The position numbers were made by a program, and so were the translations under genes. The notes under the pieces were generated by a model. The model was not told where the DNA came from, did not search any database, and was given only the letters and a program-made list of their open reading frames with translations. This document shows positions 1 through 64,000 of a stretch of DNA of 64,000 bases, piece after piece. Within the stretch, counting starts at the first letter, position 1; the number at the start of each line of letters is the position of its first letter. This DNA comes from Planctomycetota bacterium (GTDB lineage: Bacteria; Planctomycetota; UBA8108; SXIK01), in NCBI GenBank assembly GCA_965223845.1, contig CBDCXR010000004.1:7360001-7424000 (forward strand). Direction: 5' to 3'.

Positions 1-23
1 GAGTTCCTTCGGGGGAGTGGAGA

Positions 24-494
24 TCATGGCTTCCCCTCCCCGTCAGGATCGCTCGCAGCGCCTACGTACTGCCACACCTTCAGCTCGCGGCTATGGGATT
101 GCCGACGACGGCTCTTGACTCGCTCTCCGGTGAAGACCCAGCAACGTTGCTTGAACAGGCTTCCAGCGGCGTTGCCCAGATCGGAGTACCGAAGCCCGTC
201 GCTTTCCAGGGCGACGCAAACGTCCTCGGCTGTGCATCGTCGGTCAGCGCGTGACAGGGCTATGCGAACCGATACCTTCCTCGCGTACTGTAGTGCGTCA
301 CGATGGTTTCGTGCCGCCCGCTCCATCCCCTCGTGTTTCGCGACTTCGCTGGCGTCGCTGCGTCCGACATGACTCCTGCAAGTAGGTTCAGCGACTTCAT
401 CAAGCGCGTCGCGCAATTCGTCGAGCTGCTGCGCTGAGAGACCAGAGAGCAAGTCTCGAACGCTCTGACGAAGAGGGTCTTGGGGAGCTGTCAC
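24..494 (-). CDS. Phage/satellite-like hypothetical protein
   Basis: 156-aa ORF. GTG start after a strong RBS (AAGGGAGGT), overlapping the stop of the upstream ORF (GTGA). Its C-terminal TAEDV...NAAGSLF...SRR..SHSR...W pattern resembles phage hypothetical proteins. Confidence 0.65.
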   Translation of the reverse strand: MTAPQDPLRQSVRDLLSGLSAQQLDELRDALDEVAEPTCRSHVGRSDASEVAKHEGMERAARNHRDALQYARKVSVRIALSRADRRCTAEDVCVALESDGLRYSDLGNAAGSLFKQRCWVFTGERVKSRRRQSHSRELKVWQYVGAASDPDGEGKP

Positions 495-694
495 GCTGCA
501 CCTCCCTTCTCACATCGCCCGAATGGCGAGGTCAGGAAGGTGAAGAAGCGATTAGCGTCAACCGCCCAGCAGTGAACGCCTTGGACGAGGCATAAAAAAA
601 GCCCGGAGCAGGATGTCAAACCCTCGACCGCAAAGCGGCTCCGGGCGCGGTGTTCAAATTCTATGCTGCTGGGGATCGATCTTGGGTTTGACAT
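491..694 (-). CDS. Small, possibly leaderless ORF (67 aa) running through the c4-like RNA
   Basis: ATG at 694 lies 5 nt after a TAGTAT -10 box (705-700). The ORF ends in EKGGAA and is translationally coupled to 24..494. Confidence 0.35.
   Translation of the reverse strand: MSNPRSIPSSIEFEHRARSRFAVEGLTSCSGLFLCLVQGVHCWAVDANRFFTFLTSPFGRCEKGGAA
594..646 (-). ncRNA. c4/CI-like structured antisense RNA or attenuator
   Basis: Closing stem GCCCGGAGC/GCTCCGGGC, internal hairpins CCGC-TTT-GCGG and AGGG-TTTGACA-TCCT, then a U7 tract. The loop region is perfectly complementary over 11 nt to the upstream ATGTCAAACCC (694-684). Confidence 0.5.
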
Positions 695-939
695 ACGCAA
701 TACTACGCGACCCTGACGGCGATTCCCAAAGCTTAGGGCGATGTGTGCTTTCATTCGCTCTATGCGTCGATGACCGCCAATCCGTTTTCTCCCGCCTATC
801 TCTTAAGTCTCGGGGCGGTCTCTCATCTTCTACTTAGCGAACGCCTGGCAACGCCTATCGACGCATTACAAGCGGCTCCGATCGTGGGGTACGCTTACGT
901 GAGGCTGATGCCTCTACGCGAACGGTTTGGAACTGACGA

Positions 940-1557
940 ATGGCATCACGAACAACTCGCGAAAGACGAGCTGCGCAGGGAAGATGCGTCGCCTGCGGAG
1001 AATCGAAGGCGCAGCCGGAGCGGCGACTGTGCTCGCCATGCCGGAGCGCTCTGGACAGGGTGAAAGTCTTGGCTCGCGCTCGTGGTTGGCGCGATGACCG
1101 ACCGCACTCCTCGATGCGCAAAGCGATGACGAAGCAGGAGGCGCGTCAGCGAAAACTCTGGAGAGCCGACGAACGACGTTTACGTCGGTCCAGGGAATCT
1201 GAAGCGGTAGTCGAACGTCAGGGGGCGGGCAAGAAGACGCTGGTCGGGGAGGATTCGACATCGCACGTCGCCAAGGCGGGGACCAGTACGGCTCAGGCAG
1301 CGACACCGGTTCCGCCGTCGAATGCGCCTGTCGTGTCTCCAACGTTGACAGAAGGAGAATCGGAGCAACGGATTTGGGAGACCAACCAAGCCTATTGGGA
1401 ACGGATTCGTGGCGAAACGGCTCACGATCTCGCAGCTCGCCTTCTTCGCGGAGGGCATGACGAACAGCGGCTCGTCACGCTCGTGTGCCGTCGATATGTG
1501 ATCCGCGCTGAAGTCGCGGAGGGAATCGTTGACCGCGCTTGGGATGAGGTTGAATGA
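940..1557 (+). CDS. Hypothetical protein with N-terminal CxxC...CxxC putative zinc finger
   Basis: 205-aa ORF with CVAC...CSPC. ATGA overlap with the next gene. Confidence 0.5.
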   Translation: MASRTTRERRAAQGRCVACGESKAQPERRLCSPCRSALDRVKVLARARGWRDDRPHSSMRKAMTKQEARQRKLWRADERRLRRSRESEAVVERQGAGKKTLVGEDSTSHVAKAGTSTAQAATPVPPSNAPVVSPTLTEGESEQRIWETNQAYWERIRGETAHDLAARLLRGGHDEQRLVTLVCRRYVIRAEVAEGIVDRAWDEVE

Positions 1558-2252
1558 AGGGGCAGCGAATGATGCCGAAGTTGGAAGACGCTTTTGAACT
1601 GACAGCGCGAGAAGCTTGGAACCGCAGCTCCCTTGAGGAACGATCGACCTTCAAGCGCGGTCCCTACCAGCTCAGCGTTGCGCTTGAACGTCGGGACGGC
1701 AGCGAATCGAAGCGTGTCGTCGTGAAGTACGCCCTCGCAGACGAATGCGGAAGCCAGATTCTGTCGGAGCGCGAGCAGGAACTCGTTGTCGATGATTGCC
1801 CGCGTCAGTTCGGTGGTTCGGAGCCGCTTCTTCGATGCCCAAGCTGTTCGCGGCGCTGTCGTGTGCTGTTCATGCATCCGAGTGCAACGCGGTTCTCATG
1901 TCGGGAGTGTTCGGCGCTGTCACACGGCAAGCGCGAACGTAGACGAAAGCGTGGCAGGGTAAGACTCGACTCGTCCGAGATCGAGGAATTGTTGGTGAAT
2001 TGGAAGCGCCCAGCCCCAGATCCGCTCACGAATCTGATTCAAGCGCTACTCGCCTGTCCTCCCGAGGTGGGAGCTACCGGATACAGAGCGATCGAACCCT
2101 TCATCATCAGCAAGTATCAAGCGTTCCTGGCGGACCAAGCGAGACTTGCCGAGCGCGATCAATCCGAGCTGGACGCGACGCTGCGGCGCTATCGGGAAAT
2201 CTTGAAACGACTGGAGTCTGACAGCGCGGCGTCAGACGGGTGCCCTCAGTGA
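1554..2252 (+). CDS. Mobile-element conserved hypothetical zinc-ribbon protein
   Basis: FGG...LRCPSCSRRCRVLF...FSCRECSALSH pattern, typical of hypothetical proteins in integrated elements. RBS GAGG upstream. Confidence 0.65.
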   Translation: MKGQRMMPKLEDAFELTAREAWNRSSLEERSTFKRGPYQLSVALERRDGSESKRVVVKYALADECGSQILSEREQELVVDDCPRQFGGSEPLLRCPSCSRRCRVLFMHPSATRFSCRECSALSHGKRERRRKRGRVRLDSSEIEELLVNWKRPAPDPLTNLIQALLACPPEVGATGYRAIEPFIISKYQAFLADQARLAERDQSELDATLRRYREILKRLESDSAASDGCPQ

Positions 2253-2316
2253 ATCCATCGAAATCCACTTGTTGTCTTCACCCGTGCCGGATCGGTCGAA
2301 CGCCACGGTCGGCACT

Positions 2317-3357
2317 TTACTCCGGTGTTGGAGAGCTTTGCAGCACACCCGAATCTTCGCCCTCCACCGGGCGCAAAGCGGATCGCGCAAGGTGTTGCTT
2401 CATCTCGTCCTCGCTCAGCCGGCGGATATCCGACTCGCGGATATTCTCGTGGAAGCCGCAGCTTAGCGCGCCTGCATGCTTCGCCCACGGTTTCTCGAAA
2501 TGGTCGTCGTCCTGGGGTCTCGTGAACTGCACCGTCGCCGGATCGACCCCGCCACGGATCTTCAGAAACGACTGAAGGTTTCTGATTGATAGCGCGAGCA
2601 TCATGAGACCGTGCGCGACGTTTTCGACATCCCAGTTGAGGCTGTGTTCCTTGACGCGGAAATGTGGGTCACGCTTGCCTGCTGGACTCCCGTCTATGGG
2701 GGCGGCTTCATGGAAAGTGCTGCCCCATCGGCTGCTTCCGAGGCTGCTCATGTTTTCGAGTGCAGCCGGTATTCCTGGTGTCTCTTCCAGCCCAAACCGT
2801 AGCTCGAAGCCACCAGGTCGGATTCTCAACCCATGCTTCGCGCAATTGTACTCGCGGGTGTGGAGGTGATTCTGAAAATCACTCCCGAACCGACGCCACA
2901 GGATCGAGAACAACTCTCGCGTTTTTTCGAGTTTTGCTTCGTCATCGTAGGAGAAGAGAAGGACTCGGCTGGCAACGTCTGCCCACGAGACCCGTTCAAG
3001 TCCGAGACGATTCAGAAGGCGGTCACCGACATCGAGTGCGTTCAGAATCTCTCGTAGGTGGCGCGGTTGGCACTTCTGAAACCAACCCACCACGCATTCC
3101 GGGGCTTGAATCGACGCACCAAGAAGCATGAAGAACGTTTCGAGCGCATGGTGGTAGCCCGACCGCATTGACATTGCGGCGTAGTGGCGTTCGTCGCATT
3201 CCACTTTCTCGATGTGTGTGGTAGCCAGATACTCGAAGTACGCCGGGTCGATGCTCTCGACGAAAGATAAGTTGCGACGGGTCAGGTCGCCGTCCCACAT
3301 ACAGTAGGCTCGGTCAACAACCAGGAAAGGCGCGCCTTCCATCGAATGATTCTCCAT
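2317..3357 (-). CDS. Hypothetical protein, possible divergent HEPN-like domain
   Basis: 346-aa ORF, largely helical, with an EYNCAKHG motif reminiscent of the HEPN R/N-x4-H site. The function is inference. Confidence 0.7.
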   Translation of the reverse strand: MENHSMEGAPFLVVDRAYCMWDGDLTRRNLSFVESIDPAYFEYLATTHIEKVECDERHYAAMSMRSGYHHALETFFMLLGASIQAPECVVGWFQKCQPRHLREILNALDVGDRLLNRLGLERVSWADVASRVLLFSYDDEAKLEKTRELFSILWRRFGSDFQNHLHTREYNCAKHGLRIRPGGFELRFGLEETPGIPAALENMSSLGSSRWGSTFHEAAPIDGSPAGKRDPHFRVKEHSLNWDVENVAHGLMMLALSIRNLQSFLKIRGGVDPATVQFTRPQDDDHFEKPWAKHAGALSCGFHENIRESDIRRLSEDEMKQHLARSALRPVEGEDSGVLQSSPTPE

Positions 3358-3499
3358 TCACTTCTCTGCTCAGTGCTATTGCCAACTGGTAGCCTAACAC
3401 CGATTCTCGCGCTTGTCCCGAATTGCGCTGCAACCGGCGTGCCACAGCATTTTTTGGTGCTAACGAACAATAGGGTTCCCTCTTGGACGCTATGACACC

Positions 3500-4276
3500 A
3501 TGATGATATGCTTGTCTGACACCTCAGAGAAAGAGTCCGTGAACAATACTGCCGCCTGCGACAACAACCGTGCCGTCGCCTATGTCCGCGTTAGCACTGA
3601 CGAGCAAGCCCAGGAGGGTGTGAGCCTGGCTCTCCAGGAGCGTCACGTCCGAGTGTATTGTGACCTGAAGGGGCTTGAACTCGTCGATATCATTCGGGAC
3701 GAGGGGATCTCAGCGTCGAAACCCCTCAGCGACCGTCGTGGTGGAGCGGAATTTCTGCGGACTCTCGCCTCGGGCGAAATCGCAAACGTGATCTCGCTCA
3801 AATTGGATCGGTTCTTTCGGAGCGCGTCCGACGCGCTCAACGAGACCAAGCGTTGGGATAAGGCTGGGGTTGCCCTTCATCTCGTGGACCAGGGCGGGGC
3901 GACCATCGACACGAAGAACTCGACGGGGAAGCTGTTCTTCACGCTCCTCGCGGCAATGGCTGAGTTCGAGCGGAACTTGATCTCCGAACGGACTACAGCG
4001 GCTATGCGACACCTTAAGACAGTGCGCCGAGCATACTCGCCGACGCCCTTCGGCTTCGACCGGATTGACGACGAACTCCGGGAGAATGCGGACGAACTCC
4101 GGGTCGTCAAACGAATCCGGGAGATGCGAGCCGGCGAATTGTCGCTCGGCAAGATCGCTGCCACTCTGAACCGGGAAGGTGTCCCCACGAAGACGGGGAA
4201 GAAGTGGCATGGGAGCACGGTCCACTATATTCTTCGGAACCAGCTCTACCAGGAGGTCGGAGTCGCTTCGGACTAA
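3500..4276 (+). CDS. Serine recombinase (resolvase catalytic domain plus recombinase DNA-binding domain)
   Basis: AYVRVST catalytic Ser motif, LDRFFRS, AEFERNLISERT, PFGF, and a C-terminal SLGKIAATLN...W motif. The true start may be GTG 3539. Confidence 0.93.
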   Translation: MMICLSDTSEKESVNNTAACDNNRAVAYVRVSTDEQAQEGVSLALQERHVRVYCDLKGLELVDIIRDEGISASKPLSDRRGGAEFLRTLASGEIANVISLKLDRFFRSASDALNETKRWDKAGVALHLVDQGGATIDTKNSTGKLFFTLLAAMAEFERNLISERTTAAMRHLKTVRRAYSPTPFGFDRIDDELRENADELRVVKRIREMRAGELSLGKIAATLNREGVPTKTGKKWHGSTVHYILRNQLYQEVGVASD

Positions 4277-4502
4277 CGGATCGCGGACGCCCCGCCGCTG
4301 AAGGGGTGAACAGAATTTCCGTGCGTCCCAATCCGGTTCCCCGCGCTCGGGACCCGCAACGGCGACAACTGTTTCTTTCGCGGGCGTGAGTGGAACCGTC
4401 AAGGTTTATTCCCCCGGCGGAGTGCTCGATTGCCGTCAAGGGACAGGGGGACTAAAGTACCCATTGGCTCATGTTGGAAGCGACACTGGCTCGAATCGGC
4501 TA

Positions 4503-5897
4503 ATGCTACTCACAATAACGAACAGAACTCCTGTTGCGACGGATCTCGGGTTTCTTCTACACAAGAACCCCTCGCGGCGTCAGTCCTTCAATCTTGCCTA
4601 CGGCAGAGCCCACGTGTTCTACCCAGAAGCGTCAGAGGAACGCTGCACCGCCGCACTCCTTCTGGACGTGGACCCCATCGGCTTGGTGCGGAACCGTAGG
4701 GGACCCGCCGGGGAAGGGTACACACTCGCTCAGTACGTCAACGACCGCCCCTACGTCGGTTCGTCACTTCTCAGCGTCGCCATCGCGCAGGTCTACGGTA
4801 CAGCACTTCAGGGACGCAGCAAACAACGGCAGGAACTCGCCGAGCAGCCCCTTTCGCTTGCGGCACGGCTCGCCGTTCTTCCCTGTCGAGGTGGGGAGGT
4901 CTTTCTGCGAAAGCTTTTTGAGCCGTTGGGCTACGAGGTCAGCGCGACACGCCATGTACTCGACGAGCAGTTCCCCGACTGGGGAGAGAGTTCTTACTTT
5001 ACGGTAGACATCGAGGGCGAAGTCCGCCTCCAGGACCTTTTGAGCCACCTCTACGTGCTGATCCCGGTTCTCGACAACGACAAGCACTACTTCGTCTCTC
5101 AGGACGAAGTGGAGAAGCTACTCAAGCGCGGCGAAGGGTGGCTGGCATCGCACCCCGCACGTGATGAGATCACGCGGCGGTTCTTGAAACACCAGAAGGG
5201 GCTCGCGAGACAAGCTCTTGCCCGGTTGACGGAGGATTCCGACCCGGACGAAACGGATGAAGTTCAAGCGCAGGAAGAAGCAGAAGTCGAGGAGACCATC
5301 AGCCTCAATGAGCAGCGCATGGGGTCGGTGGTAGCCGCGTTGCGAGGATGCGGGGCGAAGACCGTTATCGACTTGGGTTGCGGGGAGGGAAAGCTCCTTC
5401 AGGAGCTGTTCAAGGACCGCTCGTTTGAGAAAGTTGTCGGAATGGATGTGTCCATTCGGGCGCTTGAGAAGGCGCAAGCCAGGCTTCGATGGGATCGTCT
5501 GCCCGACATTCAAAAGAGTCGCATCGCCCTCTTCCAGGGCTCGCTGATGTACCGAGACCGGAGACTGGAGGGTTTCGATGCTGCTGCCGTTGTCGAAGTC
5601 ATCGAACATCTCGATCCGCCACGACTCGCTGCGTTCGAGCGCGTGGTCTTCGAGTTTGCCCGTCCCCGCGCTGCCGTCGTGACCACACCGAATGTCGAGT
5701 ACAACGTCAAGTTCGAGACGCTTCCGGCGGGACGATTTCGCCACCGCGACCATCGGTTCGAGTGGACTCGAAGTGAGTTCCAGGGCTGGGCAGAAAACGT
5801 GGCGGCTCGATTCGGGTACCGAGCACGGTTTCTCCCGGTCGGAACCGAGCTGGCAGACGTGGGCTCTCCGACCCAGATGGCGGTGTTCGAGCGATGA
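4503..5897 (+). CDS. hen1: 3'-terminal RNA ribose 2'-O-methyltransferase Hen1
   Basis: N-terminus MLLTITN...ATDLGFLLHKNP, YVNDRPY, SAM motif DLGCGEG, EVIEH, TTPNVEYN, RHRDHRFEWTR. Start reassigned to ATG 4503. Confidence 0.96.
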   Translation: MLLTITNRTPVATDLGFLLHKNPSRRQSFNLAYGRAHVFYPEASEERCTAALLLDVDPIGLVRNRRGPAGEGYTLAQYVNDRPYVGSSLLSVAIAQVYGTALQGRSKQRQELAEQPLSLAARLAVLPCRGGEVFLRKLFEPLGYEVSATRHVLDEQFPDWGESSYFTVDIEGEVRLQDLLSHLYVLIPVLDNDKHYFVSQDEVEKLLKRGEGWLASHPARDEITRRFLKHQKGLARQALARLTEDSDPDETDEVQAQEEAEVEETISLNEQRMGSVVAALRGCGAKTVIDLGCGEGKLLQELFKDRSFEKVVGMDVSIRALEKAQARLRWDRLPDIQKSRIALFQGSLMYRDRRLEGFDAAAVVEVIEHLDPPRLAAFERVVFEFARPRAAVVTTPNVEYNVKFETLPAGRFRHRDHRFEWTRSEFQGWAENVAARFGYRARFLPVGTELADVGSPTQMAVFER

Positions 5898-8482
5898 AAG
5901 TCACGGTACCCGAGCTTTCTCTCGTTATTCTGATGGGACCTTCCGGGTCAGGGAAGTCTACGTTTGCACGGAAGCACTTCTTGCCGACCGAAGTCCTGAG
6001 TTCTGATTACTGTCGAGGACTCATATCGGACGACGAGAACGATCAAACCGTCACGGATCATGCCTTCGAGCTGCTTCACTTCATCGCGGCGAAGCGCTTG
6101 ACGAAGAAACGGCTTACGGTCATCGATGCGACGAACGTGCACGCGGAAGACCGCAAGAAACTTGTCGCCCTCGCCCGTGAGTATCACGTCCTTCCTGTCG
6201 CGATCGTCCTCAACCTGCCTGAAAGGCTCTGTCAGGACAGGAACAAGGAGCGCTCCGATCGGAACTTCGGTCCGCACGTCATCAACCAGCAGCGTCGGGC
6301 TCTGAGGAGGTCTCTCAGAACCCTGAAGAAGGAGGGCTTTCGCCACACGTTCGTCTTCAAGACGCCGGAGGAAGTCGAGGGTGCCACCCTCGAACGCACC
6401 AAGCTCTGGACGGACCGGCGTGACGAGCACGGACCGTTCGACATCATCGGCGACGTTCACGGTTGCTACGACGAGCTGGAGGAATTGCTCGGGACGCTCG
6501 GCTACGGAGCGACTGAGCGAGAGCCCGCAGGTCCTCTGGAATCCTCGCGGGTATACACACACCCTGACGGTCGAAAGATCGTGTTTGTCGGCGATCTCGT
6601 CGATCGTGGACCACGGAGTCTCGATACTCTCCGGCTTGCCTACACGATGGTGAAGGATGGTCTCGCGATCTGCGTGCCCGGAAACCACGACATCAAATTC
6701 TTGCGAAAGCTTCGTGGGAAGAACGTCCAGATCACGCACGGGCTTGCGGAAACGTTGGCTGAGCTGGAGTCTCTGCCGACCGACATCCGTCCGGGATTCG
6801 AGCAGGAAGCAGCGCGCTTCATCGACGGGCTCGTGAGTCACTTTCTTCTCGACGACGGCAAGCTTGTGGTCGCGCACGCCGGAATGCGGGAGGACATGCA
6901 AGGACGAGCGTCTGGGAAGATCCGCGAGTTCGCTCTGTTCGGCGAGACTACCGGCGAGACCGACGAGTTCGGGCTTCCCGTGCGACACGATTGGGCGTCA
7001 GAGTACCGGGGAAGTGCGATGGTCGTGTACGGTCATACTCCGATACCTGAGCCGGAGTGGCTGAACCGAACGATCAATATCGACACCGGATGCGTTTTTG
7101 GCGGGAAGCTGACCGCGCTTCGCTACCCAGAGAAGGAACTCGTTTCTGTCGAAGCGCGGCAGACCTACGCAGAATCGCGACGACCGTTTCTGCCGGAGGA
7201 GGAGCAGGCTCCGAAACTCTCAGCGCAGCACGAGCACGACGACGTTCTCTATGTCGAAGATGTGAGCGGGAAGAGGCAGGTTCACACCCGATTGCGGAAG
7301 GCGGTGACGATCCGCGAGGAGAACGCCATTGCTGCTCTGGAGGTCATGACTCGCTTTGCCGCGAACCCGAAGTGGTTGATCTACTTGCCACCCACGATGT
7401 CTCCGTCCGAGACCAGCAAGGAAGGCGGGCTTCTGGAGCATCCGCAAGAGGCGTTTAGCTTCTACCGAAGTCGAGGAGTCCCGAAGGTCGTCTGCGAAGA
7501 AAAGCACATGGGTTCGCGGGCTGTTGTGATCGTTTGTAAGGACGAAGGCGTCGCTCGCGAACGATTCGGCGTCGAGGCGGACGGGGCGGGGATCTGCTAC
7601 ACAAGAACCGGACGACGATTCTTCAATGACCGGGCGCTCGAATCTGAGTTCATCGATCGCGTGAAACGTGCGTTCGATGAGTCGGAGATGTGGGGCGAGT
7701 TGGACTCGGATTGGGCATGCCTTGATTGCGAGTTGATGCCGTGGTCCGCGAAAGCTCAGGAACTGCTTCAGCACCAGTACGCGGCTGTCGGTGCGTCGGC
7801 GAAGGCTGCACTGGCGGAAGTCCTTCCCGCTCTTCGAGGTGCCGTAGAACGCGACTGCGAGATTCAGGAGCTTGTTGACCGCTACTCGCATCGAGCGGAA
7901 CTCGTCACACAGTACACGCAGGCATACCGACAGTATTGTTGGTCAGTGTCCAGCGTCGATGACCTGAAGCTCGCTCCTTTCCATATTCTCGCGACCGAAG
8001 GCTCGACGCACGTAGACAAAGACCACGTGTGGCACATGGAGACGATCAAGCGATTCTGCGGAGTCGATGAGAGCCTACTCCTTTCGACGCCGTACCTCGT
8101 CGTCGATTTGATGGACCCCGCGAGCGAAGAGGCGGGAATTCGGTGGTGGGAGAAGCTGACCGGCGACGGCGGAGAGGGGATGGTCGTCAAGCCTCTCGAT
8201 TTCATCGCAGTCGGGAAGCGCGGATTGATGCAACCGGCAGTGAAATGCCGGGGTAAGGAGTACCTGCGGATCATTTACGGACCGGAGTACACCATCCCGG
8301 AGCACCTGGAGCGTCTGCGCGGGCGAGGGCTGTCGGCAAAGCGGTCGTTGGCGCTTCGAGAGTTCGCCCTGGGCGTCGAATCGCTCGAACGGTTCGTTCG
8401 GAAGGAACCGCTACGCCGCGTCCACGAATGTGTGTTCGGAGTTCTTGCGTTGGAGAGTGAGCCGGTCGATCCGCGCCTTTGA
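5894..8482 (+). CDS. pnkp: Polynucleotide kinase-phosphatase-ligase Pnkp
   Basis: P-loop GPSGSGKS, metallophosphoesterase motifs GDVHG/GDLVDRG/GNHD, and ligase motifs EEKHMGSR, EGMVVKP and KCRG. ATGA overlap with hen1. Confidence 0.96.
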   Translation: MKVTVPELSLVILMGPSGSGKSTFARKHFLPTEVLSSDYCRGLISDDENDQTVTDHAFELLHFIAAKRLTKKRLTVIDATNVHAEDRKKLVALAREYHVLPVAIVLNLPERLCQDRNKERSDRNFGPHVINQQRRALRRSLRTLKKEGFRHTFVFKTPEEVEGATLERTKLWTDRRDEHGPFDIIGDVHGCYDELEELLGTLGYGATEREPAGPLESSRVYTHPDGRKIVFVGDLVDRGPRSLDTLRLAYTMVKDGLAICVPGNHDIKFLRKLRGKNVQITHGLAETLAELESLPTDIRPGFEQEAARFIDGLVSHFLLDDGKLVVAHAGMREDMQGRASGKIREFALFGETTGETDEFGLPVRHDWASEYRGSAMVVYGHTPIPEPEWLNRTINIDTGCVFGGKLTALRYPEKELVSVEARQTYAESRRPFLPEEEQAPKLSAQHEHDDVLYVEDVSGKRQVHTRLRKAVTIREENAIAALEVMTRFAANPKWLIYLPPTMSPSETSKEGGLLEHPQEAFSFYRSRGVPKVVCEEKHMGSRAVVIVCKDEGVARERFGVEADGAGICYTRTGRRFFNDRALESEFIDRVKRAFDESEMWGELDSDWACLDCELMPWSAKAQELLQHQYAAVGASAKAALAEVLPALRGAVERDCEIQELVDRYSHRAELVTQYTQAYRQYCWSVSSVDDLKLAPFHILATEGSTHVDKDHVWHMETIKRFCGVDESLLLSTPYLVVDLMDPASEEAGIRWWEKLTGDGGEGMVVKPLDFIAVGKRGLMQPAVKCRGKEYLRIIYGPEYTIPEHLERLRGRGLSAKRSLALREFALGVESLERFVRKEPLRRVHECVFGVLALESEPVDPRL

Positions 8483-8495
8483 TCGGAGGTGTCGA

Positions 8496-9044
8496 TTGGA
8501 AACAGAGATTGCGAAATACTTCTGCGAACTGGGGCAGCTAAAGCGCGTGAAACGTTCGGGGTGGTGGCTCGCCGGCGTCCGAGATCCAGAGAGTGTAGCT
8601 GAGCATACGTTTCGCACAGCAGCCATCGCGTACGTCCTGGAAGGGGCGAACCCGGAGAAGGCTGCGGCTCTTGCGTTGTTTCACGACACGGCAGAGGCGC
8701 GGGTCAATGACATGCATCGGCTGGGGAAGAAATACGCGGACTGGACCGGCGTAGAGGAAAAGGTTGTGGAGGACCAAACGTCATCCCTCTCGGAGGAAGT
8801 TGCGGAAGGAATTCGAGGGCTTACTGCCGAATACAAGGAAGCGAAGTCCAGCGAAGCCGTAATCGCTCGTGACGCTGATCGTTTGGAGTGCTTGCTTCAA
8901 GCCCATGAGTACCACCAGCAAGGGGTAGCGGCGGCGGAGGAGTGGATTCAGAATTCGCGAGACGCCCTTAGTACGGATGCCGCCAAGAAGATCGCAACAC
9001 AGGTGTTGAGTCACGACGCAGCCAATTGGTGGGAAGAAGACTGA
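8496..9044 (+). CDS. HD-domain phosphohydrolase (YfbR/5'-deoxynucleotidase-like)
   Basis: LKRVKRSGW, ESVAEH, LFHD, DADRLE. TTG start 5 nt after GGAGGT, 13 nt after the pnkp stop. Confidence 0.9.
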   Translation: METEIAKYFCELGQLKRVKRSGWWLAGVRDPESVAEHTFRTAAIAYVLEGANPEKAAALALFHDTAEARVNDMHRLGKKYADWTGVEEKVVEDQTSSLSEEVAEGIRGLTAEYKEAKSSEAVIARDADRLECLLQAHEYHQQGVAAAEEWIQNSRDALSTDAAKKIATQVLSHDAANWWEED

Positions 9045-11369
9045 ATGCCGAGATACGATTTTTCGTCGCTCTCTTGGGCAGACTTTGAGGAGCTGTCTCG
9101 GGATCTCCTCCAAGAGGAACTGTCCCTAACGTTGGAGAGCTTCAAAGCCGGTCGAGACAAAGGCATCGACCTACGGCACTCCAAAGATCCAAGCGGCGAC
9201 TTGATTGTGCAGTGCAAGCACTACGCGGCTTCGGGAACCGAAAAACTCATTCGACACCTCCGCAGCAAGGAACAGCCAAAGGTCAAGAAGCTTCAGCCGA
9301 AACGCTACCTTCTCGTGACCTCAGCCGGATTGACTCCCTCGAACAAGGACGAGATCAAAGGGATCTTCGCCCCTTTCGTACACACGCCCCAAGACATTTT
9401 CGGCTGCGATGAAGTAAACAATCTGCTTGGGAAGTTCCCGGAAGTCGAAAAACGTCATTTTAAACTCTGGCTGAACAGCGAGCCAATTCTACAGCGAGTA
9501 CTGCACAGCGATGTTTTCGTCCAGTCTGGCTTCGAGGAGAAGGAGATCAGGAAAACCCTAAAAACCTACGTGCAGACGAAGAGTTTTGGCAAGGCGTTGA
9601 ACGTTCTGGAAGACAACAAGGCGTGCATAATCTCTGGCATACCCGGCATAGGGAAGACAACGCTGGCGAAAATCCTCCTTGTCCACTACCTCAGCAAGGG
9701 CTTCGAGCTTATCAAGATACGAAACGACATCTCAGAGGCGCAGAGAACGTACAAAGTGGACGCGAAGCAGGTGTACTACTATGACGACTTCTTGGGTCAG
9801 ACGAGCCTCCGGGAAAAGTTGAACAAGAACGAAGACTCAGGGCTTATCAATTTCATTCGCCATCTGGAAGGGTCAAAGAGTAAGCGATTCATCCTGACAA
9901 CGCGGGAGTACATACTCCAGCAAGCCAGGTCTGTGTACGAACCGCTCGCCCGTGCGGACCTCGATTGGTACAAGCTCGTCGTCAGCTTGTCAGACTACAG
10001 CAACTTCGACAAAGCGAAGATACTCTTGAACCACCTGGAAGCTGCCTGCCTTTCAAAGCCCCACATTGCGAGTCTGATGCAGGGGAGGACTTACCTCAAG
10101 ATCATCAAGCATCCGAACTACAATCCACGAATCATTGAGTCCATGACCGACCGGGCGCGGATAAGGTCGGTCCCCCCAGAATCCTACGCGGAGCACTTCT
10201 TGCAGAGCCTGACGAGCCCGTCAGAGATTTGGTCACACGCCTTTGAGAAGCAGATAAGCACGAACGCACAGGAAGTCCTGTTCGTGCTTGCGAGCCTGCC
10301 CAGAGAGGTATTCCTCGACGACTTGCGTGTGGCATTCGAGGCTTTTCACCAGAGTGTGTGCGACAAGTACAATAGAGCGCACAGTTCAACAGATTTTCAG
10401 GAGGCTTTGAGGGAGCTGGAGGGCAGTTTCACCATCACTGAGAGAATCGATAAGGATTTTGTGGTTCGGTTTCACAACCCCTCGGTGCGAGACTATCTCG
10501 AATCTCGATTGGAGAAGGACGACCAGGTCGTACGTTCTCTCGTTGTAAGCTGTCGCTTCTTTGAGCAGCTTTCCGGGCTATGGAATCTCGCGCCGGCAGG
10601 GAATCGAACGTACCCCATCAGGCGGTTCATTGCTCAAGATGTCTCGTCCTTTGTGGAAAGCGCCGAGCGGAGTTTCCTAACGCAGTCCTGTGGACTCATG
10701 ACCGACTGGACGCCTCGGGAGCGGAGGGCGTTAGATGTCGAAGATCGGTTGGAGACCATCGTTCGTGTGTGCGCAGAGATCTCGGACGCAACGCACGCGG
10801 ACGCTTTGATCAGGATGACGAGGATAGTGCTGAATCGATTAGCGGAAGGACAGGGAGAGAAGGAGAGCCTTGTGGCTCTCCTTGAATACCTGAATGGCGC
10901 GGACAAGTTTGGGCTTAAGACGGAAGAGCTAATAGGAACTGCCCGTTCATTCTTCATAGGTGATCTGCGCTCACTTGATGATTTTGAGCGTTTCCTCGAA
11001 TTTCGGGAAATTGTCCCAAACGCGGTCACGGACGACGACTTTGATCTGGCTACAAGGACGTTTAGCGACGTTCACTTTGACGATTGCTACAACGAGGTTT
11101 GGGAGGCGAATGATCCCGAACAACTTGAAGAGTATAGAACGCGATTGAGCAGCGTGGGCAACGCACTGTCGGTCAGTACGAGCGTGGGCGAGGAGAGGAT
11201 TTCGGAGAAAGTGAGCGAGCTGGAGGAACAACAAGCGAGATACGAGGATCACTTGTACGACGAGTACCGCGAGGAGCGAGCGTTCAAGGAGCAAGAAGAG
11301 CGTGGTACCGACACGGAGATCGACCGGCTCTTTGATACGCTGCGCGAGAGTGCGGAGCAGTCAGAATGA
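9045..11369 (+). CDS. Mrr-like restriction endonuclease fused to a STAND-type (nSTAND3-like) P-loop NTPase
   Basis: N-terminal FEEL...D.GIDL...VQCKHY (PD-(D/E)xK, QxK type), Walker A GIPGIGKTT, Walker B YYYDDFLG, FILTTR, then a long helical C-terminus. ATG directly abuts the HD stop codon. Confidence 0.88.
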   Translation: MPRYDFSSLSWADFEELSRDLLQEELSLTLESFKAGRDKGIDLRHSKDPSGDLIVQCKHYAASGTEKLIRHLRSKEQPKVKKLQPKRYLLVTSAGLTPSNKDEIKGIFAPFVHTPQDIFGCDEVNNLLGKFPEVEKRHFKLWLNSEPILQRVLHSDVFVQSGFEEKEIRKTLKTYVQTKSFGKALNVLEDNKACIISGIPGIGKTTLAKILLVHYLSKGFELIKIRNDISEAQRTYKVDAKQVYYYDDFLGQTSLREKLNKNEDSGLINFIRHLEGSKSKRFILTTREYILQQARSVYEPLARADLDWYKLVVSLSDYSNFDKAKILLNHLEAACLSKPHIASLMQGRTYLKIIKHPNYNPRIIESMTDRARIRSVPPESYAEHFLQSLTSPSEIWSHAFEKQISTNAQEVLFVLASLPREVFLDDLRVAFEAFHQSVCDKYNRAHSSTDFQEALRELEGSFTITERIDKDFVVRFHNPSVRDYLESRLEKDDQVVRSLVVSCRFFEQLSGLWNLAPAGNRTYPIRRFIAQDVSSFVESAERSFLTQSCGLMTDWTPRERRALDVEDRLETIVRVCAEISDATHADALIRMTRIVLNRLAEGQGEKESLVALLEYLNGADKFGLKTEELIGTARSFFIGDLRSLDDFERFLEFREIVPNAVTDDDFDLATRTFSDVHFDDCYNEVWEANDPEQLEEYRTRLSSVGNALSVSTSVGEERISEKVSELEEQQARYEDHLYDEYREERAFKEQEERGTDTEIDRLFDTLRESAEQSE

Positions 11370-11503
11370 CCGCCGACCAAAGCTCTGCGCCTCTATCGTT
11401 TTACGATCAAGGCTCGTCTGGACATCGTCGCGATTCAAGTTGGGAATCTGAATTGAAGTTGCTGGTGCCGTGGCTGCGTGTGACTATGACGATTCGGTGA
11501 GTC

Positions 11504-12109
11504 GTGTTGTTCGACCGGAGAGATGCAGTGAGCCGACGATCTGACGAAAGCGTACAGCCGCCCCCATCGGTTTCAGTGCCAGGGCTCAGCGTCGTCGAAC
11601 TGGTGATGGCGATCGAGGAGACTTTCGGGCTCGCCATTCCCGACAGCGACGCGGAGCGGATCGTCACCGTGGGTGATATCAAGAGGTACCTGAGGTCCCG
11701 TGTCCGGCGTGACTGTTCAACCGATTGTGCTTCGCAGCGAGCGTTTTACCGCCTGAGAAGCGTCGTTTGTGACGAGCTGTGCGTTTCGCCGAAGGTCGTA
11801 CAGCCCCGCCGGAGGTGGCTCGATGTTCTCCCTGCACGAGGTCGTCGTGTAGCGTGGAAGCGAATCGTAAGGAGGGCACGGCTTCCTCACCGCGCCCGTT
11901 GGAGCCTTCCGGTCCTTCGCTGGAACCTGCCGTCATTCCGAAACACGGTAGGATGGTCAGCGCGTCTACTGGCGGCGTCGGAGCCTCTGCCTGTCAAGGC
12001 TCCCAGTGAAGGCTGGACTCGCGATGAGATTTCGCGCACGGTTGACCGCTTGGTGATGGACGTGTGCGAAATCACGGACTTCTCCGACGAGGTTTTCCTC
12101 GCAGACTGA
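11504..12109 (+). CDS. Acyl-carrier-protein-like hypothetical protein, possibly degenerate
   Basis: [29 protein letters not shown] is ACP-like, but the canonical DS phosphopantetheinylation motif is absent (GLSVVEL). Start uncertain. Confidence 0.5.
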
Positions 12110-12232
12110 ACGAGCAGTTTGACGCCGATGTTCGGCGGGTACGATCGCAGTTCTTCGCGGTTTTCATCCGTCCCTTTCACGTCCCAGAACTTCGGACAAC
12201 TGCGCAGCGAATCCCGTAAGTCCTGGAAAGAG

Positions 12233-12309
<77 letters not shown>

Positions 12310-12436
12310 ACAAGGACACGTCGCGGTCGTCGAACGTAGCGGCGCCCTCGCGGGAGCGCAAGCGGTTTCGCGCGTCGCTCCGCGGGCTCTTCGCGACGTG
12401 GAATCGGCTTCCGGGCGCCGGTATGATTCTGGCGCT

Positions 12437-13480
12437 ATGGAGGTCTCGGAACGATCGAACGAGGCGGATTCTTCCGGCGCGCCTCGCCGGAGGAAGCGGA
12501 AGCGCCGGCGGAACCGTTTTCGCCGGGCGATCGGTCGCTACCTCGGCTACTTCGGTCTTCGCGCCGCGTACGCCATCGTCTCCCGCTTGCCGCTCCCGAT
12601 GGGGCTCGCTCTCAGTCGATGGGTCGGCCAGATTCTCTACTGCTTCGCGTTTCGCCTGCGGCGGACGGGCATCGAGAATCTCACGCACGTCTACGGGGAC
12701 TCGCGCTCGCCGAAGGAGATCCGCCGGATGGTGCGCGACGTGTTTCGGAACTCAGCCGCGACCGGGATCGAGTTCATGATCCTTCGTCGCTGGTCGACCG
12801 AGCGTCTTCGCGAAGCGTTTCCGGAAGTCGCCGCGGCGGTCGAGCGCCTCGAGCACGACGTGAGGGAGAGCGGTTCGGGGATCGTCGGCATCACGGCGCA
12901 CTTCGGCAACTGGGAGATGCTCTCCGTCCTGGTCAGTCGCTTCGCCCCGGGTTTGCTCGTCCCCGTCGCGAAGCCCGTCTACTTCGAGAAATACCAAGCT
13001 TTCGTTCACCGGCTGCGCACCGAGGACGGAATCGAAGTCATCTACAACGATGAATCGCCGCGAAAACTTTTCCGCGCCATTCGAAAGGGACAGTTGCTCG
13101 GTCTTCTCCCGGATCAGAACTTGAGAACGAACAGCGGAGTCTTCGTCGAGTTCTTCGGTCGACCCGCCTACACGGCGACCTTTCCAGTCGACATCGCGCG
13201 GAAGCTGAGCGTCCCGATGCTCTTTTGCGTTCTCGCGAGAACCGATCCCACGCTTCGATCCCGAGGCTACCGCATTCTCTATGAGCCGCCGTGGACCCCT
13301 CCCGGCGGGGATGATCTCGAAGCGAGCCGACTCGCTGCGACGGCGAAGTGGACCGCGATCACTGAGCGTGCGATCCGCGAGTCGCCGGTTCAGTGGTCGT
13401 GGTGCTACCGCCGGTGGAAGAACCAACCCGGGAATCCGCGGCTCCCGCACGCAAGCCGAACCGAGGCGCCGGCGACGTGA
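12437..13480 (+). CDS. Lipid A lauroyl/lysophospholipid acyltransferase (LpxL/HtrB family)
   Basis: HFGNWE, LLPDQ, VEFFGRPA, PVQWSW...RWK motifs. Confidence 0.88.
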   Translation: MEVSERSNEADSSGAPRRRKRKRRRNRFRRAIGRYLGYFGLRAAYAIVSRLPLPMGLALSRWVGQILYCFAFRLRRTGIENLTHVYGDSRSPKEIRRMVRDVFRNSAATGIEFMILRRWSTERLREAFPEVAAAVERLEHDVRESGSGIVGITAHFGNWEMLSVLVSRFAPGLLVPVAKPVYFEKYQAFVHRLRTEDGIEVIYNDESPRKLFRAIRKGQLLGLLPDQNLRTNSGVFVEFFGRPAYTATFPVDIARKLSVPMLFCVLARTDPTLRSRGYRILYEPPWTPPGGDDLEASRLAATAKWTAITERAIRESPVQWSWCYRRWKNQPGNPRLPHASRTEAPAT

Positions 13481-14199
13481 ACGATTCGCGCTCGGTACGT
13501 GTCGTGCTCGTCGACGTGGGAGGGACGCTCCTTCGCGTGCGTCACTCCGTCGGCACGGTCTACGCGACGACTGCCGCGGAACACGGCGTGGACGTCGAAG
13601 CGTCTAGGCTCGACCTGGCGTTTCGGAGCGCCTGGTCGGACTCGCTCGAGCGTCGACGGCGGCGACGGTTCGCGTGCAGCGACGAGCTTCTTCGCGAGGA
13701 ATGGCGCTGGATCGTCGAGCGAACGTTCGGCGATGTCGTTCCCCCGAATCGCATGTCCGCTCTCTTCGAGGATCTCTACGCCCGGTTCGCGTCGGCGGAC
13801 GCGTGGGACGTAGCGCCGAACGCGCGCGCGAATCTCTCGTATCTGCGGACGAAGGGAGTGCGGCTCGGTGTGTTCTCGAATTGGGACAGCCGACTCGCGC
13901 GGACTCTCGAGGAGCTCGACCTCGCGTCGGCGTTTGATTTCCAGGTGGTGTCTCACGCCGTGGGCGTCGAGAAACCGCACCCCGACATGTTTCGAGTGGC
14001 ACTCGACAGGGGCGGAGGTCCACCGAGCGCGACGGTCGTCGTCGGAGACTCGTACGAGGCCGACATCGCCGCGGCGCGCGCGCTAGGGCTTCGGACGATC
14101 TGGATGACGAAGAGTGCGCCGGACGGAGGGGCGGACGATCAGATCGACGGGTTTCCGGGGGATCCCGCGTCGTATTGGGCTGCGTGGATCGCGGGGTAG
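13477..14199 (+). CDS. HAD-superfamily hydrolase
   Basis: DVGGTL, FSNWD, EKPHP, VGDS...D motifs. GTGA overlap with the upstream gene. Confidence 0.9.
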   Translation: MNDSRSVRVVLVDVGGTLLRVRHSVGTVYATTAAEHGVDVEASRLDLAFRSAWSDSLERRRRRRFACSDELLREEWRWIVERTFGDVVPPNRMSALFEDLYARFASADAWDVAPNARANLSYLRTKGVRLGVFSNWDSRLARTLEELDLASAFDFQVVSHAVGVEKPHPDMFRVALDRGGGPPSATVVVGDSYEADIAAARALGLRTIWMTKSAPDGGADDQIDGFPGDPASYWAAWIAG

Positions 14200-14314
14200 C
14201 AGGAACCTGCAGTTTTCGAAACACTGTGTCAGAATCTTCGACGACGTCGTGCGGACGGGCGTCGCAGCTGCGGGGCCGGCGAAGTGAATCATCAGCAAGG
14301 AGTCGAGAGCGAGC

Positions 14315-14629
14315 ATGATCCTCAGCAACGTCGAGACCGTGCCTGGTCGACACATCGTCGAGCACTACGGACTTGTCCAGGGGAGCACGATCCGAGCTAA
14401 GCACGTCGGACGCGATTTCATGGCCGGCCTCAAGAACATCGTAGGCGGCGAGCTCAAGGGCTACACCGAGCTCCTCCAGGACTCGCGCAAGGAGGCGACC
14501 GCGCGCATGATCGCTCAGGGCGAGGAGCTGGGCGCGAACGCGATCGTCAACGTGCGCTACGCCACGTCTTCGGTCGCCCAGGGCGCGGCCGAGATCCTCT
14601 GCTACGGAACCGCCGTTCGGGTGGAGTGA
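14315..14629 (+). CDS. YbjQ/UPF0145 family protein
   Basis: RDFMAGLKNIVGGELKGY...GANAIV...YGTAV. Confidence 0.92.
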   Translation: MILSNVETVPGRHIVEHYGLVQGSTIRAKHVGRDFMAGLKNIVGGELKGYTELLQDSRKEATARMIAQGEELGANAIVNVRYATSSVAQGAAEILCYGTAVRVE

Positions 14630-14630
14630 G

Positions 14631-15092
14631 ATGGACCACCTGGAACTCGTCCTTACGCTAATCAGCTTGAGCTTGTTTCCGCTCGCGTTCTTCACGGGCT
14701 TCGTCTTCCGCAACGCACACTACCAGCGGATCCACGAGCGCGAGGACGCTACGATCGATCAACCCGCGGTGACCTTCCGCAGCTTGCCCGACGACCGCGC
14801 CGTCGAAAGCGCGACTCTCGCGCGTGGGTCGGTCGTCATGAGCGTCGACTATTTCCGACACGTGCTCAGCTCGCTCAAAAAGCTCGTCGGCGGAGAGCTG
14901 GGTTACTACTCGCAGATGCTCGATCGCGCGCGACGCGAGGCGCTCTTGCGAATGAAGGAGAGCGTTCCCGACGCGGATATCTTCGTCAACACGCGGCTCG
15001 AAACGACGACGCTCATCGGCAAGGGCGATCGCCCGAGTGGAGTCGTCGAGATCGTCGCTTACTCGACCGCGATTCGATTCTCCGACCGGTAA
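14631..15092 (+). CDS. YbjQ-like heavy-metal-binding-domain membrane protein
   Basis: N-terminal TM helix plus GSVV.SVDYF...LDRARREALLRMKE...AYSTAI. Confidence 0.85.
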   Translation: MDHLELVLTLISLSLFPLAFFTGFVFRNAHYQRIHEREDATIDQPAVTFRSLPDDRAVESATLARGSVVMSVDYFRHVLSSLKKLVGGELGYYSQMLDRARREALLRMKESVPDADIFVNTRLETTTLIGKGDRPSGVVEIVAYSTAIRFSDR

Positions 15093-15097
15093 TCAGC

Positions 15098-15868
15098 ATG
15101 AAGTTCGTGCCGCGGCGACTGGAGCGCACAGCGGAGATTTCGAGCGGAAAGACGAAGCTCTCGTCATCGCTCAAGGTGGCAGCGATCGTCGCCGCGAGCT
15201 TGATTGCGGCGTGGTTCCTCGTCGGCGTCGTCGCGGACGGAATCGCCGAGCGCATCACCGCCGAGACGGAAGCGCGGTGGTTCGGCGGGCTCGGAGAGAC
15301 TCTAGCCGCCGGCGGCGAAGAGACGAAGACTCCTGATCTCGAGCGAGCCGAGAGAATTCTCGGGGAGCTGCTCGAGGCCGGCGACCTTCGCGCCCTCCCG
15401 TTCCGTCTGGTGGAGCTCGACGACGACGCGCCGAACGCGCTCGCCGCGCCCGGCGGGCTCGTCGGAGTGACGCGCGGGCTTCTCGACCGCGTTCGGAGCG
15501 AGCGGGGTCTCGCGATGGTGCTCGCGCACGAGCTCGGCCACCATCACCATCGGCACACCCTCAGGCGAGTCGGGCGAGCTCTCGCTCTACAGGCTCTCCT
15601 CGCGCTCGTCGATGGCGGCGCAGCTCTCGAGCAGAGCGTCGGCCTCGCCGAAGCGAGTTATTCGCGCGACCAGGAGCGAGAGGCGGACCGGTTCGGCCTC
15701 GAGCTCGTCCACCGCGCGTACGGCGGTCTCGATGGGGCGCTCGAGTTCTTCGAACTCGTCGAGGAGGAAGAGCGGGAGGCGTGGACGGACTTCACCTCGA
15801 GTCACCCGTTGACGAGCAAGAGACTCGAGGAGCTTCGCGAGTTCGCGCGCGAACTCGAGACACGCTGA
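15098..15868 (+). CDS. M48 family metallopeptidase
   Basis: NALAAPGG, HELGH zinc motif, YSRDQEREAD, SSHP. Confidence 0.9.
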   Translation: MKFVPRRLERTAEISSGKTKLSSSLKVAAIVAASLIAAWFLVGVVADGIAERITAETEARWFGGLGETLAAGGEETKTPDLERAERILGELLEAGDLRALPFRLVELDDDAPNALAAPGGLVGVTRGLLDRVRSERGLAMVLAHELGHHHHRHTLRRVGRALALQALLALVDGGAALEQSVGLAEASYSRDQEREADRFGLELVHRAYGGLDGALEFFELVEEEEREAWTDFTSSHPLTSKRLEELREFARELETR

Positions 15869-15957
15869 GCCGCGATCATCGGGGCACGGGCGATAGGACG
15901 TCCGAAACGCCCGCTGCGACTGCCCGAACACTCACCAAATCCAGCCGCCAGACCCCG

Positions 15958-16048
15958 AAAAAAAAAAGCGGGCAGGCCAGCCTGAAGGTTGTTTGGGTCG
16001 AAAGGGTAGGGTTGGAGTTGGGTGAGATGATCGGCTGGCCCACCCGCT
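15958..16048 (-). ncRNA. Candidate stand-alone sRNA (~90 nt)
   Basis: 16-bp stem (two G-U pairs) enclosing a 50-nt C-rich loop, followed by a long U tract. TTGCGC-17-CAAAAT promoter immediately upstream. Confidence 0.5.
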
Positions 16049-16052
16049 GGAT

Positions 16053-16081
16053 ATTTTGCCGTTCGTTTCCGGGTCGCGCAA
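16053..16081 (-). promoter_or_regulatory. Putative sigma70 promoter for the sRNA candidate
   Basis: -35 TTGCGC (16081-16076), 17-nt spacer, -10 CAAAAT (16058-16053). Confidence 0.45.
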
Positions 16082-16435
16082 CTATTTTGGCCGAGTTCTT
16101 TGTGTCGCTCGGGCGGCCCGAGCGCTATCATTTTCGGCCCTTTTTTGGGCCGGAGCTCGCGCCGCGTCCGCGTCTGCAGGCGATCCTAACCTCGTGCAGA
16201 GGTGCGCTTTAGCTGTCCGATCGACCGCGGGTTCGTCCGCTGAACCCGCACGGAGGCCGAGCGGTGATGCGTTCGCGGCTCCCTCGGCGCGTTGATCCCC
16301 CCGGGGCCCGTCGATCGCCGCACCGCGCGATTTTCCCCTCGGGCCGCTCACAGGGAGTCCCGATTCCCGCCGAAGTACGGAAGAGCCGCGGCGTCCGGTC
16401 TCCTATGTTCGTGAGCCCCTTCGAGTTGAAGTGTT

Positions 16436-17722
16436 ATGACTGAGCCATTCCGCATCGGCCTGATCGGCTGCGGCACCGTCGGTTCCGGCGTGCTCGATCT
16501 TCTCGAGCGTCGCGCGGCGGAGCTCACGCGGGCGACCGGGCGCTCGTTCCGAGTCGTCCGAGTCGCGGTGCGCGATGCGTCTCGGCCACGGAACGTCGCC
16601 GCGCTCGATCGCGGAGTCGAGCTCACGGAGGACGCGATGGCGGTCGCGAGAGCGCCCGACCTCGATGTCGTCGCCGAGGTGGCCGGCGGCGTCGACTCCC
16701 CGCGCGACTGGATGGTCGCAGCTCTCACGTCCGGGAAAGACGTAGTCACGGCCAACAAAGCTGCGCTCGCGGGTCACGGCCCAGAGATATTCGCTGCGGC
16801 CGTCGAGAACGGGCGTCGCGTCTACTATGAGGCGAGCGTCGCCGCCGCGATCCCCATCATCGAAGTCCTTCAAAACGGTCTCGTCGCGAATCGTGTCACC
16901 CGACTCGACGGCATTCTCAACGGCACCTGCAACTTCATCCTGTCCCGCATGGAGCGGGATGGAATCAGCTACGAAGCCGCGCTCACCGAAGCGCAGCAGC
17001 GGGGCTTCGCCGAGGCCGATCCAACTCTCGACGTGAGCGGCGAAGATGCCGCGCACAAGCTCGCTCTGCTCGGCGGGATCATCACCCACGCGCCGATCGA
17101 CGCGCGCAGCATTCCGACCGAGGGCCTAACGGAGATCACCGCGCAGGACATCGTCTTCGCTCGCGAGCTCGGGTACGCCGTCCGCATGCTCGCGATCGCG
17201 CGGTGCACTGAGGAGAGCACGTGGGACTTTCGCGTTCACCCCACGCTCGTCCCGAGTCGTGGCTTGCTGGCACAAGTCGAAGATGAGTTCAATGCGGTTC
17301 AGCTCCGCAGCACCGCGGCGGGTCCGATGGTCCTCTACGGAAAGGGCGCGGGATCCCTTCCGACCGCGTCGAGCGTCGTCGCCGATCTCGCGCGCGCCGC
17401 GCGCCGCGAGCCCACCGCCTACGGACCGGCCGCGGGCGAGCCGCCGCCGCGCGTCGATCTCGGTGACGTCGCCCTGCGCAACTACATCCGCATGGAAGTG
17501 ATCGATGCGCCGGGTGTGCTCGGTCGCATCACGTCTTTTCTCGGCATGCGGAGCATCAGCATCGCCAGTCTTCGCCAGCCCGAAGCGCACGTCGGCCGCG
17601 AAGTGCCGGTGGTTCTCGTTACGCACCGAACGGTCGATCGCGTCGTGAGCAGCGCGCTCCGCGAGCTCGCCGAGGCGAAGCTGCTCACGAAGCCGGCGAC
17701 GCGGATCCGTATCGAAGACTGA
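16436..17722 (+). CDS. hom: Homoserine dehydrogenase with ACT domain
   Basis: GCGTVG, VVTANKA, YEASV, GILNGTCNFIL, GFAEADP, GAGSLPTASSV. Confidence 0.95.
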   Translation: MTEPFRIGLIGCGTVGSGVLDLLERRAAELTRATGRSFRVVRVAVRDASRPRNVAALDRGVELTEDAMAVARAPDLDVVAEVAGGVDSPRDWMVAALTSGKDVVTANKAALAGHGPEIFAAAVENGRRVYYEASVAAAIPIIEVLQNGLVANRVTRLDGILNGTCNFILSRMERDGISYEAALTEAQQRGFAEADPTLDVSGEDAAHKLALLGGIITHAPIDARSIPTEGLTEITAQDIVFARELGYAVRMLAIARCTEESTWDFRVHPTLVPSRGLLAQVEDEFNAVQLRSTAAGPMVLYGKGAGSLPTASSVVADLARAARREPTAYGPAAGEPPPRVDLGDVALRNYIRMEVIDAPGVLGRITSFLGMRSISIASLRQPEAHVGREVPVVLVTHRTVDRVVSSALRELAEAKLLTKPATRIRIED

Positions 17723-17735
17723 TGGAGCGAGCAGA

Positions 17736-18827
17736 ATGACGGTCCAGCTTCAGGGGAAACCATCGCTGATCGAACGCTATCGCGACGTTCTCGACTCCGT
17801 GTCGGCGTCGACGCCGATCGTGAGCCTACAGGAGGGCGGCACTCCGCTGCTTCGCGCGCGGCGCCTCGAAGCGCATCTCGACGCGATCGCGGGCCGGGCG
17901 CTCGAGCTCGAGCTCTATCTCAAGTTCGACGGCAACAACCCGACCGGATCGTTCAAGGACCGCGGAATGACGATGGCGATCTCGCTCGCCGTCGAGCACG
18001 GCACTCGCGGGGTGATTTGCGCTTCGACCGGAAACACCTCGGCCTCGGCCGCCGCATACGCCGCGCGTGCGGGGATTCCGTGCTTCGTGGTGATCCCGGA
18101 TGGCAATATCGCCATGGGAAAGCTCGCCCAGGCCGTGATGGCCGGGGCGAAGGTGATCGCCATCCGCGGCAAGTTCGACGTCGCGCTCGATCTCGTCCGT
18201 CGCGTGGAAGATGAACTCTCGCTGACGCTCGTCAATTCGGTCAATCCGCACCGCATCGAAGGACAGCAGACGGCGTCGTGGGAGATCGTCGATGCGCTCG
18301 GAGACGCCCCGACGCACCATTTCATCCCCGTGGGGAACGCCGGCAATATCACCGCGCACTGGCGGGGTTACCGTCGATTCCGCGACGAGGGGCGTGCGAC
18401 GCGTCTCCCGCGCATGATGGGGTTTCAGGCGGCGGGGGCCGCACCGATCGTGAGCGGGAAGCCGGTCCCGGATCCGAAGACGCTCGCGACGGCGATCCAG
18501 ATCGGGAACCCCGCGAGCTGGAAGGGCGCGGAAGCGGCGCGCGACGAGTCGGGCGGGCTCATCGAGGCGGTCACCGACGACGAGATCGTCGCCGCGTATC
18601 AGCTCGTCGTCGAGAAGGAGGGGGTTTTCGCCGAGCCCGCGTCCGCGGCGTCGATCGCCGGACTCGTGAAGCTCGCGTCCGAGGGGCGCATGGACACCGG
18701 CGCGATCGCCGTCTGCACGCTCACGGGGCACGGACTCAAGGATCCCGATCGAGCGATCGCGACCGCGCCGGCGCACCGAACCATCGATGCGACCTTCGAC
18801 GCCGTTCGAGGAGAGATCGAGCGATGA
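17736..18827 (+). CDS. thrC: Threonine synthase
   Basis: NPTGSFKDRG PLP lysine, CASTGNTS, PVGNAGN, TGHGLKDP. Confidence 0.95.
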   Translation: MTVQLQGKPSLIERYRDVLDSVSASTPIVSLQEGGTPLLRARRLEAHLDAIAGRALELELYLKFDGNNPTGSFKDRGMTMAISLAVEHGTRGVICASTGNTSASAAAYAARAGIPCFVVIPDGNIAMGKLAQAVMAGAKVIAIRGKFDVALDLVRRVEDELSLTLVNSVNPHRIEGQQTASWEIVDALGDAPTHHFIPVGNAGNITAHWRGYRRFRDEGRATRLPRMMGFQAAGAAPIVSGKPVPDPKTLATAIQIGNPASWKGAEAARDESGGLIEAVTDDEIVAAYQLVVEKEGVFAEPASAASIAGLVKLASEGRMDTGAIAVCTLTGHGLKDPDRAIATAPAHRTIDATFDAVRGEIER

Positions 18828-19738
18828 CCGCCGACCGGTTCTCGATGCGAGTGCGCGTGCCCGCTTCAACCGCGAATCTCGGCTCCGGCTTCGACGTCCT
18901 CGGTCTCGCCGTGCAGATGTACCTCGAGGTCGACGCTCTCCCCGGCGGAAACGCGATCGTCATCGAGAACGAAGGACTCGGTGCCGACGAACTGCCTTCT
19001 GACGCGCGAAACTTGATCTACCGGCTCATCGCCGAGCACGCCGGCGAGTCGATGCCGCGCGGCATCCGCTTGCGGGTGCGGAACGAAATCCCTCTCACGC
19101 GCGGTCTCGGCTCGAGCGCCTCCGCGACGGTTGCCGGAATCGCCATCGGGATGTGGATCCGGAACGGGACTCCGCCCGAGCGGATTCCGGTCCTCGAGGC
19201 AGCGAGTCGCGTCGAGGGCCATCCGGACAATGTCTCCGCATCCGTGTTCGGAGGACTCACGGTCAGCGCCGACGTCGAGGACCAGGTGATCTCGACGAGC
19301 CTTCGCATTCCGCACGGCGTTCGCATCCTCGCGCTCATTCCGGATCGAGAGATCTCGACGCAGAAGGCGCGCGAAGTGCTCCCGGTGCAGATTCCGCGCG
19401 CCGAAGCGGTCCACAACCTGCAACGACTCGGTTTGCTTCTCGCGGGACTCTTTCAGAATCGCCGCGACTTTCTCATCCACGGCGTTGGCGACCAGATCCA
19501 TCAACGCCGCAGGTATTCGCTGCTCCCACCGATGGGCGCGGTCGTCCAGGCGCTCAACGAGCAGCGCGCGTGCCTCGGAGCGTTCGTGAGCGGCGCCGGT
19601 CCGGTGATCGCGGCGTTCACGACCGAGGACGCGGGAAACCGTCTCGGTGAGCTCGGCGTGAGGGAGTTCGATCGGCACGGCGTCGGGTCGGAGTTTCGCT
19701 TGCTCGCGCCGGACTATCTCGGAATCACTTACGGTTGA
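18824..19738 (+). CDS. thrB: Homoserine kinase
   Basis: VPASTANLGSGFD, PLTRGLGSS, EGHPDN, SGAGP. ATGA overlap with thrC. Confidence 0.95.
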   Translation: MTADRFSMRVRVPASTANLGSGFDVLGLAVQMYLEVDALPGGNAIVIENEGLGADELPSDARNLIYRLIAEHAGESMPRGIRLRVRNEIPLTRGLGSSASATVAGIAIGMWIRNGTPPERIPVLEAASRVEGHPDNVSASVFGGLTVSADVEDQVISTSLRIPHGVRILALIPDREISTQKAREVLPVQIPRAEAVHNLQRLGLLLAGLFQNRRDFLIHGVGDQIHQRRRYSLLPPMGAVVQALNEQRACLGAFVSGAGPVIAAFTTEDAGNRLGELGVREFDRHGVGSEFRLLAPDYLGITYG

Positions 19739-19809
19739 CTTCGCGCGCGAGAGCCCGCGAGCTCGTTTTGCGTGCTTGGGGCAGTGCGGAGGAATGACGA
19801 GGCGGACGC

Positions 19810-21141
19810 GTGTCCCAAGAGAACATCGCTGCGAAGCCGATTCTCGTTCAGAAGTACGGCGGGACATCCGTGGCGACGATCGAGCACATTCGCCGGGTCG
19901 CATCGCGCGTTGCCGACGCTCATCGCGAGGATCGCGCCGTCGTCGTGATCGTCTCGGCGATGGGAGAGACGACCGACGAGCTCGTCGCGCTCGCGGGGGA
20001 GGCCGCGGTTCGGCCGTCGCGGCGGGAGATGGACATGCTCCTTCACGCGGGCGAGATCGTCAGCGCATCGCTTCTCGCGATGGCGATCACCGACGCGGGC
20101 GTGCCGGCGATCTCCGTCACCGGGCAGCAAGCGGGAATGCGCACGGACGGCGATCACACCCGCGCGCGGATTCGCGCCGTGCGGGCCGAGCGCGTGCGCG
20201 AAGAGCTCGCGCAAGGGCGAGTCGTCGTGGTCGCCGGATTCCAGGGAGTTACCGACGCGCTCGAGATCACGACGCTCGGACGCGGCGGCTCCGACACGAC
20301 CGCCGTCGCGATGGCGGCCGGTCTCGACGCGGAGTCGTGCGAAATCTTGACCGACGTCGACGGCGTCTACACGGCGGATCCGCGAATCGTTCGGGAGGCG
20401 CGCAGATTGGAGTGGTGCTCGTACGACGAGATGCTCGAGCTCGCGACCCTCGGTGCACGTGTGCTCCATTCGCGTTCCGTCGAGATGGCCCGCCGATTCA
20501 AGGTGCCGCTCGTCGTGGCAACGAGTTTCCGGCGTGCGCCGGGGACGGTGATCGCAGCCGGGACGACAAGATCTTTGGGTGAGGAGCCGGGCGAGGACGG
20601 ACGATCGAGCGGGACCGCGCCCGACGACCGCTCCACTCTAGAGGATTCGAGGACTATGGAACAGGTGTCGCTGCGCGGCCTCGCGCACAAGACGGACGTC
20701 GCGAAGATCGCTCTCGTCGGAGTGCCCGATCGCCCCGGAGTGGCGGGAGACGTGTTTTCCGCGCTAGGCGATGCGGGGATCAACATCTCCCTCGTCGTTC
20801 AAGCCGAGCACCGCGGCGGGACGAACGACATCGCGTTTCTCGTCGGAAGCGAGGCCCTCGCCGATCTGCACCCCAAGCTCGAAGAGCTGCGCGAGAAGAT
20901 CGGCGCCGAAAAGATGCTCGTCGACGAGAACGTCGCCACGGTGTCGATCGTCGGTGAGGGAGTGCAGCGCGAGCCGGGAGTCGCCGCGCGGATGTTTCGA
21001 ACGCTCGGCGGCAATGGCATCAATATCGATCTCATCAGCTCGTCCAATCTCATGCTCACTTGCGTGATTCCAGCCGAGCGCATCGAGGACGCGCTCCGAG
21101 CGCTCCACCGCGAGTTCTTCGAAGGGGAAGCGAATCCTTGA
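19810..21141 (+). CDS. lysC: Aspartate kinase
   Basis: QKYGGTSV, VSAMG, TLGRGGSDTTA, TDVDGVYTADP, two ACT domains. Confidence 0.95.
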   Translation: MSQENIAAKPILVQKYGGTSVATIEHIRRVASRVADAHREDRAVVVIVSAMGETTDELVALAGEAAVRPSRREMDMLLHAGEIVSASLLAMAITDAGVPAISVTGQQAGMRTDGDHTRARIRAVRAERVREELAQGRVVVVAGFQGVTDALEITTLGRGGSDTTAVAMAAGLDAESCEILTDVDGVYTADPRIVREARRLEWCSYDEMLELATLGARVLHSRSVEMARRFKVPLVVATSFRRAPGTVIAAGTTRSLGEEPGEDGRSSGTAPDDRSTLEDSRTMEQVSLRGLAHKTDVAKIALVGVPDRPGVAGDVFSALGDAGINISLVVQAEHRGGTNDIAFLVGSEALADLHPKLEELREKIGAEKMLVDENVATVSIVGEGVQREPGVAARMFRTLGGNGINIDLISSSNLMLTCVIPAERIEDALRALHREFFEGEANP

Positions 21142-21644
21142 ACGAGAACGCCGGGATCTCTCGGTCGAATGCGTCACCACCGAACGAGGTCGCGGCGCGG
21201 ATAGCGCGGGAGCTTCGCACGGATAGCCGCGAAAAGGCCGAGCGGTTCCGAACGATCGATGAATCGTCCGCGCGTGAACCGCGCGCGGCGGGCAAGTGGT
21301 CCCGGTGCGAGATCCTCGGGCATCTCATCGATTCCGCCGTCAACAACCATCACCGATTTGTCCGCGCGCAGCTCGCGAGCGAACTCCGCTTTCCGAAGTA
21401 CGAACAAGATGAGTGGGTGCGCGTGCAAGCGTACCGACGCGCCGAATGGTCCGCTCTCGTCGATCTTTGGGAGCGCTACAACGAGCAATTGGCGTGGGTG
21501 ATCGCGCAGATTCCCGTCGAGGCGATGTCGACCGTTTGCTTCATCGGCGAGTACGAGCCCGTGTCGCTCGAGTTTCTTCTCACCGATTACGTCGATCACT
21601 TGCGGCACCACGCCGCCCAGATCCTCGATGAGAGCTCGGACTGA
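21138..21644 (+). CDS. DinB family protein
   Basis: GKWS..EILGHLIDS..NN..RFVRAQ...DYVDHLRHH. Confidence 0.85.
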   Translation: MNENAGISRSNASPPNEVAARIARELRTDSREKAERFRTIDESSAREPRAAGKWSRCEILGHLIDSAVNNHHRFVRAQLASELRFPKYEQDEWVRVQAYRRAEWSALVDLWERYNEQLAWVIAQIPVEAMSTVCFIGEYEPVSLEFLLTDYVDHLRHHAAQILDESSD

Positions 21645-21850
21645 ACTAGACGCAGAGCTCGATCCGGAGAGAACTCCGCGCGAAGTCAGCTCGCGAGTTC
21701 GATGCACGCGTCGGCGGCCAGTTTCGAAAGCTCATCGCTGCTAATAGCCAGCGGGAGCGGGAACGTGCAGTCGTCGAAGCGCGACCCGCGAATGGACTCC
21801 CCGGCGTCGAGCGAGAGGCCGAGGTTCGGCGATGAATCCTCTCCGTCGGC

Positions 21851-21899
21851 AAAAAAATGCCACCGCGGAGATGGGTGGACGGAGGTTCTCCGCGGTGGC
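21851..21899 (-). terminator. Rho-independent terminator downstream of lexA
   Basis: 13-bp stem GCCACCGCGGAGA/TCTCCGCGGTGGC followed by U7. Confidence 0.8.
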
Positions 21900-21973
21900 G
21901 TGCGACTTCAGCGAAAAGCCGCGGTTGAAGAGGAAGTAGGTGTTTCGTCTTAAAACTGGGTCGACGCGCGCCC

Positions 21974-22882
21974 CTATGCGAGCTCGAGCTGCCCCCGCAC
22001 CAGGCCGACGTACTTTCCGATCACGATCACGTCGCGCCCTTCGCTCTCGTCGATCTCGATCGGAGCGAAGCGCTCGTTCTCGGGACGAAGCGAAACGGTG
22101 GTGCTCCCGGCGCCGCGATGGGTATGCCAGCGCTTCAGCGTTCCTTCGCCGTCGATGATGACGGCGGCGATCTCGCCCTCCTCGACGGAGTTCTGCCGAC
22201 GGATGATCGCGTAGTCACCGTCGAGGATGCCCGCGTCGATCATGCTGTCGCCTTCGACCTTGAGCGCGATCACATCGCCGCTGTCACAAAACATGCGCGG
22301 ATCGATGCCGAGCGAGACCGTGTCCGGTGGGGGACTTTCGGCTGTCGCGACGGCCTCGGCGAAGCTCTCCGACGTGAATCCGTCGGCGTAGCTTTCAAAC
22401 GGCTGACCAGCCGCGATCGCACCGACGATCGGAACGGGGGACGCCATCGGCCGGAGAGCGAAAAGCTTGAGCCCCGGGTTCCCACTCGCGCCGGAGGGCG
22501 GCCTCGACTGCGCGAACGATGACGCCCAGCGCGCGACCTCCGGAAGATGCGACTGAAGGACGGTCGATCGATCGCCTTCCGCCGGACGGAGCTCGTCGCC
22601 GCCATCGTGAGCACTGTCCTGAGCGCCGTCGGAGACCGCCGCATCGAGCGCTCGCTCGAGGAGCTCCGGATCGGCGATGCGAATCCCCCGGCTCTTACCG
22701 CTATGGCTGATCAGGCCGGCGTTCTCGAGCACGCGGAGATGCTTGAGCACCGTCGCCGGGGAGCGCAGTCCGACGAGCGCGCCGACTTCGCGTACGGTCG
22801 GGATCTCGCCCTTCTGCATGAGGAACAAGATCGCCTCGAGAATCGTACGCTGCTTCTTGGTCAGAGGGCGTTCGGGAGGCAT
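21974..22882 (-). CDS. lexA: SOS repressor LexA with a long interdomain linker
   Basis: LT.KQ..IL, PTVRE..., SPATV..HL..LE..G wHTH; Ala-Gly cleavage site IAAGQP; catalytic VEGDSM and TLKR. Confidence 0.93.
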   Translation of the reverse strand: MPPERPLTKKQRTILEAILFLMQKGEIPTVREVGALVGLRSPATVLKHLRVLENAGLISHSGKSRGIRIADPELLERALDAAVSDGAQDSAHDGGDELRPAEGDRSTVLQSHLPEVARWASSFAQSRPPSGASGNPGLKLFALRPMASPVPIVGAIAAGQPFESYADGFTSESFAEAVATAESPPPDTVSLGIDPRMFCDSGDVIALKVEGDSMIDAGILDGDYAIIRRQNSVEEGEIAAVIIDGEGTLKRWHTHRGAGSTTVSLRPENERFAPIEIDESEGRDVIVIGKYVGLVRGQLELA

Positions 22883-22992
22883 GAGATTCCCTTCACGAAT
22901 GTCGGAGAGACGGGCGGGTGGATCTTCTGAGCCGAGCTCACGATCCCCCCGTCCCTCCCCGTTCGAGCTTCTTTTCCGCGGGGCGACGAGGG

Positions 22993-23056
22993 CGAACAAT
23001 CGTTCGGCGAACGCTTGTTCGCTTTCATGCCGAGGAGTATAGCGAACGGATGTTCG
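22993..23056. promoter_or_regulatory. Three LexA boxes CGAAC-N4-GTTCG around the lexA -10 element
   Basis: Boxes at 22993-23006, 23008-23021 and 23043-23056. TATACT -10 on the minus strand at 23041-23036. Confidence 0.85.
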
Positions 23057-23186
23057 CCCATCTACCCCTAAACTCGAAAAGTTTTATGTTCCCATAACCA
23101 TGGGAAATGTGACTTGCGCCAACGCGTCCGTCGCGGCCGAAATCAGGGGGGCGGAGATCACCCCGAACGAGCCGAACGATGACGGT

Positions 23187-23621
23187 ATGACGCTTCGCAT
23201 CCCCGCCCGCCTCCGCGGGTTCACGCTGATCGAGCTCATGATCGTGATCGCGATCATCGCCATCATCGCGGCGATCGCGATTCCGAGCCTGTTGAACGCC
23301 CGCAAGTCGGCGATCGAGACCCAGGCGATCGGTCTCTGCCGGACGGCAGTGACGGTGAGCGAACAGTACCGGACGCGCTTCGGTCGCTACCCGAGCAGCG
23401 CGGTCGACCTCGGCATGACGGGGTACGTGCCGAACTGGGGACCGGGATTCCTCGACGAGTACGTCATCGACTACCTGCCGAGCGCGGGAACGTGGACGCT
23501 CACTCTGATCCCGGTGCAGTTTGGGGTCACCGCCGATCGATCGTTTTACGTCGACGCCACCGGAGTGATCCGCGTGAGCGCGTCCGGAGCCGCGACATCG
23601 ACGAGCACGCCGCTCGAGTGA
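23187..23621 (+). CDS. Type IV pilin-like protein (prepilin N-methylation site)
   Basis: RG/FTLIELMIVIAIIAIIAAIAIP. Confidence 0.9.
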   Translation: MTLRIPARLRGFTLIELMIVIAIIAIIAAIAIPSLLNARKSAIETQAIGLCRTAVTVSEQYRTRFGRYPSSAVDLGMTGYVPNWGPGFLDEYVIDYLPSAGTWTLTLIPVQFGVTADRSFYVDATGVIRVSASGAATSTSTPLE

Positions 23622-23886
23622 CGCGCTCCCCGTTCGTCTGATCCCCCGAGACCGGCGCTGGATTCGATCTCGTAAGTCGGGCAGACTACGCGAAGGCTCT
23701 CGAAACTCGTTCTGAGCGCCGCGACGGTCCGGCCGACGACGAATCCGAGCTGGGGCACCTCGGCAGCGCTCGACGTCCCTTCCGACTCGACGGACACACA
23801 TCCGCGGCGAACGCGCCGCACTTTCGCGGGGCGGAACCGACCGACGACCGCGTGGGTCTCGGTGCATTCACGATGGGGGAAAGACT

Positions 23887-26163
23887 ATGCACACGTGGTC
23901 GACGACGGCGCCGCCGTCCATGCACGATTCGTTCTCTCCTCGCGGCCGGGCCATAGCTCGAGAATCCCTTCGAGTCGTCTTCGCCGGCGTGTTGCTAACG
24001 AGTTCTCTGTTGCCGTTCATGCGAGCCGTCGCGGCACCTTCGCCAGAGGGCGATACCACCGTCCGGTTCGACGTCGAACAACACCTTCCTCCGGTTCGGT
24101 TCTATCTTCGATTCACCGACATTTCGTCGCTTCGCGCGGGGTTCCAGGAAACCGCGCTCTATCAGATCCTCACGCGCGACGACGTCCAGGAAGCGTTCGC
24201 CCAACCACTCGCCGAGATGCGAGCCGGACTCGCCGAAGCGGAGCCTGCGTTCTTGGCTTGGACCGGAAAGAAGCCGCTCGAGATTCTCGATCTCTTTCGC
24301 GGAGAGTTCCTCGTCGCGGTCGGCGAAATGACACCGATGGGGATTCCGGAGCTTTGCTTCGCGATCGAGCTCGGCGCGCAAAAGGCGGAGATCCGGAAGC
24401 TCGTGCGTCACGCGGCGGGAATGCTCGAGCAGGCGCTCGGCGTCGAGCTTCAGAAGTACGGCTCGGGCGCGGAAGAAGCGATGATCTGGCCGACGCCGGC
24501 GGGCGCGGTGTTCGAGAAGGACTTCGGATCGCACCTAGTCTTCACCAACTCGGCTCGCTTCTTCGGCGAGGTGTCGGGACGCTACTTCGGGAAGTCGACG
24601 GGTGAGAGCTTCGGCGGTTCTCCTCTTCGTGCGACCGTTCAGAAGGGCGCGCCCGTCAAATCGCCGCACGTCGAGCTCGGGCTCGATCTCGCGTGGCTGA
24701 ATCAGGTGATCGCGCCGTTCGTCGGGGCGGGGGAAGAGGCGCGGTGGATGCAGTTTCTTGGCGTCCACGATCTCAGCGTCTTCGGGGCCGCCCTGAGACT
24801 GACGGGCGGGATGGCCGATCGCGGCTACGTCATTCAGTCCTCGCGCGCGAATCGTGGAATCCTCGGCATTCTCGGATCAGAGTTGAAGCCCGTCGGTGCC
24901 ACGGCGAGGGAATTCACTCACGTTCCGCCGAACGCGCTCTCGCTCGGCGGCCTGAGGATCGACGTCGACCCGATCGTCGCTCGGGCGAAGACCCTCGCCG
25001 AAGAACTCGGCCTCGCGCAAGCGGCGCAGGGACTCGCGAACCTGCCACGGCTCGGGGAGTTTTCGCTGCGAACGGCTTCGGTTCCCGATCCGGACCAGCC
25101 CGGGAACGCGATCGATTGCTACTTCATGGATACGGCGATGTTTCGCCGGGTTCTTCCGCTCGTGGAACAATTCGTTCCGCTCATTCGCGAGAAAGACGAG
25201 GGAGGGACGGAACTCGTCCTTCTCGACTTCGAGCAGTTCGACGCCTCGCTCTCGGGAACGGGATTCGTGGGGACCGATTTGGGCGATGGGACATCGGTGG
25301 TCGCTGGGAGTCGCACGATCCTCGACTCGATTCTCGAGCACCGCACGAAAGCACGCCGCAAGCCGGATGAGCGCCTCGGTCGGGATGCGATGCGGCTCCT
25401 TTCCCGGGCGCCGTTCGCGTCGACTGGGATCGATCGTGGACAGGCGCTCGCCGCGCTCCGTGCGCGGTTCGACACACCCGACGTGCGACAAGGACTGGGA
25501 TCGATGGGTGTAAATACCGAATTGCTACCGTCGATCGACGAACTTGAGCTTCCGCCCGTTCGCTACTTCACCGGTGCGATCGCGAGACCCGATCGACTTC
25601 GACTGAGGGCGCGCTCGCGGATCGTCTCGGTGTACGCGGCCGATCTGTTTACTCCGGTATTCGTCGGAGTGGGCGTGCTCGTGCCGTCGCTCAGTGCCGG
25701 ACGTGAGGAGGCGTTCAAGGTCGCGTGCAGTTCGAATCTGAAACACATCTACGCCGTGTCATTGCTCTACGCCCTTAGGACTAAGACCGACCGCTTCCCT
25801 CACGATCCAGCGGGTAGTCTCGCCTCCATCCAAAAGCTGGTTGATTACTTTCCTGAAGATTTTCAACCCAAGACGTTCATCTGTCCCGCCGCTAGTCACG
25901 AACCGGTGCACTTTGCCGAGGATGGTGCATTCAAGTTGACACGGGAGGCGTGTAGCTACGAGATGGTTCCGTGGCAGATGAAAGCGACCACGCCGAACTC
26001 ACCACTCATGTACGACCGCCATCCCCACCACGACGGCGGGCGAATGGTGCTCTATTCGGATGGCAGCGTGATCCACCGAGACGAAGCGACGTTCCAAGCA
26101 CAGCTCGCCGAGGCGCGAAAGCGTTTCGAAGGCAAGGAGGATGGCAAGGACGCCGGAGAGTAG
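23887..26163 (+). CDS. Large exported hypothetical protein with a C-terminal DUF1559/H-X9-DG-like domain
   Basis: Hydrophobic N-terminal segment. C-terminal CSSNLKHI...FICP...HDGGRMVLYSDGSV. Start uncertain. Confidence 0.7.
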   Translation: MHTWSTTAPPSMHDSFSPRGRAIARESLRVVFAGVLLTSSLLPFMRAVAAPSPEGDTTVRFDVEQHLPPVRFYLRFTDISSLRAGFQETALYQILTRDDVQEAFAQPLAEMRAGLAEAEPAFLAWTGKKPLEILDLFRGEFLVAVGEMTPMGIPELCFAIELGAQKAEIRKLVRHAAGMLEQALGVELQKYGSGAEEAMIWPTPAGAVFEKDFGSHLVFTNSARFFGEVSGRYFGKSTGESFGGSPLRATVQKGAPVKSPHVELGLDLAWLNQVIAPFVGAGEEARWMQFLGVHDLSVFGAALRLTGGMADRGYVIQSSRANRGILGILGSELKPVGATAREFTHVPPNALSLGGLRIDVDPIVARAKTLAEELGLAQAAQGLANLPRLGEFSLRTASVPDPDQPGNAIDCYFMDTAMFRRVLPLVEQFVPLIREKDEGGTELVLLDFEQFDASLSGTGFVGTDLGDGTSVVAGSRTILDSILEHRTKARRKPDERLGRDAMRLLSRAPFASTGIDRGQALAALRARFDTPDVRQGLGSMGVNTELLPSIDELELPPVRYFTGAIARPDRLRLRARSRIVSVYAADLFTPVFVGVGVLVPSLSAGREEAFKVACSSNLKHIYAVSLLYALRTKTDRFPHDPAGSLASIQKLVDYFPEDFQPKTFICPAASHEPVHFAEDGAFKLTREACSYEMVPWQMKATTPNSPLMYDRHPHHDGGRMVLYSDGSVIHRDEATFQAQLAEARKRFEGKEDGKDAGE

Positions 26164-26185
26164 CCGGCGACCACGCGCTCGATTC

Positions 26186-27265
26186 TCAAACCGAGAACCG
26201 AAACTCGATCACGTCCCCGTCCTTCACCTCGTACTCCTTCCCCTCGAGGCGATAGACTCCCGCCTCTTTCGCGCCTTTGGTCCCACCGTTTGCGACGTAG
26301 TCGTCGTAGGCGACGACTTCGGCTCGGATGAACCCGCGCTCGATGTCCGTGTGGATCTCGCCCGCGGCTTCCGGCGCCGGCGTCCCCGCTTTGATCGTCC
26401 ACGCGCGCACCTCGTCTTCTCCCGTCGTGAAGAAGCTACGCGCGCCCGCGGCGCGGTAGGCGGCGGCGATGAGCTCGTCGCGGTGAAACGTCTCGATGCC
26501 GTACTCCTCGAGGAAGTCGGCGCGCTCCTCCTCCGGGAGCTCGAGCACGTCGGCCTCGTTGCGCGCCGGAATGACGAGGATTTCTTCGGCCTCGAGTGCG
26601 CGTAGCGACGCGAGCGATTCGTCCGAGCCGATCGCGCCGTCGTTCGTTCCGTCGGTGTTGATGACGGTCACGAATGGCTTGGCGCTCAGGAATCCGAATC
26701 CGCTGAGGAGTTTCGACGCCGCGGCGGTGAACTCGAACGTCGAGAGTCCTCTCTCCGCCTCGAGGTGAGCGTGGACTCGCTTCTGCACTTCGAGCTCTTT
26801 CTTCTCCTCGTCGCTAAAGCGTGGCTTCCGGGCCTTCTCCTCGAGCTTTTCGATCCGCTTCTCGACGATGACGAGGTCGGTGAGGATCAGCTCGCCGCGA
26901 ACCTCGGCGAGCTCCGCCGCCGGGTCGATCTGGTCACCGCCGGGCACGGCGGGATTCGCGAACGCGCGGAGGACGACGATGAGCGCGTGTGCCTCGCGTG
27001 CGGGCGCGAGAAGATCGGCGAGGCCACTTCGATCCTGGCCTTCCTTCTGTACCGCCGGGAAGTCGAGCACGTCGACCGCGGCCGGCGTGTACTTCTTCGG
27101 CTGGTAATCGTCGCGTAGCCGCTCGAGACGAGGATCGCGAACGTTCACGCGCCGGAGCTGCGGTTTATTTCCCGCTCGGTAGTCCGGCGGGCCGAAGTGT
27201 TCGGTGATCAGTTGGAAGACCGTCGTCTTCCCGCTTCCTGGAAGTCCGATGATGCCGACTTTCAT
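26186..27265 (-). CDS. ychF: Redox-regulated ATPase YchF
   Basis: MKVGIIGLPGSGKTT, FFTTGEDEVRAWT, IHTDIERGFIRAEV, EGKEYEVKDGD. Confidence 0.93.
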   Translation of the reverse strand: MKVGIIGLPGSGKTTVFQLITEHFGPPDYRAGNKPQLRRVNVRDPRLERLRDDYQPKKYTPAAVDVLDFPAVQKEGQDRSGLADLLAPAREAHALIVVLRAFANPAVPGGDQIDPAAELAEVRGELILTDLVIVEKRIEKLEEKARKPRFSDEEKKELEVQKRVHAHLEAERGLSTFEFTAAASKLLSGFGFLSAKPFVTVINTDGTNDGAIGSDESLASLRALEAEEILVIPARNEADVLELPEEERADFLEEYGIETFHRDELIAAAYRAAGARSFFTTGEDEVRAWTIKAGTPAPEAAGEIHTDIERGFIRAEVVAYDDYVANGGTKGAKEAGVYRLEGKEYEVKDGDVIEFRFSV

Positions 27266-27538
27266 CGCGAAGCCTGAAGGTTGGAGCGGCTGTTGGGTGC
27301 GAAGAGCGCGCGTCGGCGACCGGCCGAACGCGGAGCGGAGTCTATCGCACGGCGCGAGCACGCTCAATCCGCCGTCGTGAACGGTCCGTTCCGAGTGCGT
27401 CGTTGCGACGCGAATTCTCTTGCGAGGTCACGCGCGAGTTCGGTTGGATGGACGCCCTTTTTCCGTCCCGCGGAGCGACGTCCCCGGCGTGCTCCGCCCT
27501 TCGAGCTGCGACCGAAATCCTCTCTAGGAGCGAACCCC

Positions 27539-28303
27539 GTGTCCCGCAACTACGTCACCCGCCGCGAGTACGACGCTTGGATCGCCGAGTGCACCGCCCT
27601 CGCGATCGCCTGCGGTTACCCCGTCCAAGACGACATGATCAACGACAACACGGGGCTCGTGTTCGGCGAGGATCAGTACGGGGCGTTCGAAAACGGAATC
27701 TGGTCGCGGGAACCGTACGAAGTCTTCGCGATCTTCCAGGCTCTCAACGAGCCGGCGATCGACGGACTCCCCGAGAGCGGTCTCGAGTACGCTCAATTCG
27801 GCGGGCTCTGCGACAAGCTGATGATCGTCCATCCCGGGAAGTTCTGCAGTCCGCACCTCCACTGGCGGAAGACGGAGTTCTACGAAGTCGTCCTCGGCGA
27901 GATGGACCTTTTCTATGCGCGCGAGATCATGGACGACGAACGCCTCGGGGTGAAGAAGGCGGGACTCATCGACCAAGGGCCGATGCCGGCGGGCGAGAAA
28001 CGCCCGGATCGCGTCGTGCTTCCGAAGGGGCGCGAGCACACCTACGATCAGCTCACCGAATACCGTCAACTACGGCCCGGCGACGCCAAATTCGTGATGC
28101 ACCGAAAGCATCTCCACGCGTTCGGATGTCCAGCGGATGCGAAGACGCCGGTCGTCATTCGCGAGGGTTCCGCGTACAGCCACGAACCCACGGCGAGCGG
28201 GAAGTCGACACTGCTCTCCGATTGGCAGCACATTCACGACAACGGATTCCTTCTCGACGGGCTCGACGAGGGACGGCTGAAGAACAACATCCGCGAGGGG
28301 TGA
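27539..28303 (+). CDS. Cupin, D-lyxose/D-mannose isomerase-like
   Basis: CDKLMIVHPGKFCSPHLHWRKTE and a later HAF metal-binding motif. Confidence 0.6.
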   Translation: MSRNYVTRREYDAWIAECTALAIACGYPVQDDMINDNTGLVFGEDQYGAFENGIWSREPYEVFAIFQALNEPAIDGLPESGLEYAQFGGLCDKLMIVHPGKFCSPHLHWRKTEFYEVVLGEMDLFYAREIMDDERLGVKKAGLIDQGPMPAGEKRPDRVVLPKGREHTYDQLTEYRQLRPGDAKFVMHRKHLHAFGCPADAKTPVVIREGSAYSHEPTASGKSTLLSDWQHIHDNGFLLDGLDEGRLKNNIREG

Positions 28304-28336
28304 TCCTCGGGTTCGGCGCGGAGCTAGAGGAAGGAT

Positions 28337-28562
28337 TCACCACGAAGGGCACGAAGGACACGAAGGGAAGAGGATGAGAGCTAGAAATGAGAGGATGTAT
28401 GACGGCGCGGCCGTCGGACACCTTTGATTCGTCGTCCGCGGCCTCGTGATTTGTCGTTCGCGGCCTCGATCTCGGCGACGCTCTTGATCCACGCGCCCTG
28501 ATCCTTATCTCTCTATCTCTCTTCTTCTCTTCCCTTCGTGTCCTTCGTGCCCTTCGTGGTGA
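28337..28562. repeat. Miniature element with a perfect 36-bp inverted repeat built of 9-nt CACGAAGGR units
   Basis: 28337-28372 TCACCACGAAGGGCACGAAGGACACGAAGGGAAGAG is the exact reverse complement of 28527-28562. Confidence 0.85.
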
Positions 28563-29667
28563 TCATCCTCTTCGAAAAACCAGACGCCGAGGACCCACCG
28601 AACGCCACGATCGCCCGACCATCCCGAAACGGCTCCGCCGCCAAAAACCCGAACGGAAGAACGAGAGTGCCGGAGCGGTCGACATAACCCCAACGCTCCC
28701 CGCGTTGCGCCGCAGCGAGGCCCTCGCTCAGCGCACCGAGCCTGCCCTCGTGTCGACCGAGGACACGCCCATCGGGATCGACGATCTCCCAGACGTCCCG
28801 GCTGCGAACGATCGCGACGCCGTCCGTGAAGTCGAGCACCTCGTCGTGCTTCGCCGGAAGGCGCCAAGCTCCGGCTCGATCGATGTATCCCCACGCGCTT
28901 CCCGCGCGCGCGGCCGCAAGCGCGCCGGCGAAGTCGCGAGCTTCCTCGACGCCGCTCGGCCGGAGCTTCACGTCGCCGAGGCGATCTAGAAACACGACCT
29001 CGCCGTTCTTCTTCGCGCGTGCGAGCCCCCCCGCAAAGGGAGCCGCATGCTCCAGCGTAAGTCCGATGGCGACGCGCCCCTCGCGATCGATGTATCCGTA
29101 GCGTTCGTCCTTCGCGACCGGTGCGAGGCCCTCGTGGAACGGGCCGCCGTCGTCGTAACGCGGGGCGACGACGACGAACCCGCGCCCGTCGATGTACCCA
29201 TGAAGCGTCCCGGCCACGACGCGCGCTCGCCCCTCGGAAAACGGCCCGAGCTCGTAGAATTGCGTCCGAATCTTGAGCTCGCCACGGCGGTCGATGTAGC
29301 CCGAGCCGTCTTCCGTCCACACGGGAGCGAAGCCAGCCGAGAATCGGCGCGCGCGCAGAAACGTCGGCGGGATGACGATCTTCCCCGCGCGATCGCAAAA
29401 GCCGAAGCGCGGCCCGGCGTCGGTGTCGACCTCGATCGCGGCGAGTCCCTCTGCGAACGAATCGAGCGAGCGGATCGCCGGGTCTGAGAAAACGACGCGT
29501 CCCGTTCGATCGATGGCACCAAAGAGCGGCGGAGGCTCGAAGTCGTCGCCCGTTTCGCGCTCAGCCGAGCCGCTCGCGGGTTCCTCGCCGAGACTCAAGA
29601 GGCGCGCGTTCGCAGAGATCGCCAGCATGATCACTGCGCAGAGACGAATGTATCTGGTCGTGCTCAT
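28513..29667 (-). CDS. WG-repeat-containing exported protein
   Basis: Signal peptide and many F.EG.A.V....YGYIDR.G repeats. The C-terminus is read through the inverted-repeat arm. Confidence 0.88.
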   Translation of the reverse strand: MSTTRYIRLCAVIMLAISANARLLSLGEEPASGSAERETGDDFEPPPLFGAIDRTGRVVFSDPAIRSLDSFAEGLAAIEVDTDAGPRFGFCDRAGKIVIPPTFLRARRFSAGFAPVWTEDGSGYIDRRGELKIRTQFYELGPFSEGRARVVAGTLHGYIDGRGFVVVAPRYDDGGPFHEGLAPVAKDERYGYIDREGRVAIGLTLEHAAPFAGGLARAKKNGEVVFLDRLGDVKLRPSGVEEARDFAGALAAARAGSAWGYIDRAGAWRLPAKHDEVLDFTDGVAIVRSRDVWEIVDPDGRVLGRHEGRLGALSEGLAAAQRGERWGYVDRSGTLVLPFGFLAAEPFRDGRAIVAFGGSSASGFSKRMITTKGTKDTKGREEER

Positions 29668-29744
29668 GATCCGAGCGTAACCGGGGGGATTCGTGCGAAT
29701 CCACTCCAGAGGCCCACTCCCGGGGACACGGGAAGCGGCGCGAT

Positions 29745-29924
29745 TCAGCGCGACCCGCTGCCCTCACGCTTGGGCGAGCTCGCCGCGTCGCCGCCGGGCG
29801 ACGCGCTCGTGCTCGACTCGCTCGAGGAGGTCGAACCGGACTCCGACGGCCCCGGACAGCCGACGAGAAAGACGCTCGCCACGAGCGCGGCGAGAACGGA
29901 GAGACGAAATCGATGGAGGGTCAT
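29745..29924 (-). CDS. Small Ser-rich lipoprotein
   Basis: MTLHRFRLSVLAALVASVFLVG-C lipobox, 59 aa. Confidence 0.55.
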   Translation of the reverse strand: MTLHRFRLSVLAALVASVFLVGCPGPSESGSTSSSESSTSASPGGDAASSPKREGSGSR

Positions 29925-30248
29925 GAGAGCTCGAATTCGAATGGCCCGGGTCGGAAGATCGATCTCCGACCGCTGCGAAGTGACCGATCGCCCCCGCGGC
30001 GATCGCATCGTGCGAACGATCGAGCGGACCGCGAGGTTCCCAGAGTCATCGAGTGCGTTGTCCCGGGCTCGATCGGGTCGATTTCACCGCCGCGCGTGCT
30101 TTCTATCGGTCTGGGGACAGAGTACGGTGAACGGACGAGGAATCGAGGGCGCGGAGCCGAGAATTGCCGGGCGTTCAGGACGCCCGGACAGGTTTCGTCG
30201 CCGCTTCCACGGAAGCGCAGCGGGGCACGGAGAGATCACGGAGGATCG

Positions 30249-33176
30249 ATGACGAGGGTACTTCGATTGAGGGCTTGTGGCGCGATCTTCGTGGCGTTGG
30301 TATTGAGCGCGTCAACCGCGCGTGGAGCCGAAGCCGACCCCGAGTGCCTGGAAGAGTGCGAGCGGGCCGCCAACGCCTCGTTCGAGGAGTGCCTCGAATC
30401 GGACGAAGCCGGTGAAGAAGAGTGCCGTGCGCGTCGCCGGCGGAAGCTCGAGGGGTGCATCGCAGAGCACTGCGAGCCCGATCCACCGCCTCCGCCGCCG
30501 ACGTGTGAGGATCTGTGCGAGAACCACGCCCGCGGAGTGTTCGCGGAGTGCAGGGAAGCAGGTGGTGGTGAGGAAGAGTGCGCTCGCCGCAGCGAGAACG
30601 CGTTTCTCGAGTGCGTGGAGCGCGAGTGCGAGGAACCACCTGAGCCGACGTGCGAGGATCTGTGCGCGAACCACGCCCGCGGAGTGTTCGCGGAGTGCTT
30701 AGAAGCGGGCGGCGGCGAGGAGGAATGTGCTCGCCGCAGTGAGAACGCATTTCTCGAGTGCGTGGAGCGCGAGTGCGAGGAACCACCTGAGCCGACGTGC
30801 GAGGATCTGTGCGAGAACCGCGCCCGCGGAGTGTTCGCGGAGTGCAGGGAAGCAGGTGGCGGCGAGGAAGAATGTGCTCGCCGCAGCGAGAACGCGTTTC
30901 TCGAGTGCGTGGAGCGCGAGTGCGAGGAACCACCTGAGCCGACGTGCGAGGATCTGTGTGCGAACCACGCCCGTCGCGTGTTCGTCGAGTGCAGGGAAGC
31001 AGGTGGCGGCGAGGAAGAATGTGCTCGCCGCAGCGAGAACGCGTTTCTCGAGTGCGTGAAGCGCGAGTGCGAGGAGCCACCTCCCCCGAGCTGTGAGCAC
31101 GCGTGCGAAATCCTCGCGAACGAAAAGTTCGAAGCGTGCCGCGAGGACGGCGGGGGCGAAGAGGAATGTCACCGCGTTCGCCGAACGAGCTTCGCGGCTT
31201 GCGTCGAACGCGAATGCGAGCCGCAGCCCGACTGCGAATCGCGCTGCCGAGCACGGGCGGAAGAGATCTTCGAGGCCTGCCGCGCCGATGGTGGCGGTGA
31301 GGACGCCTGCTGGGAAAACGCCCGTCGCTTCTTCGAAGAGTGCGTCGGCTCCGAGTGCGAAATGGAGCCTCCGCCGCCGCCTACGTGCGAAGACAAGTGC
31401 GAGCGAATCGCGGACGAGCGGTTCGAGGAATGCGTCGCCGCCGGCAACGGCGAGGAGGAGTGCGGCTCCAGGCGACGCGAATGGATTCGTGACTGCATCG
31501 CCGGCGAGTGTGAGCGGCCGGATCCGACCTGCGAGGAAGAATGCCGGCGCCATGCGCGTGAGGTGTTCGGGGCATGTATCGAAGACGGTGGGGAAGAGGA
31601 AGACTGTGCACGACGCGCAGCGAGCGCGCTCGAAGAGTGCGTCGGCGAGTGTCCGAGCGATCCGCCCGACGAGCCGAACTGCGAGGACCGCTGTCGGCGC
31701 GTCGCGGAGGAGGCGTTCGAGATGTGCGTCGCTCACGACGAGGATCCCGAAGAGTGCGAAGCCCGCGCGGGCCGGATCTTCCGCGAGTGCGCGGGACTTT
31801 GCCACGAACCGCCACCCGACGAACCTACGTGCGAGGATCGCTGCCGGCGACGGGCGCGCGCCGCGGTCGAGGAATGCCGTGAAGAGCACCGCGACGACGA
31901 TCCCGAGCGGAAGCACGACGATGATGACGAGCACGAGGGAGACGAGTGCGAAGCGCGCGGGGAGCGCGTCCTCATCGCGTGTCTCCGCGAGGAATGCCGC
32001 CCGCCCGACGAACCGAGCTGCGAAGATCGGTGCCGCCGCCACGCTGCGGAGGTCTTCGAGCTCTGCCGCGCGGAAGGGATGCCGGAGGACGTCTGCGTCG
32101 AGAAGGCGGAGAACGCGTTTCGCGACTGCGCCGAGCGCTGCGAGGGAGAGCCGCCGGAGCCGACGTGCGAAGAGCGCTGCGAGGAGCGCGCCGGCGGGGC
32201 GTTCCGTCGCTGTATCGAAGACGGCGGTGACGAGGAAGAGTGCCGCCGTCGATCGCGCGAGCAGTTCGAGGAGTGCCGCGAGAACTGCGACGATCGACCC
32301 CCGCCGCCGACTTGCGATGACGACTGCCTCGAACGCGGTGAGGCGATCTTCCGCGCCTGTCTCGACGCGGGCGGAGGAGAGGAGGACTGCCGGGCCCGCG
32401 CCGGAGTGTTCACGAAGCTCTGTCTCGCCCGTTGTTCCGGTGGCCCGCCGTGCGAGGACCGCTGCGCGCTCGCCGCGGAGATCGTGCTCGCCGGCTGCGC
32501 CTTCGGCGGACTCCCCGGCGACGCGTGCAAGGAAATCGCGAGCCGCGTGCTCGCGGGCTGCGTGGACGCGTGCGACGTCGAGCCGGAGTCGTGCGAGGAC
32601 CGCTGCGCCGTTCGCGTCGAGCGCGCGATCGCGGACTGCGTCGCTCGCGGCGGCGACGGCGAAGCCTGCGCGGCCGAAGGGGAAGAGCTGAAGCGCGAGT
32701 GCCTCGCTCGCTGCGATGGCGGCGAGCCGCCGCCGCCGTGCGAAGGTGAGTGCGAGGACAAGGTCGCCGACATTGTCGCGGAGTGCATCGCCCGCGGAAA
32801 CTCCGACGAGCGCTGCGCGGCGCTCGGGGAGCGTTTCCTCGAAGAATGCCGCGAGGAGATGGGAGACATCTGTGCCCGCGAGGCGCTCATCGCCGCGGCT
32901 TCGTTTCAGCCGTTTGTCCGAGGAGACGCGAACGAAGACTTCGATGTCGATATCTCCGACGCGCTCATGATCCTCGGTCGGCTGTTCCTCGATACTCCAC
33001 CCGGAGCGTGCGACGATGCGTCGGATGCGAATGACGACGGATCGATCAACATCGCCGACGCGATTATGGTGCTCGAGTACCTGTTCTCGGACGTCGTGAC
33101 GGCGCTTCCGGTTCCGCACGGAGCCCGAGGTCAGGATCCGACGGCCGACAGCCTGCTCTGCGCACCCGCGATCTGA
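30249..33176 (+). CDS. Secreted Cys-rich repeat protein (17 six-Cys repeats) with a C-terminal dockerin-like EF-hand domain
   Basis: Signal peptide after RBS GGAGG. Repeats C-x3-C-x10-C-x9-C-x10-C-x3/4-C with Pro linkers. C-terminal FVRGDANEDFDVDISDA...DANDDGSINIAD. Confidence 0.88.
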   Translation: MTRVLRLRACGAIFVALVLSASTARGAEADPECLEECERAANASFEECLESDEAGEEECRARRRRKLEGCIAEHCEPDPPPPPPTCEDLCENHARGVFAECREAGGGEEECARRSENAFLECVERECEEPPEPTCEDLCANHARGVFAECLEAGGGEEECARRSENAFLECVERECEEPPEPTCEDLCENRARGVFAECREAGGGEEECARRSENAFLECVERECEEPPEPTCEDLCANHARRVFVECREAGGGEEECARRSENAFLECVKRECEEPPPPSCEHACEILANEKFEACREDGGGEEECHRVRRTSFAACVERECEPQPDCESRCRARAEEIFEACRADGGGEDACWENARRFFEECVGSECEMEPPPPPTCEDKCERIADERFEECVAAGNGEEECGSRRREWIRDCIAGECERPDPTCEEECRRHAREVFGACIEDGGEEEDCARRAASALEECVGECPSDPPDEPNCEDRCRRVAEEAFEMCVAHDEDPEECEARAGRIFRECAGLCHEPPPDEPTCEDRCRRRARAAVEECREEHRDDDPERKHDDDDEHEGDECEARGERVLIACLREECRPPDEPSCEDRCRRHAAEVFELCRAEGMPEDVCVEKAENAFRDCAERCEGEPPEPTCEERCEERAGGAFRRCIEDGGDEEECRRRSREQFEECRENCDDRPPPPTCDDDCLERGEAIFRACLDAGGGEEDCRARAGVFTKLCLARCSGGPPCEDRCALAAEIVLAGCAFGGLPGDACKEIASRVLAGCVDACDVEPESCEDRCAVRVERAIADCVARGGDGEACAAEGEELKRECLARCDGGEPPPPCEGECEDKVADIVAECIARGNSDERCAALGERFLEECREEMGDICAREALIAAASFQPFVRGDANEDFDVDISDALMILGRLFLDTPPGACDDASDANDDGSINIADAIMVLEYLFSDVVTALPVPHGARGQDPTADSLLCAPAI
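30498..31085 (+). repeat. Four near-identical 147-bp coding tandem repeats
   Basis: Unit CCGACGTG(T/C)GAGGATCTGTG... recurs at 30498, 30645, 30792 and 30939. Confidence 0.92.
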
Positions 33177-33317
33177 CGACACCCGACGCGCCGCGGTTCC
33201 GCGTGGTCGGAGTCGCGGCGCGTCGGCAAGCGCCGAGAATCCCATGACTTCCCTCGACGTCTCAAAGAGACCGCGGGGCGACTCTCCCGCTTCCGTTCCA
33301 CCCGGACGACGTCCATC

Positions 33318-34568
33318 ATGAATCGCGATTGCGTGAGCTCGGCTTGTCGCTTCGGCGGAGTACTCGTTCTCGTCGTCGTCGGCGGCGTGGCCGCGGGTCA
33401 AGAGGAGAAGACTCTCGAGTCGGCGAAGGGACGATTCGACGCGCTCCGACGAGAGTACAACGTCGCGAGCGGCTCAATTCGGAAGGCCGAAACGGACGAG
33501 AAGCGCAGCGAGGCCGCCGAGGGACTCCAACCGTTCGCGCTTCGGTTCCTCGAGCTGGCGGAGAGGCATCCCGCGGACCCCGACGTCTTCAAGATCCTTC
33601 GCAGTGCGATTCAGGCCTCGGTATCGGCGGACTCGCTCTCACTAACCGCGTGCGAGCTGAACCGGACCTCCCGACCGTCGGCGAGCCGCGATGAGGCCGC
33701 GCGCAAGATCGCAGCGTTCCTACGCCGCAACCATCTCCGAAGCGACAAGATCGTGCCCCTGTGCGAACGGATGCGTTACAGCGTCCGGTGGGAGTTCGCC
33801 GAGTTTCTCGAAACGGTCGTGGCGGAGAGCCCTCACGACGAAGTGCGCGCGGTCGCGACTCTCGCGCTCGCGCAGTTCCTCCGTGCGCGTCTCCACACGC
33901 GCGATCTCGTGGACGATCGACCGGAGTTGATCGAACGCTACGAATCACTGTTCGGCCGCGGGTACGTCCGAACGCTGCGAAAATCGTCCCGCCCGCAACT
34001 GGCCGCGCGGGTCGAAGCGCTGTTTGACAAGGCGGCGGCGTTCGGCGACGTCGAGCTTCCTCACGGTGGGACGGTCGGCGAGCAGGCGAAGGCGGCGCTC
34101 TACGTCCTTCGCCATCTTTCGATCGGTCGGGCGGCGCCGGAGATCGAAGGGGACGACCAAAACGGGAAGAAGTTTCGTCTGAGCGACTACCGGGGCAAGG
34201 TGGTGCTCCTCTATTTTTGGTCCGAGTTCTGACTCATGTGACGGGCCCAATGGCCCCACGAGCGGTCGCTCGTGAAACGACTTCGAGGGAAACCGTTCGC
34301 CTTGGTAGGCGTCAGCGTCGATCCGCCGGGGCGCGAGCCGGAACGACTGAGAGAGTTCATGGCGAAAGAGGACCTCAACTGGCGTACCTTCGTCGACGGC
34401 CGCGTGATCGCGCGGCAATGGAACTCTCCGGCGACGCCGACGTTTTACGTTCTCGATCCCGCGGGTACGATTCGACACAAGTGGGTGGGGAGCCCCGGCG
34501 AGAAGGCCATCGACGCTGCGCTCGAAAAACTGATCCGCGCGACGGAGGACGTCGAAGCCGGACGATGA
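33318..34568 (+). CDS. Exported TlpA/peroxiredoxin-like thioredoxin-fold selenoprotein with a UxxU motif (two in-frame UGA)
   Basis: ORFs 33318..34232 and 34272..34568 share a frame. The junction reads LSDYRGKVVLLYFWSEF-TGA-L-M-TGA-RAQWPHERSLVKR at the CxxC position. SECIS-like hairpin downstream. Confidence 0.8.
34257..34274 (+). promoter_or_regulatory. Putative bacterial SECIS apical hairpin
   Basis: CACGAGC-GGTC-GCTCGTG: 7-bp stem with a GGUC loop, 31 and 22 nt after the two UGAs. Confidence 0.7.
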
Positions 34569-34636
34569 GCTCCGCCGGATGGTTCGTCGCCGATCGGCTG
34601 ACGCCGCGTCCACTCTTCGTCGTCGAGGTGCACCTC

Positions 34637-36319
34637 ATGTCTCGATCCTTCTTTCTGCTGTCCGCCGTCGTTCTCGCCATGCTCGGCCTTCCCGCTTCCG
34701 AACCGTTCGCCCAGGGCTTCGACCGCCCCGTCGACACGCGCTCGACTCGGTCGATGGTCCTCGGCCGACGCGGAATGGTGGCGACGAGTCAGCCCCTCGC
34801 CGCCGAAGCGGGTATCGCAATTCTCCGGCGCGGCGGGAATGCGTTCGATGCCGCGATCGCTACGGCCGCGGTCCTGAACGTCGTCGAGCCGATGTCGACC
34901 GGAATCGGGGGCGACGCCTTCGTCCTCGCCTGGCCGGCGAAGGAGAAGAAGCTCGTCGGCTTGAACGGGAGCGGGAGATCGTCGACGAAGGCGACGGTGG
35001 AGCACTTTCGCGCGCTTGGATTCGATCGCGTGCCGACCTTCGGGCCGCACTCCGTCACGGTTCCCGGCGCGTTTCACGCCTGGGTGACGCTCCACTCCCG
35101 CTACGGGAAGCTGCCGCTCGCGGACGTGCTCGCCGATGCGGTCCACTACGCCGAGCACGGGTTTCCGGTGAGCGAGATCATCGCCGCGAGCTGGGAAAGT
35201 GGACTGCGACACGCTAGCCGGCCTGAATTTGCACGTACGTACCTCGTCCGCGAGGGCGACGGATATCGCGCGCCGCGAACGGGCGAAGTGTTTCGGCAGC
35301 CGGATTTCGCGCGCACGCTCAAGCAGCTCGGTGAGAAAGGGATCGCCGGCTTCTACGAGGGAGAGCTCGCCGACCGCATCGCGTCGTACCTCAAAACCGA
35401 GGGGAGCCTCATCGCAAAAGAAGATCTCGAACGCCACTCGTCGACCTGGGTCGATCCGGTGAGTACCAGCTACAAGGGATTCGAGCTCGCCGAGCTGCCG
35501 CCGAACGGTCAAGGCATCGTCGCGCTCGAGATTCTCAACATCCTCGAGGGATTCGACGTCGCATCGCTCGGGCACAATTCGGCGGAGTACATCCATCTCT
35601 TCGCGGAGGCGAAGAAGCTCGCCTTTGCCGATCGGGACACCTACGTCACCGATCTCGACGTCCGGAAGCTTCCCGTCGAGACGCTGATCTCGAAGGAATA
35701 CGCCGCGAAGATGCGCGCGCGAATCGATCGCGCGAAAGCCGGCGTGTTCGCGAAGTCGACGCTCGAGGTCGGACCGGACACCGTCTACCTGTGCACCGCG
35801 GATTCCGAGGGCAACCTCGTCAGCTTCATCAACAGCATCTACTACGGCTTCGGGAGCGGACTCGTCGTCCCCGGCACCGGAATCTGCCTCCAGAATCGCG
35901 GCGCACTCTTCTCGCTCGAGCCGGAACACCTCAACCGCGTCGAGCCGTCGAAGCGTCCGCTCCACACGATCATTCCCGCGATGATCATGAAGGACGGTCG
36001 CCCGTGGTTTTGCTTCGGAGTCATGGGGGGCGACATGCAGCCTCAGGGGCACGTACAGGTCTTCCTCAATCTAGTCGAGTTCGGCATGAACCCGCAGGAA
36101 GCCGGAGAAGCGGCGCGCGTGCGGGAAGTCGACGGCGTCGTCGCGGTCGAGAGCGGGATCCCCGAGTCCGTGCGGGAGGCGCTCCGGCGAAAAGGACACC
36201 GCGTCGAGTCGCGTCCCGGAAGCTTCGGGGGGTATCAGGGGATCTTGGTCGATTGGGAGAGGCGGGTTTACTACGGGGCATCGGACAATCGGAAGGACGG
36301 GTGTGCTCTGGGGTACTGA
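34637..36319 (+). CDS. ggt: Gamma-glutamyltransferase
   Basis: GMVATSQPLA, GGNAFDAA, EPMSTGIGGD, autocleavage DTVYL, PLHTIIP, GVMGGDMQPQG. Signal peptide present. Confidence 0.93.
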   Translation: MSRSFFLLSAVVLAMLGLPASEPFAQGFDRPVDTRSTRSMVLGRRGMVATSQPLAAEAGIAILRRGGNAFDAAIATAAVLNVVEPMSTGIGGDAFVLAWPAKEKKLVGLNGSGRSSTKATVEHFRALGFDRVPTFGPHSVTVPGAFHAWVTLHSRYGKLPLADVLADAVHYAEHGFPVSEIIAASWESGLRHASRPEFARTYLVREGDGYRAPRTGEVFRQPDFARTLKQLGEKGIAGFYEGELADRIASYLKTEGSLIAKEDLERHSSTWVDPVSTSYKGFELAELPPNGQGIVALEILNILEGFDVASLGHNSAEYIHLFAEAKKLAFADRDTYVTDLDVRKLPVETLISKEYAAKMRARIDRAKAGVFAKSTLEVGPDTVYLCTADSEGNLVSFINSIYYGFGSGLVVPGTGICLQNRGALFSLEPEHLNRVEPSKRPLHTIIPAMIMKDGRPWFCFGVMGGDMQPQGHVQVFLNLVEFGMNPQEAGEAARVREVDGVVAVESGIPESVREALRRKGHRVESRPGSFGGYQGILVDWERRVYYGASDNRKDGCALGY

Positions 36320-36377
36320 GGCCTTTCGGTCGCGGCAGGTGGCGGCGGGGCCTACGGCCCGCTCGATGGACGGTGGG

Positions 36378-36617
36378 GAGATCGCACACGAAGAGCGCGA
36401 AGAACCGCGAAGGAAGAGGAAGTAGAAAGTCATTGAGTGGGGCTGCAGGTTGTTTCATGCCGACGTTTGTGGGAGGTTTCGATGTCTCTGTCCTCGAGGT
36501 AGATCGAAGTTTCGAACGGAACATGATCGTCGAGACTCTGCTCCGCGCGCTCCGCGCTCCCGTCCAAATTCTCTTCGTCTTTCTTCGCGGTTCTTCGCGT
36601 TCTTCGTGTGCAATCTC
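36378..36617. repeat. Miniature element with a 40-bp imperfect inverted repeat (CGCGAAGA units)
   Basis: 36378-36417 matches the reverse complement of 36578-36617 at 37/40 positions. Confidence 0.8.
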
Positions 36618-39600
36618 TCTTGTCGATCGGCTCGTCGCGGTTACGGCGATCGGCGTGTTCCTCGGTTTCGCCGGTGTGCCCGTCGCGAGCGCCTCGGACT
36701 TCCGAGTCGGAACCGCGCGCGTCGATGTCACCCCGACCGAGCCGCTCTACCTCGGCGGACACTCCGAACGGGAGATCGAGTTCGAGGGCATCGACAGTGA
36801 GCTCGCCGTGCGAGCGCTCGCGATCGAGGATCCATCCCGACGCGTGAGCGTGATCGTCTCGGTCGAGACCCTCGAGGTTCCCGCCTCGGTGCGCGAACGC
36901 ATTTGCGGATCGATACGCGGTTCGCTCGGAATCTATCGCGCGCGGGTCGCCGTGACCGCGACCGGGACGCACTCGGCGCCGCTTCTCGACGGCGTGCAGC
37001 CGCTCCCCGTCGAGTGGACGCCGCTTGCGCGCGAACGGCGCGCTCGGTACACGCGTCGCGTGACGCAGGCGGCGGTCGAGGCGGTTCGTTCAGCGGTCGA
37101 CGGACTCGCTCCCGCGTCGCTCGGCTGGACCTCGACTCCGTTCCGGCTCGAGACGGAATCGCCCTCCGGGAAAAACGTCGACCGTACGATTCGGTGTCTC
37201 GTTGCTCGATCGTCCGACCAGACGGTTCGCGCGCTTCTCTTCGCGAGCCCGATCTCTCCGCGAACGGCGCGTCCCGAGCGAAACCGCGTGAGCGGCGATT
37301 GGCCGGGCTCGGCGGCGCGGGCGCTCGAGGCGGAGCTCTCCGGCGCGATCGCGCTTCCGCTCGCGAGCTTCGATTCTCAGCCGGTCCCGGCCGCCGACCC
37401 GAGCGGGACATCCCCTCGAATTCTCGGTCGCTCGGTAGCAGCTGCCGTTTCGCTCGCGCTCGGCCGAGCGCGAGCGGACGGAGTGACGGCGATCGCGGGC
37501 GATCTCGACGCGCAGTTTGAGTACGTTCCGCTTCCCTTGGCCCCGCCGTCCACCGAGACGATGGCGGGGCCCGCGCAGCTCTGGGCGTTCGGAAACGGTC
37601 TTCGGCTCGTCTTTGTCGCGGGCGAGCACGCAAGGGAGACGGAGGCTGTTCTTCGCGATGCCGCCGGTGCGTCGGGGGCGTGGATCGTCACGCGCGCGAA
37701 TGCGGCGCTGGGAGCGATTCCACGCCCGGAAGCGGCCGAACGAGAAGGCGCCGCTCTGCCCGAGGGCCAAATCGGATCCGACCATCCCGCGCGGTGGTCG
37801 AAAGACGCGATCCCGACGCTCGCGCGCGCACTGACGCGGCTCGCGGAGAACGTCGGTCGCTCGCGCGTGAAACCACCGCCCGCGCTGTCGCCCGCGGAGG
37901 GTCTCGCGTCGCTCGAGACGCTCGACGGGCTCACCGTCGAACTCGTTGCGAGCGAGCCCGAGGTCGTCGATCCCGTCGCGATCGCATTCGACGCGGAGCT
38001 CCGCCTCTACGCGTGCGAAATGCGGGACTATCCGCTCGGTCCGGGCGACGGCCTCCCGGCCGATGGGCGAGTGCGGCGACTGCTCGACCGCGATCGCGAT
38101 GGCCGGTACGAGGAGTCGACGATCTTCGCCGACAAGGTGCCCTACGCCAACGGGATCGCTTGCTGGCAGGGCGGAGTCTTCGTCACGGCGGAAACGCAGA
38201 TTCTCTACCTCTCGGATTCGACCGGAGACGGGAGCGCCGACGTGCGGCGTGTCGTCGTCGACGGATTCAAGACCGGCAACTCGCAGCACCTTCTCAACAC
38301 TCTCGTTTGGGGTCCCGACCACCGTCTCTACGGTCTCGCGGGGGACGGCGGTTCGGTCCGCATCCCTTTCTTCCCCGATCGACCGCCGGTGAAGCTCGGC
38401 TGGACGAGCTTTCGTTTTGACCCTCGGACGGCGACGGTCGAGCCGGTGACGGGCGGGCGCGGCGGGTACGGAATCGCGTTCACGAAGTGGGGGAGTCGCT
38501 TCGTGTGCAGCAGCACGCGGCACGCGATCCACGTAGTCACCGAGGAGCGGTACCTCGATCGGACTCCGGGCGCACCGGCGCCCGACGTCCATCGCTTCGT
38601 GGCGAGCGATCGCCGCGTCGTGCCGGCGTCGCCGCGTCTCGAACGCTTCAACGATCCTTTCGACGTCGGAATGTTCTCGTCCGCGTGCGGCGTCCACATC
38701 TACGACGGAGACGCACTCCCCGAATCGTCGCGCGGGGGGTTCTTCGTGTGCGAGCCGGTGAGCAATCTCGTCCACCGCGCCGTGCTTCGTCCGCGCGGGG
38801 CGACGTTCACCGTCGAGCGAGTCGAGCCGAACCGCGAGTTCCTCGCGTCGACCGATCCGTGGTTTCGACCCGTGTCGTGTACGAGCGGCCCCGATGGCGC
38901 GCTCTACGTCGTCGACATGTACCGCGAGGTGATCGAGCACCCCGAGTGGATCCCGGCGGACGTGCAGCGCGAGTTCGACCTTCGCAGCGGCATGGATCGC
39001 GGCCGAATCTACCGAGTCTACCGGACGGACGAAAACGTCGCGGCGACCCCCCTTCGCGCGCAGAGGGTCGAAGAGCTAGCGCGCGAGCTTTCGAGTCGAA
39101 TCCGCTGGCGACGCGAGACCGCGGCGCGAAAGTTTCTCGAGCGCTCGGGGTCTGAGCACGAGGTCGAGGCGCTCGAACGAGAGCTCCGGTCTTCACCGGA
39201 TCCGCGGGCGCGCCGCGCCGCGCTCTACGTCCTCGAGGGACGCTCGGAGCTCGACGCGGGAGCGCTCGGGATCGCTCTCCGTGATCCGTCCGCGATCGTC
39301 CGCCGATCGGCCGTCCAGATCGCGGAGCGCGAATGGAAGGGCGACGCGCGCGATCGCACCGCGTCCGAGATCATTGCGCGTGCGATCGCCGCGATCGCGG
39401 AAGATCCGGAGCCGCAGATCCGCTTTCAAGTCGCCCTCAGTCTCGGTGACGCGCCGACGAAGTTTCGCCGTGATCCGCTCCGAAGAATCCTCGCGATCGA
39501 CGCCGGCGACGAGTGGACGCGCGCGGCTGTGCTCCAGTCCTGGCCCGGCGACGTCGCCCCACTCGCCGCGGTCGCGCTCGAGCGAATGAAGAACGGAATC

Positions 39601-40752
39601 GACGGCGGCGGGTCGCTCCTCCGCGACGTCGCGGCGCTCGCAGCGCATCGCGGAGATCGGGCGGACTCGAGGGCACTCCTCCAACTGCTCGCGAACGCGC
39701 CGTCCGGCGTCGATCGAGACGACGCGCTCGAAGTGGTGCTCGGGTCGAGCGGAGTCGACATCTCCCGCCTCTTCCCCGCGGAGAGTCCGACCGCCGTTCG
39801 CATCGCTGCGATCCTCGATGCGAAGGCCGAGGTCGCCGACGATCCCGATCTCCCCGCGGCGGAGCGTGCGCGCGCGCTCGGGTTCGTCGCGCTAGGACGC
39901 GGTGCGGCTGCCGTGGACCGTCTCGAACGCTTTCTCGACGCGCGCCAACCGAGGGAGCTGCAGCGAGCGGCCGTGAACGCGCTCGGTCGTGTTTCGGGCG
40001 AGGCGCGCGCGCGGGTTACGGCGGTCTTTCTCGCGCTCCGAGGCACACTCACACCGGAGATTCGCGCGGCGGCCTTCGACGTGCTTCTCGCTGATCGAGA
40101 GCGCGTCGCCGCCGTCGTCGACGCCCTCGAACGCGGCGATCTCTCGCTCGCCGAGCTGGGCGTTCGCAATCGCCAGCGTCTCGGGCAGACGCCGGATGAC
40201 GAGCTGCGGGCGCGTGTGAGCGCGCTCGTCGAGCGTTCGGGCGAGCGAGCGGCGCGCGAGGAAGTCGTCGAGCGCTATCGACGAGCCATCACGGCGCTGG
40301 ACACTCGGCCCGGGGACCGTGCGCGCGGCGCGGAGTTCTTCAGGGCGAAGTGTTCCACTTGCCATCTGCGCGGGGGCGTCGGCGAAGCTGTCGGCCCGGA
40401 TCTCGACGGCACCCATCAGAAATCGATCGACGCCCTCCTCATCGACATTCTGGATCCGAATCGAGGAGCCGAAGCACGCTACGCGGGCTACTCGGTCGCG
40501 ACGGCGAACGGCGACATCGTGAGCGGCCTTCTCCTCGCGGAGACTCCCGCCGCGATCATCGTGCGAAGTCCCGGGGGCGACACGCACCGCATTTCGCGCG
40601 CTGACGTCGAGGATCTTTCGAGCACGGGAATGAGCCTCATGCCGGAAGGGCTCGAAGAGGAGCTCGCGCCGCGCGACGTTCGGGATGTGATCGAGTTCTT
40701 GCGTGGACCGGTCAGCGAATCGGGTCGTCCCGGCGCGCCGAATCGCCCGTGA
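36523..40752 (+). CDS. PVC-type heme-binding CxxCH membrane-bound dehydrogenase with an N-terminal ceramidase-like domain
   Basis: RVGTARVDVTP ceramidase-like start, EPEVVDPVA beta-propeller, WFRPV...GPDGALYVVDMYR, HEAT repeats, CSTCH, SLMPEGLE. Start uncertain. Confidence 0.85.
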   Translation: MIVETLLRALRAPVQILFVFLRGSSRSSCAISLVDRLVAVTAIGVFLGFAGVPVASASDFRVGTARVDVTPTEPLYLGGHSEREIEFEGIDSELAVRALAIEDPSRRVSVIVSVETLEVPASVRERICGSIRGSLGIYRARVAVTATGTHSAPLLDGVQPLPVEWTPLARERRARYTRRVTQAAVEAVRSAVDGLAPASLGWTSTPFRLETESPSGKNVDRTIRCLVARSSDQTVRALLFASPISPRTARPERNRVSGDWPGSAARALEAELSGAIALPLASFDSQPVPAADPSGTSPRILGRSVAAAVSLALGRARADGVTAIAGDLDAQFEYVPLPLAPPSTETMAGPAQLWAFGNGLRLVFVAGEHARETEAVLRDAAGASGAWIVTRANAALGAIPRPEAAEREGAALPEGQIGSDHPARWSKDAIPTLARALTRLAENVGRSRVKPPPALSPAEGLASLETLDGLTVELVASEPEVVDPVAIAFDAELRLYACEMRDYPLGPGDGLPADGRVRRLLDRDRDGRYEESTIFADKVPYANGIACWQGGVFVTAETQILYLSDSTGDGSADVRRVVVDGFKTGNSQHLLNTLVWGPDHRLYGLAGDGGSVRIPFFPDRPPVKLGWTSFRFDPRTATVEPVTGGRGGYGIAFTKWGSRFVCSSTRHAIHVVTEERYLDRTPGAPAPDVHRFVASDRRVVPASPRLERFNDPFDVGMFSSACGVHIYDGDALPESSRGGFFVCEPVSNLVHRAVLRPRGATFTVERVEPNREFLASTDPWFRPVSCTSGPDGALYVVDMYREVIEHPEWIPADVQREFDLRSGMDRGRIYRVYRTDENVAATPLRAQRVEELARELSSRIRWRRETAARKFLERSGSEHEVEALERELRSSPDPRARRAALYVLEGRSELDAGALGIALRDPSAIVRRSAVQIAEREWKGDARDRTASEIIARAIAAIAEDPEPQIRFQVALSLGDAPTKFRRDPLRRILAIDAGDEWTRAAVLQSWPGDVAPLAAVALERMKNGIDGGGSLLRDVAALAAHRGDRADSRALLQLLANAPSGVDRDDALEVVLGSSGVDISRLFPAESPTAVRIAAILDAKAEVADDPDLPAAERARALGFVALGRGAAAVDRLERFLDARQPRELQRAAVNALGRVSGEARARVTAVFLALRGTLTPEIRAAAFDVLLADRERVAAVVDALERGDLSLAELGVRNRQRLGQTPDDELRARVSALVERSGERAAREEVVERYRRAITALDTRPGDRARGAEFFRAKCSTCHLRGGVGEAVGPDLDGTHQKSIDALLIDILDPNRGAEARYAGYSVATANGDIVSGLLLAETPAAIIVRSPGGDTHRISRADVEDLSSTGMSLMPEGLEEELAPRDVRDVIEFLRGPVSESGRPGAPNRP

Positions 40753-40837
40753 ATCTTCGCGACTCACTGCGGTTGGAACGATGGGTGGGAACGTTTCCCG
40801 CTCGTTCCGCCGTCCCGAGCCGGAAGGAGGATTCACA

Positions 40838-41200
40838 GTGTACGCAATCTGGACATACTCGGCTTACCTCGTCATCAGCATCGGACTCACCATCTGGGTC
40901 GTGCGTACGCTTCACCGAAACGGTCACGTGTTCCTTCTCAAGTCGCTCGGCAGCGAAGATCTCGCGGCCTCGGTGAATCATCTGCTCGTCGTCGGCTTCT
41001 ATCTCCTCAACATCGGATTCGTCGCGCTCGCGCTCGAGTACGGGGTGAAGCCGACCGACGTCGCGGAGTCGATCGAGTTCGTGAGCACGAAGGTCGGCTG
41101 GGTTCTCGTCGTGCTCGGCGCGATTCACTTCGCCAACCTGTGGATCTTCGCCAAGCTGATGCGGCGTTCGCGCGAAAACGCGGCCGCGGCGGCGGCCTAG
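40838..41200 (+). CDS. Small integral membrane protein
   Basis: GTG after AAGGAGG. Three TM helices; SVNHLLVVGFYLLNIG. Confidence 0.8.
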   Translation: MYAIWTYSAYLVISIGLTIWVVRTLHRNGHVFLLKSLGSEDLAASVNHLLVVGFYLLNIGFVALALEYGVKPTDVAESIEFVSTKVGWVLVVLGAIHFANLWIFAKLMRRSRENAAAAAA

Positions 41201-41430
41201 GTCGACTCTCGACGCAGCGCTCGGCTCTACCGCCGGGCGCGCTCGACTCGCGCCCGCGACCGTTGGCCGGGCCCGCCCACGTCCCAGGCCCAGCCAAAGT
41301 CGCGGAAAATTCCCCAGTTCGGATCTGAGTACGGTGGGAGTGAGTGCGCTCATGAACACGCGGGAGTCCGCTTTCGTTTCCTCGGTTTCCCCGGTCGCGA
41401 GATTCTTCGCGCGATCGATATAATTCGTTC

Positions 41431-43320
41431 ATGAGGTCCAACGGATTCGAGCCCGGGAAGCTGCATCGACTCATCGACTCGCTGGATGCGATTCGAACGA
41501 GCGCGTGCTGGCTCGAACGAGAGTTCGACGATCGCCTGGCGAAGATCCCGGGTCCGCGCCGGGAAAGCGCCCGGAATCTTCTCCACTACCTCGCGCTTCG
41601 CCGGCGCGATCTCCGCGATCTCCAGCGCGAGCTCGCGTCGATTGGCCTCTCGTCGATGGGCCGCGCGGAAGCTCATGTGCTCGGAACCATCGATCCGGTG
41701 ATGGGCGTCCTCCACGGACTCGCGGGGCGATCGTTCCGCCCTGAGCATCACGCCGATCCGCTCAGCATCGAGGAGGGCCGCCGGCGGCTCGTCTCGAACA
41801 CGGACTCGCTGCTGGGTTCGTCACTTCACTTGAGTCCGCCGGGGAGCGATGGCGCGACGCCGATTCGCGTGATGGTGACGATGCCGTCGACGGCGGCCGA
41901 AGACTATCCACTCGTTCGGGATCTCGTTGCCGCCGGGATGAATTGCATGCGCGTCAACTGTGCGCACGACGACGCGCTCGCGTGGTCGATGATGACGGCG
42001 CACCTCAGGCGGGCGAGCGAAGAGGTGGGGGCGAGCTGTCGTCTCTTCATGGACCTCGGTGGGCCGAAGCTGCGAACGGGACCGATCGAGCCGGGTCCGC
42101 GCGTCCTTCACTGGTCGCCGCGGACGGACGTTCGGGGAGCGGTCGTGGCGCCCGCACTCCTCTGGCTGACTCCGTTCGATCGTCCCGAGATCTGCGAGAT
42201 CCGCGGCGCGAAGATGCTCCCGCTCGACCGGAGCGTGCTCGACTCGCTCCGCGCCGGCGACCGTCTCGAGTTCCGCGATTTGCGCGACCGCCCGCGATCG
42301 ATGCGGATTCGGGAGCGCGTGGACGCGTCGTGGATCGCTGAGTCCCACGAAGAGTCGTACCTCGGACCGGCGACGCCGCTCCGAGTCCACCGCGAGTCCG
42401 GTGGCAGCGCGCCGAGCGAATTCTTCGCTGACGCTCTCCTTCCGACGAGTCAGGCGCTCTCCCTCATGGCAGGAGATCGCCTCGTTCTCACGGCGGACCA
42501 GGAGCCGCAGCGGCCCGTCGACCGCGACTCCGAGGGGCGTCTTCTCGGCGAAGCGCGAATCGGTTGCACGATTCCGCAGGTGTTCTCGGCGGTGAACCCG
42601 GGCGAGCGCATCTTCTTCGACGACGGGAAGTTCGCTGGCGTCGTCGTCGAAACGGCCAAAGACGAGATTCTTCTCGAGATCACTCACCCTGCTCTCCCGA
42701 AGAGCCTCCGCGCGGAGAAGGGAATCAACTTCCCGGACACGGATCTCGATCTTCCGGCGCTCACCGAGAAGGATCTCGAAGACCTCGACTTCATCGTCGA
42801 CCACGCCGATATCGTCGGTTTGTCGTTCGTCAACCGTCCCGAGGATGTCGAAGAGCTGCGCCGCGAGCTGGCTCGACGCGGGCGCGGTGACCTCGCCATC
42901 GTGCTCAAGATCGAAACCGAACGCGGCTTTCGCGCGCTCCCGATGCTGCTTCTCGCGGCGCTCCAGTCCGAGTGCGCCGGCGTGATGGTCGCGCGCGGCG
43001 ACCTCGCGGTCGAGTGCGGGTTCGAGCGTCTCGCCGAGATCCAGGAGGAGATCCTCTGGGTGTGTGAGGCGGCTCACGTGCCCGTGATTTGGGCGACGCA
43101 GGTTCTGGATCGCCTCAGCAAGAAAGGCATCCCCACGCGCGCCGAAGTCACCGACGCGGCGATGAGCGAGCGTGCGGAGTGCGTCATGCTGAATAAGGGT
43201 CCGCACATCGTCGAATCCGTGCGGCTCCTCCGCGACATCACCTCGCGGATGCGCGGCCACCAGGAGAAGAAGATGTCCTGGCTCCGGGCGCTCCGCATCT
43301 CGGACGAGTTCGACCGCTAG
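41431..43320 (+). CDS. pyk: Pyruvate kinase (long variant)
   Basis: RVNCAHD, DLGGPKLRTG, KGINFPD, LKIET, VARGDL, WATQVL, TRAEVTD. Confidence 0.9.
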   Translation: MRSNGFEPGKLHRLIDSLDAIRTSACWLEREFDDRLAKIPGPRRESARNLLHYLALRRRDLRDLQRELASIGLSSMGRAEAHVLGTIDPVMGVLHGLAGRSFRPEHHADPLSIEEGRRRLVSNTDSLLGSSLHLSPPGSDGATPIRVMVTMPSTAAEDYPLVRDLVAAGMNCMRVNCAHDDALAWSMMTAHLRRASEEVGASCRLFMDLGGPKLRTGPIEPGPRVLHWSPRTDVRGAVVAPALLWLTPFDRPEICEIRGAKMLPLDRSVLDSLRAGDRLEFRDLRDRPRSMRIRERVDASWIAESHEESYLGPATPLRVHRESGGSAPSEFFADALLPTSQALSLMAGDRLVLTADQEPQRPVDRDSEGRLLGEARIGCTIPQVFSAVNPGERIFFDDGKFAGVVVETAKDEILLEITHPALPKSLRAEKGINFPDTDLDLPALTEKDLEDLDFIVDHADIVGLSFVNRPEDVEELRRELARRGRGDLAIVLKIETERGFRALPMLLLAALQSECAGVMVARGDLAVECGFERLAEIQEEILWVCEAAHVPVIWATQVLDRLSKKGIPTRAEVTDAAMSERAECVMLNKGPHIVESVRLLRDITSRMRGHQEKKMSWLRALRISDEFDR

Positions 43321-43730
43321 GTCTGCCGCCCGGGGTCAGTACTCGCGCGTGACGGCAGTCGAGGTCGGAGTTTCCGGCCCACGTACGTCCCCGTTCGCGT
43401 CCCGGTTCCCGAACGGGCGCGACTCAGATCGACTCGTTCGCGAACGGCGACGAGGTCGGTCGGCGCACCGCCGCGCGACGAACGGCGCGAGACCTCTTCC
43501 GTGGCGCCCTGACACATAGTGCGCAGGCGTGTGCACGGAGTGTCCGCCGCCCGATGCCCGCGACCGATCGCCGGGCTGAACGAACGGCGCTTACTCTCTA
43601 CTCTGCAGCGAGTTATCGAAGAGTCGGGCGAGTTGGCGAGCCCCTTGCTTTTCGCGGATCCGATGTTGAGTCGCGCCGCCGAGTGGGCGGCACGAACGGA
43701 CTGCCGGAACCGAGATCAGGAGGTAGCGCC

Positions 43731-46007
43731 ATGAGAGCTTTCCCGTCCTTCCTCACGGTACTCACGCTCGCGGTCGGCGTCGGAGTCGTTCCCGCGGACG
43801 TGGCCGTCGCCGAGTACGTCACGCTCGAAGGAACCGAGATCACGCAGGGGCAGATGCGCATTCCGGAGGCGGAGCGGAGCCGCATCGAGAACGAGCGCGG
43901 CGAAGCGACGATCGTTCCCCGCCCTGATGCGGATCGCATGGTCCTCAAGGAGACTCGCGTCTCTGCGGAGATTTCCGGCGTCCTCGCGCGCGTGCGCGTC
44001 GCACAGGTGTTTCAGAATCCGTATCCCGATCGCCTTGAAGCGCTGTACGTATTCCCGCTTCCCGAGGACGCGGCCGTCGACGGCTATTCGTTCGAATTCG
44101 ACGAGACCGTCGTCGAGGGAGTCGTGAAGAAGAAGGCCGAGGCGCGTCGCGAGTACGAGCGGGCGCGCGACGAGGGGCGGAAAGGCGCTCTCCTCGAAGA
44201 GGAGCGCGACAATGTGTTCTCGCAGTCGGTAGCGAACATTCCGCCGAACGGAGAGATCGTCGTACGCATCGAGTACGTCCACCCCGTTCGCATCGACGGC
44301 ACGAGCTGCACGTTCCGCTTTCCGACGGTCGTTGCGCCGCGCTACACGCCGGGAGCGCCGGTGGCGCGTCCGAACGTCGGTCGCGGGTGGAGTCGAGACA
44401 CGGACCAGGTGCCCGATGCCTCGCGCATCAGTCCGCCGATTCTCCCGGCGGGGATGCGACTCGGAAATGACGTCTTCATCGAGCTTTCGATCGATGCGGG
44501 AATGCCGATCCAGGGAGTTACGGCGGTCACCCACGAGCTCGACGTCCAGCGGACGACCGAAACCACGGTGGGCGTGAGACTCAAGAACGGCCCGACGATC
44601 GCGAACAAGGACTTCGTCGTCGAGTACGAGATTGCAGGAGAGCATTCGGTGCTCGCGTCCCTCGTTCACCGACCCAAGGACTCGCCCCACGGTTACGTCG
44701 CTCTTCTCCTTCAGCCCAAGCGGGACGTTGCCGAGGCCGAGCTCACTCCGCGCGAGGTCGTCTTCGTCCTCGACCGGAGTGGATCGATGCGCGGTGCGCC
44801 AATCAGCCAGCTTCGGATCCTCGCGCAGCACATGCTCGCGGCGCTCAATCCTCAAGATGCGTTTCGCATCGTCGCGTTCAGCAGCGAGACGAGGGAGTTC
44901 CATCCCGACGCACTGGCGGCGACGCCCGAGAATATCGCCGCCGCCCAGCAGTTCGTGCGCGGACTCCGGAGCGGAAGTGGCACGGAGATGCTTCCCGCGC
45001 TCAAGGCCGCGCTCAAGTCCGGTCGCGGAGAAGAGGCTCGCCCTCGCTATCTCGTCCTCCTCAGCGACGCGCTCGTCGGAAACGACGACCGAATTCTCGG
45101 CTATCTCAACAAACGCGTGTTCGATAACACCCGCGTCTTCCCGGTCGCCATCGGCGCGGCGCCGAACGATTATCTGATCCGGCGCGCCGCAGAAATCGGA
45201 CGCGGATTCTCGATGTACGTGACGAATTCGGACAACGCCGTCGAGATGGCGAAACGGTTCAATCAAAAGACGTCGACGCCGTACATGACTGATCTCGAGC
45301 TCGACTGGGGCGAGCTCGACGTCGAGCTCGTCTCGCCGGACCCGCTGCCGGACCTTCACGCGGACGAACCGCTTCTCGTCACCGCCCGTTACGCGAAGAG
45401 TGGCCGATCCAAGATCGGTCTCCGGGGCAATCTCGCCGGACGCAAGGTCGAACTCGAGCTCGAACTCGAGCTTCCCGCGGAAGCCGCGCAGCATGACTCG
45501 CTGGGTTCGATTTGGGCGCGTCGCCGCATCGCGCAGATTTGGAACCGCAACCTCGGGAACGAAACGAGCAAGGCGGAGGATGAGATCACGCGCCTCGGGG
45601 TCGAGCACCAACTCGTCACGCGCTACACCTCGTTCGTCGCGGTCGAGAAGGAACGATCGGGCGACGCGGGTGGACGCCTCACCACGGAGTCCGTTCCGGT
45701 CCTCCTTCCCGAAGGCATGGGCGAAGGAGTGGCGGCGGCTCCCGCCGGTTCGCCGCAGGTCGCGCCGCCGGCCGGCTCGCCGTCGTCCCCGGCGCCTCCT
45801 CCCTCTCGCGTGCGTCCGGCAAACGCGAGCACTCCGCCGACCGTCGTCGCGAGGCCGCCCGCGCCGCGGCCATCCGCGCCCGTCCGGTCGCGACCCCGAG
45901 GCGGCTACGGCGGATCGGTCGAGTGGGTGTTTCTGCTCGGTCTCGCACTTCTGTGCGGAGCCCGCGCGCTACGTTCTCCGGGGCGGAAGCGGGCGGTAGG
46001 AGCCTAA
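43731..46007 (+). CDS. VIT + vWA domain protein with a C-terminal GlyGly-CTERM sorting signal
   Basis: Signal peptide, VIT (YVFPLP..AAV), vWA MIDAS DRSGSM, Pro-rich linker, then GGYGGS-TM-RSPGRKR. Confidence 0.9.
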   Translation: MRAFPSFLTVLTLAVGVGVVPADVAVAEYVTLEGTEITQGQMRIPEAERSRIENERGEATIVPRPDADRMVLKETRVSAEISGVLARVRVAQVFQNPYPDRLEALYVFPLPEDAAVDGYSFEFDETVVEGVVKKKAEARREYERARDEGRKGALLEEERDNVFSQSVANIPPNGEIVVRIEYVHPVRIDGTSCTFRFPTVVAPRYTPGAPVARPNVGRGWSRDTDQVPDASRISPPILPAGMRLGNDVFIELSIDAGMPIQGVTAVTHELDVQRTTETTVGVRLKNGPTIANKDFVVEYEIAGEHSVLASLVHRPKDSPHGYVALLLQPKRDVAEAELTPREVVFVLDRSGSMRGAPISQLRILAQHMLAALNPQDAFRIVAFSSETREFHPDALAATPENIAAAQQFVRGLRSGSGTEMLPALKAALKSGRGEEARPRYLVLLSDALVGNDDRILGYLNKRVFDNTRVFPVAIGAAPNDYLIRRAAEIGRGFSMYVTNSDNAVEMAKRFNQKTSTPYMTDLELDWGELDVELVSPDPLPDLHADEPLLVTARYAKSGRSKIGLRGNLAGRKVELELELELPAEAAQHDSLGSIWARRRIAQIWNRNLGNETSKAEDEITRLGVEHQLVTRYTSFVAVEKERSGDAGGRLTTESVPVLLPEGMGEGVAAAPAGSPQVAPPAGSPSSPAPPPSRVRPANASTPPTVVARPPAPRPSAPVRSRPRGGYGGSVEWVFLLGLALLCGARALRSPGRKRAVGA

Positions 46008-46168
46008 GAGGCTGTTTCAAAACTCCATCCTGGCTTCGGCAGGCCTTGTCGGGTCCTCGCTTCGTCGACTCGCCATCGACGATCGACTCCGATCGCCGAG
46101 TTCTCGCTCCTCGCGAGGATCCGACACGCTCGGCCTCGGGCCGACGGAGCGAGTTCTGAAACAGCCTC
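46008..46168. mobile_element. MITE-like element with 18-bp terminal inverted repeats
   Basis: GAGGCTGTTTCAAAACTC (46008-46025) versus GAGTTCTGAAACAGCCTC (46151-46168), 17/18 match, plus an internal ~14-bp stem. Confidence 0.65.
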
Positions 46169-46292
46169 GACATCGGACGTCCCTCACGGCGATCGGTGAC
46201 ATCGTTTCGCTGATCGCCGTGAGGACCGAAGCCTTCGCTACTTCGAGACCCGTTGCGCACATCGGGTTGCGCACATCGGAGCGTACCGAATC

Positions 46293-46976
46293 ATGTTCCT
46301 TCGCTTCGCCCCTTGGACGCTGTTCCTCGCCACCGCCCTGGTCGCCGTTCACTTTGTCCCGGCGATCGCGAGTGCACCCGCGTTCGCTCGCGAGCTGCCG
46401 CGAGCACTCGAGTTCGATCGTTCCGCGATCCTCGCCGGCGACGCTTGGCGGATCTGGACCGGGAACGTCGTTCACTGGAGCGGGGAGCACCTCGCACTCG
46501 ACGTCGGCGCGTTCCTCGTCGTCGGGCTTCTCTTCGAGCGCGCGATCGGACGAGCCTACCCGTGGGTGCTCCTCGCGAGCGCGACTGCCGTCGGCGGCGC
46601 GGTTCTCGTGTTCGGCACGGAGGTGAACGTCTACCGCGGTCTTTCGGGTGTCGCGAGTGGTCAGTTTGCAATCGCCGTACTGTTCGAGCTCCGGCGTGCG
46701 CGTTCGCGAGAGCAGCTGGCCCTTTCGATCGGTGGCGTTCTACTCCTAGCCGCAAAGCTCGCCTACGAAGGCCTCACTGGGCACATGATGTTCGGCACGG
46801 AGGCGCTCGGCGACATCGGAGTTCCGCTCCCGCTAGCGCACATCGCCGGGACGGTCGGAGCGGTGGCCGTCGTGTTTGCGATGTTCGCGCTTCGCAGCTC
46901 GGACGAAGCTCGTCGAACTCCCGTACCCCGGCTCGGGTTGGAGCTCGCTGATTCGGGTCGGGCTCGCGCTGAGTAG
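46293..46976 (+). CDS. Rhombosortase (rhomboid family protease)
   Basis: WRIWTG..VHW...HL, catalytic YRGLSG and AHIAG. Lies directly after a GlyGly-CTERM gene. Confidence 0.88.
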   Translation: MFLRFAPWTLFLATALVAVHFVPAIASAPAFARELPRALEFDRSAILAGDAWRIWTGNVVHWSGEHLALDVGAFLVVGLLFERAIGRAYPWVLLASATAVGGAVLVFGTEVNVYRGLSGVASGQFAIAVLFELRRARSREQLALSIGGVLLLAAKLAYEGLTGHMMFGTEALGDIGVPLPLAHIAGTVGAVAVVFAMFALRSSDEARRTPVPRLGLELADSGRARAE

Positions 46977-47343
46977 CGTACGCCGGCGGATTCGCGGTAA
47001 CCGAATCTGCGTCGCCGGCGAATCTACAACCGTGGACCGGTCTTCGTTTGCCGTTTGCTGCGGCTCGGTGGTTTTCCCGTTCGGATTCACGCTGTCCAAG
47101 GGTGAGACACGAGCGGGAACGCCCCGTGGTGGTGCTTCCGACGAAACCGGCGGTTCGTCCTTCGCGACTGGGCGCGGAGGGGCCGCGAGCGTCGACTGGC
47201 ACACCGCTCGCACTCCGATTTCCCTCGGTCCACCCACTCGAGCTCGCGTCCGGTCCTCTGCGCGCGATCGTGGCGTCAGCGGGTCGGTCCCGATGGTTTC
47301 GAAGCGTGCACCCGAGCTTACTCCCAGATCGAGCGAGAAACGA

Positions 47344-48237
47344 ATGCAGCACGAACTCGTCCTTCCCGGTTGTTTCGACGTGGACGACGTCGACGCCTTC
47401 CGCGCCGGCTACGACTCTGAGGCTTTCGAGTTCGAGCATCACTTCGTCGACCATCCGCTTTTCGAGCGCGACCGATTGATCGAGCTTGCGCGCTTCTTGT
47501 CCGATCGCCCGGGCGATGTCTTCTACAACGTCGGCGACGTGCAGGTGGGCGAGTCCTTCGATGATCGCGGACCGGCGGACATCTCGGTCGTCGAAGCGAT
47601 CGAGCGGATCGAGGAGAGCGGCTCGTGGGTCGTCCTGAAGCGCATCGAGCGTCACCCGGACTACGCGTGGATCATCGACCGAGCGAAGAACGAGCTCGGT
47701 GAGCTCCGCGGAATCGATCCGAAGACGGCGATCCGCGAGAGCGAGGCGTTTCTGTTTCTCGCGTCGCCGAATCGAGTCACGTCGTATCACATCGATCCCG
47801 AGGTCGGCTTTCTCTTTCAGATTTCGGGTGAGAAAACCGTCTACACCTTCGACCGCGAAGATCCCGAGGTGCTCACCCAGGAAGAGCTCGAGCGGTACTA
47901 CTACCACGGCGACAGCGGCGCGACCCAGTACCGCGAAGAGCTACAGAATCGCGCGGAGGCCCACGTGATCGAACCGGGAACGGGTGTCCACCTCCCGGTC
48001 CACACCCCGCACTGGGTTCAGAATCACGACAACGTCTCGCTGTCCATGAGCATCGGTTTCGAGTTTTGGGCGTCGCGCTTTCGGTGCAGTGCGTACCGCG
48101 CGAACTACGCGCTCCGGCGTCTCGGGTTCCGGCCGCGAGCTCCCGGAACGTCACCGCTCGTCGACAAGATGAAGTGGGGGGCGTTCGGAGTCGCGCGCCG
48201 CGCCGGTCAGTCGATGCGGAAGCTTCTCGGCAAGTAG
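47344..48237 (+). CDS. JmjC/cupin-like domain protein
   Basis: VTSYHIDPE HxD motif and PHWVQN distal His. Confidence 0.8.
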   Translation: MQHELVLPGCFDVDDVDAFRAGYDSEAFEFEHHFVDHPLFERDRLIELARFLSDRPGDVFYNVGDVQVGESFDDRGPADISVVEAIERIEESGSWVVLKRIERHPDYAWIIDRAKNELGELRGIDPKTAIRESEAFLFLASPNRVTSYHIDPEVGFLFQISGEKTVYTFDREDPEVLTQEELERYYYHGDSGATQYREELQNRAEAHVIEPGTGVHLPVHTPHWVQNHDNVSLSMSIGFEFWASRFRCSAYRANYALRRLGFRPRAPGTSPLVDKMKWGAFGVARRAGQSMRKLLGK

Positions 48238-48259
48238 GCTTCGCGCTGTTTGCGGTCTG

Positions 48260-49180
48260 CTACTCGGAGCGAAGCGACCGCCGCCAGCGGCGATAGCGTT
48301 CCGCGATCGCCGCGTCGCCGGGGCGCCCCGCGTGCGATTCGATGCGATAGCGAATGATGGTGGGGGTTTTCGCTTCGATCGTGCGCGCGCTTCGCTTCGT
48401 GAGGCACGGGCCCATCCAGCCATCGTCACGGACGTGCCACAGCGTGTCGTCCCCGGTGTTCTTCGGATCGTCGAAGCACGCGATGCCGGCGATGGCCGCG
48501 GGCAAGGTCGCTCGGTCGACTCCTGCGCGCTCGGGCTGCGAGAGTCCGGAGGCATCCACGACGGGACCGCTGTAGTCGCACCACGAAGCGTGTTGCCAAA
48601 AGCACTCGCTCTCGTTCTCGCTACCGCTCGAGTTGAGGATCCATCCCCCGAGTTTTTCCGCGACGCGCATCGTTCGCGCGACACGGATGCCGAGGAGTCC
48701 GAACGGGGTCTCGCCGAGCGTGACGTCGGCGTCGGTCGCGGACTGAAGCGATACGGTGAGCTCGAGCGCGAGCTCGTCGCCGGGAAGATCGACAAACGCG
48801 AGTCCGCGCTCCTCGCGAAGGACGAGATTTCCGTCGGGCGCCTTCCACCGGCATTCGATGCTGGCTTCGACGCGCCGGCCCTTGGGTTCGGCGATCTCGA
48901 CGTCCGTCACCTCGATGCGCCCGGCACGGTGCGAGTCCTCCCAGAAGTTCACGCTGCCGACGTCGCGGTGAGCGATCCAGATGCTCTCGTGGTGCGAGTG
49001 GCCGATCGGGTCGAGAGGGTGGCCGCGCCGCGTCACTTCGATCCCGTCTGGGGCGGCGAACGGGTAGACGTACGGCCGGCGGAGCTCGGGGGCGATCCAG
49101 ACGGCCGCGACGATCGCGTCGTCGCGGCGGACGCGAAGAGCTTTCCGGGGAATGAGGTCGAGGGTGAGCGACATGATCAA
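48260..49180 (-). CDS. PmoA/DUF6807-family hypothetical protein
   Basis: RPYVYP...H.HH.SIW..H..V...NFWE...WCDYSG...WHVRDDG pattern. Confidence 0.75.
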   Translation of the reverse strand: MIMSLTLDLIPRKALRVRRDDAIVAAVWIAPELRRPYVYPFAAPDGIEVTRRGHPLDPIGHSHHESIWIAHRDVGSVNFWEDSHRAGRIEVTDVEIAEPKGRRVEASIECRWKAPDGNLVLREERGLAFVDLPGDELALELTVSLQSATDADVTLGETPFGLLGIRVARTMRVAEKLGGWILNSSGSENESECFWQHASWCDYSGPVVDASGLSQPERAGVDRATLPAAIAGIACFDDPKNTGDDTLWHVRDDGWMGPCLTKRSARTIEAKTPTIIRYRIESHAGRPGDAAIAERYRRWRRSLRSE

Positions 49181-49575
49181 GGCTCTCCGTTCGAGGACGG
49201 GGCGCGTTCAAGCGCGGCGCGGACCCGCTCGACAACGACCTTCGCGAGATTCGGATGGAGTCCGAGCGGCTCCGTCACCGAGTAGGTGACACCCGGGTGT
49301 TGCCCCGCCGCCGCGGCGGCGAGTTTCGGGATGTCCCCGGTTGCGTGGCGGCCGGGGGCCAGCATGTACGGATGGACCGAGACGTGCTCGGCGCCCGCGG
49401 CCACGCAGGCAGCGAACCCCTCTTCGATCGTCGGCCGGGCGAGCTCCATGTGCGCGATTTCGACGATTTCGCCGGGGTCGACTTCCTCCCGGACGAGATC
49501 CGCAACCGACGCGAGCATGTCGTTCGCTTCGGCGCGCTTGCTCCCGTGGTCGACGAGGAGGATCGCTCGTTTCAT
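49177..49575 (-). CDS. CbiX/SirB N-terminal-domain chelatase-like protein
   Basis: LLVDHGS, AHMELA.PTI, PYMLAPGRH, EPLG.HP. Confidence 0.9.
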   Translation of the reverse strand: MKRAILLVDHGSKRAEANDMLASVADLVREEVDPGEIVEIAHMELARPTIEEGFAACVAAGAEHVSVHPYMLAPGRHATGDIPKLAAAAAGQHPGVTYSVTEPLGLHPNLAKVVVERVRAALERAPSSNGEP

Positions 49576-49712
49576 CTCGGTTCGCCGTCGTTCTTTCCTG
49601 CGCTCGCCGGCGCGCAGAGCGCGCCCCGCCCCCTCGATCGTACCCAACCCGCCCGGCGCGGATCGTTCACAAGCGCGTTGTGCCTCCCTCGCCGCACCGC
49701 TACGATACCGGC

Positions 49713-50336
49713 ATGAGCTCTTCCGAAGGCAACGAATCCGGCTCGCGTCGACTCCTCGCATCCTCGTCCTTCAAGGCCTGGGAGAAGATCCTGATCGCGG
49801 TCGCGGCCTGTCTTCTCGTCGGTGGCGTCGGCGCGCGCGTCGTCTCGGCGATCGGTGGCTCGGAGGAGTCCTCGGGAAGATCGAGCGGAGGCGACACTTC
49901 CGCGAAGAACCGGATGATCTCCGGCAACTCGCTGGTCGATGGCGGCGGGAACGATGGGACGGTGACATCGATCCCTTTTCCCGGCTCGAGCCCGAAGACC
50001 ACGGAGACGGAGACGGCGTCGGCCGAGGATGCGGAGGTCTCTCCCGCGATGCTCCGAGGCGGCTTCGGCTTCTTCGCGGGCTTCTCGATCGGCATGGCGC
50101 TCCGAGCGTTTTTCCGTCTGACGTCGATCATCGCCGGGGTGACGCTCCTCCTTCTCTTCGGGCTCCAGTACATCGGCTGGATCGATGTGCGATGGGATGT
50201 CGTCCAGGACCAGTTCAACGCCTGGACCGAGGGGTTCAGCCGCGAATTCGGGAACTTCAAAACGTTCATCGCGGGGAGCCTCCCGACCGTCGGGCTCTCG
50301 GGGCTCGGGCTCTTCACGGGCTTTCGAAAGCGCTGA
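49713..50336 (+). CDS. FUN14-like membrane protein
   Basis: GFGFFAGFSIGMALR...LQYIGWIDVRW...GLFTGF. Confidence 0.7.
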   Translation: MSSSEGNESGSRRLLASSSFKAWEKILIAVAACLLVGGVGARVVSAIGGSEESSGRSSGGDTSAKNRMISGNSLVDGGGNDGTVTSIPFPGSSPKTTETETASAEDAEVSPAMLRGGFGFFAGFSIGMALRAFFRLTSIIAGVTLLLLFGLQYIGWIDVRWDVVQDQFNAWTEGFSREFGNFKTFIAGSLPTVGLSGLGLFTGFRKR

Positions 50337-50660
50337 TCTCGGCCAGGTTCGGCGCGACAATACACCGCGGCTGAGACGTCCGATTCGCGCTATTGACGGT
50401 GCTCGGAGCGTTCGGTAGAGTCTCGGCTTCTTCGAGAGCGATCCTCCGGAAACTGCTGCCCGGTTTCGGTTTGCTCCCTCCTCGCGGCGGTGAGGTGCCT
50501 TCGCATCTCCGGCCGTTCGTGCGCGATCGATCGCGTGCCGGCCGACGCTTTTCTCAACGGCGTCGGCGGAGCCGCGGAGCGTTCATCCTCGCCGGGTCGC
50601 GCCCGCTTCGCTCGCGGCGTTGCTGCAGGAGGGCGCGAATTCGCGGAGAAACGAGGGCGC

Positions 50661-50981
50661 GTGGAGAATCAGTCGAAGAAGAAGCTCGCGCACTGGCTCA
50701 GGTATATCGACCTGGGTCTTCAGTTCTTTGTCTCGATTGGACTCTTCACGTGGCTCGGCGTGTGGCTCGACCGCAAGCTCGAGACGGTGGTTCTCTTCAC
50801 GCTGCTCGGCGTCGCGTTCGGATTCGGTGTAGGAATGTACTCCATTTACCGGAGTCTGTTCCTGCGTCGTCCGCGCGAGGACGCGGAACGCGCGCCCGCG
50901 GAGGATCACGTCGCCTCGAGTGGCGAATCGTCTAACAACGACGAAGAGACTCGATCGGAACAAAGGGGCTCGGAGGGCTGA
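50661..50981 (+). CDS. AtpZ/AtpI-family protein
   Basis: Two TM helices with GVWLDRKL. First gene of the atp operon. Confidence 0.8.
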   Translation: MENQSKKKLAHWLRYIDLGLQFFVSIGLFTWLGVWLDRKLETVVLFTLLGVAFGFGVGMYSIYRSLFLRRPREDAERAPAEDHVASSGESSNNDEETRSEQRGSEG

Positions 50982-51034
50982 ATCGGCCCTCGAGCCGACT
51001 TCGCACCTCCTCTGCAAAGGTTCTGGACTCGACC

Positions 51035-51469
51035 GTGAGCATCGCCAGAGTGGCCTCCTTCGTTCTCGCGAGTGCCGCCGCGGTAGGAATCTCCTACGCG
51101 CTCGGTGGAGCTGCGGCTGCGCGTGGTGCGCTCGTCGGTGTGGCGATCGCCTTCGGACTCGTCGCGCTCAGCGCGGGATTGCTACTTCGCGCGGGCGCGG
51201 ATCCGCAGCGGTTGAGCGCGGTGATGCTCGGAGGGATGATCGTCAGCCTTGTCGTGCTCGTCGGGGCGATGCTTGTTGTCAGCGCAGTCGCTCCGGAATA
51301 CCTCGTTCCGAGCTCGCTCACTTCCGTCCTTGTCTACATGGTCTATCGCGTATTCGAAGCAACGGATGTGAGCCGGAAGCTTAGCTCGGGAACGAGTCCG
51401 GCCGAGTCCCCGAATGCGTCATCGATCGGTTCCGTCGGGCGGCAAACGGGAGAATCCGCGGCGTCATGA
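51035..51469 (+). CDS. ATP synthase protein I-like membrane protein
   Basis: Four hydrophobic helices. ATGA overlap with atpB. Confidence 0.65.
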   Translation: MSIARVASFVLASAAAVGISYALGGAAAARGALVGVAIAFGLVALSAGLLLRAGADPQRLSAVMLGGMIVSLVVLVGAMLVVSAVAPEYLVPSSLTSVLVYMVYRVFEATDVSRKLSSGTSPAESPNASSIGSVGRQTGESAAS

Positions 51470-52275
51470 CACCCTGTTTACCCCATTTCCTTCTCGCAGC
51501 GGATCCGCTCGGGCACGTCGTCGACTATCCGCTGTTCGAAATCGACGCGCTCTGGAGCATCGGCCTCACGAAGCAGGTCTTCATGTTCCTCCTCGCCGGC
51601 GTCCTCACGATCCTCTTCTTTTGGGGATACGCGAAGAACGCGGGCAAAGAGAAGGTTCCGTCGCGCTACGGGAACTTCGTCGAGTCCTTGCTCCTCTTCA
51701 TCCGCGACCAGATGACGCGCCCCTTCATGGGCGAGCACGGCGACAAATTCGTTCCCGTCTTGACGACGTTTTTTACGTACATCCTCTTTTGCAATCTGCT
51801 TGGGATGATCCCGCTCTTCGACTACATGGGTCACGGCGGGAATACGGCGACTGGCAATCTCTGCATCAATGCCGGTCTCGCCGCTTGCGCCTTCGCGTTC
51901 TATCACTTCCAAGGGATCAAGGAACAAGGCGGGTTCGTCACGTACGCGAAGAATCTCTTTCCGCACGTTCCCCTCTTCGTCCTCCCGATCATCGTGGTCG
52001 TCGAGCTCGTCGCTCATATCGTGCGGCCGTGCGCGCTCGCGATTCGACTTTTTGCGAATATGCTCGCCGGACACATCATGCTGGCGATCTTGCTCGGCTT
52101 CACCGCGGTGTTTACGAAGGACTTTATCGTGGGAGGCGGGCTGATCGCGATCGTGTCGACTCTCGCGGTGACGGCGCTCTCGTTCCTCGAGCTTCTCGTC
52201 GCGATGATTCAGGCGTTCGTGTTCACGTTCCTCACGACGGTGTTTCTCGCCGGCGCGGTGCATCCCGAGCACTGA
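51466..52275 (+). CDS. atpB: F0 subunit a
   Basis: NLLGMIP, TATGN, LAIRLFANMLAGH, LELLVAMIQAFVF. Confidence 0.95.
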   Translation: MTPCLPHFLLAADPLGHVVDYPLFEIDALWSIGLTKQVFMFLLAGVLTILFFWGYAKNAGKEKVPSRYGNFVESLLLFIRDQMTRPFMGEHGDKFVPVLTTFFTYILFCNLLGMIPLFDYMGHGGNTATGNLCINAGLAACAFAFYHFQGIKEQGGFVTYAKNLFPHVPLFVLPIIVVVELVAHIVRPCALAIRLFANMLAGHIMLAILLGFTAVFTKDFIVGGGLIAIVSTLAVTALSFLELLVAMIQAFVFTFLTTVFLAGAVHPEH

Positions 52276-52489
52276 GCGGGCTCTTCGGGGCGGCGCGGAA
52301 CTTCAGTAAGAATACAGTGCGGGCAGACGTGGGATGCGATGCGGTGCCGACGGACGGAACCGATCGCGTATCGAACAGACGATTTGAGCGCTTCCACCGG
52401 AAGCGCGGATGTCACTGAGTGCGCACCCGTCGAGTGAGGTGCTCATTCGCTCAGTGGCAGAACCTTTCATCGAAGGAGTCCATACTGCG

Positions 52490-52792
52490 ATGACCAGCTC
52501 CCTCGCATTCTTGACCTCGATCACCGCGATTCTCGGTCAGACCGCCTATCCGGAGCACCTCTACACGATGCTCGGCGTCGGTCTCGGCGCGGGCCTCGCT
52601 TGCCTCGGTGCGGGATTCGGAATCGGCAAGATCGCCTCGGCGGCCGTCGAGAGCATCGCGCGTCAGCCGGACGCGTCCGGCGACATCCGCGGCGCCATGA
52701 TCCTCACCGCCGCGTTTATCGAGGGTGTGTGCCTCTTCGGCGTCGTCGTGACGCTTCTTGGCGTGCTCAATCTCGGCGGCGGTGCCAGCTGA
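52490..52792 (+). CDS. atpE: F0 subunit c
   Basis: GAGFGIG, ARQP loop, FIEG carboxylate. Confidence 0.95.
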   Translation: MTSSLAFLTSITAILGQTAYPEHLYTMLGVGLGAGLACLGAGFGIGKIASAAVESIARQPDASGDIRGAMILTAAFIEGVCLFGVVVTLLGVLNLGGGAS

Positions 52793-52822
52793 GTCCGTTC
52801 GGTTCCTTTTGGGAGAACGATC

Positions 52823-53422
52823 ATGATAAGTGGGAAGACCACTCTCGATCGTCTCGACCGCGGACGGCTGCGGCCTTGGTGGTGCGCGTTCGTCGTGCTC
52901 GCTTCGTCGGCGTCTCCGCTCCTCGCGGCGGAAACCGGTGGGTCGTACATCCTGCCGTCGACGATCTGGGCGATCGTTTCGTTCCTCATCGTCCTTTTCG
53001 TCCTCACGAAGAAGCTGATTCCGCCGATTCTGAAGGCGATGGACGATCGGGCAAAGGAGATTCGCGAATCCCTCGACGCGGCGGCACTCGCGAAGGCGGA
53101 CGCCGAGAAGATGATCTCGCAGCACGAGTCCGAGCTCGAAAAGGCTCGGGACGAGGCGACCGCGATCATCGAGGAGGGACGAGCCGACGCTCAGCGTCTC
53201 AAGGACTCGATCGTCGCCAGCGCTAAAAAAGAGGCGCAGGAGATCACGGACCGCTCGGTGCGTGAGATCGAACAAGCGAAGGTCACCGCGGTCGACGAGC
53301 TCCAAAAGATGTCGGCGCGCCTCGCGATCGACATCGCGAGTGAGCTCATTCGCAAGAATCTCAATCCGGAGGAACAGCGTCAGCTGATCGAAGAGCGCAT
53401 CAGAGAGTTTCCCGCGGCGTAG
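52823..53422 (+). CDS. atpF: F0 subunit b
   Basis: TM WAIVSFLIVLFVL..K...PPI followed by a coiled coil. Operon position agrees. Confidence 0.92.
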   Translation: MISGKTTLDRLDRGRLRPWWCAFVVLASSASPLLAAETGGSYILPSTIWAIVSFLIVLFVLTKKLIPPILKAMDDRAKEIRESLDAAALAKADAEKMISQHESELEKARDEATAIIEEGRADAQRLKDSIVASAKKEAQEITDRSVREIEQAKVTAVDELQKMSARLAIDIASELIRKNLNPEEQRQLIEERIREFPAA

Positions 53423-53481
53423 ACCTCGCCGTCGCTCTCCGGTCCTCGTATCGGCGTTCCGGCCGTGGCTTCGAGACACCA

Positions 53482-54051
53482 ATGACCCTAGAACCGTTCA
53501 TCGTTTCCTATTCGCATGCACTGCTCGAGTTCGCCGACGAGAAAGGCGAGCTCGACGCGGTTCGCGATGCGGCGGAGCTCGTGATCAAGATTCTTCGCGA
53601 GGAGACGCGGCTCCGCCTCTTCCTCGAGAGTCCGCGTATCGACCGCGCGAGCAAGCTCAGCGCGATCGATGCGGCGTTCAAGGGCAAGGTCGCCGAGACC
53701 TTCTACCGGTTCGTCCGGCTCGTGACGAGCAAGGGGCGGATCGCGAGTCTCGGTGAGATCCTCGAGCAATTCCTCGTCGATCACGACGCCCACCTCGGAC
53801 GCGTCAACGTCTCCGTGACGACTGCGGTTCCTCTCGAGGAAACGCAGACGAAGAGTCTCGTGGACACGCTCGAGAAGAAGCTCGACAAGACGGTTCGCCT
53901 CTCTCCAAACGTCGACGAGTCGATCCTCGGCGGTATGGTCGTCCGGTTCGACGGCATGGTCGCCGACAGCAGCCTCCGCACATCGCTCGAAGAAGTCACC
54001 GATCGCTGGTTGTCCCTGAAACTAGGGAGTGAGTTCGTCCATGAAGATTAA
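53482..54051 (+). CDS. atpH: F1 subunit delta
   Basis: YSHALL...SP.I...VDESILGG...DSSL. Confidence 0.93.
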
Positions 54052-55582
54052 CCCCGAAGAAATCACCTCGATCCTCAAGCAGCAGCTCGACAAGTTCGAG
54101 TCGGACTACCAGCTCGAAGAAGAGGGGACGATCATCGAAGTCGGCGACGGCATCGCGCGCGTCTACGGACTCTCGAACGCTTGCGCGGGCGAGATGCTCG
54201 AGTTCTCGAACGGATCGAAGGGAATGGCCTTCAACCTCGAAGAGTCGAGTATCGGCGCCGTGATCCTCGGCGAGTACGAGGATCTGCGCGAAGGCGATCC
54301 GGTGAAGCGGACCGGTGGTGTCGTCCGCGTCCCCGTCGGCGATGCGCTCGTCGGGCGTGTGGTCGATCCGCTCGGAAATCCGCTCGACGGCAAGGGGCCG
54401 ATCAATACGAAGGAGGAGCGGGCGGTCGAGCAAACGGCGCCTGGTATCGCGGATCGCCAACCGGTGTTCGAGCCGCTTCAGACGGGAATCAAGGCGATCG
54501 ACAGCATGATCCCGATCGGTCGCGGCCAGCGAGAGCTCATCATCGGTGACCGCGGCACCGGGAAGACGGCGATCGGCATCGACACGATCATCAACCAGAA
54601 GGGTAAGGACGTCATCTGCGTGTACGTGGCGATCGGCCAGAAGGCGTCGACCGTTGCGGGCGTCGTCGAACAGCTCACCGCGCACGGCGCGATGGACTAC
54701 ACGATCGTCGTCAACGCGCCGGCGTCGACTCCGGCTCCGCTCCAGTACATCGCCCCGTACTCGGGTACGGCGATGGCCGAGTATTTCATGCTGAACGGTG
54801 GCCACACGCTCTGCGTGTACGACGATCTCACGAAGCAGGCGGCGGCGTACCGGCAGATGTCGCTGCTTCTCCGCCGTCCGCCGGGACGCGAGGCCTACCC
54901 CGGCGACGTCTTCTACCTGCACTCGCGCCTGCTCGAACGCGCGGCGAAGCTCTCCGACGACCTCGGCGCCGGGTCGTTGACCTCGCTCCCCGTCATCGAG
55001 ACGCAGGAAGGTGAAGTCTCGGCGTACATTCCGACGAACGTGATCTCGATCACCGACGGTCAGATTTACCTTCAGCCCGATCTTTTCTTCGCTGGCGTGC
55101 GCCCCGCGGTCGACGTCGGAATCTCGGTGTCGCGCGTCGGTGGAAACGCTCAGATCAAGGGAATGAAGAAGATCGCGGGCTCGCTCCGCCTCGACCTCGC
55201 GCAGTTCCGCGAGCTCGAAGCGTTCGCTCAGCTCGGAACCGAGCTCGACAAGGCGACGCAGGCGCAGCTCGATCGCGGGTTCCGCATGGTCGAGCTCCTC
55301 AAGCAGGATCAGTACCAACCGATGGACGTCGTCGATCAGGTGATCTCCATCTGGGCCGGTACTCAGGGATATCTCGACGACGTCGGCGTCGATCAGGTGA
55401 GCGCGTTCGAGAAGGGACTCCTTCACGAGATCCATTCGGCGCACAAGGAGATCCCGGCGGCGATCGAGAAGGACAAGGATCTCTCGGACGAAACCGTCGA
55501 GCTCCTCAAGAAGGTTCTCGATCAATTCGTGAAGGACTTCGCCGCCGGAAAGATCGGCGAGTCCTCCTCAGAAGCGGCGTAA
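54041..55582 (+). CDS. atpA: F1 subunit alpha
   Basis: [39 protein letters not shown]. Confidence 0.97.
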
Positions 55583-55622
55583 GAGACGGGCTCGGTTAGA
55601 GGCGGAATAGAGAGACCGATCG

Positions 55623-56495
55623 ATGGCGAGTGCCCGGGACCTCAAGAAGCAGATCCGTAGCGTCTCGAACACTACGAAGATCACGCGCACGATGGAGATG
55701 GTCGCGACGGCGAAGTCGAAGCGCGCGCAGGGGCGCGTCGAGTCGGCGCTGCCGTACACCGACAAGCTGCGCTCGATCCTCGCGAGCCTCAAGGACGCCG
55801 GCACGATCGCGCACGCGCTCCTCGAGGAGCGGGAAGTGAAGCGCTCGGCGCTTCTCATCCTGACGGCGAATCGGGGACTCTGCGGCGGGTACAACGCGAA
55901 CGTCTTGTCGGCGGCGGAGAAGTGGCATCGCGAGGAGATCTCGGCCGGACGCGAAGCGGACATTTACGTCGTCGGACGAAAGGGTGTCGCGCGTCTTCGG
56001 TATCTCCGCATCGAGTCGCACCGCCAGTACACGCACTTCGGTGACGAGCCGAGCTTCGCGGAGGTCGACGAGGTCGCGAGCGAGTTTCTCGCCCGATTCT
56101 TGAGCGGGGAGCTCGACCGGGTGGTGGCCGCCTCCACGCGTTACATCTCGGCGGCGAACCAGCGCGTCGAGCTCGCTCAGATCCTCCCGATCCCCGGCGA
56201 GACGGAAGATGCCGGCGACGAAACGGCGGGCGGTGAGGTCGACTATCTCTTCGAGCCGGATCGAGAGACGATCCTGAAGACGCTCCTCCCGCTGTCGGTG
56301 AAGCAGAGCGTTTATCGCCTCTTCCTCGAGGCGGCGGTGAGCGAGCACATCGCCCGGCGCGTCGCGATGAAGAATGCGAGCGACAATGCAGAAGAGATGC
56401 TCGGTTTCTACCGGCGCAAGTACAACCGCGAGCGCCAGGCGGGCATCACGCAGCAAATCATGGAGATCGTCGGCGGGGCAGAGGCGCTTTCGTAG
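55623..56495 (+). CDS. atpG: F1 subunit gamma
   Basis: KITRTMEMVA, RGLCGGYN, YNRERQAGITQ. Confidence 0.96.
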   Translation: MASARDLKKQIRSVSNTTKITRTMEMVATAKSKRAQGRVESALPYTDKLRSILASLKDAGTIAHALLEEREVKRSALLILTANRGLCGGYNANVLSAAEKWHREEISAGREADIYVVGRKGVARLRYLRIESHRQYTHFGDEPSFAEVDEVASEFLARFLSGELDRVVAASTRYISAANQRVELAQILPIPGETEDAGDETAGGEVDYLFEPDRETILKTLLPLSVKQSVYRLFLEAAVSEHIARRVAMKNASDNAEEMLGFYRRKYNRERQAGITQQIMEIVGGAEALS

Positions 56496-56539
56496 CGCGC
56501 CGACGGGTTGTGAGCGTATCCGACAGTAAAGAATCATAG

Positions 56540-58090
<1,551 letters not shown>

Positions 58091-58137
58091 TCCGTCGGTA
58101 CCGAAGCGACGAATTCGAGCCGCCTGTGGAGTAGCCC

Positions 58138-58539
58138 ATGGCCACCCTTGAATGTGTGATCACGAGTCCGGAAGAGCTCGCGTTTGAAGGACGCGCGCGA
58201 TCGGTCGTGGTTCCCGCGATCGATGGCTCTCTCGGGATCCTCCCGCGACACGCGCCGCTCGTCGGAGCGCTCGGAAGCGGCGAGCTCCGCATGGACCTCG
58301 AGGACGGAACGACGGCGCGCTATATGGTGGTCGGCGGCGGATTCGTGGAAGTCGTCCGCGGTCGAGTGACGATTCTCGCGGCGACGCTCGAGGATCTTTC
58401 GACCCTCGACCGATCGGACGCCGAGGCGAAGCTCGCCGAGGTGATCGCGCGGAAGCCACAGACCAAGGATATCGACGAGCTCGAGGCGTACGGCGAAGAC
58501 GTTCGCGTTGCGAAGCGCCGCGTCCAGCTCGTGAAGTGA
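58138..58539 (+). CDS. atpC: F1 subunit epsilon
   Basis: GSLGILPRHAPL, GGFVEV. Confidence 0.95.
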   Translation: MATLECVITSPEELAFEGRARSVVVPAIDGSLGILPRHAPLVGALGSGELRMDLEDGTTARYMVVGGGFVEVVRGRVTILAATLEDLSTLDRSDAEAKLAEVIARKPQTKDIDELEAYGEDVRVAKRRVQLVK

Positions 58540-58576
58540 GCGAGATCGCCGATCGCCCGCCGCCCGGAGCGTTGCG

Positions 58577-59440
58577 ATGAAGTTCGCGGAGTACTTTGGG
58601 GACCAGTCGGGTCCCGTGATCTCCTTCGAGCTCTTCCCGCCGAAGACCGACGCGGCGATGGCCCAGCTCGGGCGCGTCCTTCCGCGTCTCGTCGCCCTCG
58701 AGCCGAGCTTTATGACCGTGACGTACGGCGCGTTCGGCTCGACGCAGGAGCGAACCCTGGAAATCGCCGCGGGAATCAAGCGCGATCACGGGATCGAGAC
58801 GGCTTCGCACCTCACCTGCGTCGGCTCGACGAGGGAGCAGATCGACTCGATCGTCTCCTCGATCCGCTCCTCTGGGCTCGAAAACATCGTCGCCCTCCGG
58901 GGCGACCCTCCGGCGGGAGAGACCGAGTTCGTCGCCCCCGAGGGCGGATTCGCGCACGCGAACGAGCTGGTCACGCATCTCAGCGCGCACCACGACGTCG
59001 GCATCGCCGTCGCGGGATATCCTGAGACTCACGTCGAGGCACCCGACGCCGCAACGGACTTAGCCAACCTCGTCCGCAAGGTCGACGCGGGCGCAGACGT
59101 CGTCATCACGCAGCTCTTCTACGACAATCGCGACTTCTTCGCTTTCGTCGAGCGCGCGCGTGAGGCGGGGATTCGCGTGCCGATCGTGCCGGGGATTCTT
59201 CCGATTCAATCGCTCGCTCAGATCCAGCGCATCGCAGGACTCTGCGGCGCGAAGATTCCCGCGGAGCTCGAGCGGGATCTCGAAGCCGCGGCCGACGACG
59301 CCGACAAGGTGCGCTCGATCGGTGTCGAGTGGGCGATCGCGCAGTGTAAGGATCTCCTCGCGCGCGGCGCGCCTGGGATTCACTTCTACGTGCTCAATCG
59401 ATCGCGGCACATGGAAGCGATCATGGCCGCGATTCGCTGA
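58577..59440 (+). CDS. metF: 5,10-methylenetetrahydrofolate reductase
   Basis: SFELFPPK, VTYGA, HLTC, ALRGDPP, AGYPE.H, ITQLFYD, HFYVLN. Confidence 0.95.
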   Translation: MKFAEYFGDQSGPVISFELFPPKTDAAMAQLGRVLPRLVALEPSFMTVTYGAFGSTQERTLEIAAGIKRDHGIETASHLTCVGSTREQIDSIVSSIRSSGLENIVALRGDPPAGETEFVAPEGGFAHANELVTHLSAHHDVGIAVAGYPETHVEAPDAATDLANLVRKVDAGADVVITQLFYDNRDFFAFVERAREAGIRVPIVPGILPIQSLAQIQRIAGLCGAKIPAELERDLEAAADDADKVRSIGVEWAIAQCKDLLARGAPGIHFYVLNRSRHMEAIMAAIR

Positions 59441-59865
59441 GCCGCCGGACGCGCTCAAAGAAGAGCGGCGCCGCGCGGAGGCTCGGTGGTCGAGCGCCCG
59501 ACGCGCAAGCTCAACTGGGGCGTCGCCGGGTTCCGAGCGGGAGGATTCGAGGGCGCGAGGTGAAATGACTCCCCGGGGTAAGGCCGCGTGTCCAAGCTCC
59601 TTCCTTATCCTACGGATAAACCAAAAACGCTTGAGACAGCCTTCTCCGACTCCCGAAATGCGCCTCGCACCCGGGGAGCGCTGGTGGATAGAGCAAGCGC
59701 CATTCCATCGGACCGCCCTGCCGGAGATTCTTGCAATTCATTGTGAGGGAACGGGTTGTGGGCGTCTCCCGAAACGGCGCGCGCGCGTGCGACGTGTAAA
59801 GTGCCCTTTGCAATGTGTCGCTGGGTTCCCGGCGCGCGCGTGCGAAACGGTGGTCGCAGTCGACC

Positions 59866-62481
59866 ATGGCTGAGTTTACCGAGACCGAGATCCGCTTTCC
59901 GGAGACGGCGCGCTCGTTCCTTCGGCGCGTGATCGCGGAGGCGGGCGGGCGGGAGGTCTTCTTCCGCGCGCGCGTCGAATGGACGGACGAGCAGTCCGCG
60001 TCTGCGACCGCCGTCGTTCGCGACGTCGAGGTTGCCGCCCGCGGGACCGACTCGGCCGCGCCCGCGATCGTTCGTGGCAGCGAGGAGTGGGATCTCGCGA
60101 TCCACAATCACCCGAGCGGTGTGCTCGCACCGTCGGACGCCGACGTCGCCGTCGCGGCGGAGCTCGGGAATCTAGGAGTGGGGTTCGTCATCGTCGCGAA
60201 CGATGGCAACGCACACCACGTTGTCGTCCCGCCGATCCGGCGCAAGGAGCGGCGTCTGCTCGACCTCGACGAGGTGCGCGCGATCTTCGGCGCCGAAGGG
60301 ATCTTCGCCGAATCCTTGCCCGACTACGAAGCTCGCGCGGGCCAGGCGGAGCTCGCCGTCGAGGTGGCGCGTGCGCTCAACGAGGATCGAGTGGTGGCGG
60401 AGGAGGCCGGAACGGGAGTCGGGAAGAGCTTCGCGTATCTCGTCCCATCGATCCTCTGGGCGACGCAGAACGGCGAGCGCGTCGTCGTTTCGACGGGAAC
60501 GATTCAGCTCCAGGAGCAACTCGTAGCGAAGGATCTGCCGTTTCTCCGCCGAGTGCTCCCGATCGAGTTCCGCTACTCTCTCATCAAAGGACGGACGAAT
60601 TACGCCTGCCGGCGGAAGGCCGCAGAGGTGAAAACCCAGCTCGGGGACGGCGACTGGGTTGCGGCGCTCGAATCCCCCGAATCGACCGAGCAACTGCGCA
60701 AGCTCCTCGATTGGATCGAAGTGACGCAGGACGGCAGCCGATCGGATCTCGCGTGGACGCCTCCGTTCGATGTGTGGGAGCAGGTCATGTCGGAGACGGA
60801 CAAGACGCTCCGGGCGAAGTGCGACCACTACGAGAGCTGCTTTTACTACGCGGCGCGCCGGGCGGCGAGCGCGGCGAACGTCATCGTCGCGAACCATCAC
60901 CTCTACTTCGCCGACTTATCAGTGCGGATGGAGCTCGGAGAACAGGCGTTCGATCCGGTGCTGCCATCCTACGCACGCGTCATCTTCGATGAGGCACACC
61001 ATCTCGAGGATGTCGCCGCGGAGTACTTCGGCGTCCGCGTGTCGCCCGGCGGCATCCGGCGACGACTGGTCCGGATGTGCTCACCGGATCGTGCTGATCG
61101 GGGGGCCCTGCGGAGGGTCGGCGCGACGCTTCGGAAGGCGGGCGATGCGACCGCCGCGCACGCGCTAGAAGAGTCGCTCGCGACCGCGATCGGTGAAGCC
61201 GTGCGCCGGATCGACATCGCGATAGACGATCTGCGCGATCGCGTGGAGGAACGCGTCGCTCCCGGCCGCCCGCGCGATCGCGAGGAGTCTCGAGCGGTGG
61301 CCGACGCCGCCTCGAGTCAAAGCACACACGACGAGACGATCCGCTATCGCGGCCACCCGAACGACGAGGCATTTTGGCGAAGCTGTCGAAACAGCCTCGG
61401 TGCGATGCGCCGCGCGATCGCCGCGGTGATCGCTTCGACCGGGACCGCGATCGAAGCTCTGAAGCGAGCGCGAGTCCCCGAGACAAAACGCGATGCGCTC
61501 GCGCTCGAGTTCACCTCGTTCGCGTCGCGCCTCGACGGCGTCGCGAGCGCGATCGACCAGTTCTCCGAGTTCGACGATCGCAAACGTGTCCGGTGGCTCA
61601 CCGCGCGTCCCGACCGCCGCCGTTCCGAATTCGGTGCGCTCCTCTTTGAGTTCGCCGCAGCTCCCGTGCGCGTCGCCGAGGATCTGCGCCGGAGCGTGTT
61701 CGAAGCCTTCGGATCGGTGGTGCTCACATCGGCGACTCTCGCCGTCGCGGGTCGCCCGGATTTCTTCGCCTCGCGACTCGGGCTCGATGGGATCGAGAGC
61801 GATCGCTTCCGTTTCCGAGAGTTCGGGTCCCCGTTCGACTTCGAGCGCCAGGCTCTCGTCGTCGTGCCGAGCGATCTTCCGCCACCGGATGCGCCGCAGT
61901 ACCCGGCGGCTGTGCCGGACGCGGTTCTCGAGCTCGCTCGCGCGAGTGGCGGGCGCGCGTTCGTGCTTTTCACGTCCTACGCGCTCCTCAGGCGATGCTA
62001 CGACGCGATCGCAGATCGACTTCGAGCCGAAGAGCTCGTCCCGCTTCGCCAGGGAGACATGCCGCGCTCCGCGCTCCTCGAAGCGTTCCGGGCGAGCGGG
62101 GCCGGCGTGCTCTTCGGGACGGACAGCTTCTGGGAGGGCGTCGACGTTCGCGGGCGTGCGCTCGAGTGTGTGATCATCACCCGTCTCCCGTTTCGAGTTC
62201 CGACCGAACCACTTCAAGAAGCTCGCGTCGAAGAGCTCGAGGCGCGCGGCGAGCATCCGTTCTCGAACTTCACGCTTCCCCAAGCCGTGCTCAAGTTCAA
62301 GCAGGGCTTCGGGCGGCTGATCCGATCGACGACCGACCGGGGCGTCGTCGCGATCCTCGATCGGCGGATCATGACGAAACCGTACGGACGGACGTTCGTG
62401 CGCTCGCTGCCGCCGGTCCGGCTCATCGAGGACACGACGGCGGGGGTTGCCGCTCGAGTGCGAGCCTTCTTCGCCGAGTGA
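59866..62481 (+). CDS. dinG: DinG/YoaA-family helicase with an N-terminal JAB/RadC-like domain
   Basis: EAGTGVGKS, DEAHH, LTSATL, LFTSY, FWEGVD, QGFGRLIR. N-terminal IHNHPSG..PS.AD. Confidence 0.9.
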   Translation: MAEFTETEIRFPETARSFLRRVIAEAGGREVFFRARVEWTDEQSASATAVVRDVEVAARGTDSAAPAIVRGSEEWDLAIHNHPSGVLAPSDADVAVAAELGNLGVGFVIVANDGNAHHVVVPPIRRKERRLLDLDEVRAIFGAEGIFAESLPDYEARAGQAELAVEVARALNEDRVVAEEAGTGVGKSFAYLVPSILWATQNGERVVVSTGTIQLQEQLVAKDLPFLRRVLPIEFRYSLIKGRTNYACRRKAAEVKTQLGDGDWVAALESPESTEQLRKLLDWIEVTQDGSRSDLAWTPPFDVWEQVMSETDKTLRAKCDHYESCFYYAARRAASAANVIVANHHLYFADLSVRMELGEQAFDPVLPSYARVIFDEAHHLEDVAAEYFGVRVSPGGIRRRLVRMCSPDRADRGALRRVGATLRKAGDATAAHALEESLATAIGEAVRRIDIAIDDLRDRVEERVAPGRPRDREESRAVADAASSQSTHDETIRYRGHPNDEAFWRSCRNSLGAMRRAIAAVIASTGTAIEALKRARVPETKRDALALEFTSFASRLDGVASAIDQFSEFDDRKRVRWLTARPDRRRSEFGALLFEFAAAPVRVAEDLRRSVFEAFGSVVLTSATLAVAGRPDFFASRLGLDGIESDRFRFREFGSPFDFERQALVVVPSDLPPPDAPQYPAAVPDAVLELARASGGRAFVLFTSYALLRRCYDAIADRLRAEELVPLRQGDMPRSALLEAFRASGAGVLFGTDSFWEGVDVRGRALECVIITRLPFRVPTEPLQEARVEELEARGEHPFSNFTLPQAVLKFKQGFGRLIRSTTDRGVVAILDRRIMTKPYGRTFVRSLPPVRLIEDTTAGVAARVRAFFAE

Positions 62482-62625
62482 GCGCAGAGCCGTCGAGTTC
62501 ACCGTTCCGGTTGATCCGCTCGCACCGATCATCGACAATTCGATCGCGCTCTTCACGTTCCTCTCGACGCGCAAGATTCCTCCTCTCAGACGCGAGTGCC
62601 GTACCCCTCTCCAAACGGAGTTGTC

Positions 62626-63858
62626 ATGACTAGACTCGATTCTCTCTTCCTCTTCGCCGCGGCGTTTGTCGGGTTCGGAGGGCATAGTGCCGCAGCCGAT
62701 GATCGACCTCTCCAAGTCTTTATCCTCGCCGGTCAATCGAACATGCAGGGGCACGCCCGAACCAGCACCTTCGACGCGATCGGGCTCGATCCGAAGACCG
62801 CGCCGATCCTCGCCGAGATGCGCGGTAAGGATGGCACGCCGCGCGTTTGCGAGAACGTGTGGATATCCTCGATCGGCTCCTCCGACGAGGAACAGATCGG
62901 GAAGCTGACTACGGGCTTCGGTGCGAACGCTCGCGGGCCCAAGATCGGTCCGGAGTTCACATTCGGAATCTACGCCGAGAAGCTGCTGGGCGGTCCGATC
63001 CTCATCGTCAAGACCGCGTGGGGCGGAAAGAGCCTACACACCGACTTTCGACCCCCGAGCGCCGGACCCTACGAATTCAATGCGGCACAACTCAAGCAGC
63101 TCGAGAAGCAGAAGAAGGATGTCGAAGAGGCGAAGGCGGAAAAAGCGAAAGCGACCGGGCGCTACTATCGCCTCATGATCGATCACGTGAAGAAGGTCCT
63201 GGCTGACGTCAAGCGCGTCTACCCGGACTACGACGCCTCGCTCGGGTACGAGCTAGCCGGCTTCGTGTGGTTCCAGGGATGGAACGACATGGTCGATCGC
63301 GGCGTCTACCCCAATCGGGGCGAGCCGGGAGGGTACGACGAATACAGCGCGCGGCTCGCCGAGCTGATCCGCGACGTACGGAAGGAGTTCTCGGCGCCCA
63401 AGCTTCCCTTCGTGATCGGGGTGATGGGAGTCGGCGGACCCGTCGAGAAGTACTCGCCCGAGCAGCAGCGTTACAAAGGGATCCACCAAAACTTTCGCAC
63501 GGCGATGGCCGTACCGACTTCGCTCCCCGAGTTCAAAGGGAACGTCACCGCCGTGCTCACCGAGAGGTACTGGGACATGGAAGTGGTGGAGCTCCGCGCG
63601 CGAGAGAAGGGGATCAAGGCGCCAGCGGCGAAGATCGCCGACCGCGTCAAGTCGGGCGAGCTCACTCGCGAGGGAGGGAAATCGGCCCTCGACGCGCTCT
63701 ACGCGAAGACCTTCTCTCCGCGGGAACTGACGGTCCTCAAGACGAGCACCTCGAATGCAGAGTTCCACTACCTGGGATCGGGGAAGATCATGGCCCAGAT
63801 CGGAAAGGGCTTCGCGGAGGCGATGGCCGAACTGGTCGAGGTGCGGAAGGACGAGTGA
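62626..63858 (+). CDS. Sialate O-acetylesterase (SASA/SGNH) domain protein
   Basis: Signal peptide, LAGQSNMQG, GPEFTFG, KTAWGG, WFQGWND, FHY. Confidence 0.88.
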   Translation: MTRLDSLFLFAAAFVGFGGHSAAADDRPLQVFILAGQSNMQGHARTSTFDAIGLDPKTAPILAEMRGKDGTPRVCENVWISSIGSSDEEQIGKLTTGFGANARGPKIGPEFTFGIYAEKLLGGPILIVKTAWGGKSLHTDFRPPSAGPYEFNAAQLKQLEKQKKDVEEAKAEKAKATGRYYRLMIDHVKKVLADVKRVYPDYDASLGYELAGFVWFQGWNDMVDRGVYPNRGEPGGYDEYSARLAELIRDVRKEFSAPKLPFVIGVMGVGGPVEKYSPEQQRYKGIHQNFRTAMAVPTSLPEFKGNVTAVLTERYWDMEVVELRAREKGIKAPAAKIADRVKSGELTREGGKSALDALYAKTFSPRELTVLKTSTSNAEFHYLGSGKIMAQIGKGFAEAMAELVEVRKDE

Positions 63859-64000
63859 AGTCGGGCTCGCGACTCGGGATCGAGCCCGCGCTCGACCTCA
63901 CAGACTCCATCCGTCCCGATACTCGCGGTGAAGGAGCCGGTTCGCCTCGGCGTGATTGAGCACTTCGCCCGTGATCGGATCGTAGTCGAAGGACTCGCCG

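Follow-up and report, generated by a model that had tools for sequence, protein, structure and literature searches.

Do four closely spaced genes, carried by a mobile island of a Planctomycetota bacterium, make up one defence system, or are they separate units that share an array? The question is raised by hen1, pnkp, a gene for an HD_3 hydrolase and a gene for a protein with Mrr-like nuclease and nSTAND3 NTPase domains (Table 1), which lie in a window of 64,000 nucleotides, the window being the whole stretch of DNA that was analysed. A sequence-only reading of this DNA had proposed the four genes as a candidate undescribed defence system. We consider it more probable (about 0.7) that they are cargo of an island at a tRNA-Arg gene and represent two functionally separable units packed in one array.

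All four open reading frames were confirmed, and they follow each other head to tail with spacings of -4, +13 and 0 nt. The TGA of hen1 (5895-5897) is overlapped for 4 nt by the ATG of pnkp (ATGA), the TGA of pnkp is separated by a 13-nt spacer (8483-8495) from the TTG of the HD gene, and the ATG of the nSTAND3 gene directly abuts the HD gene TGA (9042-9044). When read directly, the ATGA overlap, the 13-nt gap, the ribosome-binding site and the stop-ATG abutment were all as described before. A terminator scan found 7 sites as compared to 8.6 +/- 3.4 in shuffled sequence, i.e. no excess, and no terminator-like site between the four genes. Spacing as tight as this is typical of operons, and the four co-oriented genes are probably co-transcribed as one array. 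No sequencing run recorded as RNA was found to contain the stretch. The GC content of the STAND gene was 0.53, in comparison to 0.57-0.60 in hen1, pnkp and the HD gene. This lower GC had earlier been taken as a hint of independent acquisition; the difference is real, but it is a weak sign of separate origin because all four genes have similar GC3 values (0.67 in the STAND gene and 0.63-0.71 in the other three; 0.78-0.81 in three core genes that were measured).

Table 1. Features of the array and its surroundings (positions in the window).
Feature	Position	Strand	Remarks
Truncated large serine recombinase gene	3500..4276	+	258 aa; Pfam Resolvase E 6.8e-32; remnant upstream of the cassette, inside the island
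hen1	4503..5897	+	ORF confirmed
pnkp	5894..8482	+	ORF confirmed
GGAGG, Shine-Dalgarno-like	8484..8488	+	Read directly in the pnkp-HD spacer; same spacer and TTG in genome G003
HD_3 hydrolase gene	8496..9044	+	182 aa; TTG start; ORF confirmed
Mrr-nuclease/nSTAND3 gene	9045..11369	+	774 aa; ORF confirmed
Island ORF between STAND gene and tRNA, role unassigned	11504..12109	+	PP-binding E 2.7e-5, residues 28-63 only
tRNA-Arg(CCT)	12233..12309	-	ARAGORN; Rfam tRNA 67 bits
Right-hand attachment repeat	12233-12281		3' 49 bp of tRNA-Arg(CCT)

The island that contains the array measures 16.2 kb, and each of its ends has a copy of a 49-bp repeat corresponding to the tRNA-Arg(CCT) 3' half. One mismatch is present in the left copy, which lies 3.9 kb before the window start (G000:C4:7356121 = L106:16121-16169), with a tyrosine integrase gene beside it. 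Between the two repeats GC falls to 0.52-0.62, from 0.64-0.68 outside. The tRNA-integrated element of the sequence-only reading was thereby borne out and made more exact. An IS91-type transposase is also present in the island, and in the serine recombinase remnant the Recombinase domain stops about halfway (profile positions 2-54 of 102). The ORF between the STAND gene and the tRNA gave no PADLOC match, and its PP-binding match is fragmentary and carrier-protein-like.

The first two genes correspond to a known RNA repair pair. Hen1 was matched by TIGR04074 (E 1e-217, 723 bits, cutoff 340), with a Hen1_L domain in residues 1-242 (E 8.5e-113) and methyltransferase domains in residues 285-432. 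It carries the putative SAM motif DLGCGEG at residue 290, and EVIEH at residue 365. The product is predicted to be a 3'-terminal RNA ribose 2'-O-methyltransferase with an N-terminal Pnkp-ligase-binding domain. Pnkp was matched by TIGR04075 (E 0, 1426 bits, cutoff 750) and holds AAA_33 (10-138), Metallophos (181-384) and PNKP_ligase (480-857) domains in one chain, with a P-loop at residue 15, GDVHGC at 186, GNHD at 263 and EEKHMGS at 535; it is predicted to be a trifunctional polynucleotide 5'-kinase, 2',3'-phosphatase and RNA ligase. At other pnkp loci hen1 was found in the same locus in 131/160 cases. Two-component bacterial Pnkp-Hen1 RNA repair is described for Clostridium thermocellum and Anabaena variabilis in PMC3675462, PMC4411300 and PMC12776372. 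The pair in the window is canonical, and Hen1 would 2'-O-methylate the junction nucleotide and in this way protect it from a second cut by the same ribotoxin.

The HD gene product was matched over the whole protein by HD_3 (E 4.7e-29) and also by the YfbR-like model (E 2.6e-12), and has its H..HD..D motifs at residues 35, 62 and 125. Since the NCBIfam 5'-deoxynucleotidase equivalog NF003009 gave 38.5 bits against a cutoff of 122, YfbR orthology was rejected and the protein was assigned to the wider HD_3 family only. Among solved structures, AF1432 (1yoy/1ynb, E 1e-23) and human HDDC2 are the nearest. The host has a second, full copy of the gene (G000:C4:5337827-5338357), 56% identical to the island copy. 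Relatives at 50-63% identity were present in 14/40 related genomes, to which the same-family genome G003 adds only a 26-residue remnant, and neither hen1 nor pnkp was found in the flanks examined around the three nearest copies from the genome collection. In a phylogenetic tree the island copy falls inside a clade (100/99 support) of copies of the order, apart from the other copy of the host. The gene family is common in the order of the host, where its members stand alone, and the island HD gene is a second copy.

A sister cassette was found in G003, which shares only window positions 4420-8571, at 89% nucleotide identity. The homology begins past the serine recombinase remnant, and the copy has other flanks, the tRNA near it being one for Asp. 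The copy is decayed: an IS carrying a DDE transposase interrupts pnkp, and the HD gene is lost beyond about codon 25-26 in a rearrangement with IS remnants alongside. The pnkp-HD junction is kept, as the 13-nt spacer with GGAGG followed by TTG. Additionally, contigs of two runs from another study, about 92% identical, extend from pnkp into the HD gene (5046-8758 and 7874-8758 in the window). It is hen1-pnkp-HD that is shared by descent. The HD gene was found behind pnkp only within one lineage, and because the link is confined to copies about 90% identical, it represents one event and not repeated selection. As G003 has lost everything after about HD codon 26, the ancestral cassette may already have had the STAND gene.

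The product of the last gene was matched end to end by the PADLOC model PDC-S73 (E 1.9e-176; residues 1-764 on profile positions 1-750 of 752). It contains Mrr_cat (residues 7-106, E 1.7e-10) and nSTAND3 (residues 175-332, E 1.7e-51) domains, and D..QCK (residue 55), Walker A (198) and Walker B (244) were invariant in an alignment of 30 relatives. With the profile matches of all four products, the gene identities given in the sequence-only reading proved right. An AlphaFold2 model (mean pLDDT 81) showed a winged-helix region around residues 421-476 and, from 480 to 774, a C-terminus made up of helices only. Its top Foldseek matches were Avs4 (8dgf), Avs5 (9nc9 and 9jap), SAMD9 and NLRs, the Avs matches having E-values of 3e-8 to 5e-7 and low TM-scores of 0.26-0.33. 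These best matches back the earlier description of the protein as Avs-like. The PADLOC run that had been proposed along with that description placed the gene in a catalogued single-gene candidate, and no PADLOC Avs model matched the protein at E<=0.01; a sequence search of solved chains also gave no match. Membership of the sequence-defined Avs1-5 (AVAST) family was rejected, the likeness being one of fold and Pfam nSTAND3 only.

Among 8000 scored candidates, 3717 proteins, all of similar length, belonged to the STAND family at E<=0.001, and the nearest relative was 44% identical. The most frequent neighbour cluster of these relatives was seen in 7/83 loci; the five members that were scanned are AAA_15 ATPases, three of them with an OLD-type Toprim domain. 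Judged from its sequence, the STAND gene is a divergent member of the single-gene candidate PDC-S73, with no fixed partner. A literature search for the name PDC-S73 found no paper; the source paper (Payne et al., bioRxiv 10.1101/2024.01.29.577857) calls its 145 PDC systems untested. As a self-contained Avs-like protein it may detect a phage cue with its C-terminal helical region, after which the nSTAND3 NTPase would drive oligomerisation, and this would turn on the N-terminal Mrr-type PD-(D/E)xK nuclease.

We searched other loci for the same neighbours. Neither the HD nor the STAND family was found in 160 pnkp loci (80 on genome and 80 on metagenome contigs; profile HMMs, E<=0.01, flanks of up to 8-10 kb), of which 134 had at least 1 kb downstream; positive controls matched. 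In each of these surveys the 80 best out of about 600 pattern matches were taken, and rarer arrangements can therefore have escaped notice. Both families were likewise absent within +/-1.5 kb of another 28 pnkp loci, which came from a sample of 400 genomes of the phylum. At the pnkp loci of two relatives (G024 and G014; L097 and L098) no HD gene was detected by phmmer or profile, and no STAND gene by phmmer with the single protein only. This gives 0/190 loci with HD or nSTAND3 beside pnkp outside the lineage of the window, and a Pfam scan of 120 ORFs neighbouring pnkp detected no HD domain. From the other side, hen1, pnkp or HD was found in none of the 83 loci of STAND relatives (4 + 79 loci, flanks up to 10 kb; phmmer E<=1e-3 for Hen1, Pnkp and HD, HD profile E<=0.01). 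The sequence-only reading would, by its own account, be refuted if HD and Mrr-STAND genes never accompanied hen1-pnkp elsewhere and were transcribed separately, and this check mostly speaks against it; the undescribed four-gene system it proposed recurred at none of the 190 pnkp, 83 STAND and 3 nearest HD loci, and the STAND gene is already catalogued. That the genes do not co-occur elsewhere was observed; that the two units are independent is what we infer.

Other defence genes touch pnkp loci: PDC-M38 (L058), Shedu (L071) and an Mrr-like NACHT protein (L219). A defence gene adjoins the hen1/pnkp pair or lies between its genes in 4/191 loci, the window included, which fits placement in variable islands rather than a fixed partnership. 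In L219, hen1-HEAT-pnkp is followed after 15 nt by a gene for a 1647-aa protein with Mrr-like and NACHT domains, which belongs to another STAND clade than the nSTAND3 protein of the window. L219 being independent, a STAND nuclease directly behind pnkp arose at least two times. In three relatives that share the HEAT gene, the downstream DNA examined (3.2 kb for L029, about 1 kb for L026 and L231) contained nothing homologous to the NACHT protein. L219 weakly suggests that mobile DNA tends to bring repair cassettes and STAND nucleases together.

As a single four-gene defence module, the array would sense infection through the STAND protein, whose nuclease would act, while Hen1-Pnkp and the HD enzyme would repair or immunise host RNA or reset the cell, the RNA damage coming from the phage or from the system itself. 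That the genes are co-oriented, packed as tightly as in operons and separated by no predicted terminator argues for such a module and against two units, and so do the similar GC3, which gives no compositional sign that the STAND gene arrived separately, and the second, independent array of L219; the loss beyond about HD codon 26 in G003 also counts against two units. However, we consider a single module improbable, given that the combination occurs at none of the pnkp and STAND loci surveyed outside the lineage, that the STAND family is catalogued as single-gene with variable neighbours, and that the HEAT-sharing relatives of L219 are without the NACHT homologue. Mrr-type effectors of solved Avs proteins cut DNA, and such cuts would not be undone by RNA repair. 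It is quite improbable, too, that Hen1-Pnkp has been repeatedly recruited to a place immediately before Mrr-nuclease STAND sensors, of the nSTAND3 type in the window and of the NACHT type in L219, and cooperates with them. The effector or a triggered partner would then cut RNA and the pair would restore or immunise host RNA after infection, or the pair would shield the sensor-bearing element from tRNA-cutting rivals; HD would be a third end-processing part in this lineage.

A true three-enzyme repair variant, hen1-pnkp-HD with the STAND gene separate, is unlikely. In it HD would add end processing, for instance by removing a 2'- or 3'-phosphate or a 5'-adenylate that abortive ligation has left, or through local nucleotide turnover. 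The junction kept in G003 and the bridging contigs are in line with this, the island HD copy keeps H..HD..D despite the other paralogue of the host, and further hen1-pnkp operons recruit RNA-end enzymes (RlaP in 11 loci, Thg1 + kinase in 4, ADP-ribosylglycohydrolase in 2). The link is nevertheless confined to the nearly identical copies of one lineage, the HD family is otherwise stand-alone, and Pnkp retains its own kinase and phosphatase motifs. To our knowledge the nearest characterised HD relatives are mononucleotide 5'-nucleotidases, and we know of none acting on RNA ends. Decaying cargo with no present function would fit the broken G003 copy and the transposase and truncated recombinase in the island, but it is hardly credible for four frames that are open, of full length and matched end to end by models, with catalytic motifs kept. 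In the preferred two-unit reading, the Hen1-Pnkp pair would in one lineage only have gained a copy of a stand-alone HD_3 phosphohydrolase. This add-on may be a co-expressed nucleotide or terminal-phosphate hydrolase, and would be dispensable for repair because Pnkp retains all its own healing motifs.

One system would have linked abortive-infection-type nucleases to RNA repair and given bacterial Hen1-Pnkp a physiological role that is still missing. The evidence shows two known kinds of cargo adjoining on a small integrative island. The array is a clean natural case of mobile islands carrying Hen1-Pnkp about as a cassette, which at times comes to lie against defence genes, and its contact with them at 4/191 loci fits a role in conflicts. 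The lineage-specific HD_3 add-on is amenable to bench testing, and the intact, divergent PDC-S73 gene is suited to a first phage challenge of this candidate family.

In comparison with known systems, the STAND protein has an effector, a STAND NTPase and a helical C-terminal region in one chain, as do Avs3 (8dgc), Avs4 and Avs5. The effector of Avs4 is an Mrr-type nuclease, of the same kind as in the window protein, which has 774 aa as compared to 2028 and 1534 residues in the matched chains of Avs3 and Avs4. The nSTAND3 subfamily is shared with Avs5, which is stated in 10.1101/2025.07.08.663546 to bear this domain; the window protein has an Mrr-like effector, whereas Avs5 has SIR2. From PDC-S73 it differs in nothing of substance, being an end-to-end match and a single gene with variable neighbours, and is only divergent (<=44% identity to any protein found). 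The HD protein shares a whole-protein HD_3 domain and the metal-binding H..HD..D with the HD_3/YfbR-like 5'-nucleotidases (AF1432 1yoy, HDDC2 4dmb, yeast YGL101W 5yox, E. coli YfbR 2paq), but its gene sits behind pnkp on a mobile island. Unlike other Pnkp-Hen1 repair operons, the array has the HD_3 gene directly after pnkp, and is without RlaP, Thg1 + kinase, DUF4291, ADP-ribosylglycohydrolase and the HEAT protein. It agrees with the Pnkp-Hen1 repair system in the equivalog models matched over full length, in adjacent, overlapping and co-oriented genes, and in intact kinase, phosphatase, ligase and methyltransferase motifs.

The four genes are packed as tightly as the sequence-only reading had described. 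The hen1 and pnkp genes overlap in an ATGA, a 13-nt spacer with a GGAGG motif separates pnkp from the HD gene, and the TGA stop of the HD gene directly abuts the ATG of the STAND gene. Hen1 and Pnkp were identified beyond doubt by family models (TIGR04074, 723 bits at a cutoff of 340, and TIGR04075, 1426 bits at a cutoff of 750, respectively), and the full set of expected Pfam domains was found in both. The HD protein was assigned to the HD_3 phosphohydrolases (E 4.7e-29). It had been called YfbR-like, and the phosphohydrolase part of this stood, but with 38.5 bits the protein is far under the NCBIfam YfbR cutoff of 122 bits and is not a YfbR orthologue. The STAND protein carries an Mrr_cat domain (residues 7-106) and an nSTAND3 domain (residues 175-332). 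Motifs which we take to be the catalytic ones of each family were found in the four proteins. Overall, the earlier observation and gene identifications were correct. Promoter and terminator scans gave sites no more numerous than in shuffled sequence.

The genes were also said to lie inside a tRNA-integrated element, and this was confirmed by two copies of a tRNA repeat 16.2 kb apart, a drop in GC and a tyrosine integrase. The 49 bp from the 3' end of the tRNA-Arg(CCT) gene recur with one mismatch at position 7356121 of the same host contig (G000:C4), 16.2 kb leftward and outside the window. The GC content is 0.52-0.62 between the repeat copies and 0.64-0.68 outside. The gene order of the island, read from the left, begins with the tyrosine integrase gene adjoining the left repeat. 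There follow an IS91-type transposase gene, several ORFs without a Pfam family, a truncated gene for a serine recombinase, then the four genes and one further ORF. PADLOC found no match for nine of the other island ORFs, those in window 24-3357 and in L107:2023-4994 to the left of the window included, and there was no Pfam match for the ORFs at window 24-494(-), 491-754(-), 1422-1877(-), 1554-2252, 2240-2575 and 2317-3357(-). The ORF at 940-1557 gave a weak zinc-ribbon hint in Pfam (E 0.005). Between the STAND gene and the tRNA gene, at window 11504-12109, a 201-aa ORF has a fragmentary match to a PP-binding (carrier protein) domain over residues 28-63 only, and may be a remnant. In an Rfam search of window 1-13000 at E ≤ 0.1 the tRNA was the sole match.

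Features of the island, and genes located at hen1-pnkp loci of other genomes
Feature	Location	Strand	Remark
hen1	window 4503-5897	+	ORF, 464 aa
pnkp	window 5894-8482	+	ORF, 862 aa
HD gene	window 8496-9044	+	ORF, 182 aa, TTG start
STAND gene	window 9045-11369	+	ORF, 774 aa
tRNA-Arg(CCT)	window 12233-12309	-	right end of island
IS91-type transposase gene	L107:3172-4527	-	among ORFs left of window (L107:2023-4994)
RlaP nucleotidyltransferases	11 loci: L007, L038, L048, L054, L061, L079, L210, L212, L256, L265, L268		sometimes two in tandem
Thg1-like enzyme and small AAA_33 kinase	4 loci: L030, L265, L268, L277		
HEAT-repeat protein	4 loci by homology, 2 by Pfam		
DUF4291	2 loci		
ADP-ribosylglycohydrolase	2 loci		
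PDC-M38A/B (AbiL-like ABC ATPase and DUF3226)	L058:1702-3488	same strand	between hen1 and pnkp
PIN-domain gene	L060		in hen1-pnkp gap
Shedu SduA (E 4e-49), then 895-aa PHP/ABC-ATPase protein	L071:10703-14842		SduA directly downstream of pnkp
812-aa protein, TOTE primase-like domain (PF22548, E 8e-93) and helicase	L063:5881-8319		few hundred bases upstream of hen1
KAP/NB-ARC/TPR protein	L035		4.5 kb downstream

Next we surveyed pnkp loci elsewhere. Two sets were used, 80 loci from one-genome-per-species contigs and 80 from metagenome contigs; for each set the 80 best were taken out of about 600 pattern matches. The 160 loci came from many phyla, with Pnkp proteins 50-71% identical to that of the window and flanks of up to 8-10 kb, and Hen1 was present in the same locus in 131 of them. 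Profiles built from 120 HD relatives and 30 STAND relatives both matched their positive controls. At a threshold of E ≤ 0.01, neither family was found in any of these 160 loci, the best 80 of about 600 matches per set, where at least 1 kb of DNA was available downstream of pnkp in 134 and at least 3 kb in 109. Both genes were likewise absent within 1.5 kb on each side of 28 further full-length pnkp genes from a 400-genome sample of the window's phylum (at L301-L328 neighbouring genes were compared with the profiles built in this analysis alone). In two relatives from the same class and order no HD gene accompanied pnkp, and a search of their pnkp loci with the single STAND protein as query found no match. 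Viral contigs yielded 21 loci, nearly all of them distant relatives of the phosphatase module alone, and HD or STAND genes were found in none of the 21. In G036, a genome of the same class, an isolated Pnkp remnant was observed (L099:9840-10124), comprising the last 90 residues at 80% identity with the rest of the gene absent.

The main survey of RNA repair gene neighbourhoods is reportedly that of Burroughs and Aravind in 2016. Our own census of companions covered 99 ORFs, each located either in the interval from hen1 to pnkp or immediately after pnkp, and its recurrent partners are listed in the table. The HD gene of the window is not among them, and the Pfam HD domain was found in 0 of 120 ORFs in or beside hen1-pnkp operons. 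The name of the most frequent partner, RlaP, is stated to derive from its association with hen1-pnkp (PMC12776372).

Genes of the HD family are common and stand-alone. A search of 40 related genomes found full-length relatives with 50-63% identity in 14, most of which have no pnkp, and G003, from another genus of the same family, adds only a 26-residue remnant. The host carries a second HD_3 paralogue outside the island (G000:C4:5337827-5338357; L279:4771-5367), with 56% identity between the two. A maximum-likelihood tree placed the island copy within a clade (100/99 support) holding the copies of the order, and the two host copies fell in different subclades, although the long branch of the second copy makes its placement unsure. 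No hen1 or pnkp was found in the flanking DNA examined for the three closest HD copies in the genome collection. The nearest solved relatives of the HD protein were AF1432, HDDC2 and an 'oxetanocin-like protein'.

Within one lineage the HD gene does accompany pnkp. G003 shares window 4420-8571 at 89% nucleotide identity, and no other part of the window up to 16 kb. Its cassette (L096:9309-15400) has a whole hen1 and a pnkp interrupted by a roughly 1.5-kb insertion with a DDE transposase gene, and keeps the pnkp-HD spacer and the first 25 or so HD codons before running into unrelated sequence, which by eye resembles the remains of an IS3-type transposase gene. The decayed cassette is followed, 1.6 kb further along, by a tRNA-Asp gene. 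Two runs of another study gave contigs that bridge pnkp and the HD gene (about 92% identity). These span window 5046-8758 and 7874-8758, with a 9-nt insertion behind 8637. Because the junction is kept both in G003 and in these contigs, we regard hen1-pnkp-HD as a cassette inherited by descent in one lineage. The part corresponding to the STAND gene is lost in G003, which is thus uninformative on its membership of the cassette. The contigs of four runs with small shares (X5, X6, X8 and X10) gave almost no cover past window 8758 at a likeness of at least 85%, which is a hole in cover and not an absence; about 890 bases of a 1785-base contig from X8 extend beyond the match and are unlike the window.

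The STAND family is very large, at least 3717 proteins having reached E ≤ 0.001 among 8000 candidates scored, and its members are of uniform length; the nearest was 44% identical. Hen1, Pnkp and HD were found in 0 of 83 loci of STAND relatives. The commonest neighbour cluster occurred in 7 of the 83; the five members scanned were AAA_15 ATPases, and an OLD-type Toprim domain was present in three. RhuM, an AAA-plus-subtilase pair and an AAA_13 ATPase were among the other neighbours. Such neighbourhoods resemble defence islands, and no partner is constant among them.

We assign a probability of about 0.7 to the reading that the island holds two separable units, packed together and neither dependent on the other. 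One would be a canonical Hen1-Pnkp repair pair carrying a lineage-specific HD add-on, and the other a stand-alone PDC-S73 Avs-like sensor-nuclease; the two are probably co-transcribed. Among sequencing runs recorded as RNA, none was found to contain window 4400-11400. Similar GC3 across the four genes (hen1 0.69, pnkp 0.71, HD gene 0.63, STAND gene 0.67), in each case lower than in the three core genes measured (0.78-0.81), counts against this reading. The STAND gene does have a lower GC (0.53) than the other three, which had been taken as a hint of independent acquisition. However, its GC3 is within the range of the other genes, so the difference is due to amino-acid content, and we rejected low GC as a mark of separate arrival. 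A true repair variant of three enzymes, with the HD protein as a working part, is possible but much less likely, as the HD gene is no recurrent partner of hen1-pnkp and its family is stand-alone elsewhere.

That the four genes form a single defence system, undescribed until now, was the central proposal of the sequence-only reading, and its main point in favour is an array on a metagenome contig (L219:2543-15509). There, genes for a TrwC relaxase, Hen1, a HEAT-repeat protein, Pnkp and a 1647-aa NACHT protein follow each other on one strand, with a 4-nt overlap between hen1 and the HEAT gene and 15 nt between pnkp and the NACHT gene. When its N-terminus was compared by hhalign with the Mrr-like domain of the STAND family, residues 36-180 of the NACHT protein aligned on residues 6-143 at a probability of 56% (E 1.1e-4), the alignment taking in the GID and QCK motifs, and an ESM Atlas feature search grouped the protein with Mrr_cat clusters (score 0.97). 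A profile of the Mrr-like N-terminal domain run over the 160 pnkp loci had this protein as its top match but at only E = 4, so the homology is based on hhalign and ESM Atlas. As judged from sequence, the NACHT protein is a putative second, independent STAND nuclease directly behind pnkp, from another STAND clade. No homologue of it was found in the examined DNA of three loci sharing the HEAT gene, which extended downstream of pnkp for 3.2 kb in L029 and about 1 kb in L026 and L231. Further conflict genes adjoin or lie near pnkp at L058, L060, L071, L063 and L035, as given in the table. Two STAND nucleases behind pnkp in about 190 loci would, as we judge, be far above random genome placement, and by the same judgement would be roughly as expected if defence islands and mobile elements carry a good part of the hen1-pnkp cassettes. 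Among plasmid records there were 52 with the STAND family and 30 with hen1-pnkp, and no plasmid match reached the HD part. Against a four-gene system stands the absence of HD and STAND families from the 160 + 28 pnkp loci and of hen1, pnkp and HD from the 83 STAND loci. With no recurrence in the loci surveyed, and with the STAND gene a candidate in its own right, the proposal was not supported and we consider it unlikely.

PADLOC identified the STAND gene as candidate PDC-S73, with an end-to-end match to the model (E 1.9e-176), so that it belongs to a defence candidate as proposed but to one already catalogued. PDC systems were put forward as candidates because they are embedded in known defence systems, and the source paper describes its 145 PDC systems as untested (10.1101/2024.01.29.577857). 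In a full-text literature search no paper was found with the name PDC-S73. Residues 3-159 (window 9045-9520) also match the first 156 positions of the PADLOC class I models of the Argonaute-associated 'Aga' proteins (E 2.2e-44 and 2.7e-32), and therefore one effector module is common to different defence proteins.

In an AlphaFold2 model of the STAND protein (pLDDT 81), an N-terminal alpha/beta nuclease fold is followed by the NTPase, a winged-helix region and a C-terminus made up entirely of helices. The best matches of this model in Foldseek were Avs4 bound to phage portal protein, SAMD9, Avs5 filaments, plant NLRs and CED-4/Apaf-1. Avs5 is reported to have the same Pfam nSTAND3 domain (10.1101/2025.07.08.663546). 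The STAND protein combines the nSTAND3 domain of Avs5 with a predicted fold like that of Avs4 and Avs5, whereas by sequence it matches neither a PADLOC Avs model nor any solved chain. Of the earlier description as an Avs-like nuclease-STAND protein, the likeness in fold and domain stands and a match to an Avs model does not. For this reason we place the protein under PDC-S73, as Avs-like and not as Avs.

Follow-up and report, generated by a model that had tools for sequence, protein, structure and literature searches.

A gene of a Planctomycetota bacterium appears to encode a protein with two selenocysteines (Sec) in one thioredoxin-like active site, and it is very likely, judging from the sequence and its relatives, that both in-frame UGAs are read as Sec via a single SECIS hairpin. 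The explanation as a whole, which we consider likely, is that the product is a probably exported two-domain protein with the active site U-L-M-U, that one SECIS serves two UGAs, and that a smaller hairpin in the gap separating the second UGA from the SECIS, here called the helper hairpin, is a selected RNA element that may act as a collapsible spacer.

Plain ORF calling splits the gene into a 304-residue fragment and a 98-residue tail. The initial annotation had taken these two ORFs for one frame broken by TGACTCATGTGA (TGA-CTC-ATG-TGA, at 34230-34241), and this proposal is borne out: within the frame at 33318-34568, only codons 305 and 308 are stops, and the frame specifies 416 residues with both internal TGAs read as Sec. 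The terminal codon is also TGA. The interrupting segment coincides with the CxxC site of a ResA/TlpA-like domain, and a PF00578 (AhpC-TSA) match of 81.1 bits (cut-off 26) runs through both TGAs, covering residues 269-387. All 50 of 50 aligned members also match this family at E<=0.001. The features of the gene are collected in Table 1. No sigma-70-like promoter was found in 33100-34700.

Table 1. Features of the two-UGA gene, in positions of the window (the whole 64,000-nucleotide stretch of DNA that was analysed).
Feature	Position	Strand	Description
Complete reading frame	33318..34568	+	416 residues if both TGAs are Sec
Signal-peptide-like N-terminus	33318..33398	+	Basic start, then a hydrophobic core (about residues 11-25); VAAG precedes the presumed cleavage site
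All-helical N-terminal domain	33399..34115	+	About residues 28-266, 12 predicted helices
ResA/TlpA/DsbE-like thioredoxin-fold domain	34122..34547	+	About residues 269-410
First UGA, predicted Sec305	34230..34232	+	N-terminal, attacking position of CxxC
Second UGA, predicted Sec308	34239..34241	+	Resolving position of CxxC
Helper hairpin GGGCC-CAAT-GGCCC	34243..34256	+	5-bp GC stem, 4-nt loop
SECIS hairpin	34257..34274	+	7-bp stem, GGTC loop (34264-34267), codons of H-E-R-S-L-V

A TlpA/AhpC-like fold had been proposed around the CxxC site; the PF00578 match agrees with this, and structural comparison refines the fold to ResA/TlpA/DsbE-like. Single-sequence folding gave a pLDDT of 47, so a model based on an alignment of 50 sequences was used instead (mean pLDDT 92.9), in which a helical N-terminal domain is followed by a thioredoxin domain. 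This predicted model matches ResA in Foldseek (E 2.7e-9, rmsd 1.7) and 3gl3_A in VIA-align (Z 20.6, rmsd 1.8, 138 residues aligned). The cis-Pro loop position is held by a proline, residue 374 (34437-34439), and Pro occurs there in at least 90% of the 50 aligned rows. The fold searches used the full model and were filled with matches to the thioredoxin domain, which leaves the helical domain with no fold assigned. A Pfam search of the 416-residue protein matched no family on the helical domain; among the 50 aligned members, HEAT_2 was found in two and TPR-type models in one each. The nearest Atlas cluster has no common Pfam, and its commonest phylum is Planctomycetota. Hydropathy at the N-terminus (Kyte-Doolittle) reaches an 11-residue mean of up to 3.1, all later 19-residue windows lie at or below 0.9, and the N-termini of homologues resemble the signal-peptide-like start; from this profile and these homologues, the protein is probably exported.

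Relatives of the gene are largely concealed by gene calling: among the matches listed (120 of 246), 115 of the 119 non-self homologues stop at the residue just preceding the first TGA position. Searches of genomes and metagenomes at the DNA level yielded 128 motif sites. An amino-acid filter retained 92 of these as family, comprising 39 UxxU, 51 UxxC, one CxxC and one WxxC; the 36 sites dropped lack a HERS-like segment and are mostly generic CxxC proteins, together with a UxxC row (L092). The UxxU counts leave out one locus in which a contig end cuts the gene (L075) and a weak two-TGA match in genome G038, and three of eight pattern matches (L159-L161), which start with TGG and gave no family motif row, were unused. 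The 39 distinct UxxU genes come from this genome, nine other genomes and 29 metagenome contigs. Protein similarity, without the SECIS sequence, found 35 of them, and a SECIS-containing pattern the other four. A search of viral contigs with the UxxU and SECIS pattern gave 0 matches, and a genome-contig search with a single protein gave one locus, which is unrelated. Inspection by eye of the 17 UxxU loci with flanks of sufficient length showed no conserved gene neighbours.

The first codon of the motif is TGA in all 39 UxxU and 51 UxxC genes, and the second is TGC or TGT in 51/51 UxxC genes. This recurrence, in 38 genes besides the present one, is the stronger argument against the possibility, raised by the initial annotation, that the TGAs are sequencing errors; assembled contigs of four runs (one study, at most two samples, possibly the source of the window DNA) also agree with this stretch in every letter. 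The sequencing runs listed for the stretch include no RNA dataset, which has no bearing on expression. Median amino-acid identity among the 39 UxxU genes is 52%. The frame downstream stays open for 104-122 codons from the first UGA in 32 of the 33 genes with a stop on the contig, and for 78 in the remaining one, and identity in this region (32 genes) follows a coding pattern, at 0.69, 0.75 and 0.54 for codon positions 1, 2 and 3. The UxxU genes are not independent of each other, since identity at third positions is above the 0.41 expected from codon usage alone and the UxxU form has one origin in the family.

Homologues were expected to carry Cys or Sec at both positions of the motif, and it is Cys or TGA that is found there, except in two homologous domains (L100 and L137) whose first position is TGG; these lack the hairpin and lie alongside other copies. 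A representative search gave 155 aligned sites, of which 98 are CxxC, 38 end at the first UGA position and 19 are of other kinds. The two best domain matches, P0122 and P0123, are full-length with Cys at both positions (CLPC, CLTC) and cluster with the UxxU rows (SH-aLRT 94). The E of the HERS motif is kept in 86 of the 98 CxxC sites, and its change to D in P0122 and P0123 is only suggestive as a mark of SECIS loss. A Limisphaerales protein that ends at C-P-T suggests a CxxU form.

On a quick tree of 107 rows, the UxxU rows occupy one side of a branch (SH-aLRT 99; 100 after removing the motif and hairpin codons). With midpoint rooting, they fall among the UxxC rows, from which we infer that UxxU arose from UxxC, the root of the tree being its midpoint. 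A UxxC paralogue in the same genome carries the same SECIS core. Residues next to the active site have shifted together in the UxxU clade, where GP has become LT, Tyr has become Trp and GWPT has become xTPT, which is consistent with retuning.

The machinery for Sec insertion, proposed earlier as a check, is present in full: selA (536 bits, cut-off 267.9), selB (320 bits, cut-off 242.25; one copy above cut-off), selD (308 bits, cut-off 125) and the selC product, tRNA-Sec (RF01852; 68 bits, cut-off 47), a single gene above cut-off with anticodon TCA. The genome, which is 91.7% complete, also has tRNA-Trp(CCA) and one ordinary 77-nt tRNA-Cys. Among the nine other genomes with a UxxU gene, eight have selA and the one without a match is 62% complete; tRNA-Sec was found in 5/5 UxxU-bearing genomes tested.

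The SECIS hairpin, CACGAGC-GGTC-GCTCGTG, folds alone at -10.5 kcal/mol. Measured from the first and second UGA, the start of the loop is 31 and 22 nt downstream, and that of the stem 24 and 15 nt. The consensus for bacterial SECIS elements comprises a loop of 3-9 nt, a stem of 4-16 bp, G in the first two loop positions, a UGA-to-loop distance of 16-37 nt and an MFE of at most -7.5 (PMC13188914, Fig. 2 legend). By hand check, the hairpin conforms to this consensus for both UGAs (4-nt GGTC loop, 7-bp stem, distances of 31 and 22 nt, -10.5 kcal/mol). Its core codons, GAG CGG TCG CTC, are identical in 39/39 UxxU and 51/51 UxxC genes, where background use of the same codons elsewhere in these genes is 0.18-0.68. 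The last pair, made by a Val codon ending in G, is present in 45/51 UxxC genes versus 14/38 UxxU genes. No two-sided base change was seen in the SECIS within the redoxin family, because its sequence does not vary.

The proposal of a perfect hairpin 31 and 22 nt downstream thus stands as to sequence and spacing, but not as to predicted folding in longer windows. When this gene is folded in 72-nt windows, a longer rival helix pairing about 34259-34266 with 34292-34299 is predicted to win, and the probability of the SECIS fold, P(SECIS), is at most 0.01. In 90-nt windows, P(SECIS) is 0.11-0.66, and across the UxxU genes it exceeds 0.5 in only 26/39 (12-75 window).

That one SECIS serves both UGAs, as the initial annotation had it, agrees with the single conserved hairpin and with the position of both UGAs within the published 16-37 nt (PMC13188914). 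No second conserved SECIS-like element was found in the redoxin genes, and the SECIS has not moved where the second UGA is present; one SECIS therefore most likely serves both. Eleven single-UGA candidates in the genome, picked by eye and unverified, have the loop 16-24 nt after the UGA, a range that includes the second UGA of this gene (22 nt) and excludes the first (31 nt).

The helper hairpin, which went unmentioned in the initial annotation, starts 10 nt after the first UGA and adjoins the SECIS. Its stem has 5/5 pairs in 27 of the 39 UxxU genes and at least four pairs in 37. When synonymous codons were resampled, preserving the amino acids of each gene, the number of perfect stems averaged 2.8 and reached a maximum of 10 in 1000 trials, against the 27 observed. 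Third bases lean toward helper pairing at three codons: Arg ends in G in 34/34 UxxU genes (background 0.40), Ala in C or T in 32/34 (background 0.52) and Pro in C or T in 36/39 (background 0.41). Genome-wide, Pro after Trp is encoded by CCG in 768 of 1126 cases, as opposed to 0/39 at the helper site. Avoidance of CCG at this Pro has a second explanation, in that CCG would mispair with the SECIS loop: swapping it in lowers mean P(SECIS) from 0.96 to 0.37. Covariation is absent: no two-sided change was seen in the helper within the redoxin family, and 415 of 500 column shuffles pair as highly. The Trp whose codon gives two G of the helper is also present in the Cys forms P0122 and P0123, so this Trp may be a feature of the protein. 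UxxC genes have a weaker hairpin of 3-4 bp in a shifted register (-3.03 kcal/mol versus a null of -0.85); their sole UGA also lies 31 nt away, which shows that the far UGA can do without a strong helper. Taken as a whole, the pattern of bases makes it likely that the helper hairpin is a selected RNA element.

Further evidence on the helper came from the Trx7/PDZ family (NF041199), which served as a control. At E<=0.001, NF041199 matches neither the 416-residue protein nor any of the 50 aligned members. The genome contains two UxxU members of the family, in both of which UGA, UGA, small hairpin and SECIS follow one another as in the redoxin gene. For the wider family, 91 of 102 matches were used (eight without TGA and three with two TGAs were left out), giving 90 distinct sites. 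In the segment 12-30 nt after the first codon, UxxU forms (n=46) fold at -5.97 kcal/mol versus a null of -2.62, with 0/200 null values as low. The corresponding values are -2.04 versus -2.23 (150/200 as low) for CxxU forms (n=30) and -1.42 versus -1.10 (23/200 as low) for CxxC forms (n=14). With a threshold of -4 kcal/mol, set post hoc, the hairpin is present in 37/46 UxxU versus 5/30 CxxU forms, and it is built from varied sequences in varied registers. UxxU and CxxU forms interleave on the Trx7/PDZ tree (15-16 changes). A pair test over all branches gave 15 pairs, with a mean of 12.2 for and 2.6 against the association (median p 0.035, worst 0.18); restricted to well-supported branches it has four pairs only and is underpowered (p 0.5).

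Sec reaches the A site through SelB, which carries Sec-tRNA and binds the SECIS (PMC13188914). In the mechanism that we propose, Sec-tRNA-loaded SelB would bind the single in-frame SECIS twice, once per UGA. The start of the helper, 10 nt after the first UGA, lies about at the entry point of the ribosome's mRNA channel, so that the helper can stay folded at the first UGA. With the first UGA in the A site, the folded helper would sit just outside the ribosome and take 14 nt from the 24-nt spacer; three codons later, it would have been drawn into the mRNA channel and melted, so that the spacer for the second UGA is a simple 15 nt. Both UGAs would thus have the SECIS at a similar effective distance. 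We put the chances that the helper works as such a collapsible spacer at about even. That this is a general bacterial arrangement, a "telescoping SECIS" whose spacer hairpin is folded for the far UGA and melted for the near one, is a more tentative suggestion; under it, the hairpin would have been strengthened or gained independently in the redoxin clade and in Trx7/PDZ proteins.

The full-length protein would cycle between a diselenol and a diselenide, which we consider fairly probable by analogy with SelL. Its role might be that of an oxidoreductase, strongly reducing or isomerising, which acts on envelope proteins bound by the helical domain, although we advance this role only tentatively. 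Recoding efficiency in E. coli is 30-40% per UGA (PMC4513850). If two recoding events were independent at this efficiency, full-length chains would make up about 9-16%, and much of the product would be a 304- or 307-residue fragment.

The helper could contribute to the reading of both UGAs as Sec via one SECIS in ways other than spacing, by guarding the SECIS or by pausing the ribosome, and we regard this as possible, if somewhat doubtful. As a guard, the helper would tie up the GGCC created by the Tyr-to-Trp change; as a pause element, it would delay the ribosome when the first UGA is reached, giving SelB time to load twice. Codon swaps that weaken the helper do cut P(SECIS) as well, from 0.97 to 0.68 for Pro to CCG and from 0.97 to 0.86 for Ala to GCG (12-60 window), UxxC relatives use the far UGA with a weak hairpin, and the helper starts about at the mRNA entry site of the ribosome. 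However, swapping Arg to CGC leaves P(SECIS) at 0.96 and halves the helper (0.83 to 0.42), yet the Arg codon ends in G in 34/34 genes; and the Trx7/PDZ helpers have many different sequences, mostly with a far UGA, which counts against a guard but not against a pause. It is unlikely that the helper has no role in recoding and is a by-product of R-A-x-W-P in GC-rich genes with shared ancestry. The single origin of UxxU in the redoxin family, the lack of two-sided changes, the Trp retained in Cys forms and the incomplete saturation of synonymous sites all fit a by-product, but with a null that preserves the amino acids, none of 1000 trials has more than 10 perfect stems where 27 are seen, the preference for CCG after Trp (768/1126) is reversed to 0/39 at this site, and the same hairpin pattern recurs in the unrelated Trx7/PDZ family.

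Two further readings concern the UGAs themselves. One or both might be read as Cys by a tRNA of the tRNA-ReC or SelC* type, or as a mixture of U and C, with no diselenide formed. tRNA-ReC occurs in about 56% of genomes with UXXU hydrogenases, where either UGA may be Cys (PMC13582414), and one of five UxxU-bearing relatives (G009) carries a 93-nt tRNA-Sec-like gene with anticodon GCA. The genome studied here has one RF01852 tRNA (TCA), one ordinary tRNA-Cys and one selB above cut-off, and no second tRNA-Sec-like gene with Cys identity was seen in it, in a search that used no dedicated model; at 91.7% completeness, this does not prove that a Cys-type tRNA is absent, but a Cys reading seems quite improbable. 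Least credible of all is that the TGAs are true stops, in a split gene, a pseudogene or a gene whose sole product is the helical fragment, or that TGA means Trp. Public gene calls do end at the first TGA (115/119 among the matches listed), incomplete recoding would make the 304-residue fragment a real by-product, and L100 and L137 have TGG at the first position. Against true stops, however, 39 genes with a median identity of 52% retain both TGAs, followed by a frame that is open and under constraint, the SECIS codons are frozen, and an ATG lies between the TGAs in just 1/39 UxxU genes. As for Trp, the hairpin is gone from both TGG domains, each of which has other copies next to it, tRNA-Trp(CCA) is present, and this gene, selA and selB all end at TGA as a stop (the codon itself was seen for this gene).

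Parts of this arrangement have precedents. Prx-like thiol:disulfide oxidoreductase selenoproteins of PF00578, with UxxC or UxxU motifs and one or two Sec (representative WP_010940744.1), have been catalogued (PMC9312934, PMC13188914), and by domain and motif, the terms in which this broad class is defined, the predicted protein is a member. As described there, the class shares with it the PF00578 domain, Sec at the CxxC positions including UxxU, a downstream SECIS and a basis in prediction only; the present clade differs in carrying a signal-like leader and, in addition, a helical domain of 240 residues. The catalogue passages do not name this clade, and PMC13188914 has 0 mentions of Planctomycetes. 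Two-UGA motifs have also been seen in other protein families: UxxU "Prx-like 2" in the GOS survey (PMC2398784), and UXXU Group 4 [NiFeSe] hydrogenases, for which a single downstream SECIS for both UGAs was raised, with additional factors possible (PMC13582414). Both resemble the present case in having two UGAs three codons apart; the Discussion and further passages of the hydrogenase paper (PMC13582414) describe no helper hairpin. The core finding is less new in view of the catalogued UxxU forms of PF00578 and the proposal of one SECIS for UxxU. For Trx7/PDZ, NF041199 is catalogued as CxxU with one Sec (PMC13188914). Its UxxU forms share the layout of UGA, UGA, small hairpin and SECIS with the redoxin genes, but the two families are unrelated beyond the thioredoxin fold, their SECIS sequences differ, and the common single-Sec form is CxxU (near UGA) in Trx7/PDZ and UxxC (far UGA) in the redoxin family.

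With ResA, TlpA and DsbE (CcmG), the protein shares the fold (Z 20.1-20.6, rmsd 1.8) and the positions of the active site and cis-Pro loop; it differs in having predicted Sec at both Cys positions and a large helical domain. No NCBIfam model reaches its cut-off for the 416-residue protein, and the scores for ResA (55.7 versus 170), TlpA (45.3 versus 230) and DsbE (23.9 versus 123.15) are all far below theirs. By these scores, the protein is ResA/TlpA/DsbE-like, yet not a member of those families. SelL has UxxU as its redox motif. It is a Prx-like protein of fish, invertebrates and marine bacteria with a diselenide in that motif, and diselenides are hard to reduce (PMC2397514). With two Sec in a thioredoxin-fold redox motif, SelL as described is a precedent for a diselenide here. 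In contrast to SelL, the present protein has a ResA/TlpA-like domain within a two-domain architecture, and its UxxU form groups with a UxxC family. Any likeness in function to SelL, compared here by its published description, would thus be convergent at most. In searches of open-access full text, no description of this clade or of the helper hairpin was found; passages of PMC10778597, PMC4807772 and bioRxiv 10.1101/2022.07.06.499078 contribute nothing on this redoxin family.

How one position-dependent bacterial SECIS serves two nearby UGAs is an open question, raised in 2026 (PMC13582414). The redoxin family offers a compact natural test of it, with two UGAs, a helper and an invariant SECIS in a 45-nt segment, and natural UxxC and CxxC relatives as controls. 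If the role of the helper as a spacer is true, selenoprotein engineering would gain from it a design rule for recoding two Sec codons, and a telescoping SECIS would amount to a transferable 45-nt cassette for diselenide thioredoxin-fold enzymes. The clade, hidden in databases by the truncation of 115 of the 119 homologues among the matches listed at the first UGA, provides soluble candidates for diselenide redox chemistry beyond the cytoplasm. If the telescoping SECIS is true, the clade would represent an uncatalogued family of exported diselenide oxidoreductases.

The database protein P0121 (MGB0580876.1), which falls in the UxxU-type clade, stops at C-P-T, and this end of its sequence suggests a CxxU intermediate. 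In some members of the redoxin family (proteins P0012, P0017 and P0025; DNA loci L072, L077 and L085), the end of a further thioredoxin domain forms the N-terminus, or a helical segment is duplicated, which suggests tandem forms with potentially more than two Sec residues. Degenerate copies (WxxC, CxxW, SxxS or other), seen as second matches at L100, L137, L086, L105 and L111, adjoin UxxC or CxxC genes and are without a SECIS.

The Cys- and Glu-rich repeat protein encoded upstream of the UxxU gene is not conserved next to its homologues, and the gamma-glutamyltranspeptidase gene downstream was not seen next to them; a link through thiol metabolism between the transpeptidase and the UxxU gene is possible.

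Features discussed in the text (G000, source genome; C4, its contig; G009, genome of a relative)
Feature	Location	Strand	Remarks
Repeat protein, ~1000 residues	window 29913-33176	+	dockerin-type domain at end
Gamma-glutamyltranspeptidase	window 34637-36319	+	signal-like leader
tRNA-Sec-like gene, 93 nt	L151:1501-1593 = G009:C100:29624-29715		passes tRNA-Sec cut-off, 54 bits
tRNA-Pyl(CTA) candidate	G000:C4:1643846-1643919	-	ARAGORN label
tRNA-Pyl(CTA) candidate	G000:C4:6791124-6791203	+	ARAGORN label
SelD (L010)	G000:C4:5317241-5318161 and upstream	-	fused C-terminal to NADH-dehydrogenase-like domain
Two Trx7/PDZ UxxU genes (L162, L163)	G000:C4:863070 and 5876630	-	U-I-P-U, U-V-P-U
UxxC paralogue, full-length (L164)	G000:C4:339054-340223	+	32% identical to UxxU gene
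U-I-U motif, small lipoprotein-like frame	G000:C4:7833748	+	7-bp hairpin 3' of motif
In-frame TGA sites, redox-like motifs	G000:C4 336114, 2926988, 4433634, 4984549, 6836567, 7864292	-	hairpin loop 16-24 nt downstream
In-frame TGA sites, redox-like motifs	G000:C4 6700190, 6804409	+	hairpin loop 16-24 nt downstream

The tRNA-Sec-like gene of G009 has the anticodon GCA and resembles tRNA-ReC/SelC*, a label taken from PMC13582414. This genome also carries a canonical tRNA-Sec and a UxxU gene, and a further match above the tRNA-Sec cut-off lies on its contig C270. Both tRNA-Pyl(CTA) candidates of the source genome look like poor matches.

The source genome looks rich in candidate selenoprotein genes. 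Its SelD contains a CxxC motif and, with the NADH-dehydrogenase-like domain ahead of SelD, is like the Ndh-SelD fusions described in PMC2398784. In both Trx7/PDZ (NF041199) genes, a small hairpin precedes a SECIS with a GGU loop. Across 301 genomes of the phylum, the UxxU form of this family is commoner than CxxU (46 sites versus 30), whereas the catalogue (PMC13188914) enters it as CxxU only. The two UGAs of the U-I-U frame are spaced two codons apart. The paralogue L164 has the same SECIS core as the UxxU gene, and provides a natural control with a single predicted Sec in the same cell.
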